Assembly (NCBI RefSeq): GCF_009914755.1
Contig: NC_060926.1
DNA length: 64,000 nt
Reading direction: 5' to 3' (one strand)
Source of the DNA: the human T2T-CHM13v2.0 reference genome, Homo sapiens
Of this stretch, positions 1 to 64,000 are shown piece by piece. The notes under the pieces are model-generated. The model saw nothing but the letters and a program-made list of their open reading frames with translations, did no database searches and was not told the DNA's origin. The translations under genes were made by a program, and so were the position numbers. The number at the start of each line of letters is the position of its first letter. Within the stretch, counting starts at the first letter, position 1.

Positions 1-156
1 GAATTTTCAAATATGAAATAGCCTTATAGTTTTGTGTGTGTGTGTTTCTGCCATCCTCCTCTGACTTTGTAATAAAGATTAGAGCAGTCTTATAGCAAAG
101 GAGGAACTCATTTCTATTTGCTGGGGTAATTTATGTATGTCAAGAGATTATCTATC

Positions 157-464
157 TTTTTTTTTTTTTTTTTTTTTTTTTTTCTGAGAAGAGTCTCACT
201 CTGTCACCCAGGCTGGAGTGCAACGACATAATCTCAGCTCGTTGCAACCTCCGCCTGCGGGGTTCAAGTGATTCTCCTGCCTCAGCCTCCTGAGTAGCTG
301 GGATTACAGGCATGGGCCACTACACCCGGCTAATTTTTGTATTTTTAGTAGAGACAGGGTTTCACTATGTTGGCCAGGCTGGTCTTGAACTCCTGATCTT
401 GTGATCCACCCACCTTGGCCTTCCAAAGTGCTGGGATTACAGGTGTGAGCTACCACACCCAGCC
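157..464 (-). mobile_element. Alu (AluS-like), full length
   Basis: Poly-T followed by reverse-complement Alu dimer ending ...ccacacccagcc; short flanking repeat ctatct on both sides. Confidence 0.95.
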
Positions 465-1052
465 CTATCTCATCCTTAAAAGTGGGTAGAGCTTATCTGT
501 AAAACCATCTGAGCCTAGGGCTTTTCAGAAAGGTTTTTGATTATATTGTAATTCTTAATTGAATACTTGACAAAACAGTTTGTTATTTATTCTGTTCCAG
601 TCTTGGAATTTTGTATTTTTTCAGAATTGTATCAATTTTAGTAGGCCTCCAAATTATAATTCTTCATAATAGTATTAGTCTCAAACTTTTCATAGCCTGT
701 GGCTTTCAGCATTTAATGCATGGTTTTATCTTCTCTTTTTTTTCTCCACCAGGCTCATCAGACATTTATATATTTTGTTAACCTTTTCAAAAAACCAGCT
801 TGGTCAACGTCTTGTTGTTGATAAACACTATTTCTCACATTTCTGAACTTATGTATATATTTTCCTTTTTTCCAGATTTCTCTATTGAAAAATTAGCTTC
901 AAGAATGTTTCAAAAGTGATTTAGGAATAAGCCATCTGAAGCCTTATATACCTGATACTATTTTTATTTTACTTTTATTTAAATGATAGTTTGTTGAAGT
1001 TCTTTCCCATCAACACTTTAAAATATTACTTTGTTGTCTTTTTCTTCTTCTT

Positions 1053-1186
1053 CTTTTTTTTTTTTCAGTAGAGATGAGGTCACGCTATGTTCCCTAGGCT
1101 GGTCTCAAAGTCCTAGGCTCAAGCAGTCCTCCCACCTTGGCCTCCCAAAGTGCTGGAATTACAGGTATGAGCCATCATGCCCTGCC
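1053..1186 (-). mobile_element. Alu left monomer (FLAM-like)
   Basis: T-run then gtagagatgaggtc...caaagtgctggaattacaggtatgagcca; single arm only. Confidence 0.85.
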
Positions 1187-2515
1187 AACGTCATTGTCTT
1201 CTTGTATCCGGTTTTGTTATCGAGGTTTTTTTGTCATTCTAATTCTTTTTCTCTTTTCGTTGATCTAGTTTTTCTTTATACATGTTTTGAGAATGTTCTC
1301 TTTGTCATTAATGTTCTTAAATTTCACTACCATGTATCTAGGTGAGAGTTCCTTTTTGTATTTGTCTTGTTTAACACTTGGCTTATTTTTCAATCTAAGT
1401 TTTGTATTTTCTTTATTTCTAAAAAATTCTCAGTCATCTTACCTCCAAATATAGCCTCCCTTCACTATTTGCTTCCCCCTTCTGGTTCCAAATTCAGCCC
1501 TCCTAACCAGTACACTATCCACCTGCTCTGAGAAGGTCAGCTTCGTTGCCCTTATCTGTTTGGGTATGGCTTCCTTCTACCACACCGTGAAAGGCAGGGG
1601 TAGAGTGCTGTTTTGTCTTTGGACTCCTGGGGCATCAGTACCCACCGTGTGCTAAACGAATGAATGAACTAAGAGAATGGAGAGGTGGAGGTGGCCACAG
1701 GGCTGGAGTCAGAGGTGCTGTGGAGCCAGGGCGGGAGCCCAGCTTCATGACTGTGCTGCGTCACACTCAGGCGCATGACCTCTACTGGGGCTGCAGCCCC
1801 TTAAGCAGACCCCTCCCTGTGGGAGTCTTACTGCTCGTATGTTATATATATATTTCCTTTCAATAGGGGCATCCAAAGTCTTAACCCAAAGCGGGCACCG
1901 TTCCCTGGCAGCCTGGTGGCAGGGAGGCGGGAGAGATATGTTCCAAGCCCCTCAAATGGCCCACTTAGGCAGTCATGTAGAATCTCGAGAAATACTCCCT
2001 AGCTTCCCAGGAACTGACTTTTTCCTGGATAAGTCTCTCTCTCCTGGATGTAGGCTATCAGCTCTCCAGAAACACCCCCTCACTTTCAGTCTCTCTTAAT
2101 GGTTACTCTCAGCAACCTTTGAACCATTATCGATTCATGCTATTTTCTACCATCTCTTCGATTTCATTTTTCAAGAGGTCTGATGTTCTTTCACTATTCC
2201 TGCCTTTCTGATCTTCTCTCATAAAAATCTGCCTTTTCTATAGAAGCTTTATTGGAAGAGGTTTTACACATGAGTTAGGAAATTGGATTAGATTATCTTG
2301 GCCACCATCCAACCCTGAATTCATTGATTCTGTGAAATTTACAACACAGTTGAGCTAAACTAGCACCATTGGGGATCACTAATGATTAAATCATCCACCA
2401 TACCATGGTGCCCTTCTGCTTAATGAGAAGATACAACGCTAACCAGCAAGTTCTATTTGTGGCGTTGAGATTAGTGAGCTACTCTGACATTATCTAAGTT
2501 GAACATTCAAACTAA

Positions 2516-2918
<403 letters not shown>

Positions 2919-3464
2919 AGTACTTTACATACTTTAGCTCATTTATTTTCCACAGTTACACAGTGAGAGAATTAACATTTTCATCCCTGCATTACAGAAG
3001 GGAAAACCGAGGCATGCTGAGGTTATATAATTTACCCAAGATCAGAGTTGGTAAACGATAGAGCTGGAATTCAAACCGAGCAGGCTGGGCTGTTAACCAC
3101 TGCACATACTACATCCTGAAGCTCAGAGAGATTATTGTGCACCCCCCATGTGGAATTACGCCTTCCTATCTCCTCACAGGAGGCTGCCAGAACTCCCTTC
3201 CCCTCCTATCATTATGACATGCGTCTGGGCTTCACCTTTTGCACATCTGAAAAGAGTTAAAAGAATTAGGAGACTTTTGAAAGAGATGGATGGTATAGTA
3301 AGGAAAGATACTGAAGCCAAAACAGGAAATAGAAAGTCAGTCATGTTTGGGTCAAAGTAAGAAGAGTTAGAGAGGGAAGAAGAGGACGAAATTCAGGATC
3401 TTATGGAGGGCTTGGAAAGCATGAGAACACGCCAGATAAAAGGAAACAAATAAAAAGGAAGATG

Positions 3465-5030
3465 TAAAATAATAAAGATGTCAATTGTTCCCAAATCAAT
3501 TATACAATTTCAGCTGAAGTCTAACACAGCTTTTTTTTTTTTTTTTTTTGGTTGGGTTTGGATTGTGTTTGGTTTTGTTCTGCTTTGTTTTGAACTAGAC
3601 AATCTGATCTCAAAATTCCCTTGGAAGCACAAAGGGCCAAGAATAACTGAGAAACAATTTTGAAAAAGTACAAGGTGGAAGAACTTGCCCTACCAGATAT
3701 CAAGATTTATTATCAAAATATTTAGAAAAGAAGACAATATAGTCTGCGCACAAGGATAAGTAAGGGAGCAGAATAGAGGGCCCAGTCACTGGCCTGCCCA
3801 TGTTTGGAAAGAAGATGGGGCAGAGATGATGTTACACGCCAGTGGGGAAAGGGTATTCTATCTGATAAATGAGTGCTAGGAGCAACCTTTATCCATATGG
3901 AAAATAGTAGATTTCTACATCAGATCATTCCTGGGTGATCTTAAAAAAAAAAAAAAGCACAACTTTAAAACTTAAAAACTTAAAAAAAAAAGCACAACTT
4001 TAAAACAGAAGATGAAGACATAGAAAAATTCTTTGTAATTCTTTGTGACTTTAAGATGAAGAGTTCATTTAAAAACACTGAAAATAGAAACTTGGGGTAA
4101 GTTTAATTTTAAAAGTGGTAATGTGGACTAGTACATTAAAACTCACTTTTGTACAACAAAGGCCATGAGAACAAAGTGAAAACCAAGCCATAGACTGGAA
4201 GATAATATTTACAATGAATACAATATGCAAAGCGATATCTCTAATTAATAAGAAAAAGACAACATATGGGGGAAAATGGACAAAACTATCAATTCACAGA
4301 AAAACTCCAGGTCAATAAAAATATAAAAAGATGCTTACTTTCACTATTAAAGAAGTACAAATCCAAACAACAATGAGATACCATTCACACCCACCAGATA
4401 GCAAAAGTGTATGTCAATGCCAAGTGTTGGGAAAGATGTTAAATCATGGAGTCTCATTCACTGCTAGTGGAACTGTAAGTTGATCCAAGTACTCCAGAGA
4501 GCAATTTGGCAACAACTAATGAAGATGATCATGTCCAGAAATTCCACTCCTAGGCATATAGTCAAGAAGACATGTATTAAGATATTCACTGCAGTACTGG
4601 AAACAGCTTAAATGTCCATCCACAAGAGAATAATTAAATTGTATTAGAGTTATACAATGGAATACAACACAGTATGTGTCAGCATAGATAAAAATCTCAC
4701 AATTGTAATGCTAAGGGAGAAATGAATATTGCAGAAGATAGTGATACTACAGATATGATTATACACTATATAAAATTTAAAAGCTGGCATAATAATCCTT
4801 TGCAATGTCTGTGATACATAAAAAATGTAGTAAAAATAGTAAAAGTATAAAAACACATGTGAAGATGATTAACACTGATCTCAAAACAGTGCTTAGCTCT
4901 GGGAAATGAGGGAAGAAAATGGGATGAGGGAGGTGTACAGAGAGGAACTCAATTGTATCGCTGATATTTACTTTCTTTGAAGTAAAAAGACATGAAGCAA
5001 ATAAGGCAATGTGTTAATATTTGCTAAAGC
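3465..5030 (+). mobile_element. Old L1 (L1M-type) ORF2 3' part and 3' end, degenerate
   Basis: A-rich L1-like words (aagatgtcaattgttcccaaa; cttgccctaccagatatcaagatttatta; acaatgagataccattcacacccaccaga; aattccactcctaggcatata); no intact ORF. Confidence 0.8.
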
Positions 5031-5033
5031 TGA

Positions 5034-5370
5034 TGTGGCCATCATTAGCGCTACCCACCAAATATTTCTGGCTCTCTGCCTGCCAGGCCCATAGTAGGAT
5101 TCTATGTCCTCACCCATTTTGAATCAGGAGCAGCCTAGAGATTTGCCTTGGCCAATGAAATGTGACTGGAATTGACTTGTGTTTCTGGCCTCTTGAGCCA
5201 ATGCACAAAAACTTTGGCCAACATGGCAGCCCAGAGACAAAGCTTCTGTCCTCCCCAGTCCCTGAGCAAGCATGACACCCCCAGGCAACCCTAGGAGGAT
5301 GGGAGGATGGGAGGGAGATGAGTGCTGTCAGCCGCTGAGGTTTGGGGGTTGTTTGTTACTACAAGTCTAC
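5034..5370 (+). mobile_element. MaLR LTR (MLT1I/J-like)
   Basis: ttgccttggccaatgaaatgtga and gctgaggtttgggggttgtttgttactaca resemble the MLT1 consensus; subfamily from recall. Confidence 0.65.
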
Positions 5371-6491
5371 CCTGGAGAATAGAGCTGGAAAATGGGTCCA
5401 CTCCTATTCACTGTATCAGTCTCTGATTTTATCTACATGTTGAAATATTATCAAAAACATTGTAATACTTTTAAATTGGACTGGCTTTCTATCTCTTCGT
5501 TCACGAAAATTCTCTGTACTGGCCTGCGCAAGGCCCCTCTCTTAATTTATTAACTTTTGTGTTTTCAGAAAGTGCCTCTGACTTGGGATGGAAGCAATGT
5601 GGAGCTGTAGGAGCCTCCTGGTAAAAAGGATGAATGGCAGAAATCATTGATTAAGCCCAGATTTCTGGGTGAGCCCAGATTTCCTCCAGTGCTGTCTGCT
5701 AGCATTTCCCATCAATCTGGGGACAGAAACCCAATGAGAAAATCTTAGCTTTTCTCCAGAGAAATGTAAGCAAGAATTTTGATGAATGCAACTGCCGTTG
5801 ATTCTTTGTATGGCTTTTAGAAAGATCACTTCACCCTTTTTCCCACTTCTCTGCAGTTCACCTCTGGGAGAAATGTCAAGAAAACTTTCCCACACCTCAT
5901 GGCTTCCAGGTTCCTTTTTAGGGCTGCCTGCAAGGCCCACAGGGAATAAAAGGCCCAGCAGGAGGTGGAGGAGGGGCAGCATGGTGAGAGAAGGAAGAGA
6001 AACTCCGTTCTTGGCCAGTTGTGCTCCGTACTGTGCAGACACACAGGCAGCGCCTGGAAGTCACCGAGAAATGCAATGCCTTTGAGAAGTTCCGTGGAAA
6101 GAATGACATCATGACCAGTCACTCCCCCACCCCACCTTTTTTCCAGTGGGAGTGAGAAATAAATAGACTGACACATTTTCCAGTCAGGGAGCCATTCTGG
6201 ACAGCAAGTTTACCTTGGCACAGGAGCTCAGGTGGGGCTGTGAGAAACCTTATCTGTGCTTGCCTGGTAAACAAGGAGCCTGCAATCTCCCCGGAGTCTT
6301 GGCCACTGAGCAGGTGACTGCGGGAGGCAGGTGAGCAGAGCAGGTGAGCAAGGTGAGCCTCGGGCCCAGGAGCACGCTGTGTTAGGTAAATATTGCCTTA
6401 ACTTGATTGATGGACTCACTAACTGTCTGTTTGTTGCCAAGAGAAATGCCATCACCGCCAAATTCAAAGGTAAAATTCCTGTCCCTTAAAT

Positions 6492-6650
6492 CAAGGGTTC
6501 TCAAACTGTAGTGCGTTACTAGGTCACCTGGGGAATGCCATTAAAATGCAGGTTCTGATTCAGCAGGTTGGGATGGCTGAGAAAATTGCCTTTCTAACAA
6601 GCGGCTGGTGATGCCGAGGGTGCTGGTCTGTGGACCACTCTCTGAATTTG
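6492..6650. mobile_element. MER5A-like hAT-Charlie MITE
   Basis: ggttctcaaact...aaaatgcaggttctgattcagcagg...ttctaacaagc...ggtgatgcc...tgctggtctgtggaccact. Confidence 0.75.
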
Positions 6651-9600
6651 CAAAGTCTTAATGCTCAGATGACTGTATGCATTTTACACGGTCAAAATAG
6701 TTACTGATTAAGGAGCACTGATGCAGGCTGCAGGTGTCGTACCAGATGTTTGCTATCATCTCTTGTAACTCTTCACACCAACTCTGCAAGGTGGGTGTTA
6801 TTATCCCCGCCCCCTCCTTGGCTGGCAAGGAAATTGAAGCTAAGAGAGGTTAATTCATGCATTATATGTGTAATTTCCAAAAGATTTCATTGCTACCTTC
6901 CCTCCTTTCACAGTGATCTGAAATAACCCAAAGACAAAAGATAATAAACGCCTGTGGTAGAGACGGGTGTTGTCTGCTTGTGGTGATCGGCCCTCTTGGC
7001 ACCTGGAAATGAGTAATTTCGTCCGTACATTGTCAGGGCCAAGCTCAGGAATTCAGAAATCCTGGTTATCTAGGTTTGGCCTAGGAGGTCCTCTCTTCAA
7101 AAGAGAGAGTAGCTCCAAAAGGTGGACAAGACTGGTTTTTCAGATCCCTCTGGTGCTGATGTGTTCGCCCCTAGGACACGCAGTTGGAGAAAGTTCTTGA
7201 TACCAGGAGGAGTTGCTTTGATGTGTCAGCTTGGAAAGAATGCCTCGTAAGGGCCATTCAGGACTCCAGGAGAGCAACAAAAACAAAAAAGCCCCAGCTC
7301 GTGGAAACATCAAAGTGAAGGCAAATATAACCAGACTGACCCACCTGGAGGTATTTAAATACCTTGAAGAATGGTGGTGTGTCCTTGCAAAACCCAGGCA
7401 GCTTTCAGGTAGAAACTTGAGTCATGTCTGGATCATAAGGAGTGAGGTGGCCCCACTGGCTGTCCCTGGCCACTCATTATAATCAGGAAAAAGTGAGGAC
7501 AATGTGAGACTCTCCCTTGGAGAGTCTGCAAACTTGGAAGACCTGAATTTTGGTGACCACTCAACAAGTCAGTCTGCTCCAGGGACCCATTAACATTGCA
7601 ACCTCATTCCTAGTGGTGCCAAGATGCAGCCATGATTTGTACTGCAGTGTGGGGAGGCCAGATTTGGGCCCTCCTGGAAGTCCACAGCAATTCCGTCCCT
7701 GGAAAGTTGTTGCACAGAAGAAAATACAGCGCCACGTCCCAAGACAAACTGAAGGCCTCCAAAGAAGACATATGTAATTTTGTTCTTTACATTTTACATC
7801 TTTACAGAAAGTATCCGAGTTTACAAAAACCACATAAAATAGAACAAAGTTTAAAAAATAGAATATAGAGGGAAAGGAAAAATAATAGATAACAGAGGAC
7901 AAAGCCCAGTGTGGCTGCTACCTTATTGCTGTAAGGTCCTGTACACTTTCAAATCAAACTCTGACTTCCCAACCCACAAAGCAAAAGTTAAAGAAATGCA
8001 CGTACAGCACTGCACCCATGATAAGAAAAACCAGGCAGCTGCTGCAGAGAAGCACATCTATTCCTGATGCTGAGGCTCCCCATGGGGCCTCATGAGAAAG
8101 AATTGGAAGACACAGTGGAAGGCCACCAAGAGCATCCCCAACAACAGCGCTACCATACACCATAGGGAGTTTTCTGGGATGGAGTTTCCTGGGATGGTTC
8201 CTATGACATCCCAGTGCAGGCTACTGGCCATGCCAATGCCTGGTCCAGTGAGAACAATTATGGGAGACTCCAGAATGACCTCTGCTGAGCTGGCTTACAC
8301 CTAGGACAAAAATCAGAGCAAAGAAACTGCTTTGGGAATCCGAGGGGCCCTGCCTCTCTGGGAATCTGAATTCGGGCTTCTCCCCAGGTCTTGTGCCAGC
8401 TTTGCTCTTTGCTTTGGGAGGGGAGTCCCTAGGGTTTCCAGCAAAGCTGCCGTCATTGAAGACAGAGGCACAGCACATAGCCCATGCACAGGCCAGGCCC
8501 ATGGTCTTCCCACTGAGACCTCTAGCCACAGAATAGTCTCCAGTCGAGCAGAGGCTGAGGAGAAAGAGGGACTAAGTGCTGGTCCTGGGTTCACCAGTCA
8601 CTGACGGTGGGAACCTCAGAAAGCCAACTCCTCTCTGTGGGCCTTAGTTCTGTCGCCTGCGAAGTGGAGCAGACGAGCTAGCATCGGATCTGTCCTTTTC
8701 CTGAGGATTCTCATGGCTGCAGAGCTCTTCAGTGCATGGCAAGCTGAAGAGAGGCAATGAAGCAGGGCTGGAAGCGTTGGGGTCTGTGGAAGACATGAAA
8801 TGTACCACCCAGATCCGCCTTCTACGGAGGGCCTTCTGCCCAGCTGCGGGTATGGAACCAGCAGCCTGCCTCCAGCTGTTTGTTCCTTCAAAGTCTGCCA
8901 CAGCTGCAGAAAGCTGCCTCCCCCAAGATCATGCCCTCCCAAGATAGCCCATGCTGTGGATTGGGTGCAGCAGGGGAATAAAGGCCCAGGCACTTTGTCC
9001 CTGTGCAGATCACTCTGAACAGGTAATATTAGCTCCAAAGCTCCTCACAGAATTGGCCAACATTTGTTGAGCCTGCATTTCAGTTAGACTTCTTTTTCTA
9101 CCCAAGCCCGCTTCTTCCTTCTTCTTTGCACAGGTGTTGCTCCCAAAACCTGTCTTGGCATCTGCTTCTGAAGAACCTAATCTGCAGCAGAGGCCAAGCA
9201 CCCAAGCACAAAGACTTGCCTGGCCTATGACCTTTGGAACAAACACCTGAGCCACCGTGGACCCAAGAGCTAGAGAAACAACCAGCGTGGATGGTCTGAC
9301 AGCACCGCTGGCCACAGCTGCTACTCAGTGGCCGTTCATCACATGGAAAAGGGACATGACCCTTTTCTCCCCAAACAGCCCCCTCTTGACTCTGTTCTTC
9401 CAGCGGATGATGCCAGTTTTCCAGCCACCCAAGCTCAAGATCTCCAAGCCTCTCCCAAGTTCCTTTCCCTTCTGCTCCTATATCCGAACAGTTACTAAGT
9501 TTTGAAGCTCCATCTTTGCATACACCACCTCCCTCATGGGCTACTGCAGCAACCCCATGAGGACCCCTCCCTCCTTACTATAAGATGCTCACCCCTGGTG

Positions 9601-11326
9601 CAGGTCCTGTCACTGTGATTCCTGCTCGCGCTCCCCACCATATGGGTCACTGCTCTGTGGAAGGAAGGAATGACATATTGGAGTCACACCTGTTTCCCCG
9701 AAGTCATTGGGAAGTGTTCGTTGCTGCTTGTTAGAAATACCCAAACACAAACAAAAGGTGGTAAAACAATGTGAATTCGATGAGAAGTTTCTGCTTCTGT
9801 TTGGATTGAGGTCAGTGTTATTTCCCTAGCGTAGACCCAGAAAACAGAGCACTTGTTCAACTGAGGAGATGCCCCTGGCATGTAAGTGAATGTGCTTGTG
9901 TGGACATGTGGAGGTCTCAAGAACAAAAGAAGAGCTGGGCAACTTGCTGGCACTTGATACCCAGGTGTTTCTTAATGTTCCTGTTGAAGAAATAGCTGTA
10001 AAATGCTGAAGGAAATGCCCGCTTCCCTGTGTACAGAAGGCAGGCTGCGAAGGTGGGGCACCATACATTCTAGTCCAAAGAGGACTAGTATGACCTCCCC
10101 ATTAGGCCACACGAATCCCACAGCTGTGTGCGTGTAGCCAAGATGTCAGCAAGGTGAGACCCCACACAAATACTCCAAAATGTGCTGGAAAGAGGGAGGG
10201 ATGGAATATCAACCATTCTATTTGGCATCATTCTCTGCTAAGAGAACAGGCTTGGCCTCTCTTTTTCAGAAACCAAGAAAGGGCTTTGCTGCCTTTGCTA
10301 TGTTTTCCTGTTAATCAGCAACAAAATGAAATCATCAATTTGGGTTTCCCTACCCCTTCTTTTTACTGTTCTTCAAGTAGGCCCAATAGAGGATAATTTA
10401 CTACTGCAATTTTGTGTCAAGGAAGCTGAGTGCTTGTTACAGTTGCACAATACTTACTGCGCCATAAGCGGAGGGCAGGAAATATCAGGCCCATTTTACA
10501 GAGAAACAAACTGAGCCCCAATAAGTGAAAGGAATTGGTGGTTCTCTTATTAAGAATGCCTGCAGCATCATATCTGGTGTGTAATCCATTTACTTTCTTC
10601 TTTTTAAATAGAGAAATTACTAAGCATTGTGGAGGCTTAGGGTCCTGGAGATGAAGGCAGTAAAATGAGACTAATGCTGGTGAGGGTGTATGAAGGGGCC
10701 CTCTCTAGGGTGGAAGTGGAAGCCAAGTGGGTCAGCACTTTTATTGGTACAACCTGCAACCATCCCAGATAAAATAATCAGGTGGCTAGGAGTGGGGAAG
10801 GTCCCCCCTACCCCTGGGAAGACTCAAACACACAGAACATTCTAGCTTTTTGCAGTAATAATATCATGGACATTAAAGAAGAAGATCAGAAAACAGCTTC
10901 AGATGCATCACCTTCTGTCTTTCTGGTGCTCCTTTCTAAGAGGAGGCCTGGATGAGAATGCACAAGAAAGCCAGGCACTCACTCAGGAGAGTGCAAGCCA
11001 AGGTTCCTACCTGGCTGTGCCTCTGAATTCACCCACCCAGGGCCCTTGGTGAGGGTGGGAGGTGTGGTGGCCAGTTGCCCCGCCATCTTCAGTAGCTGGG
11101 GGCAGTAGGGCCACTGGCTCTGCCTGAGGCCAAAACGTGCCACACTGGCTGCTCACTGGGCTCTGAAACCCTGCATGTAAGCTACCCCGAGGCCTCACCA
11201 AGCGTGTGGAAATGTCTTTCTGCTGTCATTACTTGTCCTGGCTTTTGCTCAGACTCACACAGGACTTACACCCCTGGGCAGGGATGCTGAGTGCCCGGGT
11301 CCCCTTAGTCTAAAGCTCTGTCCCTT

Positions 11327-11434
11327 GGAAGGAAGGAAGGAAGGAAGGAAGGAAGGAAGGAAGGAAGGAAGGAAGGAAGGAAGGAAGGGAGGGAGGGAGG
11401 AAGGAAAGAAGGAAGGAAGGGAGGAAGGAAAGAA
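11327..11434 (+). repeat. (GGAA)n microsatellite: 15 uninterrupted units (11327-11386), then mixed GGGA/GGAA/AGAA
   Basis: Counted directly. Confidence 0.98.
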
Positions 11435-12826
11435 ATGGTATGCCCAGATCTTTTTTCCCCTCTTCTGAGTTAAACAGCTCAAGTGCTATGATCATATTAG
11501 ATCTAGGGACAAGAATTCCAATCAGATCCCTCCAGAAGGACTGTGATGGACAAGGAAAGTCACCTCATACTGTGCCCACTGGATGCACCCACCCCAGCCC
11601 TTCCAGGTGGTTCCCCCTCTCTCTCTCATCATGACATGGTTTCCCCCTGGGCTTCAACCATCAACCATCAATTTGCCTCCAGGACCAGAGACTTTCCTGT
11701 CACCCACTTACCCTGTCTGCAGTGCCACCATGAAACTGAGGCCTTTGAGGTGCTGCCTGCATGTCATTCTCACAATAGTGTGAATTCATTTGTCAGATCA
11801 AGTTCTCTTGCCTGGCAGCTGCCTTGGCTTAGAGAGCTGCAGGATGGAAGTTTCAGTGGAAAAGCAAAGAGTGGTTTTGGAGCTTGGGAGGCTGTTATGA
11901 AGGGAGTGTGGGGCTTCCTGAGTTCAGTGGGTGCCTGGGGCGCATTGAAGGGAAGTGTGAAACAAGAGGGGTTAGAAAGGGGAAGTCTCAAAAGACAAAT
12001 TTCACATACATGAAATTTGACCTACTTAACACTTCTGCTGAGGCCCCACCTGGCTGGAAGAGAAACGCTGATATTAACTCGAATAACATAGAGGTGAAGG
12101 AACCTGGACTGATTTGGCTAATGGAAGTAACAGACTTTTCTTTCTGCTAGAAATTGTGTGCACAGTCCCTTCCGCAGAGCATGAGGCCTTTTACTCACAA
12201 ATAGTTATTCCCTTCAGCATGTAGACTTGGAGTCATGGGAGTGCCTCTCCCAAGGTCTGGAATAGATAATGCTGCTGCCCACCCCTAGTTCCTGGGACAC
12301 ACCTGGCCCTTTCTGACCCCTACACCTTTGCTGATGTTGTTCTGCTGGCAGGATCGCCCTTCTCTAGCTTCTCCCCATCCTTTGAGGCCAGCTCAGTTGC
12401 CATCCCTTCCCTTTAGCTATTCCTGCTACCATTCTTTCCACAGATATTCCCTGAGTGCCTGCTAGATTCCAGGCACTCTTCTGGTGGTGGTGACACAGTA
12501 AGACACAAAACAGACCTACTCCTTGCCCTTGAGAGCTTCCCTTCTGCCAGTCAGCCCCCCTCTCCCAGTGCCTTTGCCCGGGACTGAACTAATCATATCC
12601 CCACCCATGCTCACATGAGTCTACTGCAGCAGTTATTGTATGATATTAGAGGGAGTGGCAACTAGGTTCCCAGACACCCCAGTGCCCAACACCTTGCCAA
12701 CACCAGAGGTAGACTCTCACTTCTTTAAAAAAGAAACTCAGGGGTAGCAATTTGCATAGGAAGGGCAGAGGCTAGGAGACTTACCTGCAAAATGCACTTG
12801 CTAGCATGTGTGACCGTTCTACTTAG

Positions 12827-13147
<321 letters not shown>

Positions 13148-13699
13148 TAGTTTTGTGATTCTTTGAGGGGATCATTAATGCAGTTTAGGGAATTTGTCTT
13201 ACAGGTGCAGTGACCTTGCAGGCATAATACCATCACACAGACTGTGGTTATCTGGGATGGTTACAGGGAGTTATGGAGACAGGAGAAAACTAAACGTCTC
13301 CTAAACCGATTCTTTGGAAATGCCAGCACCTGTCTGGCACACAGTGGGTGCTAATGCCTGTTAGAATTGTTGTTGAGAGGGCAGGAGGGTGTAACATGGA
13401 CCCAGCTATCTGATCCTGAGGCTGGGCGCCATGTGGGTGTGAAGTACACCAGGGGCTCCAACCAGCAAGTGCTAGCTCAGGTTACCGTTAGGGAGCTGGC
13501 AGAGTGTTCAGGAGGAGCTGCTGTCTGGTGCATAACACGCAGCTCGCTCCTCCAAGGAAGAGCAACAACACAGCTGCCCCTGGAGGAAGCTAGCAGACAT
13601 CCTGTGTACTTGAAAAGAAAACTGAAAGTGCTTTTCTTCACAAGAAACTGTTGTGTTTCCCTCTTTTTCATAAATCCTCCTCCCTCCCCTGCCGCCCCA

Positions 13700-14140
13700 G
13701 GTATGATGGAGTTTCCCTGGTCCAGAGTTGTGGGTAAAATAGTGGGAGACGTGGACAGAGTGGTATGAAGGGAGTTTATGCTGGGCTGTGGTCCGTGCTG
13801 TTTGTCTAATTCAGGGAAGGTATCAGGCTACCCCAAGGAGGACTCTGCTATACGATCTGCATCCTGGTGATAGTAACCTCTCTTTTCTGGCTGTTGAAGT
13901 GCATTCCTGTGCGGATGTGGAAAGAGAGAAAGCAAGATACAGCCAGGGCTAGGACAGGAATGTGAGTATTTCCTTAATTGGACATGAGAGCCTTGAACTG
14001 ATTCCAGTTGGAGTGTTTTCTTTTAGGGCCTGGACCCTAAAGATTTCATACAGTTTTCTTTGTCAGAAAAATCCCTTTGGTTCAAAGGCCCCTCGATAGA
14101 AATAAAGAAAAAGCCAGGGCTGAATTTCTTTGATATGTGG
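13700..14140. promoter_or_regulatory. Candidate upstream enhancer (TCF/LEF pair, two TEAD/MCAT, one NF-kB motif)
   Basis: GGAGTTTCCC 13708-13717; CATTCC 13902-13907; GGAATG 13957-13962; TTCAAAG 14081-14087; CTTTGAT 14128-14134; no repeat recognised here. Confidence 0.45.
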
Positions 14141-15264
14141 GAAGGCAAGAGTTTATGAGCTGCCAGATCTCAGGCTTCTTTTGGGGGCAATGAGAGGATT
14201 CTGGACTGAAAGATGAAGGCGCCTCCTGCGCTGCCACATGGGAAGAGGGACCACTGGCTTTAGGGTGGGCTGCAGAGCCCCAGTGGTATGGTAAGGACGT
14301 AAAGCACTTTTCTCTTGACCCTTCATAGAAGCAACTTATCTCAGCCTTACTAGACCCTGAGGCCTAAAAGAGAGACTTCTATTGCCTGCTTTTATTGCTT
14401 TCTATGTCTGAGACCCAGAGAGGTCAACCCACTTGCCTGAGAACTTACAGCAAAGTAAGTCAAAGGCTGGAGGATTTTGTCTGGTGGGTTCGGGTTGCTT
14501 TGTGTTGTTGACTGCTAATTCACTGATGACCAAGATAGGAGGTTCACATTCTCGGGCCTCATTCATTCTCTGCGTGGCCAGTACCCAGCTGGACACTTCC
14601 TGGGAGGCACCAAAGACAGAGGAACTCATGGCGGCGAGAGAAGATGCTTGGACTCTGTGACTGCAAGAGTGGCCACCAGGCAGAGCGTCGCTACTTGCCT
14701 CTAATGTCTGCTCCCTAAAAGCTAGACATGTCAGTCAAGGGACTCCAGGAGGAAAATGGGGCAGTTTGTGATGGCAATAAGTAAAAAACTGAAGCAGATG
14801 AAATCAGCTCTGCTAAACCCCCTCTTTTTCTCAAATACCTTAAAAACAAGCCCTACGTCTGCTCAGTGCTTTCCAATTTACCAAGTGTTTTCATAACATT
14901 ATCTCATTTCATTCTCACTTCAACCCACACACATTCTTGCCTTTTAGATTTCTTATGTACGCAAATGAGTTTCACCGAAAAATTGGCTAGAAACTTCCCT
15001 TCTCCTACTCACTGTCTTTTTTTAACCCCAAGCCTTTGACTATCTTTAAGAAGCTCCCAGATTCCCAGGGTGAGAAAATTGTTTATCCTGCCAGCCCTGC
15101 CCTCCTGGATGGATCCCAGTGGTCTTTGCTATTGGAACCAGAGGTTTTGTATTCAGTTCATAGTGTAGCTGTGAAAACAAACAAAACCACAGAGGCATGG
15201 TAAGTGTGGTATGGTGGGGAAAACATCAGCTCTGGAAACAGCAAGCCTCAGAGTCACATTTTGG

Positions 15265-15567
15265 GTTTTTTTTTTTTTTTTTTTAGATGGAATCTCACTC
15301 TGTCCCCCAGGCTGGAATGTAGTGGCGCGATCTCGGCTCACTGCAACCTCCGTCTCCTGGGTTCAAGCGATTCTTCTGCCTCTCAGCCTCCCAAGTAGTT
15401 GGGGTTACAGACACCCACTACAACGCCTGGCTAATTTCTGTATTTTTAGTAGAGGTGGCGTTTTACCATGTTGGCCAGGCTGGTCTCGAACTCCTGACCT
15501 CAAGTGATCTGCCCACCTAGGCCTCCCAAACTGCTGGGATTATAGGCATGAGCCACCGCACCCTGCC
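15265..15567 (-). mobile_element. Alu (AluS-like)
   Basis: Full reverse Alu; 16-bp TSD cagagtcacattttgg at 15249 and 15568. Confidence 0.95.
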
Positions 15568-15905
15568 CAGAGTCACATTTTGGTTCAGCCATTTGAGAGC
15601 CACGTGGCCACGGCCAAGGTAGTTAACTTATCAGAGCTTCTGTTTCTTTGTCTATGAAGTGGGGGCAATCTGCCTCTGTCTAAGATTGTTGTCAGGCATA
15701 AGTGTAGTAAGAAATACCAGGGTATCTCAGCAAGTGTGGCCCCTTCCCTTCTTCTATTTTCCTCCCCAGGGTCAAATAGCTACTTTGTAAGGTCCCTTAT
15801 TAGTAACCAAAATACCAGCTTCACCATCATTAGGCAAAATAAATGCAATACTGTCTTTTTGCAAGCCAGAGGGAGATAAGAAGTGGGAATGTGTTGCTTA
15901 ATGAT

Positions 15906-16197
15906 CTTTTTCTTTGAGACAGGGTCTTGCTCTGTTGCCCAGGCTGGAGTGCAGTGACGTGATCATGGCTCACTACAACCTCTGCCTCCGGGGGCTCAAG
16001 CGATCCTCCCACCTCAGCCTCCTGAGAAGCTGGGACTACAAGTGTGCGCTGCCATGCCCGGCTAATTTTTTAGTTTTTGTAGAGTCAGGGTTGCACCGTG
16101 TTGCCCAGGCTGGTCTCAAACTCCTGAGCTCAAGCAATCCTTCTGCCTCAGCCCCCTGAAGTGCTGAGATTATAGGTATGACCCACTGCACCCGGCT
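15906..16197 (-). mobile_element. Alu (AluJ-like)
   Basis: Reverse Alu with J-type ctcaagcgatcctcccacctcagcc / ctcctgagctcaagcaatcc. Confidence 0.92.
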
Positions 16198-16629
16198 GCT
16201 AAATGAATTTATATGGAGACTTTTTTTTTAACTAGATGAATGAACTCGCTACCTGTCCTGCATACACAGCATCCTTGCAGCTGAGATAACTCTAATAATA
16301 TCTTAAGCTCATTACCTTTATTTTTTTTTTAATTTGTATTTTAGGTAGGTAAGAGAAGGTGCTGGCAAAATGGATGTATGTAATGTCAGAAAGCAAGGCA
16401 ATTCTGATTACACCTGGATTCTATTGAAGCAGAATTGCAATTCAACTCTTTAGTCTCCAAAGACAAAGACGGGAGAAGGGAGGGAGTGCAGAGGCTCTGA
16501 CTGGGTAATTAGTTCACTGATCTGCATCTAGTAGATGTTCAATAAATGTTGGTGATGGACTGTGGTGGTTTACAGAGTCCAGACGTTGTGTTTGACCTTT
16601 GCTGCTGACTTCTTGGCAAATGCAGTGCA

Positions 16630-17150
16630 AGACGCAGTGTTAAAGTGGAAAGAACATCTGACCAGCAGTCTGAAGACCTGCGTTAGGTTCCATCTATACC
16701 ACTTAATAGCCTGGTGACCTTGGACATGCCATTTAATCTCTTAGGTGTCTTCTCACCTGTAAAACGAGGAGACTGGGACAAGGTGATTTGGAAGGTCTCG
16801 TTCAGCTCTAAGGTTCTGGGGCTCTAAGTAACTTCATTCGCTTGTGTTTCTGTTTCTTCATTTATTCAAAGGCAGTAGGGACAGAAACCTATCTCATAGG
16901 ATATTGGGAAGAAATGGTCAGTGTGCATGTTGAAATACTCTGTATCTTTAGAGATATGAAGGAAAGGCAGTCAGCCAGAGCTATGTTAACAGAAGGGGAA
17001 GCTGAGTATGCCTACAACCTCTGAGTTCCAGGCCCAGCTCAACCACTTTCCGGCTGTGTGATCTTTGGCAAGCCTCCTAATTTATTTCGGCCTCAGTTTA
17101 CATATCTGTGAACTGAGGACCATAAGTTGTGCTATGTTAACCTTATCACA
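16630..17150. mobile_element. MIR fragments
   Basis: gtgaccttggacatgccatttaatctct...cacctgtaaaa; ctgtgtgatctttggcaag...gcctcagtttacatatctgtgaa. Confidence 0.65.
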
Positions 17151-17289
17151 TTCTTTTGAAAGCCAAGACAATGAAATGCTTCAAAAAAAAAAAAAAAAAC
17201 CTGCAAGGCATCATATAGACTAGTATAACTGAGAAATGGCATGCTAGTTATGGTTGCATCAAAGCTTAGCCCCACGCCTCCCATATTTT

Positions 17290-17622
<333 letters not shown>

Positions 17623-19687
17623 TGAATGGATGTGTCACTGTGATTCCAGAGGAGAAACAGAAAATGCAGACTGGGGATCACAACCCCAGGCTTATTTCTA
17701 TTTTAACTTACTGACAGAGATGAACTTTAGCTAAAATGGGCATTAATAAGTTTCTCAAAGAGTAGGCCTCAGGTAATTCCCTCAATGCACTCCAATGTAG
17801 AGGATTTTTCCAGAGGCCAGATAACAGCTGGTGGAGGCCTTACTCCCCACCCTCTTCTCCAAAATGAGGCCATTTTGACATTTAGATATTTGGGAAAATG
17901 GGGAGGGAGGGAAATAGCTTTCTGAGTTTTGAAAGCTTCACATGGCAATAATCACAAACACATAAAGTGTGTCTGTTATGTGTAAAAGTGGCGCAACAGT
18001 CTTTGATCCCAGCCTCACCAGAGATTGCTACTGGGAAGAAGTGGCAGAAGGCTTCATCCTGCCCACCCGGGGTCTAGCCCAGACATTTTCCTCTGAGTGC
18101 CTGGAAGTCTCAGCCTGGAAACTAGCTCTCCAAGCATTGGCGTCTCCTGTGGCTGCCTAGATGACAATGTGCCACACCTGGCTAGTGACACTGAGAAGCT
18201 TCCCCACCCTCTGTGCAGGACATCAACAATAACCCCATCCCTGCAGCATCTCCCGTTTAGCCCCTCCATCAGGCAACACCCCCAGAGGAAGAGAATGCGT
18301 TTAGCTTGGGAGGTGGGGGAATTTCTCTGGTTGGAGGGGGCAGCCAGGGGCTTGTCATGAAGCTGTGTTTTCATAGGAAGCACACTATTTTAACTCAGGT
18401 TGTACATATAAGCATATAAGTGATTGAAAATAGCCCAGTTATTTTTAAATAAATTATTCTCATCAATTCTTATAATTTTTGTTTGGGCTGGTTTTGCGGG
18501 GACTGATGAAAATTATGAGGGTCTTCTCTCACGGCTTCCTTCAGGGTCCTACCCCTGTCGAACCTTCGCCATTAATTCTGTCATCCTTTTGCCTGAGATA
18601 AGCTATGCGTTTCCACTTTCAAGCACATATATACGGATTCAATACACTCACTGCCTTTCTTTTAAAAAGCTGATTCACTTCAAAGCCAATTTAATTTTGC
18701 TTAGTTTTTGATCTCCCCGCGCCCCCTTTCCTCAGCCCCTATACACAGGTAGGTGAGGGTTCTAAAGCCATTTTACAGGCGTGATTGAAGCGGAGGCCAC
18801 AGAGCGGCAGCGCTGGGTCCCGAGTGAGACTCCCATCATGTGGCTCTGGGGGGCTGCGCAGCTTTGACTGCCTGGACAGACGCCCAGAGCTGCAATTCCT
18901 GGGCAGTGTGGGAGGCGTTCGGCTAAAGCTCTTTGTTTCTGCTGTCATGAGCGACTCCTCGGAGAAGACGTGGGAGTCAAGGATGGGGGGCGGCGTGCAC
19001 ACCGCCCGCCCACACCTTCTGCCCCCGCTGCAGACCGGGCGTATGTGTGTCTCCAATGGAAAAATCCTACCCAGGACGACACCACATCCTTGCTCCCACA
19101 AATAAAACCTTCCACGGAACTCAGGGCTGCAGACCAGCCCTTCGCAAGCCAACGCGCCCCGTGGGCACTCGGTCCCCCGGCTCCGCGTCTCTGCCACCTT
19201 CCCACCGCTTCTTCTTTAACCATGCTCTTGTTTCCCCTCGCTGATCGCAAGGCTGCGGGCGAGGATTCCAGAGAGAGGCCTAGTATGGGGAACAAACGCT
19301 TCAGAGGGGTCCGAGGTGGGCTGGGGACAGCCAGTGGATGGGAAGGAGGGCGCTGGCGCCGGGCGGCTGGGGTGGAGGAGTGGCGGGTGCCCTACCCCGG
19401 CGCAGAGCAGCCGCCGAGCTGTCATGTCCCGAGCGGCCCCCGCGCCCTCCTTGCGCCCACCTCCGCCGCGCTGGAGTTCGGGGTGTGCGTGGAGGGGGCT
19501 GTGAGCGGGAAGCGGCGCGGACGCGGAGTCCGGGCCGGTGCGAGTGAGCGCGTGTGCGCGTGGGAGAGCGGCGGGAGGGGGCCGGGCTCGCAGCCGCAGC
19601 GAACCACGGCCCCGGGAGCAGAGCCGAGCGCGCCCCCGAGCCGCCGCCCGCCGGAGCTGCGAGCGCTGAAGCCATTCATGATTTTGG

Positions 19688-19761
19688 TGACGTTATTCCA
19701 GGAGTGGGCGAGGGAGGGCGGGGCCTCTCGGGGCCAAGCCCCGCCCCCGCCCCTATAAATA
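19688..19761 (+). promoter_or_regulatory. LBH: LBH core promoter: CRE-like site, GC boxes, TATA box
   Basis: TGACGTTA 19688-19695; GGGCGGGG 19716-19723; CCCCGCCCCCGCCCC 19739-19753; TATAAATA 19754-19761. TSS inferred at ~19785-19790. Confidence 0.88.
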
Positions 19762-19989
19762 CGGCTTCCCGGGCTCTTTGTGGGGCTGAGTGCTCAGTGG
19801 AGAGCGGGGAGTTGTGTCCACCTTGCCGACGTCGCTAGCCGTGGGGCTGTCCTGGGAAGGCGGACGGCGAGCGCCCGGTGTCCGCACTCGGCCGCCTGCC
19901 GTGCCCGTCTGCGCCCGTGTCATCCTCACTCGGGACGCAGGGACCGTTTTTAAATCACAGGGGCGTGTGTCAGCCTGCCCTAGGACTTC

Positions 19990-20015
19990 ATGTCTATATA
20001 TTTCCCCATTCACTG
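19990..20015 (+). CDS. LBH: LBH coding exon 1 (MSIYFPIH + first 2 nt of Cys9)
   Basis: ATG at 19990 preceded by in-frame TAG at 19981; no upstream ATG in the inferred 5'UTR; donor TG|GTGAGT at 20016. Confidence 0.95.
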
Positions 20016-22655
20016 GTGAGTACCCTGCGCCTGCGGCGGGCGTCTGTCTCGCGGCGGTGGCTGCGGGCCCGGGCGCCTGCTTCGTGCCGGCTCCGGGTGC
20101 GAGGGCAGCCGGCGGCGCGGGCGCTCAGCGCTAACCCGCCGCCCGAGCCCGTGCAGGAGTCAACGTCAAGGTTGCAAAGGTGGGGGTGGGGGGAGGGGGT
20201 GCTGAGAACATCCAGACAAAGGACGTGAACTCGGAGCCCTCACCTAAGTGACGGCCGGAGGGTTTGTATTGGTTGGCGGGGGAGCCAGGGGTCACGTGTG
20301 AATCCCCCCCAATGAAACCACCCTATGCGGAGAGCTGCAGGAGGCGCGCGCCCCACTTGGCGCAGGGGGGCTCCTGCTCTTCCCGGGCCCCTCCTCTTTT
20401 TCTTTTTGTTTGCATGCAAGTCTCAACGTCGAGGCCGGCAGCAGCGGGGCTGAGCTGGTGCGGCCGCAGGGTTTGCAGAGCTCCGGGGGGGTGGGGGGCG
20501 GGAAACGCTCTCCCCACACGTAACCCCACTAAAGCCACAAGCAGCAGGGCACGCGCTGCAGCCTCTCAACCCCTGCCCTCTCCACCGCCCCTAAAAACCG
20601 ACGCACATTGGTGGGGGCCGGGACTGGGAGGAGCCGCCTTCGCCGTGCTGAAGGGGAAGGAGCCCGGGCCGGGCGCGGGGCGTCGGAGGTTTGCCCCGGA
20701 CTGGGGATCGGAGCCGGGAGGGATGCAGAGAGAGGCAGGCCCCTGACTGCTGGGACTTCCTTGCTGGCAGTTTCTTCCTTCCTGCTCTGGGTTAGAGGAG
20801 AAGCGGCCGGGGGCGAGCGCCGGCAGCCCCGGAGCGCGCTCTCAGGTGCGGACGTGGGGAGCTCGGCCCCGAGTCTCCGGCAGGCGCTGAGCGAAGGGAA
20901 AACCGGCGCAAGCCGCGGCGGGGTCCGGCCTGGCCCAAGAAGCGGAAAGTTCATGCTTCTCGCTTCAACTTTTCGGGCCGGCGCCACAGCCCCGAGCGAG
21001 GAAGAGCCGCCCCTACGTCAGACTCTTCACCCTGCGTGCGCTCTTCTGGCTCCTTTCTTTGGAGGTCGCCAGCAGCCTTTCCAAGACCCGGGAGGAAACT
21101 GCCTTTGCAGGGCCCAGCTCCCGAACCTAAACTTGCCGCAAAGCCCCGCATCTTCTGTTAGTCTCCCTGCCCCCATCCGTCCCAGCCTGGCAGTGTTTAG
21201 AGAGGGGACTGAACTTCCCTCTCTCAACAGTTCAAGTTCCCCCACCCCGAGGCTTGTGTACCCTTCTTGTGGGTGCCCCTCCCTTGCCTCTCCCGTGGTG
21301 TGTGAGCAGCTAGGTGCCTTATTATAGGTGAAGCTTTGAAGGCTGTTGGAGGCTTTGTGCCTTTGGCTGCTCAAAATTTGCCAAGGTGGGTGTTTGGACC
21401 CATTAAGAATATTATGAGAAATTAAGGTTTAAGTTTATTTCATCGATTAGCACTTTGCAGCTTGCAGTGCTTTTATGCAGACATTAGCCCTTAACCTAAC
21501 TGTGAGTTATGCACTATTAGCATCAGAGTAACAGACAAACAGGACACTTGTGGCTCAGAGAAGTTACAGGACCTGTTCAAGATCACACAGTTCTTGAGGG
21601 GCAGAGCCTAGAACCTATTGCTTCTGTTTCTAAATCCAGTGTCATTTCTTATCTATGTAGTAACCATACAATTGAAGAGGCATCTGGTACCCCTGTTTCC
21701 TTAGATACTGTCCCTCAAAAGACTCCTCCATATTTTTGTTTTAAACCATGTGCACAGGCACGATGGTGGAAAGCATTGGGTGCTGTGTAGCAGGTACCTG
21801 TATTTGGTGCTTATGTTCAGCATTATGTGCACGGGATCCTGTATGTGCCCAGAGTTTGTGCAAGGATAAGGGAATATTCGTATCCTGCTTAGAGAGTACA
21901 AGGCACTTTCACATGTCAGCCATTGGTGGGCCAGCTTGGCCCCTCTGGAAATTTCCTTTGCAGTCAGAGTCGGGTATCCTTAAGGCTTTTAATCCAGGGG
22001 ATGTTTTTCAAGCTGTGAGCATGCAGCTGCTGTGTCTGGGGCTAGAGAAAGGGGATGGATGGCAGATGTGAAACTTGCAGAAAAGCTGACCCCTTGGGGC
22101 TTTAAGTGGAACATTTTGCCAAAAGGAGCACCAGAGAGACAAATTTAGGAAAGCTGTATGATTGGACTTTGTTTCCCTCCAGTTGACCTGTTATTGTTAT
22201 TGTGTATTAATAATATATAGAGTTCCCCTTTGGAAAGTTCATGTGAGGATTATTTTTATTCTTAGTTGGAGAAGTGAAGGGAGATGTGGTTGAATTGGTT
22301 TTAATATAGACAGATGGACTCAGCTACCTACTGTTTTGGTTTCTCTGGTTCTGTCATTTAAAGAAACATTCAGGGTCCCTCTGTGCCAGTGGGGACTAGA
22401 GTACAGGAGAGGAGGGAAGAGGTTTGCCAGAGAGGTCTGCAGACAATGGGCTTTGTCTGTTGCGGCTGAGCCCTGGGGCTGTGGGCTTGCAAGGCGCTTC
22501 CTCAGGGTGTGAGCTTGTTTTGCTGCAAGTTCTGTTTTGAACACCTCTCTTCCTGTCTCCAGACAGTCCCCTGATCCCACAGCAGTGAATGCATGAAGAG
22601 TTAGGAATGTGAAAGCGCGTGTGTTTGTTGACTTTTGGTCTGGGTTTCTTGGCAG

Positions 22656-22758
22656 CCCCGACTATCTGAGATCGGCCAAGATGACTGAGGTGATGATGAA
22701 CACCCAGCCCATGGAGGAGATCGGCCTCAGCCCCCGCAAGGATGGCCTTTCCTACCAG
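22656..22758 (+). CDS. LBH: LBH coding exon 2 (C-PDYLRSAKMTEVMMNTQPMEEIGLSPRKDGLSYQ)
   Basis: Acceptor ttcttggcAG|C; donor CAG|GTGAGT; 26+103 nt = 43 codons in frame; peptide recognised as LBH. Confidence 0.97.
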
Positions 22759-22829
22759 GTGAGTAAGTCCTGGCTCCCCTCTGACTCTCTAGAGCCTAGT
22801 GGTTTTTGCTGGGGGTGAGGACAGACTTG

Positions 22830-23040
22830 GTTTTGCATCCCAGTGCCACATATAAGAGCTGTGGGACTGTGGCAGAGTCCCCTAATGCCAGTAAGCCTCA
22901 GTTTCTTCATCTGTAAAATGGGGCAACAATCGTCCTTATCTCCTAGGATTGTGGTAAAGATTCACCATGACAAGTGGATGTGTAGGAAGCATTCCTAGTG
23001 TCTGGGACAGATAAGGGCTCAGCAAGCATTAGCCATTGTG
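22830..23040 (+). mobile_element. MIR
   Basis: aagcctcagtttcttcatctgtaaaatgggg core. Confidence 0.8.
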
Positions 23041-26000
23041 ATGAATTGACCCTACTGGCTCTGTGAACTTTGCCATTCACCGCAGCAAAGGAGGAAATGA
23101 TTTGTTTAGTCGATTGAGACCAGAACTTTCCTTCCCAGCCATGCCTGGGGTAGTAGAAGCATTGCTGTCGGGGGCTTCTGCAGAAGGGTGGTCTGGTGGG
23201 GATAGCCATGTCCAATGCTGCTTTCTTCCTTGGGTTGATTATTGACCTGTTGATTCAGAGTTAACATTCAAACCACTTAGAGAGGAAGATATTTTCCCCA
23301 AAGGGAGGCTAGCTCAGGGATGCTATTGCTGGGATCTTGCTTGGAGATCATCCTGTCTGGTGGATCCAAAATGCACAAGGATCACAAAAAGGGACCAGAG
23401 TGAGCCCTCTGGACTCTTACCCCAGCCCTCTCTCTGGCTTGCCCTGCTGCCTCTCTACTGCCCCTGGGTTGGGGGTGGGAGCAATGGAGCACCTGCAGTT
23501 CCCTCTGGGCTGTGAGCTGGTTTGGGGTTTTGGAGGAGAGTTCCTATGTTGTTAAACTGGGGGGAGGGAGGAGTCTCTTCTTAAGGAAGACCTTGGAGCT
23601 AGGGAAGTTGTGTAGGATGGCCAGCCCAGGGAAGTCGAAAGGGAGTGTGATGGGTCCATGGGTCCGTGCTACAGACATGAAGGTATGCCCACTGCACGCC
23701 AAGCACTCTACAGACGCTGCCTTGCTCACATCTTACCACAGCTCCCAGGCGGGGATCCTCACCCTGTTCACAGATGAGGAAATGGCTCAGCCTGAGTCAG
23801 TGACTTGGGTCTGTCTAACCCCAGAGCCTTGTTCTTCTGATGTATTGTGTGTCCACACCATGGCTTGGTTCCGCTAGGGTCTAGGTTGACTCTGGCTGGT
23901 CATTCCTTAGAACTGTTCCAGGGACATTTATTTTGTAAATTAAAAAAAAAAAAAATCAAATAGAAAGCCAGGGAGCCAGGGTGGGTGCCATGGAGGGAAA
24001 GTAATCAGATAGAACCAAGCTAAAAGTTCAGGCAGGGTCACTTAACTTCAGACATGCTTGGGAGGCTAAGGAGGCCCCTTTGTGTTGTCTATATTGGCAG
24101 GCCTGTCTTGAAATAAGTAGCCATTAGCTTGAAGGGGGTGTGTGGAGCAAGGGGGAACTCTCTTTGCTACGTTTGACTTTTCTACCCTCCTCCCCCAGAG
24201 TGGGTCTGAGGAAGACAATTGAGGGCCCCTCAACCTGGTGGGAGGGGTAGAAGTTTCCTGGCCCACCAGCCAGGGGGTTTTGGGTAGCAGTTTCCAAGCC
24301 CCTGAGTCAGAATGAATCTCTTTGTGGTTACAGGTGAGGTTCTCTTTCGGTTCTGGGTTTTAGATTTCCATCACAGAACCTTTCCAAATGCAGTCATCTG
24401 TTCATCTTGTGTGTGCTTTTCATATTTTCCTTTTAAATACATCCCAGGATAAAGGGCCAGGCCCTATAGGGCCGTTTTCTCAATGCTTCGAGTCCTTCAG
24501 GCCATTCTGCTGGACCTGAGACTCAGGGCAGGTGGTGAGGGAGGAAGGAGCTGGGGGAGGAAGGCCAACCTGGGGCTGCAAGGGCAGCAGGAAAATAAAA
24601 TCACCTCTGGGTGCCTGACACATCTCAGCACTGCCTGAGCAAAGGATCCACACATCTTCCCTTGTGGTGCTGGACTGAGGGCCCAGTTCTCAGAGCCCCC
24701 TCCCAGGAAATCTGTTTCTGCTACCTTGGTGGGGACCACTCCCCAGTTCCAAAATATCTTACTTGGAACTTCAGAGCACTCTGGTCACAATTTTTCACAG
24801 CTTTTCTGATTTCAGAAAGGTCTCTTGGTTGCCTGGTGAAGAGGAAAGGGAGATTGTAGTATTTAACCAAGCAACATTTAGGGGCACTTTCCCTGTGCAA
24901 CCTGCTGTGCTGGCCTCTGTGCCCAGGGTCCAGGGCCCTTGTAAGAACCCAGCATCTACATAAACATCTGGAACACAGGTGGTGCAGTCAGTCCAGGTGG
25001 GGGACATACAGAAGCTACAGTGAGTCCAGGCATCGACAGCAACAATGAAATCCAGCCGACAGAATCAGAGGGAGGGCAGACTGGGGCTGGGCTCTGAAAG
25101 AAAATTAGGACTTTGAGAGGGCAGTTCCATCTCTAAGGTAATGTTCTTGCACCTTCAGATACCCCTGGGCTTGCCCCTGTTTATGCCAGGGGGATAGGGC
25201 TGTGCAGTGAGCTGGTCTGACCATTGCGGTGTGACAGATATTCTCCGGGCCCACTCAAAGCTAGTGCCGTCCAATTAGACACATTCCCACCAGAGCTCTG
25301 GGGATTGGCTGGGACTGGCACTTGGCTGGAGCCCCTTCCCTTTGCATGCTCAGGCTCGGCTCAGGCCTGGGGGCAGGGGATCTCGGAGCTCTGTTCTTGG
25401 CGTTCCTCCTAAGGATAATAATAGTACGTGGCTTTTACTGAGACCTGCTTTTCTAAGGAACTGAGAGTGGGAAGGAGACATCAATCCAGACTTGGCAGAT
25501 GAAATAGGATCTCAGGCTTGTGATTTGACCTTGAAAGAAAGTCATCAAGTAAATGGCACATTGGACTTTGTCAGTCACTTCACTGCCTTGCAGATCTATC
25601 GAGAGTGAAGCTTTCCTGATTTCTCTGTACCAGCTGTGACGTTTCTTTTAATGCCTGTGGCATTTTGTACTTGCCAATGATGCCGCTTCGAGGATACGGG
25701 TCCTGTTTTACCTTCTCTTTGCCCAGGTCCTTGAAGGCAAGGGAGGACTTATCTTCATCTTTGTACCCTGCCCCCACCCAAGGTGCCTAAGTGCTAAAAG
25801 TGGGTGGTGGTTGTTTCCATGAAGTTGAGTCTCCTGATTCTAAAGCTGGTCACCTTCTCTTCTGCCTTAGCTTCTGGAAAGGGCCTCCTCACGCTCATGC
25901 CTACCAAGGTTTCAGATAGATGCCCTTTTAATCCCCTGAAAGATTCAAGGAAGCCCCAGCTACTGGTCCTGGGGCAGTTAGGGCTGTGTTGTGAGCCAGT

Positions 26001-26943
26001 GCCTTGTTTTGTAGTAACATTCATTTGGAGAGGCAGTTCAGTAAGGGAAATCCACGTGTGCACATTCACTTAACATGAATTGTGACACCCTGTGGGGTGG
26101 GTGAGTAAATGGTTGCTAGAAAGTCTGAGTACATTTTGGGCAGGCAGGCTGTGGGTGGCGGCCAGCTCACCAGCTGAGTGGGGAGGGTCTCCAGCAGGAT
26201 GTTGATGTCCCTGATGGCAGCAGCTCCCTCCCCACTTCCATCCAGCCTGTGGAACAGGAATTTCTGCTGCCCAGTGCCTTCTTCCTTACCCTAATTCAAG
26301 GAAGCAAGTCAGCAGCTGCTTCTTTGGCTCCAGGGACTCTAAAAATATGGTGTTAGGGAATGCCTCTGCGACTGGGTCTCCTTCGATGCTGTGCCCGACT
26401 TGGCCTGGGCTCTGTCTGGGGAAGGGTCTTGGGAATTTGCCTGTGGGCACCGACACTGCCTCCACCCAACGGCACTGGGACCCTGGCCTTGCTACTCTAA
26501 CTTCCTCAGCACAGCAGCCGAGGCGTCTACAGTTTCATCACCCCAGCTAAGGTCCAGATACAGATGTGGCTCCTTGGTTTTCATTTAAAACTTCCTTCTA
26601 AAGCACCTGGACCAAGGTCTGAACACATCATCCTTCTCCAGGCTCTTTAAATTTCTCTAATCAGCACACGTCCCTTCCTGGCTGCCCCTTGTATTCTTTC
26701 TGCTTTTATTCTTGGTCATGTCCCCACCATTTGACATCCATCTGTCAGTCAGGCAAGCGAGGGAGGATGCTCTGGGAGGGAGGAAGCCAGGAGGAGCGAT
26801 TTCTTCACACACCACAGTGCTTGTGTGCACCACACATTCCCTTTGATAAACAGAGCTGAGAGCTTCCTGCATCTTCCCCTTCATTCCCCAGGTGGGAGGG
26901 AGTGATGTCCTAGTGCTTTCTATGGTAGGGAAGAGCAGGCTAG

Positions 26944-27463
<520 letters not shown>

Positions 27464-29482
27464 TGAGCCTCTCTTGATGGAGACCTCCTGAGCCTGGCTT
27501 CACTCTGCCGGTTCCACCTGGGTGGAATGCGTGTGTGGAAACAGGTGACGGGTTAAGCCCTTAGGAAGGTTTCTGGTCCGTGGCCTCTGTCCCCCACCAG
27601 CTCACGAGGCCATTCTGGGCATAACGCATCCACTCTATCCGCCTCCTCCTCATTACCCCTGTCTCATTGCTTACTCCCAGCTGTAGTACCCCACATGTCC
27701 TCAAGAGTTTGGGAGGCGCTGCTGAGCAGCTGCACGCAAGTCCCATGGTCACCAGGAAACATCTTTCACAATGTCAGACTTAAAAGGCCTCAGTAGTCCC
27801 TGGAGAGACATAGAGCTAAAAATTCCAGAACATTTGGCAGGAGGCATCCAGCCGCGGACACATGTTCCTGGGATTGCAACAACTTTCTTTTCTCCTATCC
27901 CTACTCCCCCCACCCGCCTCTCTCCTTGACAAAAATCACAGGAATGGGATGTAGAACAGGCAGTTAGGGCCACGGGTCTCAAAAGCACAAGTAATGTGTT
28001 TCTCTGAGTGGCACTGGGCCCGTGTCTGCACATTCTGCCTCTATGTGAGTCATTGTTCACCTTGTTCAGAGCAAATCTACTCTGTATGAGGATCCAGCAC
28101 CTTCCCTCCTACACTACCCTGCAGAGGGCTGGAATTATTCCCATGGGGATTTCCTCCTGGGCCCCATAAGCCCCCTGGTCACAACAGTGAGTCTGTAGCC
28201 TGGTCAGGGAGAGAACAAGCTTTCTTCACTTTCCCAGCCAACACGTTGCATACTAGGGCCATACATCCCGGCCTCCTCTCAAGGGGCCTGTGTTGGGCCT
28301 GACGCCTCTCTCTCCAAGAGGTTATGTGTTCATCTCTCTGCTGAGCCAGGGGCTGTGTCTTCGGCTGCTCTTTGTTTCTAAGACGCTGGGCACAGTGTCC
28401 TACAAATAGTTGCTTAATGAGCCTGGATGATGGATTGGCCCTTCCTCTCTCCCCGTCCTGCACTGAGAATCCTTTTATCTTGGCAGTCTCATGAAGCCAA
28501 TTTTTATAGGATCAGCATTTTCTCTAAGTAGGCCCGGTCTCCCACGTTGGATAGAAAGGATGGTACTGTTAGGGAAAGGGATGAGTTTGGGTGGCGAATG
28601 TTGTGACTGTAGCCAAGAGCTATTCCTGGGTGTCTAGTGAATGTCCTGAAATGATCTTGCAGGCCTGAGTCCTGAAGTAGTCCTCAGAGGATATGAAGAC
28701 AGGCCCTCATTCACACAGGGCGTAGACTTGCTGGGGGCTTCATTCCTTCCCAGTCTAGTAGCTTCTGTGCTGCCTCTGACTGCCTCTCACCTCGCCACCT
28801 GCCCTTCCCTTGTCCTCAAGCGCAGCTCAGGAAGATATCGTTATCAGCACATCAAATCCTCTGCTTCCTTCCTGGGCTGAGGGAGGGCCCCTTATTACAC
28901 AGATCCATCTTGAAGAACAATTTCAATTTGCCCAAAGTTTCTCCAAACTATAGTCAAGCTGGCATTTTAACCTCAAGGAAACTTTGGGAGCCCCCTCAAG
29001 CCCCCTCTCCGGTGGACTTAATTGCCTCCCACCGGCAGTAGCTTATTTTAGGTAAACTGTGTAGAAGAGACCCCAAGCGTTTAGCTGAAACTCATACACT
29101 TCTTGCCTCTCAGCCAGGAATTTTATTTGAACCAATGGGAAGGAAAATTCTGGATTTCTCACATAAAATGGAATTGGTCTAAGCAAAGAGGGCACTCCTA
29201 AATTTTAGTACAGATACAGTTGGTGTCTAAGCCTGACTTTCTCTTGATTTGGTGGTTCCCAAACAGAATTTAAAATATACCTTGAACTCATCTTCCAGCT
29301 TTTCTTAGGAGAGCTTAAAGCACTTGTTCAAACTGGATTTAAGAGGTATCCTTGGCTTTCCCAAATTCCTAAACATTTTCACTAGATGTAGCCCTGCATA
29401 CAAGCCCTAATTTAGTAGGTGGCCTTAAGGTCAGCCACTTATCCCCATGGACGTAGGCAGTGGTGCCAGCGCACATCCACTA

Positions 29483-29505
29483 ACACACACACATTCACAC
29501 ACACA
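29483..29505 (+). repeat. Short interrupted (CA)n
   Basis: acacacacacattcacacacaca. Confidence 0.8.
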
Positions 29506-29660
29506 ACTGTAAGGGCAGATGGGGGTTAATAAGTGGTTGTTTTAGATTAGTGTTTTAATTATAGGAAGTTTTTCCTTCCCTTTCCCTCTGTTGGCAATTT
29601 CATATTTTTATTGATAAAATATGTATTTTATTATTTTTATGCTTACTTTTCCAATTTTAA

Positions 29661-30012
<352 letters not shown>

Positions 30013-30498
30013 TATTTTGTTTCTTAAATTTTTTTGTTTTTCAGTCACCACAATTTCACCATGCATAAATCACAACGGTTAACAATTTAGCATCTTTGCC
30101 TTCTTTTCCTGTGCACTTACGTTTTTATGTAGCCAAGATCACACGTTGCATTTTGCTGCTTTCCTTAACAGCGTCTAAGTCATCAGCACTCTATTGTGAT
30201 GATTTATCTTAAAAATATTCCAAGCGATCATTTTTAGTAACTGTGTAATATTATATCATAAAGTTAAAACATAATTTGTCATTCAATTGTTGAAATTTTT
30301 AGGTTACGTATATTTTCTCTTATAAATATGTAAATATGTATATAAAAAGTTATATACAGTTTTTTATAAATCTTTGTGCATACTTTATACTGTTTCCTTA
30401 GCATAGAGACTGTGGAATAGGATTTCTTGAAAAAAGGTAAAAGTGTGAGTATGCATATATACTGTTACATATATGTTATTATTATAAAGGTAATATTC

Positions 30499-30791
<293 letters not shown>

Positions 30792-31759
30792 AATATTTAT
30801 TCTTTATAGAAATTTAGGAAAATACAGAGACATGGGAAGAGAAAAAAAATCCACACCCATATTTCTATCACTGAAACATTTTGGTATGTTTACTTTCAGT
30901 ATTTTTCTATGCACTTAAAAAATAAAATTGAGACCATACTGTACATGCTGTAGTGAATCCCTTTTTCACTTAATATAATATCGTGACTATGTTCTTGTCA
31001 TTTGGTTTTCTTTGTAAAATTCTATTATGTAACATTTCTTAATGCTGAATATTTAGGTTGTGGCATATTATGTTCTTACAAAGAACACTATTCTGAACAT
31101 CATTTTACAGAAATCTCTGCACAGGTCTGATTTGTTTCTTTGGAATAAGTTCCTGGAAGTAGAATTACTGATTCAAAGAGATTCAACATCATTAAGCCTT
31201 CTGATTATATGTTACCTTAAAAACAGAAAAGATCAAAGAGTTTATCAAAATATAAGCTCCCAGCATTGAAAGCTCTAGCAAATAGAATCTCCAGGGTAGA
31301 ACATCTATAAAGATGGGATAATGGTAGAGCTTTTTGGATAGAATCAGAAAGATATTTGGCTATTTTAAAGTGTTTAGGAGATATTGTACATCTTCCTATT
31401 GTTTGTTAATTACTTATTTCAAGCATGATGATAACAGTTGATGATGTTCAAGCAACATTTAGCCAGCATTGCAAAATAGCTGGTGATCATATTCTTGTCC
31501 CCTAGTAGGTACACTGACACCCTCTGTGGATTAAAAATGTACACAGGTCAGCGATTACTCAGCTTTTCTCCTTTATTCTATTAATGACATTGAGCATTGT
31601 GTAAACCTTGAAGAAGACCAGTAAAATTACATTGTTCTGGAGACCCAAGAAGGTTCACCAGATGCATGCTTTGTCTCTGAACCAACTTGGCTTTCCTGGG
31701 GTTCCAGATCTGGCTCATGAATAACTCATGGTTGAGAAATATTCCTTCCCTGGAATTAA

Positions 31760-32077
<318 letters not shown>

Positions 32078-32868
32078 TGGGCTGGACTCTTAAAAGTAGA
32101 TCTTAACATAATGGAAGTCTTGGACCCAGTGTCGAAGGGCCACGTACCCAACAACTCTCCAAGGGTCTAGGTGCTTTGCAACACGTAGACAGCCCAGGCC
32201 AGTGCTCTAGCAGGGTCCACATACTCCTGATGGTTTACAAAGTTCATTTAGGTGCTATACAGACAGCTTGAAAAATGTAAGACTAGTTTTCCATTTATGT
32301 AGTGGTAGATTTTTAAACAAGTATGTTTTAAATAAATGAGTGGAGGAAACTAAGACATGTATGTGGACATAACAGGGATGATGAAGGTGATATCACAAGG
32401 CTGACACATACCAGCTTACATGAGTGTGAAATTCCACAGCACAATCCTTTTAGGATCCTCTAAAATGGGTATCTCTTTGGTCATGTGCCCCTCGGGTATG
32501 GCAGTTGAAGCATCAGGAACCTTCCTGACTGTTTTCATTGGCAGTTGAGTGTTAGAGATTTGTATGCCAAATTACTTCTTAATAATGCTTATACTACTTC
32601 ACATTTTAACAAAATGTTAAAATGGGAGGACAGCTGCCTCTGGGGTTCACAGACACTTTCCAAAGGACATGATGGCAGGGAGGGTTTTCAGGAAATCCAT
32701 TTCCACATCTTAAGCCTTCTTCTCTTGCTTTTTGCAAATTGCATTTCCTGAAGACTAGCTTCACCTGCTTCCTTGTCCTACCTTTCTTTCAAAACTGCCC
32801 TTCTCCCCCTTTACAAGAGGAGAACCTGTCGCAATTCAACTCACTATTGCAGTAAGAAACCTTCATTA

Positions 32869-33187
<319 letters not shown>

Positions 33188-34207
33188 TTACCTTTGTGTT
33201 TAATAATTATTTGTGATATGTTTGTTGATCAGTTATATACTAATAGCTGCAATAAACCAATCCAGAATTTGTAAATTAACAAAGCCTTAAAGTAGGACAT
33301 TTTTTAAAATATCATTTTGTATGCATAAATACATCTTTTTATTGTAGAGAATTATGAAAAGCTAATGACTAAAAACTTTCAAACATAAAAATATATTACA
33401 TCAAGAAAAAATTCTGTGGAGAAGTAGAATGGAAATACAGTTTTACATAGAGAAAGTAAGAATACAAGATTTGACTTAAGAGCTTGTTCTTGAGTTTTTT
33501 AATAGGTCATGGTTGCCGTCAAATTCTTATGGTATTTGTAATCCATTTAGTACATTTAAAAGAGTGGTATGTATATTTTATTTTAAAATGTCAATATGTA
33601 TAATATATCAGGGATTTTAGAACATGTGAAAGGAGACAGAGTTGTTCAGAATTCCACTGGGGACTACACTAGAAGTTCGGAAACCATGGATACGTACACT
33701 TTCTTCAGAATCAAAGCGATGGCACTGTAGGTCCTCAGAGGGGAGGGCAGCTTTGAGCTTGGTCCTATCACCTTGATAAGGAATGTCCTCTACAGTAGCC
33801 TGACATCGGGTTACCTAGATATTCTTTGGACACTGTGACACAGAGTCCAGAACCTCTCAGCACAGAGGGATTACAGACTTAAGAATCCGGATAACTGGTT
33901 TCTAATCTTGGCTTTGCTGCTACCTATGTCATCTCAGGCAACTCACATCACCTATTTGGGCCTGATTTCCATGTGTATAAGTGAGAGAACTAATCCTTAT
34001 TGTGTTTTTTAAAAGTCGAATAATGACATGAAATCCACCATCCTAATCCTAAGATGTGCCCGTTGGAGTTTAAAAAACAAAAGCAACAACAAAAACCTGT
34101 TCTTTCCCTACCTATCAGCCTTTCAGATATCAGAAGGCACCTTTTATGTTCCCCTCAAATCTTTACCAGTTTTAAAATATGTTGTTTTTCAACCTTGACT
34201 TACATAG

Positions 34208-34506
<299 letters not shown>

Positions 34507-34539
34507 CATAGTCATCTTACTGAGGATTATTTCTCCAGG

Positions 34540-36295
34540 CCAACTATTCTCAAACCTTTTGGTCTCGGTCCCTTTCACACTCTTAAAACTTATTTTAGGA
34601 CTACCCAAAGAGCTTCTGTTCATGATTATGTCTTTTGTTTTGATTATGTCTTTTGATATTTACTGTTTCAGAAATTAGAACAATTTTCAAAATTTTTACT
34701 TATTCATTTAGAGTAACAAAACTGTTACATGTTAATGTAAATAACAGTTTTTAGTAAAAAATATATTTTCCAAAACAGAAAATGTTTAATGAGAGGAGAG
34801 GCATTGTTTTACGTTTTTGCATGGCTGTTTAAAGTCTAGTTTAATAGAAGACTAGGCTAGACTCTCATGTGCTTCTCCAGTCAATCTGTTGCAGTATGTG
34901 TTGGTTGTTGGTTGAAGTCAATGAAGGATATCTAGCCTATGCAGATTTGTTTCTTTGGTACTTCACTAGTTTTTTTCCTCTTTCTTTCTCTCTTTCTCTT
35001 TTTTCCTTCCTTCTTTCTCTTTCTTTCTTTCTTTTTCTTTCCTTCCTCACTCACTCCCTCCCTCCCTCCCTCCCTCCTTTCTTTCTTTCTTTCAGCGTTT
35101 TGCTCTGTCACCCAGGCTAGAGTGCAGTGGCATGGTCATAGCTCACTGCAGCCTCCAACTCCTGGACTCAAGTGATCCTCCTGCCTCAGCCTCCCCAAGT
35201 CCCTATGACTATAGATATGTGCCACCATGCCTGGCTATTTTTTTTTAATTGTAGAGATGGGGTCTCACTATGTTGCCCAGGCTTGTCTTGAAATCCCGGC
35301 CTCCAGCAGTCCTCCCACCTCAGCCTCCCAAAGTGCTGGGATTATAGACATGAAACACTGTGCCCAGCCAACAAGTGGTAGTTTCTTAAATGTTAGTGGC
35401 AATGTGATATCTGACATCTTATCAATGACCTTTTTGTACACTAAAATTCATTAGTCTATTTTGCACTTTGAGTGCATCTTTTACCCATGCTTAGTATAAT
35501 GTTCTGATCATTTGGAAAATATAGGTTCACCAAGTTATGCAGGTCTTCAAAATGTTGACTCATTTCATTATACAATATCATAAAATCACATTTCTTAATG
35601 TCTCTACTGATCTCAAGCATTAGGAAGCTGTCAGGCTCATGGTGGCTGATACAACTTTTTCAAAATTCTAATTTTCACTTGAAAGCTCTATTTTTATCAT
35701 TGGTGACAAATACTGTTATTTTCCTTGAAGTGACAGGCTCACTTTGTCACTTTGTCCATTTTTGAGAAAATGCCTGCCAAATACCCAAGTTGGAATAACT
35801 ACAATTTGTTGGTCATTCTTTCAAGTAAGAATGGTGCTCCGTGGCATGAGCGGCTAGTTCAGCTGGCAACTCTGTCACATGACTGCTTTCCTCAAGACAG
35901 CTGTTGTACTTCCGTCAGCAGCAGAAATGTTGTAGGCTAACTGTCCATTTCACTGTGCCACATACATAAGTGACATGTGGTTGAGTCAATATTTAATATA
36001 AATTACTTTTTACCACTTCATCAAGGGCATTAATTTTTTTTGTTTGCTTGCTTTCGTTTTAATCGTGAGGGTGAGCTGGCGAACAATTGATGATGCCAAG
36101 TATGGTTTGCTGCCACTATGTTAATTCTCGCCAAGGTGCCAGCAGTTTCTTCCACTGTTGCTTTCTATACCCTTAGTGCAAGTGTTAACACTGAAAAAGG
36201 CAAACGACATCTTAGTATTACTATGAAAATATGTTACCTCTGTGGAGGCTCCCTCACTGAAAGGATCTTGGCAGTTGAGCTTGGAGAATGGCTGC
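34540..36295. mobile_element. hAT-like DNA transposon fossil interrupted by an AluJ
   Basis: Starts ctattctcaaaccttttggtctc...cactcttaaaa and ends ...ttggagaatggctg (degenerate inverted termini); AT-rich interior; subfamily not assigned. Confidence 0.55.
34970..35369 (-). mobile_element. AluJ-like element with expanded (CTTT/CCCT)n tail (34970-35093)
   Basis: ~124-nt pyrimidine tract followed by reverse AluJ body. Confidence 0.92.
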
Positions 36296-38179
36296 CCTAG
36301 GCTAAATAGAATATGCCTGATGAGAGGGTAGCAGGTCCATCAGCTCTCTGTTAGTGTAGATGGTTTCATTGAAAGGCATATACCTCTAGGAATATAGCCC
36401 TATTTGCTTCAGTTGTTAGCCTCAATGCTGCAGTTGTGATCAACTAAAATCTCCAAGCTTCTTTTATGGGAGCTACTATCAAGGAAGACGTCTTGCGTGG
36501 GGCAAAAAAATTTTTTGTGGAGGACAAAGTGAGTCGTCCTGGTAGTGCACTGTAGAATGGGTAGAGACGGAATGAAAGTGGAGTAAAGGCCGTGGGGCAG
36601 GGCTGCAAGGAAGGCCTTCGAGATTTGTTTCCATCCAGGGATGTTTTTGGAAGCTACGTGGTGGGGGTTAGGAAGGGAACCCAAACAAGAAATGGAAGGC
36701 AATGGGACAGGCTAAATATTCAAGATTTGTGTTTCCAAAAAAAGAATGCGGGGATAGTTAGAAATGGCAGCTGAGAGAGGTGTGACCATGGGACATTGGG
36801 TAGTACTAGTGGAGGGAGGATAGAGAGACGGATGTGCCACCCACAGATGCCTGGAGGTGACAGGGGGCCAGTCTTCTTTCCAGAAGGTAATGATGATACA
36901 GTCAAAAAGTCGTGAATATTTGAAGTCATCTGTGCCTGATAACAAGTCTTTTCTCACTGCCCCGGAGAAAAAAGTTCTCTAACATTCCAAAAGCCTCCTC
37001 ATTCCACTGGGCCCAGAGTTAGCAGTAGAAATTAGTGCAATTAATTAGAATTTGGAACTCCTGACTCGCAGGATGGGTGTGTGTTTGAGAGATGTTTATG
37101 AAAGATGGTGTTTATCCAAAGGATTTCCTTTTCTTTTAAGTTTCAAGGCTGGAGGCTTAAGCATCTTTGATCCAAAGGAAGGAGGTCTAGCAGTTGTTAT
37201 AAGCCCCAAATCTTTGCTTAAGTCCTCTATAGGATTAGAGGCACCAGGGCAAGGCAGAACAGAGTGAGGTGGATGTTCTGTAACCCCAGTCCAGGGGAGA
37301 TTTAAGGAAGATGAGAGTCTTAAAGATGGACAGTCTCTGAGTAGAGACTGGAGAATATTCTTCCTTCCCTGCATCTAGTTAGTAGCCCTGCTGCCCCTTT
37401 GCTACAATTCTTTCTGTTCTTATTAGCCACATTTCACGTGGAAAAGCCAGTAAAATGCAAATAATAATAATGATGATAATAAAATAGCAGGAGGCAAGTA
37501 TTTCAAAGACGGAATTTCTTGCCTTCACACATTGTTAGGGGGCAAAGAACAGGTGGGTTTTTTATTTGAATTAGCTGCTGCTTGTTCATTCATCCCTTGG
37601 CAGAGCAGGATGCTGGTAGAGATCTGCCCATTGTTATAAGCCAGCCCATCGTAGGAAGGAAGGAACACACAAGGCAATTCATTGTTGTTCTCCAGGAGAA
37701 GTAAGAAATCCAGACGTTGGGAAGCTGAGGGGCAGGCCCCTGGAGTAAGTGAAAGGAGGAGGTAGAAGAAGAGGAAGGCCTCTGGTTGGGGGCGGGGTAG
37801 TGACAAGGGCATGGTTTTCATTCCCGCGGTCCTAACCCACGCCCTGGGGAAACAGAGCCACAGGGAGGGAAGTGATGAATGAAGTTGCAGCCATTTCTCC
37901 TAAGAACTCGGCCTAGGATTTGTGGGCACAAGCCCAGGAGTGCTGCGTATTTGCTCCTGTCCCAAGCCACAGCTGTTGACCCCTTGGTTCCTCACTCTAA
38001 ATGCTGCTGGGGGACCCCAGCTTTACCTAGTAAGAACCATCATTAGGAAGGTAGAGTTTACAGGGCATGTTCACACATACCTGTGTTTGATTCTCTCCAA
38101 AGCCCTGCAAGATCAGCATTAGCACTGACCCAAATTATAGAGGAGTAGAGGAGGAGAATAGGCCACCGCTTCGATGAGC

Positions 38180-38370
38180 CTGTCAGGCACTGTGCTGGCT
38201 CTCAAGGCACAGCACTGTGACCTTGCCAACCATACCGTAAAGTGGAAATGATTTTCTCATTTTACTCGGGAGGCAGCTGAGGCTCAGAGGCGATAAAATG
38301 ACGTGACCAGGGTCATAGCGATAATAAAAGATGGAGGCGAGGAAAAAGCCAGATCCTTCGGACTCTGTGG
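38180..38370 (-). mobile_element. MIR
   Basis: tgtcaggcactgtgctgg...tctcattttac...gctgaggctcagagg...tgaccagggtcatagc. Confidence 0.7.
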
Positions 38371-39150
38371 TCTGCCTGTGGGAAGAGCAATTTTCCTGAG
38401 CGGGTTTGGGCTGATTGTTCTTACTTCTCTGCAACAAGAGAGGGTAGAAGCTTACTGTGTGGTTTTGTCCACAGTGCCTTAGGGAGCTAGCCTGGTTATG
38501 TATCTCAGGCTCGCTCCCCTCCCTCTCCACCCCCGGCCTTCCTCTTTCCTCTTTCCACCTTTGCAAAAAAGAGCAAGATGTCCAGGCTCCTGAGGTCTCA
38601 GCTTGCAGAGCTGGTCATTAGCCCTTTGTGTCCTGCTAACCACCTTTCATCTCCTCTACCTGCTGGTGTCCGCTTTCCCTATTAGCATCTCTCGGCTCTT
38701 TGCAGAGCCCTCGGCCTCTTTGTGGCCAGCTTGGGTTGTTTGTCAGATGATGGCTGAGAGATGCACACTCAGGGGAGGGTGGCTCTGACCAGGAGCGCTC
38801 ACATTTTCCATGCCAGGTGCCAGGCATCTCTCTCCTCTCCCACCCCAGGGGCAGCCAGGTTTAGGTCACCTGGCATGGAGGCAGACAGTTGATAGCCCGG
38901 TCCCTAAATTTGGGGCCTTTGAAGCCCTGGTGTTGCCTTTCAGTTCCCCTCCAAGGGTGAAATGGGAACTGGCTCACCGGCAACTTTTATGCCTAAGCAA
39001 GAAGCCTGCTGAGGAATTCCTGGTCTCCAGAAGCTCACCCTCAGGCCCAGGATTCTCTGGTCCAACAGCCTCCACTGTTGGTCGGTCAAACAAACGCCCT
39101 GGGATTCCCAGGAACATCCTGCTGCCTTCATCGTCCGCATACTAAATCAT

Positions 39151-39592
<442 letters not shown>

Positions 39593-39764
39593 CCAGAAAT
39601 TCCAGTATCTTACAGACCATCTCTTCCTGCTACGAAGCCTTGAAGCTCCCTTGACCTTTCAAGTGAATTCATTTGAGTTCCCAAAATGCCACGGCCTGTT
39701 GGGACTGGAGGCCACCAGGCAAAGGATGCCTCCGAAGAGGTGTCCCCTGTAAAATTCACCATCA

Positions 39765-39936
<172 letters not shown>

Positions 39937-40307
39937 CTAATAAAAAATAAGAAAGGTGGCTAAAATTTTTATTTTATTTTTATTAACAGAAATTTATATG
40001 TGATATAATATAAACATCAATTTAATGTAACTTTAAATGGCCCTGTGTGGTGAGTGGCTGCTTTGTTGGATAGATGATTTAGTATGAGGATGATGAAGGC
40101 AGCAAGATGTTTCAGGGAAGCCCAGGGCGTTTGTTTGGCCGACCAACAGCAGAGGCTGTTGGAGCAGAGAATCCTGGGCCTGAGGGTGAGCTTCTGAGAT
40201 GAACAATGGTGCTTACTTTTCTACACAGTGGAGAATGCAAGACCTGGGAGATTCATGGTGTGTGTAAATGTCAAGGCTTCATTCCATTTGCAAAGGATGG
40301 AACTTGG

Positions 40308-40992
<685 letters not shown>

Positions 40993-42335
40993 CTTGGTGT
41001 CCATTGGATTCATTTCAGCCATCAGCTTTGGCAGCCCAATGTGGCTGCTGGATGTGGAGTCCAGGGCTGGCAGAGGGAGGAAGGTGTAGGGCTGGGAGAA
41101 TCACAGCTGGGGGTGGATTCTTCTAGACCTGCCCTACCCTGGGCTGAGGGTGAGAAATGCCTCTGAGAGCTGCAGAGAGAAGGGAAAATGATTTGTGTTT
41201 GTTTTTGCCTTTCTGTAGTACAGAGAGAAGGAGCACTTTGGGGAAAGAGGTTTAACCAGAAGCAGTTTCTTTTGGGAACAGGGGCAGTTCTTTACTCCCT
41301 GCCAGTTCCTGCAGGCAGGCAGCATGCCGGCCTGGCCTGCCGCCTCAACCCCTACCTGTCATGTGCTTGGCAAGTCTGACTCAAGTCCTTTTTTCCACTG
41401 CCTACCCCACCCGTCAAATTGCAGTTGCAACCTCTCATTTTTCTGCTGCCTAGATGATTAAAAAGCATGACTTAGTGGAAAAATGTTGACCTCCTTGGGG
41501 TCAGCCTCTGAAGCAGCTGTCAGAGATAAGATTGTGCTGGCAAATTACTCAGCAGCACTTTGCAAGGCTTTCTGTCTGTCTGTAAGGAAACCAGAAGCTG
41601 TTGGTTCTGGGTACTTTTTGTGTTTGGAGAGAGCTACAATTTTGAGGCCCAAATGGGTATAATCTGATAATAAAATAAGATCTCTGATGGAAGGGTTCGA
41701 TTATTGTAGTAATTTTTAAAAATACAATTAATAGGCTTTGTAAACAAACAAACAAAAAAATTTAAACAGTGCTTGCTTCGAGCAATTCAGGGAGCAAAGT
41801 CCTCTGGCAGCTAAGCAGTATCAGAAGTTCAATTCTCAGACCTCTTGCAAGGTCTTAAAAGACTTAATTGTGGAGCTCTCGGTATGAATGGCGCTGTTTG
41901 GAATTATTTTAATTACTGTGTTCATATGACTCCCTCTTGCTTGGAGATTGGATGCTTACTGTAGTTCTTTTGAAACTGCTCCAAAGAGGACATTATAGTT
42001 TCAATTTTGCTTATGTCCTCAAAGTATTTTATCATCTTTATATTTGCCAAGAACTTGTACCCATCTAGTGAGACAAGAAGGTCACCTCATGTCTCAAAAG
42101 GAGAAACTGAGGTGTTTGGGGTTGAGAGGACTTGACCGGAGTTATACAATGGTGGTCAAGGACATAGTGAGCACCTGGGTTGTGTGGCTTAACCCATGCT
42201 ATCAAGTGAACGCTTCATTTGAAGTCCTACAGGTCTGAGTTTGGATCCCAGTTCAGCTGCTTCCCAGGTGCGTGGCTTTGAGCAAGTCACATACCGTCTC
42301 TGTGCTTCAGGTTTCTTATCCACAAAATAGGGTTA

Positions 42336-42690
42336 CAGTAGTCCCCGTTATCTCTGGGGGATACGTTCCAGGACACACAGTGGTTGCCTGAAACCACAGA
42401 TAATACCAAACCCACATATGCTATGTTTTATCCTATACATCCATACCTGTGATAAAGGTTAATTTATAAATTAGACTCAATGTGAGATTAACAATGATAG
42501 CTAACAATAAAATAGAACAATTATAACACTATACTGCAACAAAAGCTATGTGAATGTGGTCTCTCTCTGTCTCTGTCTCTGTCTCACAATATCTTATTGT
42601 ACCGTACCTACCTATCTTGGGATTGCAGTTGACCGTGGGTAACTGAAACCAAGAAAAGCAAAACTGTGGATAAGTTGGGGGGTGGTAACT
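42336..42690. mobile_element. MER44-like (Tigger) DNA transposon
   Basis: cagtagtccccgttatctctgggggatacgttccagga...aaaactgtggataagttggggg. Confidence 0.8.
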
Positions 42691-42814
42691 AGAATTATTG
42701 TGAGGTTTGAGATTCTGCTCAGGAAAAATTTCATCCATCATCATCATCATTAGATTTTTTTCCTTATTTTAATGAAAGACCTGTTTCCAGCTTGAAGTGA
42801 AATCCAATGCTTCC

Positions 42815-42885
42815 CACCCCTCTCCTCCTCTTCGTCCTCTTCCTCCTCTCTTCCTCCTCCTCCTCCCCCTCCCCCCCTCCTCCTT
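42815..42885 (+). repeat. CCT-rich low-complexity pyrimidine tract
   Basis: Seen directly. Confidence 0.85.
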
Positions 42886-44763
42886 TTGCTGGGCCTGCCC
42901 TGCTTGTCATGCCTTTTGCTTTTCCTTGGCTTAGGCTGTCATAGTTAGAATTGGGTTTTCACTCTCCCAGCCCTGACAATGTGGCCCTGGCACAGGTAGG
43001 CACAATCCTGGCAGTGAGGTCAGAGGGTGGAGGCAGGGCCAGGCTCTTCACAGGGCAGGTCCCCCTCTCCTCTTGACAGCTTATGGCGCTGTCTTGGATC
43101 CTGAAGGTTTAAAACAAGCATTGGGACTGGGAAGCTCACCTCCTGGGCTGGGGCCCTCACAGCTGCCTGGGCAGTGAAGGCCCAGAGTCTTACTCTCCCT
43201 CCCTGCTCAGTTTTCCATCTGTGAAATGGGGTGGAGACCCAGCAGCAGCCTAATCCATTTTCCAGAAGGCTCAGGCACTGAAAACAGCAGATGTAGGTTT
43301 GAATCCTGGCTCTGCCATGTGACCCACAGAGTCCCGGGTCTTACTATTCCTAGAGTGGCAGTGAGCCCTGAACGAGCTGACATCTGAAAGAGCTTCGTGA
43401 CCTGTAGTGGGCTTCCCTCCATCGGGGTCCCTCTCACCCACTCTCAGAGCTCATGCTTGGAGGGCGCCTTGTGTCCTCACAGCCCATGGGGGGCTCTGGC
43501 CCCACCCAAGAAATGAGGACGCACCCAAAAAGCCCACGTGGCGCTCCTCGCTCGGCACATGCACGTCTGGGCACAGCGCCGTCTGAGGGCAGAACTTCTG
43601 GGCCAACCTGGTCAGGAAGACAGAGCCCAGAGTCGGGGTCCGTGTCCCCCTCTGCCTCCGTGACCCACACTGGCCCATCCCCTCCCTGGACTTGTTTTCC
43701 TCCTGGCTGCCATTATGATACCTTTTATGAGCCTCGTTAAGTCTTTAATGATGCCTGGTTGTGCAGCTGGCTTAAGGCTTAATCCCCAGCAATAGGTCTT
43801 ATTGGATAAATGGTTAATAATCACTCGTTTGCAGGTATTGGGAAGGCTTCACTGAGGCCTGTGATTCCTGGAAGCCCCACGTGGCCTGTGATGTGGTGAG
43901 AGTGTGACTTGGCTGGGGCAGCACTGCATGGGGTTGGGTTGCAATAAGACCGGGTATCCTCAGAGCACCACAGAAGTTGGGAAGGCCTGAGTTTGTAAAA
44001 GGGCCTTTCTTCTATGTCCTGGTAATGGGTGACTCCTGTCTGCTGCCGTGGGCCTGTCCCCATCTGGATCAAGGTGCAGGCAGGACCAGGCAGCCCCCCA
44101 GATCTCTTCAAATGTGTCTCCACCCACTCAAAGTTTTGCTTTCCTTTCTTGTGCCATGAACAAGCTGTGTGACCTTAGGCAGGTCTCCTGACCCCTCTGG
44201 GGCCTTGAGTTGCTCATCTACCAAATGGAGAGGTGGGAAGAGATGGCCATGAAGGTGCCAAGTGCCTGATTCTGGGAGCCCAGCATCCCAGACAGAGGCT
44301 TCTCTCTCTAGCTCTGGGGTGTGTCACTGAGGGCTGTGAATGGCAGGGACCAGCAGCCCAGCGGATTAAGTACTTAAACTGCTGGGCCAAGAATTGGGTC
44401 AGCTGTAGTCACAGGGCAGTGTATGCAAAGGGAATCCGCAGAGCCAGATTTGGCCCTGATTTTATAGCTGGGTTTGGAGTTTCTGCCAGCTCTGGGCAGG
44501 ACACAAAGTAGGCATTAAAAAACAAAGCCTGGCTGACGGGACTCTGGAAAAAGAAGTAGACTCCTTCAGGTGTAGAGCTGGCAAGAAGCCAGGAACTGTT
44601 CACAGGTGAAAAAGGATCCTTGGATTTTGTTCCCAGCCTGCCTGTGACTGGGGACCATGCCGTTCATCAGGATTTGGCTTTGACTTTACAGTTGCAATGG
44701 GATGAGGACCCATCTGCTTGAGGGACAAGCTGGTGTTGGGGCAGGGGAATCGAACATATCCAG

Positions 44764-45074
44764 TTTTTGTTTTTTTTTATTTTCAAGATGGAGTCTCGCT
44801 CTGTCGCCCAGACTGGAGTCCAGTGGCGTGATCTCGGCTCACCACAAGCTCCGCCTCCCGGGTTCACACCATTTTCTGCCTCAGTCTCCGGAGTAGCTGG
44901 GAATACAGGCGCCCACCACCATGCCCGCCTAATTTTTTTTGTATTTTTAGTAGTTTACCATATGAGAGGTTTCACCATGTTAGCCAGGATGGTCTCGATC
45001 TCCTGACCTCGTGATCCACCTGCCTCAGCATCCGAAAGCACTGGGATTACAGGTGTGAGCCACCAGGCCCAGCC
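44764..45074 (-). mobile_element. AluY-like
   Basis: caagctccgcctcccgggttcacaccatt / ttagccaggatggtctcgatctcctgacctcgtgatcc. Confidence 0.94.
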
Positions 45075-45681
45075 CAGACCCAGTTTTCAATCTCATCCCA
45101 TCCCTCACTCATTTCTAGGCTGTCTGGTCTTGGACCACCTACTCTCCCAAGCCTGAGATTCTTTAAGCTAGCATTAGCAACACCTGTTTTTCAGCATGAC
45201 TGTGTGGGTTGGAAGTGATATATGTATAGCACCTGGTAACCTGCTCACTTAGTGCCAATAATTATTCCGGGAGGTACTTAATGCTGTGGCACCTGTTGTA
45301 TTCTTTGTACTGCTGGAGTAAAATACTTCCTGCAGAGAGAGACCAGACTTACTGTGGATAACATGATTTGGGATGATTTTATCTGCAAATAAAATACAGA
45401 ATCCAAACAGAATCACATCAACCTTTAAACTCAGCGGCACTGCCCCCAAACTTTCAGCTTCAGGATTGGAATGGAAGTCTGACTGAGGGACAGTTTCCTA
45501 TGTTGCCCCAGAATATTCTCCCGTGGCTCCCACCTTATATACTCCACAGCCTCCCGAGTGCAAAGCACAGTCCCTGGCCTATGGCATGCACCCAGTATGC
45601 CACATGGATGTGCAAAGAAGGAATGGAATTTCTCTTTTCAAATATCTACGTGACCAGGCACCTGCTCTGCTTTTCTTTCAG

Positions 45682-45870
45682 ATCTTCCCAGACCCGTCAG
45701 ATTTTGACCGCTGCTGCAAACTGAAGGACCGTCTGCCCTCCATAGTGGTGGAACCCACAGAAGGGGAGGTGGAGAGCGGGGAGCTCCGGTGGCCCCCTGA
45801 GGAGTTCCTGGTCCAGGAGGATGAGCAAGATAACTGCGAAGAGACAGCGAAAGAAAATAAAGAGCAGTAG
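45682..45870 (+). CDS. LBH: LBH coding exon 3 (IFPDPSDFDRCCKLKDRLPSIVVEPTEGEVESGELRWPPEEFLVQEDEQDNCEETAKENKEQ*)
   Basis: Acceptor cttttctttcAG|ATC; phase 0 matches exon 2; TAG at 45868-45870; total 105 aa. Confidence 0.98.
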   Translation: MFPDPSDFDRCCKLKDRLPSIVVEPTEGEVESGELRWPPEEFLVQEDEQDNCEETAKENKEQ

Positions 45871-48277
45871 AGTCCCTGTGGACTCCCATGGGTCATACCA
45901 GCCAGCATCTGTTCCTGAACTGTGTTTTTCCCATCATGACGGAAGAAGAGAGTGAGCCGCAATTGTTCTGAAAATGTCAAACGAGGCTTCTGTTTTGCAC
46001 CTGCAGATCACCGAGTTGGTTTTCTTTTCTTTTCTTGCCTTTTTTTTTTTTTGAAATTTGCCGAGCAGTGGAGCCCTCTGACAATTTGCAAGGCCCTCTG
46101 AGAAAGGAAGCTGCTTAGAGCCAGGGGGTTAGTGGGTGAGGGGAGCGAGTGCTGTTTTTGAGATCATTATCTGAACTCAGGCAGCCTAGTAGAGGCAGTG
46201 GTGGGATTCCAATGGGTCTTGGTGGGTGGGAGGTGGGGCATGTGCAAAGCAAGCAAGGAACATTTGGGGTAAGAAAACAAACATGAGGCAAAAGAAAAAA
46301 TACATGTTTTTAAGAAAACATTGAGCAGAGAACTGCAGCCAGGATGCGCTCAGCAGACATTCACTCTGGCTGCTGGGACATCAGAAAACAAAGTCTTCAT
46401 CTCTCTCTCCAGTTTCACCCACCCCACCCTTTGCTTTCATTTCAGGTGTGTTGGTCTATATGACAGGGAGGAGAGTAAAGGAGAGCAGGAGCAATTGGCT
46501 GCCTGCAAAGCCAGCTGGAGGTGAAGTGCAGGAAAGGAAAGGTCACCCCATTCTACTCCATGGCCTCTCTGCTCCCAGCTGTGGTAGGCTCACATAGCCA
46601 GTGTGATCGGTTTTTAAGAGGCAGTGCTTTTCAGCTTTTCTCCCTGATATATCCATTTTGCTTCCCAGCACTTTTTAGGAGTAGTGAGAGCACTTCCTGC
46701 CCTTGTTGGAAGCCCCAGGGTGGACACTCAGCACGAAGGTCTCTCCCTTAACTGCTGCCCTTCCAAGACTTGCTCCCGAGATGGAGTGGGCGTGGTCTTC
46801 CAGGCTGGCCCTTCCTTCTCCTCACCGCCACCTTCCCTGCCCCAGCCCCAGCAGCCATGGGTACATGGGTCCCCAGCTCACCTATGGATTCCCGCCAGTC
46901 TGCCCAGCTGCAGTACTCACGCCCCATGGGGGATCTTGGTCTGTTTTTCTTGTGGGAGCCTAGTGGAGAGCAGACGTGGCTTTTTATGTGTCTTGTTGGG
47001 GAGGTGACTTGCATGGTGGGGACAAGGCTGTCGTGGCAACCTTGGGATCGAGTTTGAGACTAAAGGATGTCATGAGATCCCTGGCTTCTCCCCATGTTGT
47101 TCCCGGACAAGGGCAGAAGGGAGGCATGGCAAGGGACCTCTGCTGTCCTTACTCAACAGTGGTCCTCATCCCTCCCCACCTCCCACTGCTTCCTGCAAGG
47201 GCACCAGTTGTATGAGAAAGTTGGCCTTTGGACTTAGGATTTCTTATTGTAGCTAAGAGCCATCTGAAGCAGCAGGTTGCAGGACAAATGCTTCAGTCCG
47301 CCGAGAGCAGTACCGTGTGGCCAAGAGGTGGACTCAGAGCCTTCCTTGAGCTAAACTCGGCCAACCAAGGCACGCAGCATGTCCCCTCAGGTCTCCAGTC
47401 AGTCCAGGTTGACCCTCAGTTCTGGACGTGTGTATATAGCTGTATTTAATACCTCAAGGTCATTGTGGCTCTGGGGATGCCGGGGCAGGAGGACGAGGGT
47501 GCGCTGTGGACACAGCAGTCCGCGGAATTCCGTTCTGGGAAGCCAATGGTCGCCGGCACCCCTTGCTTCCTCCCTCTGTTGTCTGCCTGTGTGACACACA
47601 TCAATGGCAATAACTTCTTCCAACTCCTCGCAGAAGTGGGAGAGGCCGGCAGCCTGCACCGAGAGGGGCTTTCCTCTCTCTTGCTCCCCGCTTCGTTCTG
47701 TTTTGGCTGCAGAGAGTGGTTCATCCATACTCTCATTCCCTCGCCTCCCCTTGTGGACGGGGGTCTTGCCTTTTCAATTCCTGTGTTTTGGTGTCTTCCC
47801 TTATCTGCTACCCTGAATCACCTGTCCTGGTCTTGCTGTGTGATGGGAACATGCTTGTAAACTGCGTAACAAATCTACTTTGTGTATGTGTCTGTTTATG
47901 GGGGTGGTTTATTATTTTTGCTGGTCCCTAGACCACTTTGTATGACCGTTTGCAGTCTGAGCAGGCCAGGGGCTGACAGCTAATGTCAGGACCCTCAGCG
48001 GTGGAGCCTGCTGGGGGGACCCAGCTGCTCTTGGACAAGTGGCTGAGCTCCTATCTGGCCTCCTCTTTTTTTTTTTTTCAAGTAATTTGTGTGTATTTCT
48101 AACTGATTGTATTGAAAAAATTCCTAGTATTTCAGTAAAAATGCCTGTTGTGAGATGAACCTCCTGTAACTTCTATCTGTTCTTTTTTGAGGCTCAGGGA
48201 GAAACTAGCATTTTTTTTTTTCCAAACTACTTTTTGTCACTGTGACAGTTGTAAATAAAGTTTGAAAATGCTTTCCA
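45871..48277 (+). other. LBH: LBH 3'UTR (~2.4 kb)
   Basis: Runs from the stop codon to the first AATAAA I found downstream; no interspersed repeat recognised. Confidence 0.85.
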
Positions 48278-48300
48278 CTCTGGTCTGGTTTCCTTTTTCC
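48254..48300 (+). terminator. LBH: Polyadenylation signal AATAAA (48254-48259), likely cleavage at CA ~48277, GT/T-rich downstream element
   Basis: gtaAATAAAgtttgaaaatgctttcCA-ctctggtctggtttcctttttcc; several upstream TGTA motifs. Confidence 0.9.
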
Positions 48301-49382
48301 CTTCCTGTTCCGTTGGAATGGAGTGAGCTCAGGAGCAAGAAGAAGTCCTGCAGGAGGCTGAGCTGGGGGAGTCCCAAGAGAGGCTCCTTATGTAGCTCAC
48401 CTGATGGCTTGTCTGGGGAGAATTCACTGGGGAGATTTAACCCACAGCCAAGGTGTGAACTACCCTTCTAAAGGAAGAAAAACCCAAGACATATCTGAAG
48501 GTCATTCACAGGGGCTGGAGGGTGAGTGGGTGGGCATGTGGCAAGCTCAGGCTATCATGCAAAGCATTTACTGAGCACCTACTGCTTGGCAGGCATTAGT
48601 AAGAGGTCAAGGTCACAAATGGCAATGGCCCTGGTTCTCATGGCCCTGCCTTGGTGAAAAATTAAATGACGAATATGGTGAGTGCAAGGCAGGATCAAAC
48701 TGGGATGCCCTGAGTGTGAACATCAGTTGGGAGGGTCAGGAAGGTCTTTGGAAGCAGTGACAAGGAGAAGTTAGCCAGGCACTAGGTGGCAGGGAGCAGA
48801 GGGGAGTTGGGGGCATTGGAAAATGATTCCAACAGGGAGAACAGCTTGGCAAGGGCTTGGCGGGTGGAGTGGTAGAAGAGGAAAGCATGCAAGAGGGCTA
48901 CTCAGTCCTGGCTAGGAGTTTGGATTTTATTCTAAGGGAAGGACCTAGCATGGTCTGTTTCACATTTTAATACAACCTGGCTCAATGGAGATGGGATTGG
49001 AGGGGGCAAGATGAAAAACCTAGAGACCAGGAAGGAGGCTTTGTGGAGGTCAGAGTGAGAGAATGGTGGTTTGTAGAAGGGATTTGGGGGCATTTTTCTA
49101 ACCCAAGGCTATTTTTGCCTTCACCCAGCCCTCCTCCGGGTTCCTTAACCTTGGTAAGTGTAGAGAATCCAGTGGTTTGTGCTGAAGGTGTCTACCAGGA
49201 TTTACAGAATAATGACCCATTTTAACACTAGCCTTAGTGAAACAACTAGATCTATGGATCTGCTGCCCCAAGGATAACTGGCCGGACTTTACCCTCCTCA
49301 TATGGATTGCCCCTTTATTTTTCTCCAGCAGCCTGAAGAGGAATTTATTAGAATGCAGCCTCCTTGAACACACCCCTGCAGA

Positions 49383-50390
49383 AAACTGTCTTTATTTGCA
49401 GATGACATCATCTGTGTAGGAAATCCTATGAAATCTACACAAAAAAGCTACTAGAACTAATAAATGAGTTTAACATGGTTGCAGGATCAAAGCTCAATAT
49501 TCAAAATGACTGCATTTCTATATGTTGGTAACAACGACAAAAAAAACAAACACTGCATGTTCTCACTCATAAGTGGGAGTTGAACAAAGAACACATGGAC
49601 ACAGGGAGGGGAACATCACACACTGGGGCCTGTCGGGGGGTGGGGGGTAAGGGGAAGGAGAGCATTAGGACAAATACCTAATGCATGCAGGGCTTAAAAC
49701 CTAGATGACGGGTTGACAGGTGCAGCAAACCACCATGGCACATGTATACCTATGTAACAGACCTGCACATTCTGCACATGTATCCCAGAACTCAAAAAAA
49801 AAAAAAAAATAACAGAACCTTGACATTTAAAATGCAATTTACATTAACATAAAAAAATATAAACTATTTAGGAGTAACTCTGATGCAAAATATGCAAAAC
49901 CTCCAAAACAATGAAAACTGCAAAACACTGCTGAGAGAAATCGAAGAATCCCTACATCAATGAAAGCTCTACCATGTTCATGGATCTGAAGACTCAATGT
50001 TAAAATGTCAATTCTCTCCAAATTGATCTATAGACTCAACACAATCAAAACCTCAGCAAGCTGTTTTGTAGACATTGATGATCTAATTCTGAAACTCCTA
50101 TGGAAATGGAAAGAACCCAGACTAGCCAAAACAACTTTGAAAAAGGAAACTAAAGTTGGAGGACTCTCAGTTCTCAGTTTCAAAAACTTAATACAAAGCT
50201 ACAGTCATCAAAACAGTGTGGTGTTGGCATCAAGATTGACAAATAGATCAGTGGAACAGAATAGAGTCCAGAAATAGACCCACAGATGTGTGGTTAATAG
50301 ATTTTTGACAAAGGTGCCAAGGCAGCTCAGTGGAGGAAGGAAGTCTTTTCAACAAGTGGTACTGGAACAATTGGATATCCATAGGAAAAT
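49383..50390 (+). mobile_element. Old L1M ORF2 fragment, interrupted by a younger L1 3' end
   Basis: tttatttgcagatgacat...ctactagaactaataaatgagtt; ORF 50005-50277 (MSILSKLIYRLNTI...LILKLLWKWKEPRLAKTTLKK) is L1 ORF2-like. Confidence 0.88.
49545..49809 (+). mobile_element. L1PA 3' terminal fragment with poly-A
   Basis: gcatgttctcactcataagtgggagttgaac...acatgtatacctatgtaacagacctgcacattctgcacatgtatcccagaact plus A tail. Confidence 0.93.
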
Positions 50391-51529
50391 AGCCCCTGGT
50401 GATGAAAGATGAGTCTTCACTTCTGTCTCCCACTGCCTCCATGTGACTTTTAAACAAAATAATTATTTGTTTGGAAAAAAGTTTCGTTATTCTTTTTCAT
50501 GGTTAGCCAGTTGCTTCAATACCCTCCTGCTTCACCCCAAGTTGCCTCCTCTTCCCTGAAGGAGAAGGATTGGGTGACACCTGGCTGACTTTGCTGTGTT
50601 ATTCGAGCTGACTTGCATTCGAGTCCTGTGCAGCCCCTCCATAGGTGCTGTGGGGCCATTTTGTTAATGTCTAGGATCCTCAGTGTTCTTGTCTGTAAAA
50701 TGGATATAAGACTAATAACTCCCGCATAGGGGTGTGCAGATTGAGCACCCAGTAGGTGTTCCACAAGTCAGGATATTTTCTGTCTCTCTTTTGAGGGCCT
50801 AGTTGCTAAGGAACTAACTCTGCCTTCTCTCTGCTGCTTTTTGCTTTGGGTCCTTTGTGGACACCAGATACAAAGGTAGCTTCAAAGTGAAGACAAGATT
50901 CAACTCCTTCTGTCTGCCTCCTTTTCTTCATCACCTTGAGAGGGGAAAGGCAAGGAGAAGGGAACTGTAATGCCTCTGCCCACCAAAGATTGGAGAGGGA
51001 AGAGAGGGAGGTCTCTCATCAGAGAGGGTCTATACCTCTGCCTGACTCCTCTTTAAAGAGAGGATCCTTGGGCAGAAAACTCTTTGAAATGACAGTTGAG
51101 CTTTGACTAGACTGGGAAGAGATTCTAGGTGAGGAGACAGCAAGTGCAAAGGCCCTGGGGTAGAGATTGTCTCCATCTTTTTGAGGAATGTCTATGAAGC
51201 TAGTATGTCTGGAGTAGAGAAAAAGAGAAAGCTGAGAGCAAACACCACAGAGCAGTGCCTCATGGGTCCTCATGAAGGTGAGTTTCAGAATCACTGGTGC
51301 CCATTGTGAGAAGCCTTCAGGGAAGGACACAGGCTCACCAGGCATCCCAGCCCCTGAAATCCATTGGTCAGCCCATTTAAAGTTGCCCAACTGGTGGCCT
51401 ACGGCAATCGATGTTGAGGGACCTGAGGCACTGTCACATCCGGAAAGGACTTCTGGATCATCAGAGGAGGATTAGATTAGGTAGAATTCAGTCTGTACAT
51501 CTGTCCTTAAATTACTGAAGGGTGATTGT

Positions 51530-51760
51530 CGCTAAGAGCATTGGCTCCGAGATCAGACCCCTGGATCTGTAGCTGAGCCCTTCCTCTTACTAGTTGTGTG
51601 ACCTTGAGCAAGTTACTTTTCTTTTCTATGCCTCACTTTCCTCATTTGTACAACGAGTACCTAACTCATAGGGTTGTGGCGACACCTAAATGCATATTAC
51701 AAGTAACATGCTTGGAACTTTGCTAGACACATAATAAGTGCTCAAGAAATGTTAACCATT
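51530..51760 (+). mobile_element. MIR
   Basis: ttactagttgtgtgaccttgagcaagttac...gcctcactttcctcatttgta...taagtgctcaagaaatgtta. Confidence 0.8.
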
Positions 51761-51764
51761 GTGA

Positions 51765-52869
<1,105 letters not shown>

Positions 52870-53677
52870 GCCTTTATCATCACAACTGTGATAATGATGA
52901 TGATAGACTTTTCCCGCATGGCCTCAGAGAACAGGGATGAGGGAGTGAATGGAAGGGGTTGCAGTCAGGCTAAAGCCACCATCCAGCAGTTGGAGCCCAC
53001 AGCTTCCTAAGGATCAGTCTTCTCTTGGCGCCACTAGCTAGAGGTATCTCTCAGACGGAGGGAGCCATGACTGACCTAGGACTAGATAAATTTGAGGCTA
53101 TAGATCCCTTCTTCTAGAATTTCAAAAATTAGTGATTTGTGTGTGATATGATCATCAGTATAGTCTTGAATCAGAATATTCATTAGACTACTCCCTTCTC
53201 TCTGTTTACCTGGATAAAAGGTCCTACTTTGACATGCAATTCATTTGCAATATTTCCTTTGCCGTTTTCAGTCAGAAAACTGTGAATTCACACTTTTCTA
53301 TTATTGGCGGCTGCCAATTGCAGAGCACTGGTTTACCTCCATTTCTTCTAATTCTCATCACACTTCTTGCAAAGTGTGGGTTTTCGTATATATAATGAAA
53401 AGTATATTTAGCACAAAGTACATTTAGCAATGATGGAAATTATAAAAGATGGTGAAATTTAGGGACTTCATCTTTCAAATCCCATCATGGTAACATATCA
53501 GTTATTTGCATTTTGGTTTCCTTCCAGTCATTGTTCCCCCATACTTACCAGAATGGGCTCAATGAATATAAATTTTTCCTACAAAATGGACATTTTTAAT
53601 GTTACTTTACAGATGAGGAAGCTGAGGTCAGAGGACTTCAAAATATACTGACTTTGGAAAACAGTAGAATTAGAACA

Positions 53678-53860
53678 AATGGTGTGCTGGTAAATGTGTA
53701 ACAACCAGCCCTCTGAGATTTTAAAAAAAAAAAAAAAAAAAAAAGGCCCTGATTCATAGTGTTTGCCAATTTCCATGGTGTAAATGCTCCCACCATGGCT
53801 GATTTTGTGGGACTGGATGAGATGGGAGCCAGTGCAAGCCTGCAGCAGCACACCTCTGGA
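53678..53860. mobile_element. MER63-like hAT element
   Basis: tggtgtgctggtaaatgtgtaacaacc...gccctgatt...tttgccaatttccatggtgtaaatgctcccaccatggctgattt. Confidence 0.7.
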
Positions 53861-55268
53861 ATCCCTGATCCTCCACTTCTATGCTAGAAGAAAATGGGCT
53901 CAGCCTGCCTGAGCCTCAGTCTCCTTTTCAAGAAGATGGATATCACTCAAAACCAGGACAGTGCCTAATTCACAGGGACTCAATAAACTCTAGTGCCCGT
54001 CCTCCATTTGGAAAAGAGAAATCATTCTGGAAAGTTATCTGGCACAGTATTTTTCAAGCTAAATCATGACTCATTATGGGGTTGTGAAAGTAATCCATTT
54101 GTGGGCTGCAACCAGAATTTTTTAAAAAAGAAAGAAAACAAATAGAAAAGACGACAATAGAAGAGGAAAAATCAGAGTACAGCAGATATAGGAAGAATAA
54201 ATGTTATTCCCTGAATTTTTTTTGTTTCATCCCTACATGTGGATAAATGTGTGTACTTGGTCATGAAAAAAAATATTTTTCTTTCTGTGGGTCACAGTCA
54301 AAACAGTTTGAGAGCCACTGATCTGGGGAATCTGGCTTTCTAGAAAGCAGTACTTTTACTTAGTGGAGTCATGGCAGTGGGAGAGAGGCAACTAGAAAAA
54401 GTAGCTTAATACATCTCTCTGCAGAGGAAATGGGGCTGGCACACCCAAGGGTGGAGACTGTGTGGTCAGTGTGTAGGGGACAAGCCTGGGAAGGCCACTA
54501 TGTCCTTGGTCTCCTCCAAGGCCAGGATTAGGCTCTGGGTAGCCTTCAAATCGCTGCCGAGCCCTGGAGGAGGGAGGAACTGTGCATGGGGAAGGAGGCG
54601 GAAGCTACACAGGAAACCCTCACTGCATGTTTGTCACTGCTGGCACCCACTGCAGCAGCTAGCAGACAACCAACAATAGTGACATCAGGTAAAAAATAAC
54701 CCACGGGGTCCCAGCCCTACCGTGCAGGGGCAAGGGCATGCCGTCTAGAGGGCTGCAGTGTCACCAGGCTACAGCTGGGGTCATGCTGCCTGGCGCCATG
54801 CTGTGCCTTGATTTCCTGATTGCTAATTAGAGGGCACTTTTCCTGCCCAAGGTCACTTGGGCTGGCGCCAGCAATGGGGCCACTTGCCTGCAGAGTTTTT
54901 CCTCCCCCGATCTCTTGCACAAGGTGGTATTTAAAAAATCACTCATGCCAAGACCTTCAGGTCTGAATGCACCACCTCTCCCAGGGGGACTCTCATCTTA
55001 AAAGAAGGCCCCAGCAGTTCTTACCCAAAGGATTGTCCCAGGCAGGGCCTGTGCAGAAAGCCCCAGCAGCCTTACAAGCCTCTCCTTTGGCTACGGTAGG
55101 CTATGACCCCAGGCCCTGTGCTGACCCAAAAGCACTTCCCGCTGTTCTCCAAACCTTTCTCTCCAGACCAAAGACACAGGCTCCCCATGGTTCCCCAGCA
55201 CTGCCAGCTGGTACATGCTCCCACACACCAGTGAAGGGTGTGGAAGGCAGAGCTACATCAGATGTTAC

Positions 55269-55665
55269 CGTATTAGGCCATTCTTGCATTGCTGTAAAGA
55301 AATACCTGAGACTGGATAATTTATAAAGCAACGAAATTTTAATTGGCTCACGGTTCTGCAGGCTGTACAGGCATGGTGCTGATATCTGCTTGGCTTCTGT
55401 GGAGGCCTCAGGGAGCTTTCACTCTTGGCAGAAGGCAAAGCAGAAGCTTGCACGTCACGTGGTGAAAGAGAAGCGAGAGAAAGCAAGGGGATGGGAGAGG
55501 TGCCACACACTTAACCTGATCTTGCAGGAACTCACTCACTATGGCGAGGACAGCACCAAGCCATTAGGGATCCGCCCCTGTGACCTCCCACTAGGCCCCG
55601 CCTCCAACACTGGGGATTACATTTCAACATGGGATTTGGGCGGGGACAAATATCCAACTCTATCA
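55269..55665 (-). mobile_element. MST-family MaLR solo LTR
   Basis: gtattaggccattcttgcattgctgtaaagaaatacctgagactgg...acaaatatccaactctatca; near-TSD gttac/tttac. Confidence 0.9.
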
Positions 55666-55905
55666 TTTACTTGACTACAACAAAGCGTGTTGAGGATTAG
55701 CAGCCAGCTCTGACACATAGGAACTAGGGTCCCCTGTTTGCTTCTGACCTCACAGTTTGCTGGTTAATCATCTAGTTTCAGCCTGGTTCTCAACCTCCCT
55801 TGCCTATCCTAAGAGCACCCACGTCCCTCAAGAATGAACAATATTCACAAGGACTTTCCACTCGACAGTTTACAAAGCTCAGTTCTTATCTTCCATCCAC
55901 CTACA

Positions 55906-56402
55906 CAGCATTTCTTAACCTCGGGTTCCTAGAATTTAGGGGTGCATGTGACATTGGATGGGACAAAAATTACATCTATATTTTAGTTAATTACTAAGTG
56001 AAATTCAGCATTTCCTGTTTGTAGGAATGCAGGCAACAAACCGCAGTGGTGTCAGCAGCACCTGCAATTTGTCACGAATAAAAAATCACAAGTATTTTCA
56101 TTTTCACAGTACACTTGTTGCAGGTATCATGAAATATCATTTGTAGCCATGGCTACCTCAAAATTATAGCTGCTGCTGGATCTCATTAGGTAAAGCTTTA
56201 ATAAAGAAGGATATTTCTGACTTTTTCTTTTTTTTTTTACAAATGTGTTTCTAAAATTCTTTTTGATGGCTGTATGTCAGCAGACTTTATTTTCTTTGCA
56301 ACTCTCTGTATTTTATGTTATGCATTTAAAGCATTATTCTGAGAAGGGAATTAAAACTTCTTCAAGCTGCCAAAAAGATCCTCAGCCCAAAAAAGATTAA
56401 GA
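55906..56402. mobile_element. hAT-Charlie fossil (Charlie4a-like)
   Basis: cagcatttcttaacct...ggatgggacaaaaattacatct...gcattattctgagaaggg...aaaaagattaaga; subfamily from recall. Confidence 0.65.
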
Positions 56403-57142
56403 TTAAATTGCCCGAGGAGATGATGCTCCAGCCCCGAGTAGAGCTACAGTAGTGTGCAACCCCAAGGAAAATTCACTCTTACCCCTAAAGAGCTCAAAGC
56501 CAGATAGAAATATCCAGAAGCAAAGAAACACTGCACACTAGCCTAATGGGTGCTGTGAAGGCAGAGACTGTATGGGCAGATGGCATGACTGGGAAAGCCT
56601 GGGAGGGCTGGAGTAGGATCTGGAGGGCGGAGAAACAGGGGGCCACTGCCTCGTTTCAGACCCTTGGTGGATTCACAGCCAACCCCTGGCCAGAGAGGAG
56701 ACAGCCCATCCACCTACACCGACATGGGCTGCCCCGGAACAGCTTGTTGGCCCTGGGTGGGAGTAGCTTCCCCTAGGCCTGCTCCATTCCCTCCCCAGCA
56801 ATCCAAATGCCACCCACAGCCCTGGGCCTGGGAGCAGGGGGATGAACTGTCCCCATTTACCTTGGCCTAGAGGTTTCATGGGACACAGAAATTTGAGTGC
56901 TAAGAAGGGGGAAAGTCCCAGGGCAAACCGGTACAGGCTGTCCAAACTCCACCCCTTTCACCTAGGACTAATTCAACTGCCTGGAATTTGGGTCAAGTTA
57001 GTCCCATAGCACATTCTCTATCTGAGTTTCCATTTCTGTTCCCATCTGTCTCTCTCTGGCTGTCACTCTCTCACCTTCTACCCAATTTCTGCTTTAGCTC
57101 CCAAGCTTAGCAATGTCCTCAGCTCCTGTCTCCCAGTACTCT

Positions 57143-57915
57143 TGAGAGATAGGACTAGCTGGATTTCCTAGGCCGACTAAGAATCCCTAAACCTAGCTGG
57201 GAAGGTGACCACATCCACCTTTAGACACAGGGCTTGCAACTTAGCTCACACCAGACCAGTCAGGTAGTAAAGAGAGCTCACTAAAATGGTAATTAGGCAA
57301 AAACAGGAGGTAAAGAAATAGCCAATCATCTATTGCCTGAGAGCACAGCAGGAGGGACAATGATTGGGATGTAAACCCAGGCATTCGAGCCAGCAACGGC
57401 TACCCTCTTTGGGTCCCCTCCCCTTGTATGGGAGCTCTGTTTTCACTCTATTAAATCTTGCAACTGCACACTCTTCTGGTCCGTGTTTGTTACGGCTCGA
57501 GCTGAACTTCATCCACCACTGCTGTTTGCCGCCGTTGCAGACCCGCCGCTGACTTCCATCCCTCTGGATCTAGCAGGGTGTCCGCTGTGCTCCTGATCCA
57601 GCAAGGAACCCACTGCCACTCCCAATAGGGCTGAAGGCTTGCCATTGTCCCTGCACGGCTAAGTGCCCAGGTTTGTCCTAATCGAGCTGAACACTAGTCA
57701 CTGGGTCCCATTGTTTTCTTCCGTGACCCACCACTTCTAATAGAGCTATAACACTCACCACATGGCCCAAGATTCCATTCCTTGGAATCCATGAGGCCAA
57801 GAACCCCAGGTCAGAGAACACGAGGCTTGCTGCCATCTTGGAAGTGGCTCACCGCCATCTTGGAAGCCACCTGCCACCATCTTAGGAGATCTGGGAGCAA
57901 GGACCCCCGGTAACA
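57143..57915 (+). mobile_element. Complete solo HERV-W LTR (LTR17), 773 bp
   Basis: TGAGAGATAGGACTAGCTGGATTTCCTAGGCCGACTAAGAATCCC...GGACCCCCGGTAACA; TG..CA termini; 4-bp TSD CTCT at 57139-57142 and 57916-57919; ATTAAA at 57450; no PBS or internal sequence follows. Confidence 0.95.
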
Positions 57916-58596
57916 CTCTAAGGACCTGGCTTTCTCCTGGGGGCCTGTTGAGCACTACTCATTCTTTGTTGATAATTGAAGTATAAATTACAGAAAGTGC
58001 TCAATTGTAGGGGACTAGGTCAGCTTACATTTGTACACCCATAAAACCACTACCCAGGTCAAGATACAGAACGCTGTCACACCCCAGAAGGCTCCCTAGT
58101 ATCCCTCACTGTCAACCACTCCTCCAAAGGGTGACCACTGTTCTGTCCTCATCACATAGCTGAGTCTGAACTTCATGTGAATGGAAGCAGGCCTCCATGT
58201 CTCTTACGAGTGCATCCCACGGAAGCTGCAAATGATTCCACTTCAGCAGGATCACGGAGCAGAATTGGGCCAGAAAAGGCAGGGGAAACAGGATGTTTGG
58301 GCTGGAGGAAATAAATAGCCTCACGTTTAAGTGAGGACACTGAGGGCTCAGAGGACAGTTTGTTGACTTGTTCCTTATTTGACTAGCATTAACTGGGCTC
58401 AGGGACACATAGCAAGTTGGGGGAGGCAAATTTGAGATTAGAACTCAGAATCCCAGGACAACCTCCTTCCTTTTATCTTAAAGGTGCCCTTAGAACAAAA
58501 ACCAGGGCTGGCTTGCCCTGGCTGGGAGGTTTTTGCTATTCTCCATTTCTTCTGCTCCTCCCCCTGCCAGATGCCCCTTAGGCCTGAGACAGCTAC

Positions 58597-59250
<654 letters not shown>

Positions 59251-60087
59251 GCTACAGAGGCCTCCTGTCCCTTTCTTCCTGCACCCCAATTCTTCTTCAT
59301 ATAAATAGACTTTGCAATGATTTATTTTTCAGTTTGTCTTTTAAACGTACAGTTTCCACATCACCCGAATAATTATAGATTTACCCACCCTTACCAGAAA
59401 GGGTATGATGATGTATCATGTGCCTTCTACATGCAAAATGTTGTCATCAACTGCTTTGAGGAGTTACAGCCCCTGTTCAATGATGAGAAACAGTAGCTCA
59501 GGGCCCCTGGTGTTAGTGGCAGTTCTTGCTGCAAGGCTCCAAGGCTCTTCTAAGGTACCTGCTCCTCTTCACCTGACTCTCTCTTTAAATTTGTGATTAT
59601 TAAGCTTGTGAATCTGATTCACATTTTAGTTTGGAGGTCCAAACTTCACCTAGTTTTTAATATACACTGAAAAAGATCCTCCCATTTTTCTAATCTCTAC
59701 CTCAGATCTCTTTTTCATTTCTGCTTTCCCTAATTCCTTGCCCCGCCCAGTCCAATCTTCACCAAGACTTCCTTCCCCAAAGCCCTTCTATCTCTCACCA
59801 CTGTTACTTTCCCACCCTCGGCTGGCCTCATCGCCATACACCCAGACTGTGTCAGGGGCTCTCACTAAGTGGATTCGAGAGAGCAGTGCAGCTAGGACAC
59901 CCTTAAACAGCCCCTACGGAACCACCCCAGTCCTGGCTTACTTCTTTGTCCTTTATCCAATGCCAGCAGTGAGATTTGGACTATAGGATCCTGTCCTGGG
60001 AGTCCCCACAGTAGTCTTTGGGTTGCTATTGCCGAATGCCACCACAGAGAATTTCCCCGCAGAGTGAAGGCTGTGCTCTGGCATCGC

Positions 60088-60616
60088 TGCAATGGTTAGT
60101 TTTGTGCATCAACTCGACCGGGCTAAGGAATGCCCAGGTGGTTGATAAAATACTATTTCTGGGTGTGTTTGCAAGGGTATTTCTGGAAGAGATCAGCATT
60201 TGGATTGGTGAATTGGTGGACTGATGCCTTCCCCAATGGAGATCACATCATCCTATCCACTGAGGGCCCAAACGGAACAAAAAGGTGGAAGAAGGATTAA
60301 TTCTCTCTCTCTGCCTGAGCTGGGACATCAGGCTTCCCCAACCCTCGGATACTGGTACTCCTGGTTCTCAGGCTTTCAGACTCAGACCTGGACTCTACAC
60401 CTTCAGCCTCCTGGGTTTTAGGCCTTCAGGCTTGAGCTGAAATACACCGCTGAATTACGCCTGTTTCCCTAGCTTGTAGATGGCAGACTGTGGGACTTTT
60501 GGGCTTCCATAACCACATGAGCCAATTTTTATAGTAATCTGCTCGTGTATGTGTGTGTGTGTGTGTGTGTATAAAATTGCCTAATTTGTTCTGTTTCTCT
60601 GGAGAACTCGAATACA
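60088..60616 (+). mobile_element. MLT2-family ERVL LTR with internal (GT)n (~60549-60570)
   Basis: atggttagttttgtgcatcaactcgaccgggctaagg...tggcagactgtgggactt...ttctgtttctctggagaac...aataca. Confidence 0.88.
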
Positions 60617-60919
60617 ATTGTGATGTCAATCTAAAGAGCTGCACTCCTGTCCCCTCACCTAGAGGAGGACAGAGACATCAATAACACACAGCTCCCAAGC
60701 CGGTTTTGCCCATCGTCATTCCCTTGCAGGTCTGTTAACCAGCACCAAGGTGATGGGTAGAGCAGGTTCTCTGTGGCAGCCTGCATCACTGCAGCTGGTG
60801 CCGAGGAACTACCCGTGGCTCTACCACATTGGCACAGCCAGGCATACAAGATCGCTGTCCTTACAGGGCCAGTAGGGCCAGCGAGGTCAGCTCTCTGATG
60901 AGAGGCAGCCTTGTGTGGT

Positions 60920-61200
60920 AGTGAGAGAACAGATTTTGGAAATAGACAGATCTGGGTTGAAATCTCAATTCCCCCACCACCCACTATCTGACCATGTGAC
61001 TTAATTCTTTGTGCTTCAGTTTCCTCATCTGTAAATGGGGAGGAGGCAATAACTCATTAGGAGAATTATTGCAAAGATCAGGTATGAGTATGTATTCAAG
61101 TTTACCCCTTCTCTGCTATTTTGAGCATGACATGAAATGACGCTTGTGGAAAGCATTCATTAGCACAGCACCTGGACCAATATGTGGTGAGAAGGTGCTC
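60920..61200 (+). mobile_element. MIR
   Basis: gacagatctgggttgaaatc...gcttcagtttcctcatctgtaaatgggg. Confidence 0.75.
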
Positions 61201-62359
61201 ACCAGATATTGCCTTCTCTCCCTTTCTTGATGACCATCTTTCTGATGCCAAACAAATCACTTCTCTGCCCTAACCTTCATCCTAGGTAACAAAGGACTGT
61301 TGGGTAAGGCAAAGGGTCAAGCCAGAGCTCACAGGTTTCCAGTTCTCCCTATGGCCACCCTTCCCAGACAGCCCCCTCTGACCTTTTGCATCCTGCACCT
61401 TTGCTAGAATTCCTGGGATCAAGAAACCTCCAATCTCAGGCTTGGAGCAGTTAACCCAGGTGTTGGGGGTGAGGGAGAGAAAAATGTTGAAATGTGAACT
61501 GGTTCACGATGACCCCAGCTCACAAGCTGCATGGATAATCACTGTTTATCAACTCACTGGAAAAAATGACTACAATTACATTTCACACATCAACAAAAGG
61601 AAAAAATAAAGCCCCATTGGAATGTCTGAGTCATTCTTCAGAGCCTTTAAATTACCCATTCATTATGACCCTTCTCCTCATCACGTACCCTCCCTTGCAG
61701 GGACCGGCGAGCTGCCATCTGCCTGTTGCTTGCCAGCCTGGCCAAAAGACTCTGCAGATCAACCAAGACTCTGTTTGGGGGCTTACAGTAGACCACAAGG
61801 AGCTATTAAAGGGATCAGCAAGGCCTGGAGGGTCTCTTCTAGGAGCAATTGTTTCAGACTCTTTTCTGAATTGTTGACTTGGGTGTGTCATTTACACACA
61901 CATACCAAAATCTGGCTGAGTGAGGAGGAGTCATGGTCAACAAGGAGATTTTGCTGTCACTTGGGGCCAGCATTTTTGCACAGATGTGAAACAACAGCTT
62001 CATGGTCATAGTTTGTTCAAAAATGAATCACTTCATTTAGGAGAAGAGGTAGGAGGGTTCAGCGGTAACCCCCGACCCCTGCCCCACGGAAACACTGCAC
62101 CTTGTCTGCCACCAGATGTGTGTGGTTCATTATCTGGTTTGGCCAATCTATATGTCCCCTGAAAACTAGGAATGATCACATCTTAAATTCACAGGAACAG
62201 TGGTTTTAAAGCAGTTTGGGGGTCTCAAAGATTCCCTTTGAGAATCTGATGGAAACTATGGATTTTCTCTCTGCAAATACCAACATAGGCTTACAAATTC
62301 CAGGGAGTCCATAGGCTCCCATGAGAGGCAGGGCATCCCCAAAACTCAGCTAGCACTAG

Positions 62360-62666
<307 letters not shown>

Positions 62667-63374
62667 TGACAGACTTGTTACTGAAGAAACCCTGGAGTGA
62701 ATTTGTTTATAAAGGGCCCTTTGGTCCCGGGGGTCCCCCCACCCCATCACCTCTTCTGTGGTTTTTTAAGACTTCATCTTTGAAAGTAGGATTTGCTCAG
62801 TGGAAAAAGAAGTAGCTCAGACACTGAGACCTACAGGTCCCTGTCCCAGGTCAAAATGAAGCTCCCCTTTCAGTTTATTCAGAGATCAGAACATTCTTTC
62901 CAAACCAGGAAATTGGATCAGGCCAACGTCAGTACAAAGTGCACTGTCAGGGCCTGGTGGGTAACTTGGCCTCTCGTGGGTCACTCCTTATGCTACCAAT
63001 ACCAGGACTATCTTAGATGTCTCGGCCAAAACCATAATCTCTGGCCCCCAAAGAGAATGCTGTCAGACAGCAAGGAATGACAGGTTTCCAGGAAGTGTAC
63101 GCCCTGTGCCACCCAGAGCTTCAAGAATCTTGGCTATCGTCCATTCATCAACTTGGTCATCAAATCTGCAGGCCATAGTGGGTGGTGAGCAACAAGTCTG
63201 GGCTGGAGAAGGCTGTGTTTACATAGCAGTTTTATGCCTGCCAATCTGTCTGTGAACTTTGGAAGACTTATTCACCACAGCAATATGGTAATTGTCAATG
63301 GGGACAATAAAGATTTCTTACGTCTGTGTGCCTTTTTACCCTATATAAAGCGCTTATGCCGATAAGGCATTCTC

Positions 63375-63890
63375 TTTTTTTATTGTGGAAAATATACATA
63401 CAATTTACCATTTTAACTATTTTTAAGTGTAAAATTTGGTGACATTAAGTACATTCACAACTTGTGCAACTGTCACCCCTATCCATTTTCAGAACTTTTG
63501 CATCATTCCAAACAGAAGCTCAATTACTTTCTGTTTCTCTGAATTTGCCTAACATAGGTAACTCACATATGTGAAATCATACAATATTTGGACTTTCGAG
63601 TACGGTTCATTTCATTTAGTGTAATGTGTTTGGGCTTATTCATGTTGTGGCATGTATCAGAATTTCATTCTTCCCTATGGCTGAATAATATTCCATTGTA
63701 TGTAGAGATTACATTGTGTTTGTCTATTCGTCTGTCAATGGACATTTGGGTCATTTCCACCTTTTGGCTGTGGTGAATAGTGCTGCTGTGCACATTGGTG
63801 TCTGGTATCTGTCTGAGTTTCTACTTTTTATTCTTTTCAGTAGATATCTATGAGTGGAATTGCTGGATCTTGTGGTAATTTTATTATATT
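63375..63890 (-). mobile_element. L1M 3'-end fragment
   Basis: atttaccattttaactatttttaagtgta...ggctgaataatattccattgtatg...agtggaattgctggatc. Confidence 0.88.
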
Positions 63891-64000
63891 TTCTTTTTTT
63901 TTGTTTTTTGAGACAGAGTCTCGCTCTGTTGCCCAGGCTGGAGTGCAGTGGTGCGATCTTGGCTCACTGCAAGCTCTGCCTCCCGGGTTCACACCATTCT
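63891..64000 (-). mobile_element. Alu (AluY-like), cut by window end
   Basis: T-run then gagacagagtctcgctctg...caagctctgcctcccgggttcacaccattct. Confidence 0.93.

What the first reader, a model, noticed from the sequence alone, without database searches (positions are those of the whole stretch)
45712..45798. LBH core contains a PxIxIT-like calcineurin-docking motif (P62-SIVVE)
Seen: ...RCCKLKDRL-PSIVVE-PTEGEVESGE-LRWPP... in a small, acidic, likely disordered protein. Established: calcineurin binds PxIxIT motifs (NFAT PRIEIT, VIVIT peptide PVIVIT, RCAN1 PSVVVH) and secondary LxVP motifs in disordered regions, and calcineurin-NFAT signalling controls heart-valve development and lymphocyte activation. 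Inference: PSIVVE closely resembles the RCAN1 motif, so LBH may be a calcineurin substrate, adaptor or competitive inhibitor, linking its cardiac and autoimmune associations. LRWPP as an LxVP variant and C54-C55 as an acylation site are weaker speculation. I do not know whether this has been reported.
Basis: partly seen in the sequence, partly recalled or inferred. Interest (0 to 1): 0.72.

Follow-up and report, generated by a model that had tools for sequence, protein, structure and literature searches.

The report
Calcineurin-docking motif in human LBH
A six-residue stretch in the small developmental protein LBH looks like, and probably is, a docking site for the phosphatase calcineurin, which would give this poorly understood protein a concrete biochemical partner.

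Summary
LBH exon 3 encodes P62-S-I-V-V-E67 (window 45736-45753), the protein's only match to the loose PxIxIT pattern. The pattern alone means little: it appears in 23% of shuffles of LBH and at 21,791 human sites.

Three results raise it above chance:
- A published calcineurin AP-MS table lists LBH as a high-confidence prey of full-length CNAbeta1 and CNAbeta2, with 0 spectra in 38 controls. That paper's text never mentions LBH.
- The motif is kept in every homologue examined, including distant LBH-domain representatives. It has a favourable Leu at -1 and an acidic residue at position 9.
- The AlphaFold2 model shows no stable fold there.

I put 0.65 on PSIVVE being a real PxIxIT dock. Motif dependence is untested.

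- LRWPP fails the LxVP pattern and lies too close to PSIVVE to reach the LxVP site on the same enzyme.
- C54-C55 is not kept in distant LBH-domain proteins.

The family core is two invariant islands, RLPSIVVEPT and VESGELRWPP. The second carries ESGE, a known KEAP1-docking motif.

Verdict: a new member of a known kind, of moderate to high interest.

The parts
19990..20015 (+). LBH coding part of exon 1 (start codon, residues 1-9 in part)
   Evidence: Annotation supplied with the finding. ATG at 19990 and a GT donor after 20015.
22656..22758 (+). LBH exon 2 (variable N-terminal region up to Q43)
   Evidence: AG acceptor and GT donor. The joined CDS is in frame (318 nt).
45682..45870 (+). LBH coding part of exon 3 (I44-Q105 plus TAG): the LBH-domain core and acidic tail
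   Evidence: Pfam PF15317 Lbh, E 7.1e-24, residues 1-61 of the exon-3 peptide.
45736..45753 (+). P62-S-I-V-V-E67, the PxIxIT-like core and proposed calcineurin A docking strand
   Evidence: Only loose-pattern match in LBH. Identical in 121 of 121 orthologue-level sequences. All 138 distant-representative rows that cover it still fit the pattern.
45730..45759 (+). R60-T69 (RLPSIVVEPT), invariant island 1: the core plus Leu at -1 and P7-T8; E70 (position 9) follows
   Evidence: Each position is 0.89-1.0 conserved in 109 distant domain rows. A hydrophobic -1 and an acidic or phosphorylated position 9 favour binding.
45769..45798 (+). V73-P82 (VESGELRWPP), invariant island 2: contains ESGE (45772-45783) and LRWPP (45784-45798). 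Role unknown; not an in-cis LxVP
   Evidence: 0.97-1.0 conserved in 105 of 105 covering rows. ESGE is a KEAP1-docking motif. The LxVP pattern is not met and the spacing is too short.
45712..45717 (+).
   Evidence: C55 is invariant and C54 variable in 52 orthologues. Neither is kept in distant LBH-domain proteins, where the commonest residues are Y and P.

Best explanation
PSIVVE (P62-E67), with Leu61 at -1 and P68-T69-E70 behind it, is a genuine PxIxIT-type short linear motif. It lies in a disordered stretch of LBH and pairs as a beta-strand with the PxIxIT groove on the catalytic domain of calcineurin A, independently of Ca2+. This tethers LBH to the phosphatase. What is shown: the motif and its invariance, the lack of a stable predicted fold, and co-purification of endogenous LBH with two full-length calcineurin A-beta isoforms. 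What is inferred: that the binding is direct and goes through PSIVVE. The consequence is also inferred. Most likely LBH is an RCAN-like occupant of the docking groove that competes with NFAT-type substrates or positions calcineurin near LBH's other partners. It may also be a substrate itself. Phosphorylation of S63 (R-x-x-S) or T69 (T-x-x-E) could tune the contact.
For: (1) Supplementary Data 1 of PMC8523714 reports FLAG AP-MS in HEK293 Flp-In T-REx cells, scored with SAINTexpress. LBH has spectra 13|6 with CNAbeta2 (fold change 95, BFDR 0) and 9|13 with CNAbeta1 (fold change 110, BFDR 0), and 0 spectra in 38 of 38 FLAG-GFP controls. These counts are of the same order as RCAN1 (averages 14 and 19). 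The lysis buffer contained 2 mM EDTA. By recalled knowledge, that fits Ca2+-independent PxIxIT docking better than LxVP docking. (2) PSIVVE is the only PxIxIT-pattern match in LBH and there is no LxVP-pattern match. If the binding is direct and motif-mediated, it is the only candidate. (3) Motif quality: 4 of 6 residues match the validated RCAN1 PSVVVH. The residues at positions 1-5 each occur in validated motifs seen. V/L/I at -1 raises affinity and an acidic -1 lowers it. An acidic or phosphorylated position 9 raises affinity in PVIVIT and calcimembrin, and LBH has L at -1 and E at position 9. (4) Accessibility: AlphaFold2 on a 52-sequence alignment gave mean pLDDT 58.6 and pTM 0.17, with no secondary structure at residues 55-105. 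(5) Conservation: PSIVVE is kept in 121 of 121 sequences and is invariant in 52 of 52 full-length orthologues, shark to human. LPSIVVEP is exact in 122 of the 138 rows that cover it among 50%-identity representatives, and all 138 still fit the pattern.
Against: No experiment links the binding to the motif, so the association could be indirect. LBH is not listed for the third bait, CNAbetaTrunc 1-423, at FDR<0.01. That bait recovered about 4-fold less PPP3R1, and the prey C16orf55 also fell (9.5-12.5 to 3), but RCAN1 rose. LBH is absent from the held supplements of three other calcineurin studies: PMC10163345 (1 file), PMC5216755 (3 files) and PMC13022171 (6 files including phosphoproteomics). 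There is therefore no evidence that LBH is a substrate. Glu at position 6 was not seen in any validated motif met in these calls, where it is T or H. The 'x' positions S63 and V65, and the whole 23-residue core, are invariant. That is more constraint than a PxIxIT needs, so other partners or a larger interface must also shape the sequence. The loose pattern is common. I could not see LBH's PSSM score because Wigington Table S2 is closed.
Confidence: 0.65

Rival explanations
1. The invariant core serves another partner, and calcineurin co-purifies indirectly or through a different surface. On this reading the resemblance of PSIVVE to PxIxIT is incidental: it is part of a larger binding or folding-upon-binding element.
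For: The invariance covers non-contact 'x' positions and 23 contiguous residues, R60-P82. Several LBH partners are in print and none is mapped to residues: CRYAB and vimentin, beta-catenin and mortalin. Island 2 carries an ESGE KEAP1-type motif.
Against: None of those partners appears among the calcineurin preys in the AP-MS table, so none offers an obvious bridge. LBH has no other calcineurin-type motif. RCAN1 shows that a true PxIxIT can sit inside a longer conserved element that folds on binding, so over-conservation does not argue against docking.
Confidence: 0.2
2. I64-V65-V66 is an IxI/V-type strand that inserts into the beta4/beta8 groove of the small heat-shock protein alphaB-crystallin (CRYAB). 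This is the reported LBH partner with the most support in print. The reading does not exclude calcineurin docking.
For: LBH and CRYAB are linked by co-IP with LC-MS/MS, FRET and co-fractionation. An I-x-V is present at residues 64-66. The IxI/V groove rule itself is recalled, not taken from a call.
Against: No mapping of the CRYAB contact exists. The IxI/V rule does not explain invariant P62, E67 or L61. I-x-[IV] is a very common tripeptide.
Confidence: 0.1
3. Chance motif and false-positive prey: there is no functional relation between LBH and calcineurin.
For: The pattern occurs in 22.6% of shuffles and at 21,791 proteome sites, mostly non-binders. There is a single AP-MS study, and LBH is absent from three other studies' held supplements.
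Against: LBH was found in 2 of 2 replicates with each of two baits and in 0 of 38 controls, at BFDR 0. The motif is invariant across the whole family.
Confidence: 0.05

Closest known systems
RCAN1 (regulator of calcineurin 1), PxIxIT 154-PSVVVH-159
   Same: Disordered and acidic. The motif is P-S-[VI]-V-V-x, with 4 of 6 residues identical. In RCAN1 the motif sits in a longer conserved segment that folds on binding, and the ASAVAA mutant loses about 145-fold in affinity. Both proteins are recovered with calcineurin in the same AP-MS table.
   Different: RCAN1 also has LAPP, SPPASPP and TxxP elements that reach the LxVP site and the active site. LBH has no TxxP and no LxVP-pattern match. RCAN1 binds CNAbetaTrunc more strongly, whereas LBH is not listed for that bait. 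There is no sequence homology outside the motif.
Calcimembrin / C16orf74 (CLMB)
   Same: A small, intrinsically disordered calcineurin-binding protein. Its PxIxIT is strengthened by a hydrophobic -1 residue and a negatively charged position 9 (LDVPDIIITPP(p)T).
   Different: CLMB has a composite LxVPxIxIT motif and proven lipidation. LBH's Cys pair is not conserved in the family and no lipidation is known. LBH has a fixed Glu at position 9 where CLMB has a regulated phospho-Thr.
FAM126A 512-PSISIT-517 and C16orf55 (recalled alias SPATA33)
   Same: FAM126A is a P-S-I-x-[IV]-x motif in a disordered tail, shown to bind calcineurin directly and found through the same AP-MS experiment. C16orf55 is a small prey whose counts across the three baits fall as LBH's do.
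   Different: FAM126A's motif was validated by an ASASAA mutant and BioID. Nothing comparable exists for LBH. That C16orf55 is SPATA33, and that it carries a PxIxIT, is recalled plus the title and abstract start of PMC8536318 seen in the listing.
KEAP1-docking E[ST]GE motifs (PGAM5, nestin and DPP9: ESGE; p62: STGE)
   Same: LBH E74-S-G-E77 is an exact ESGE and is invariant in the family.
   Different: No LBH-KEAP1 binding is reported. LBH has 0 occurrences in the review PMC11816071. Flanking requirements were not checked.

Membership tests
PxIxIT calcineurin-docking SLiM | Matches P[^PG][FILV][^PG][FILV][^PG] | tested here: met
   PSIVVE at residues 62-67 is the only match.
PxIxIT calcineurin-docking SLiM | Lies in a disordered, accessible, cytosolic or nuclear region | tested here: met
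   AF2: pTM 0.17 and no secondary structure at residues 55-105. The model was made on P0004, which differs from human LBH at 4 of 105 N-terminal positions. LBH is seen in the nucleus and cytoplasm. IUPred was not run.
PxIxIT calcineurin-docking SLiM | Favourable extended context (positions -1 and 7-9) | tested here: met
   Leu at -1 and Glu at position 9, judged against the rules. Glu at position 6 is unusual among the motifs seen.
PxIxIT calcineurin-docking SLiM | PSSM p-value <= 1e-4 in the Wigington model | not testable with these tools
   Table S2 of 10.1101/632547 is closed, and the Mol Cell version is not held.
PxIxIT calcineurin-docking SLiM | Protein physically associates with calcineurin | tested here: met
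   Read from a published table, not measured here: BFDR 0 with two baits and 0 of 38 controls.
PxIxIT calcineurin-docking SLiM | Binding is lost on motif mutation, with the CNA NIR groove mutant, or under PVIVIT competition | not testable with these tools
   This needs bench work.
LxVP calcineurin SLiM (for LRWPP) | Matches L.[ILV]P | tested here: not met
   LRWP has Trp at the V position, and no match exists in LBH.
LxVP calcineurin SLiM (for LRWPP) | Can reach the LxVP site while the PxIxIT is docked | tested here: not met
   There are 10 residues between E67 and L78, at most about 40 A when extended (my arithmetic). The sites are about 60 A apart.
LBH domain (Pfam PF15317) | Profile match above the gathering score | tested here: met
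   84.9 bits against a cut-off of 27, E 7.1e-24.
KEAP1 ETGE-type motif (island 2) | E[ST]GE tetrapeptide in a disordered region | tested here: met
   ESGE at residues 74-77. It occurs in 0.9% of 200,000 shuffles and is invariant.
KEAP1 ETGE-type motif (island 2) | Binds the KEAP1 Kelch domain | not tested
   No report was found. Of 81 papers holding LBH and KEAP1, 15 were listed and none by title concerns binding.

The most novel reading that the evidence does not exclude
The LBH domain as a whole is an ancient, vertebrate-wide calcineurin-docking module. Its defining 23-residue core, RLPSIVVEPT-xxx-VESGELRWPP, would be a PxIxIT strand plus a second invariant element. That second element either folds onto calcineurin next to the groove, as RCAN1's flank does, or recruits KEAP1 through ESGE. 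LBH and the other LBH-domain proteins would then be a previously unrecognised family of endogenous calcineurin regulators or adaptors, possibly bridging Ca2+/calcineurin signalling to KEAP1-CUL3 or to Wnt components.
Probability: 0.3. Interest if true: 0.85.

Novelty: new member of a known kind. Interest (0 to 1): 0.62.

Why it matters
LBH is called a transcription cofactor and Wnt regulator, and many papers tie it to heart development, cancer and autoimmunity. A 2026 paper states that the molecular mechanisms underlying its actions 'are quite limited', and no partner has been mapped to residues.

A calcineurin dock at the invariant heart of the LBH domain would give the family a concrete, drug-relevant partner, since calcineurin is the target of cyclosporin and tacrolimus. 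It would make the long-open question of what LBH does directly testable with one four-residue mutant.

It would also suggest re-reading LBH phenotypes through calcineurin-NFAT signalling. The physical association already sits unremarked in a published supplementary table.

Tried and rejected
**Ideas rejected**
- LRWPP as an in-cis LxVP: the pattern is not met and the spacer is too short.
- C54-C55 as a family-level acylation site: not conserved in distant LBH-domain proteins.
- TxxP active-site motif: none in LBH.
- SUMO-interaction motif at I64-V66: considered from recalled patterns only. It did not seem to fit and was not tested.

**Searches that gave nothing**
- PDB sequence search with the exon-3 peptide: 0 hits at E<=10.
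- The AF2 monomer gave no confident fold, so no fold search was run.
- Calcineurin studies whose held supplements lack LBH: PMC10163345, PMC5216755 and PMC13022171.
- The single held supplement of the KEAP1-MCM3 paper lacks both LBH and ESGE.
- The 'longer' homologue search listed only LBH-named proteins, so I cannot attach the names LBHD1 or LBHD2 to the distant representatives.

**Sources I could not read**
- Wigington Mol Cell, the two BioPlex papers, St-Denis 2016 and Yadav 2017: none is held.
- The supplement of the GST-LBH pulldown paper.
- LBH may be listed in any of these.

Full report
**1. The observation**

Window 45682-45870 (+) follows a polypyrimidine/AG acceptor and ends in TAG. 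Joining the three annotated coding parts gives 318 nt, or 105 residues plus a stop, with exon 3 starting in phase 0 at codon 44.

The key coordinates are:
- P62-E67 (PSIVVE): 45736-45753
- C54-C55: 45712-45717
- L78-P82 (LRWPP): 45784-45798

The protein is acidic, with 24 D/E against 11 K/R. PSIVVE is the only match in LBH to the loose PxIxIT pattern P[^PG][FILV][^PG][FILV][^PG], and LBH has no match to L.[ILV]P. The exon-3 peptide is the Pfam LBH domain (PF15317, E 7.1e-24). It has no relative among solved structures.

**2. Is the pattern more than chance?**

Not by itself. The loose pattern turns up in 22.6% of 100,000 shuffles of LBH, and in 3.6% if a V/L/I at -1 is also required. Wigington et al. 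(bioRxiv 10.1101/632547, passages read) count 21,791 such matches in the human proteome, 'almost exclusively' non-binders. Of these, 1,121 pass their PSSM and 409 pass all filters. LBH does not occur in that paper's main text.

**3. Conservation**

A word-indexed search with the exon-3 peptide found 268 proteins, of which 120 were listed, all carrying PF15317. Query included, 121 of 121 sequences carry PSIVVE with Leu at -1.

I aligned 52 full-length or near-full-length orthologue representatives, from sharks to mammals. R60-E67 and V73-E83 are invariant, and nearly the whole block I44-F85 is at least 90% conserved. Within orthologues, therefore, the motif is not a conserved island in a variable sea.

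A profile search of 1.84 billion 50%-identity representatives gave 250 hits at E<=1e-3, of which 150 were listed. I re-aligned the 143 new ones, which gave 145 domain rows:
- 138 rows cover the eight residues LPSIVVEP.
- 122 of those are exact.
- All 138 still fit the PxIxIT pattern. The variants are C at position 2; T or M at position 4; I or L at position 5; Q or D at position 6; and V at -1.

In the 109 most distant rows the flanks diverge and two islands stand out at 0.89-1.0 identity per position: R60-T69 (RLPSIVVEPT) and V73-P82 (VESGELRWPP). They are separated by three variable, mostly acidic or small residues. A lesser island, QIFPD, lies at residues 43-47. C54 and C55 are not kept there; the commonest residues are Y and P. 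I cannot attach paralogue names to these rows, because the representative library has no names and the 'longer' search listed only LBH-named proteins.

**4. Accessibility**

AlphaFold2 on the 52-sequence alignment gave mean pLDDT 58.6 and pTM 0.17. The only secondary structure was a five-residue helix at 50-54, and residues 61-80 had pLDDT 72-74 without structure. The first row was P0004, which differs from human LBH at 4 of 105 N-terminal positions. This pattern is what a conserved segment that folds only on binding looks like.

**5. Motif quality**

RCAN1's 154-PSVVVH-159 is a validated PxIxIT. Its ASAVAA mutant raises KD from 16 nM to 2,308 nM, and the 30 residues before it fold on binding (PMC7458460, passages). 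LBH shares 4 of 6 residues with it and has the more canonical Ile at position 3.

The flanking context in LBH is favourable:

| Position | What raises or lowers affinity | LBH residue | Source |
|---|---|---|---|
| -1 | V/L/I raises affinity; D/E lowers it strongly | Leu61 | PMC6728138, section 9 and passages |
| 2 | Ser occurs in natural motifs | Ser63 | PMC6728138 |
| 9 | Acidic or phosphorylated residues raise affinity | Glu70 (follows P68-T69) | PVIVIT; calcimembrin LDVPDIIITPP(p)T (PMC12612047) |

The one odd residue is Glu at position 6. I saw only T or H there in the validated motifs met in these calls. I recall acidic examples elsewhere but did not check them.

**6. Published interaction evidence**

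Searching supplements for LBH in calcineurin papers gave one hit. Supplementary Data 1 of Ulengin-Talkish et al. 2021 (PMC8523714) reports FLAG AP-MS in HEK293 Flp-In T-REx cells, scored with SAINTexpress against 38 FLAG-GFP controls.

| Prey | CNAbeta2 (avg spectra) | CNAbeta1 (avg spectra) | CNAbetaTrunc 1-423 (avg spectra) |
|---|---|---|---|
| LBH | 9.5 (13\|6; fold change 95; BFDR 0) | 11 (9\|13; fold change 110; BFDR 0) | not listed at FDR<0.01 |
| RCAN1 | 14 | 19 | 42 |
| PPP3R1 | 437.5 | 470 | 117.5 |
| C16orf55 | 9.5 | 12.5 | 3 |

- LBH had 0 spectra in all 38 controls.
- The truncated bait recovered about four-fold less PPP3R1. The small prey C16orf55 fell in step with that, while RCAN1 rose.
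- The lysis buffer held 2 mM EDTA.
- LBH has 0 occurrences in that paper's main text, which names only BRUCE, FAM126A and GSK3beta as motif-bearing preys.

Negative look-ups: LBH is absent from the held supplements of PMC10163345 (1 file), PMC5216755 (3 files) and PMC13022171 (6 files, 1.15 M characters, including phosphoproteomics). I did not establish whether that last paper's MS-IP lists are among the held files.

**7. Is it in print?**

- LBH plus PxIxIT: 0 papers.
- LBH plus calcineurin: 57 papers. Of the 20 listed, none by title or abstract concerns an interaction. The other 37 were not opened.
- LBH plus PPP3CA, PPP3CB or PPP3R1: of 25 listed, only one holds LBH, and it is a prognostic-signature paper.

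So the association exists as table rows, while the motif reading does not appear in the searchable text. Closed supplements and interaction databases may still hold more.

**8.

LRWPP does not fit the LxVP pattern. The PxIxIT and LxVP surfaces are about 60 A apart (PMC12612047). Ten residues separate E67 from L78, which is at most about 40 A when extended (my arithmetic). One LBH molecule therefore cannot fill both sites on one enzyme. The invariance of island 2 needs another explanation.

C54-C55 is not a family feature. No evidence bears on acylation.

**9. Rivals and extras**

Reported LBH partners are CRYAB and vimentin, beta-catenin and mortalin. None is mapped to residues, and none is in the calcineurin prey list.

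I64-V65-V66 could also serve as an IxI/V strand for the CRYAB groove. That rule is recalled, not taken from a call.

Island 2 contains an exact ESGE (E74-E77). This is the KEAP1-docking motif of PGAM5, nestin and DPP9 (review PMC11816071, Table 1 and passages; LBH has 0 occurrences there). E[ST]GE occurs in 0.9% of 200,000 shuffles of LBH and is invariant in 105 of 105 distant rows. LBH-knockout cardiomyocytes show lower NRF2 and higher KEAP1 under erastin (PMC11039335, passages). This is circumstantial.

**10. Verdict**

The most likely reading (0.65) is that PSIVVE is a working PxIxIT dock that tethers LBH to calcineurin A. The motif, its invariance, its predicted disorder and the co-purification are shown. 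Directness, motif dependence and the functional outcome are inferred.

This makes LBH a new member of a known kind. The bolder reading, that the LBH domain itself is a calcineurin-binding module, has a probability of about 0.3.

Noticed in passing
window 45772-45783 (E74-E77), within 45769-45798: The second invariant island of the LBH domain carries an exact ESGE. This is the KEAP1 Kelch-docking motif of PGAM5, nestin and DPP9. It occurs in 0.9% of shuffles and is invariant in 105 of 105 distant rows. LBH-knockout cardiomyocytes show NRF2 down and KEAP1 up under erastin. No LBH-KEAP1 binding was found in print.
   Followed up: partly
window 45730-45762 (R60-E70): There are possible phospho-switches around the dock. 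R60-x-x-S63 is a basophilic-kinase consensus with both R60 and S63 invariant, and S63 is PxIxIT position 2. T69-E-G-E is CK2-like, at position 8. In RCAN1 and calcimembrin, phosphorylation next to the motif changes affinity 20- to 27-fold. I found no LBH phosphosite data.
   Followed up: no
window 45682-45693 plus the last codon of exon 2 (22756-22758): A third, weaker conserved island, Q43-I-F-P-D47, spans the exon 2/3 junction. It is 0.76-0.98 conserved in distant LBH-domain proteins. Its function is unknown.
   Followed up: no
PMC8523714 Supplementary Data 1 (not the window): The same calcineurin AP-MS that recovers LBH also recovers GSK3A and GSK3B. A 2026 paper reports that LBH shields beta-catenin from GSK3-dependent Ser33/37 phosphorylation. 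Whether LBH, GSK3 and calcineurin share one complex is open.
   Followed up: no
proteins P0210 (1047 aa) and P0230 (1479 aa): Two long database proteins carry the LBH-domain core at their extreme C-terminus. These may be real fusions or gene-model artefacts; I did not examine them.
   Followed up: no
window 45712-45717 (C54-C55): C55 is invariant and C54 is often Y in LBH orthologues. In distant LBH-domain proteins the commonest residues at these positions are Y and P. Any role of the cysteines is therefore specific to LBH proper.
   Followed up: partly
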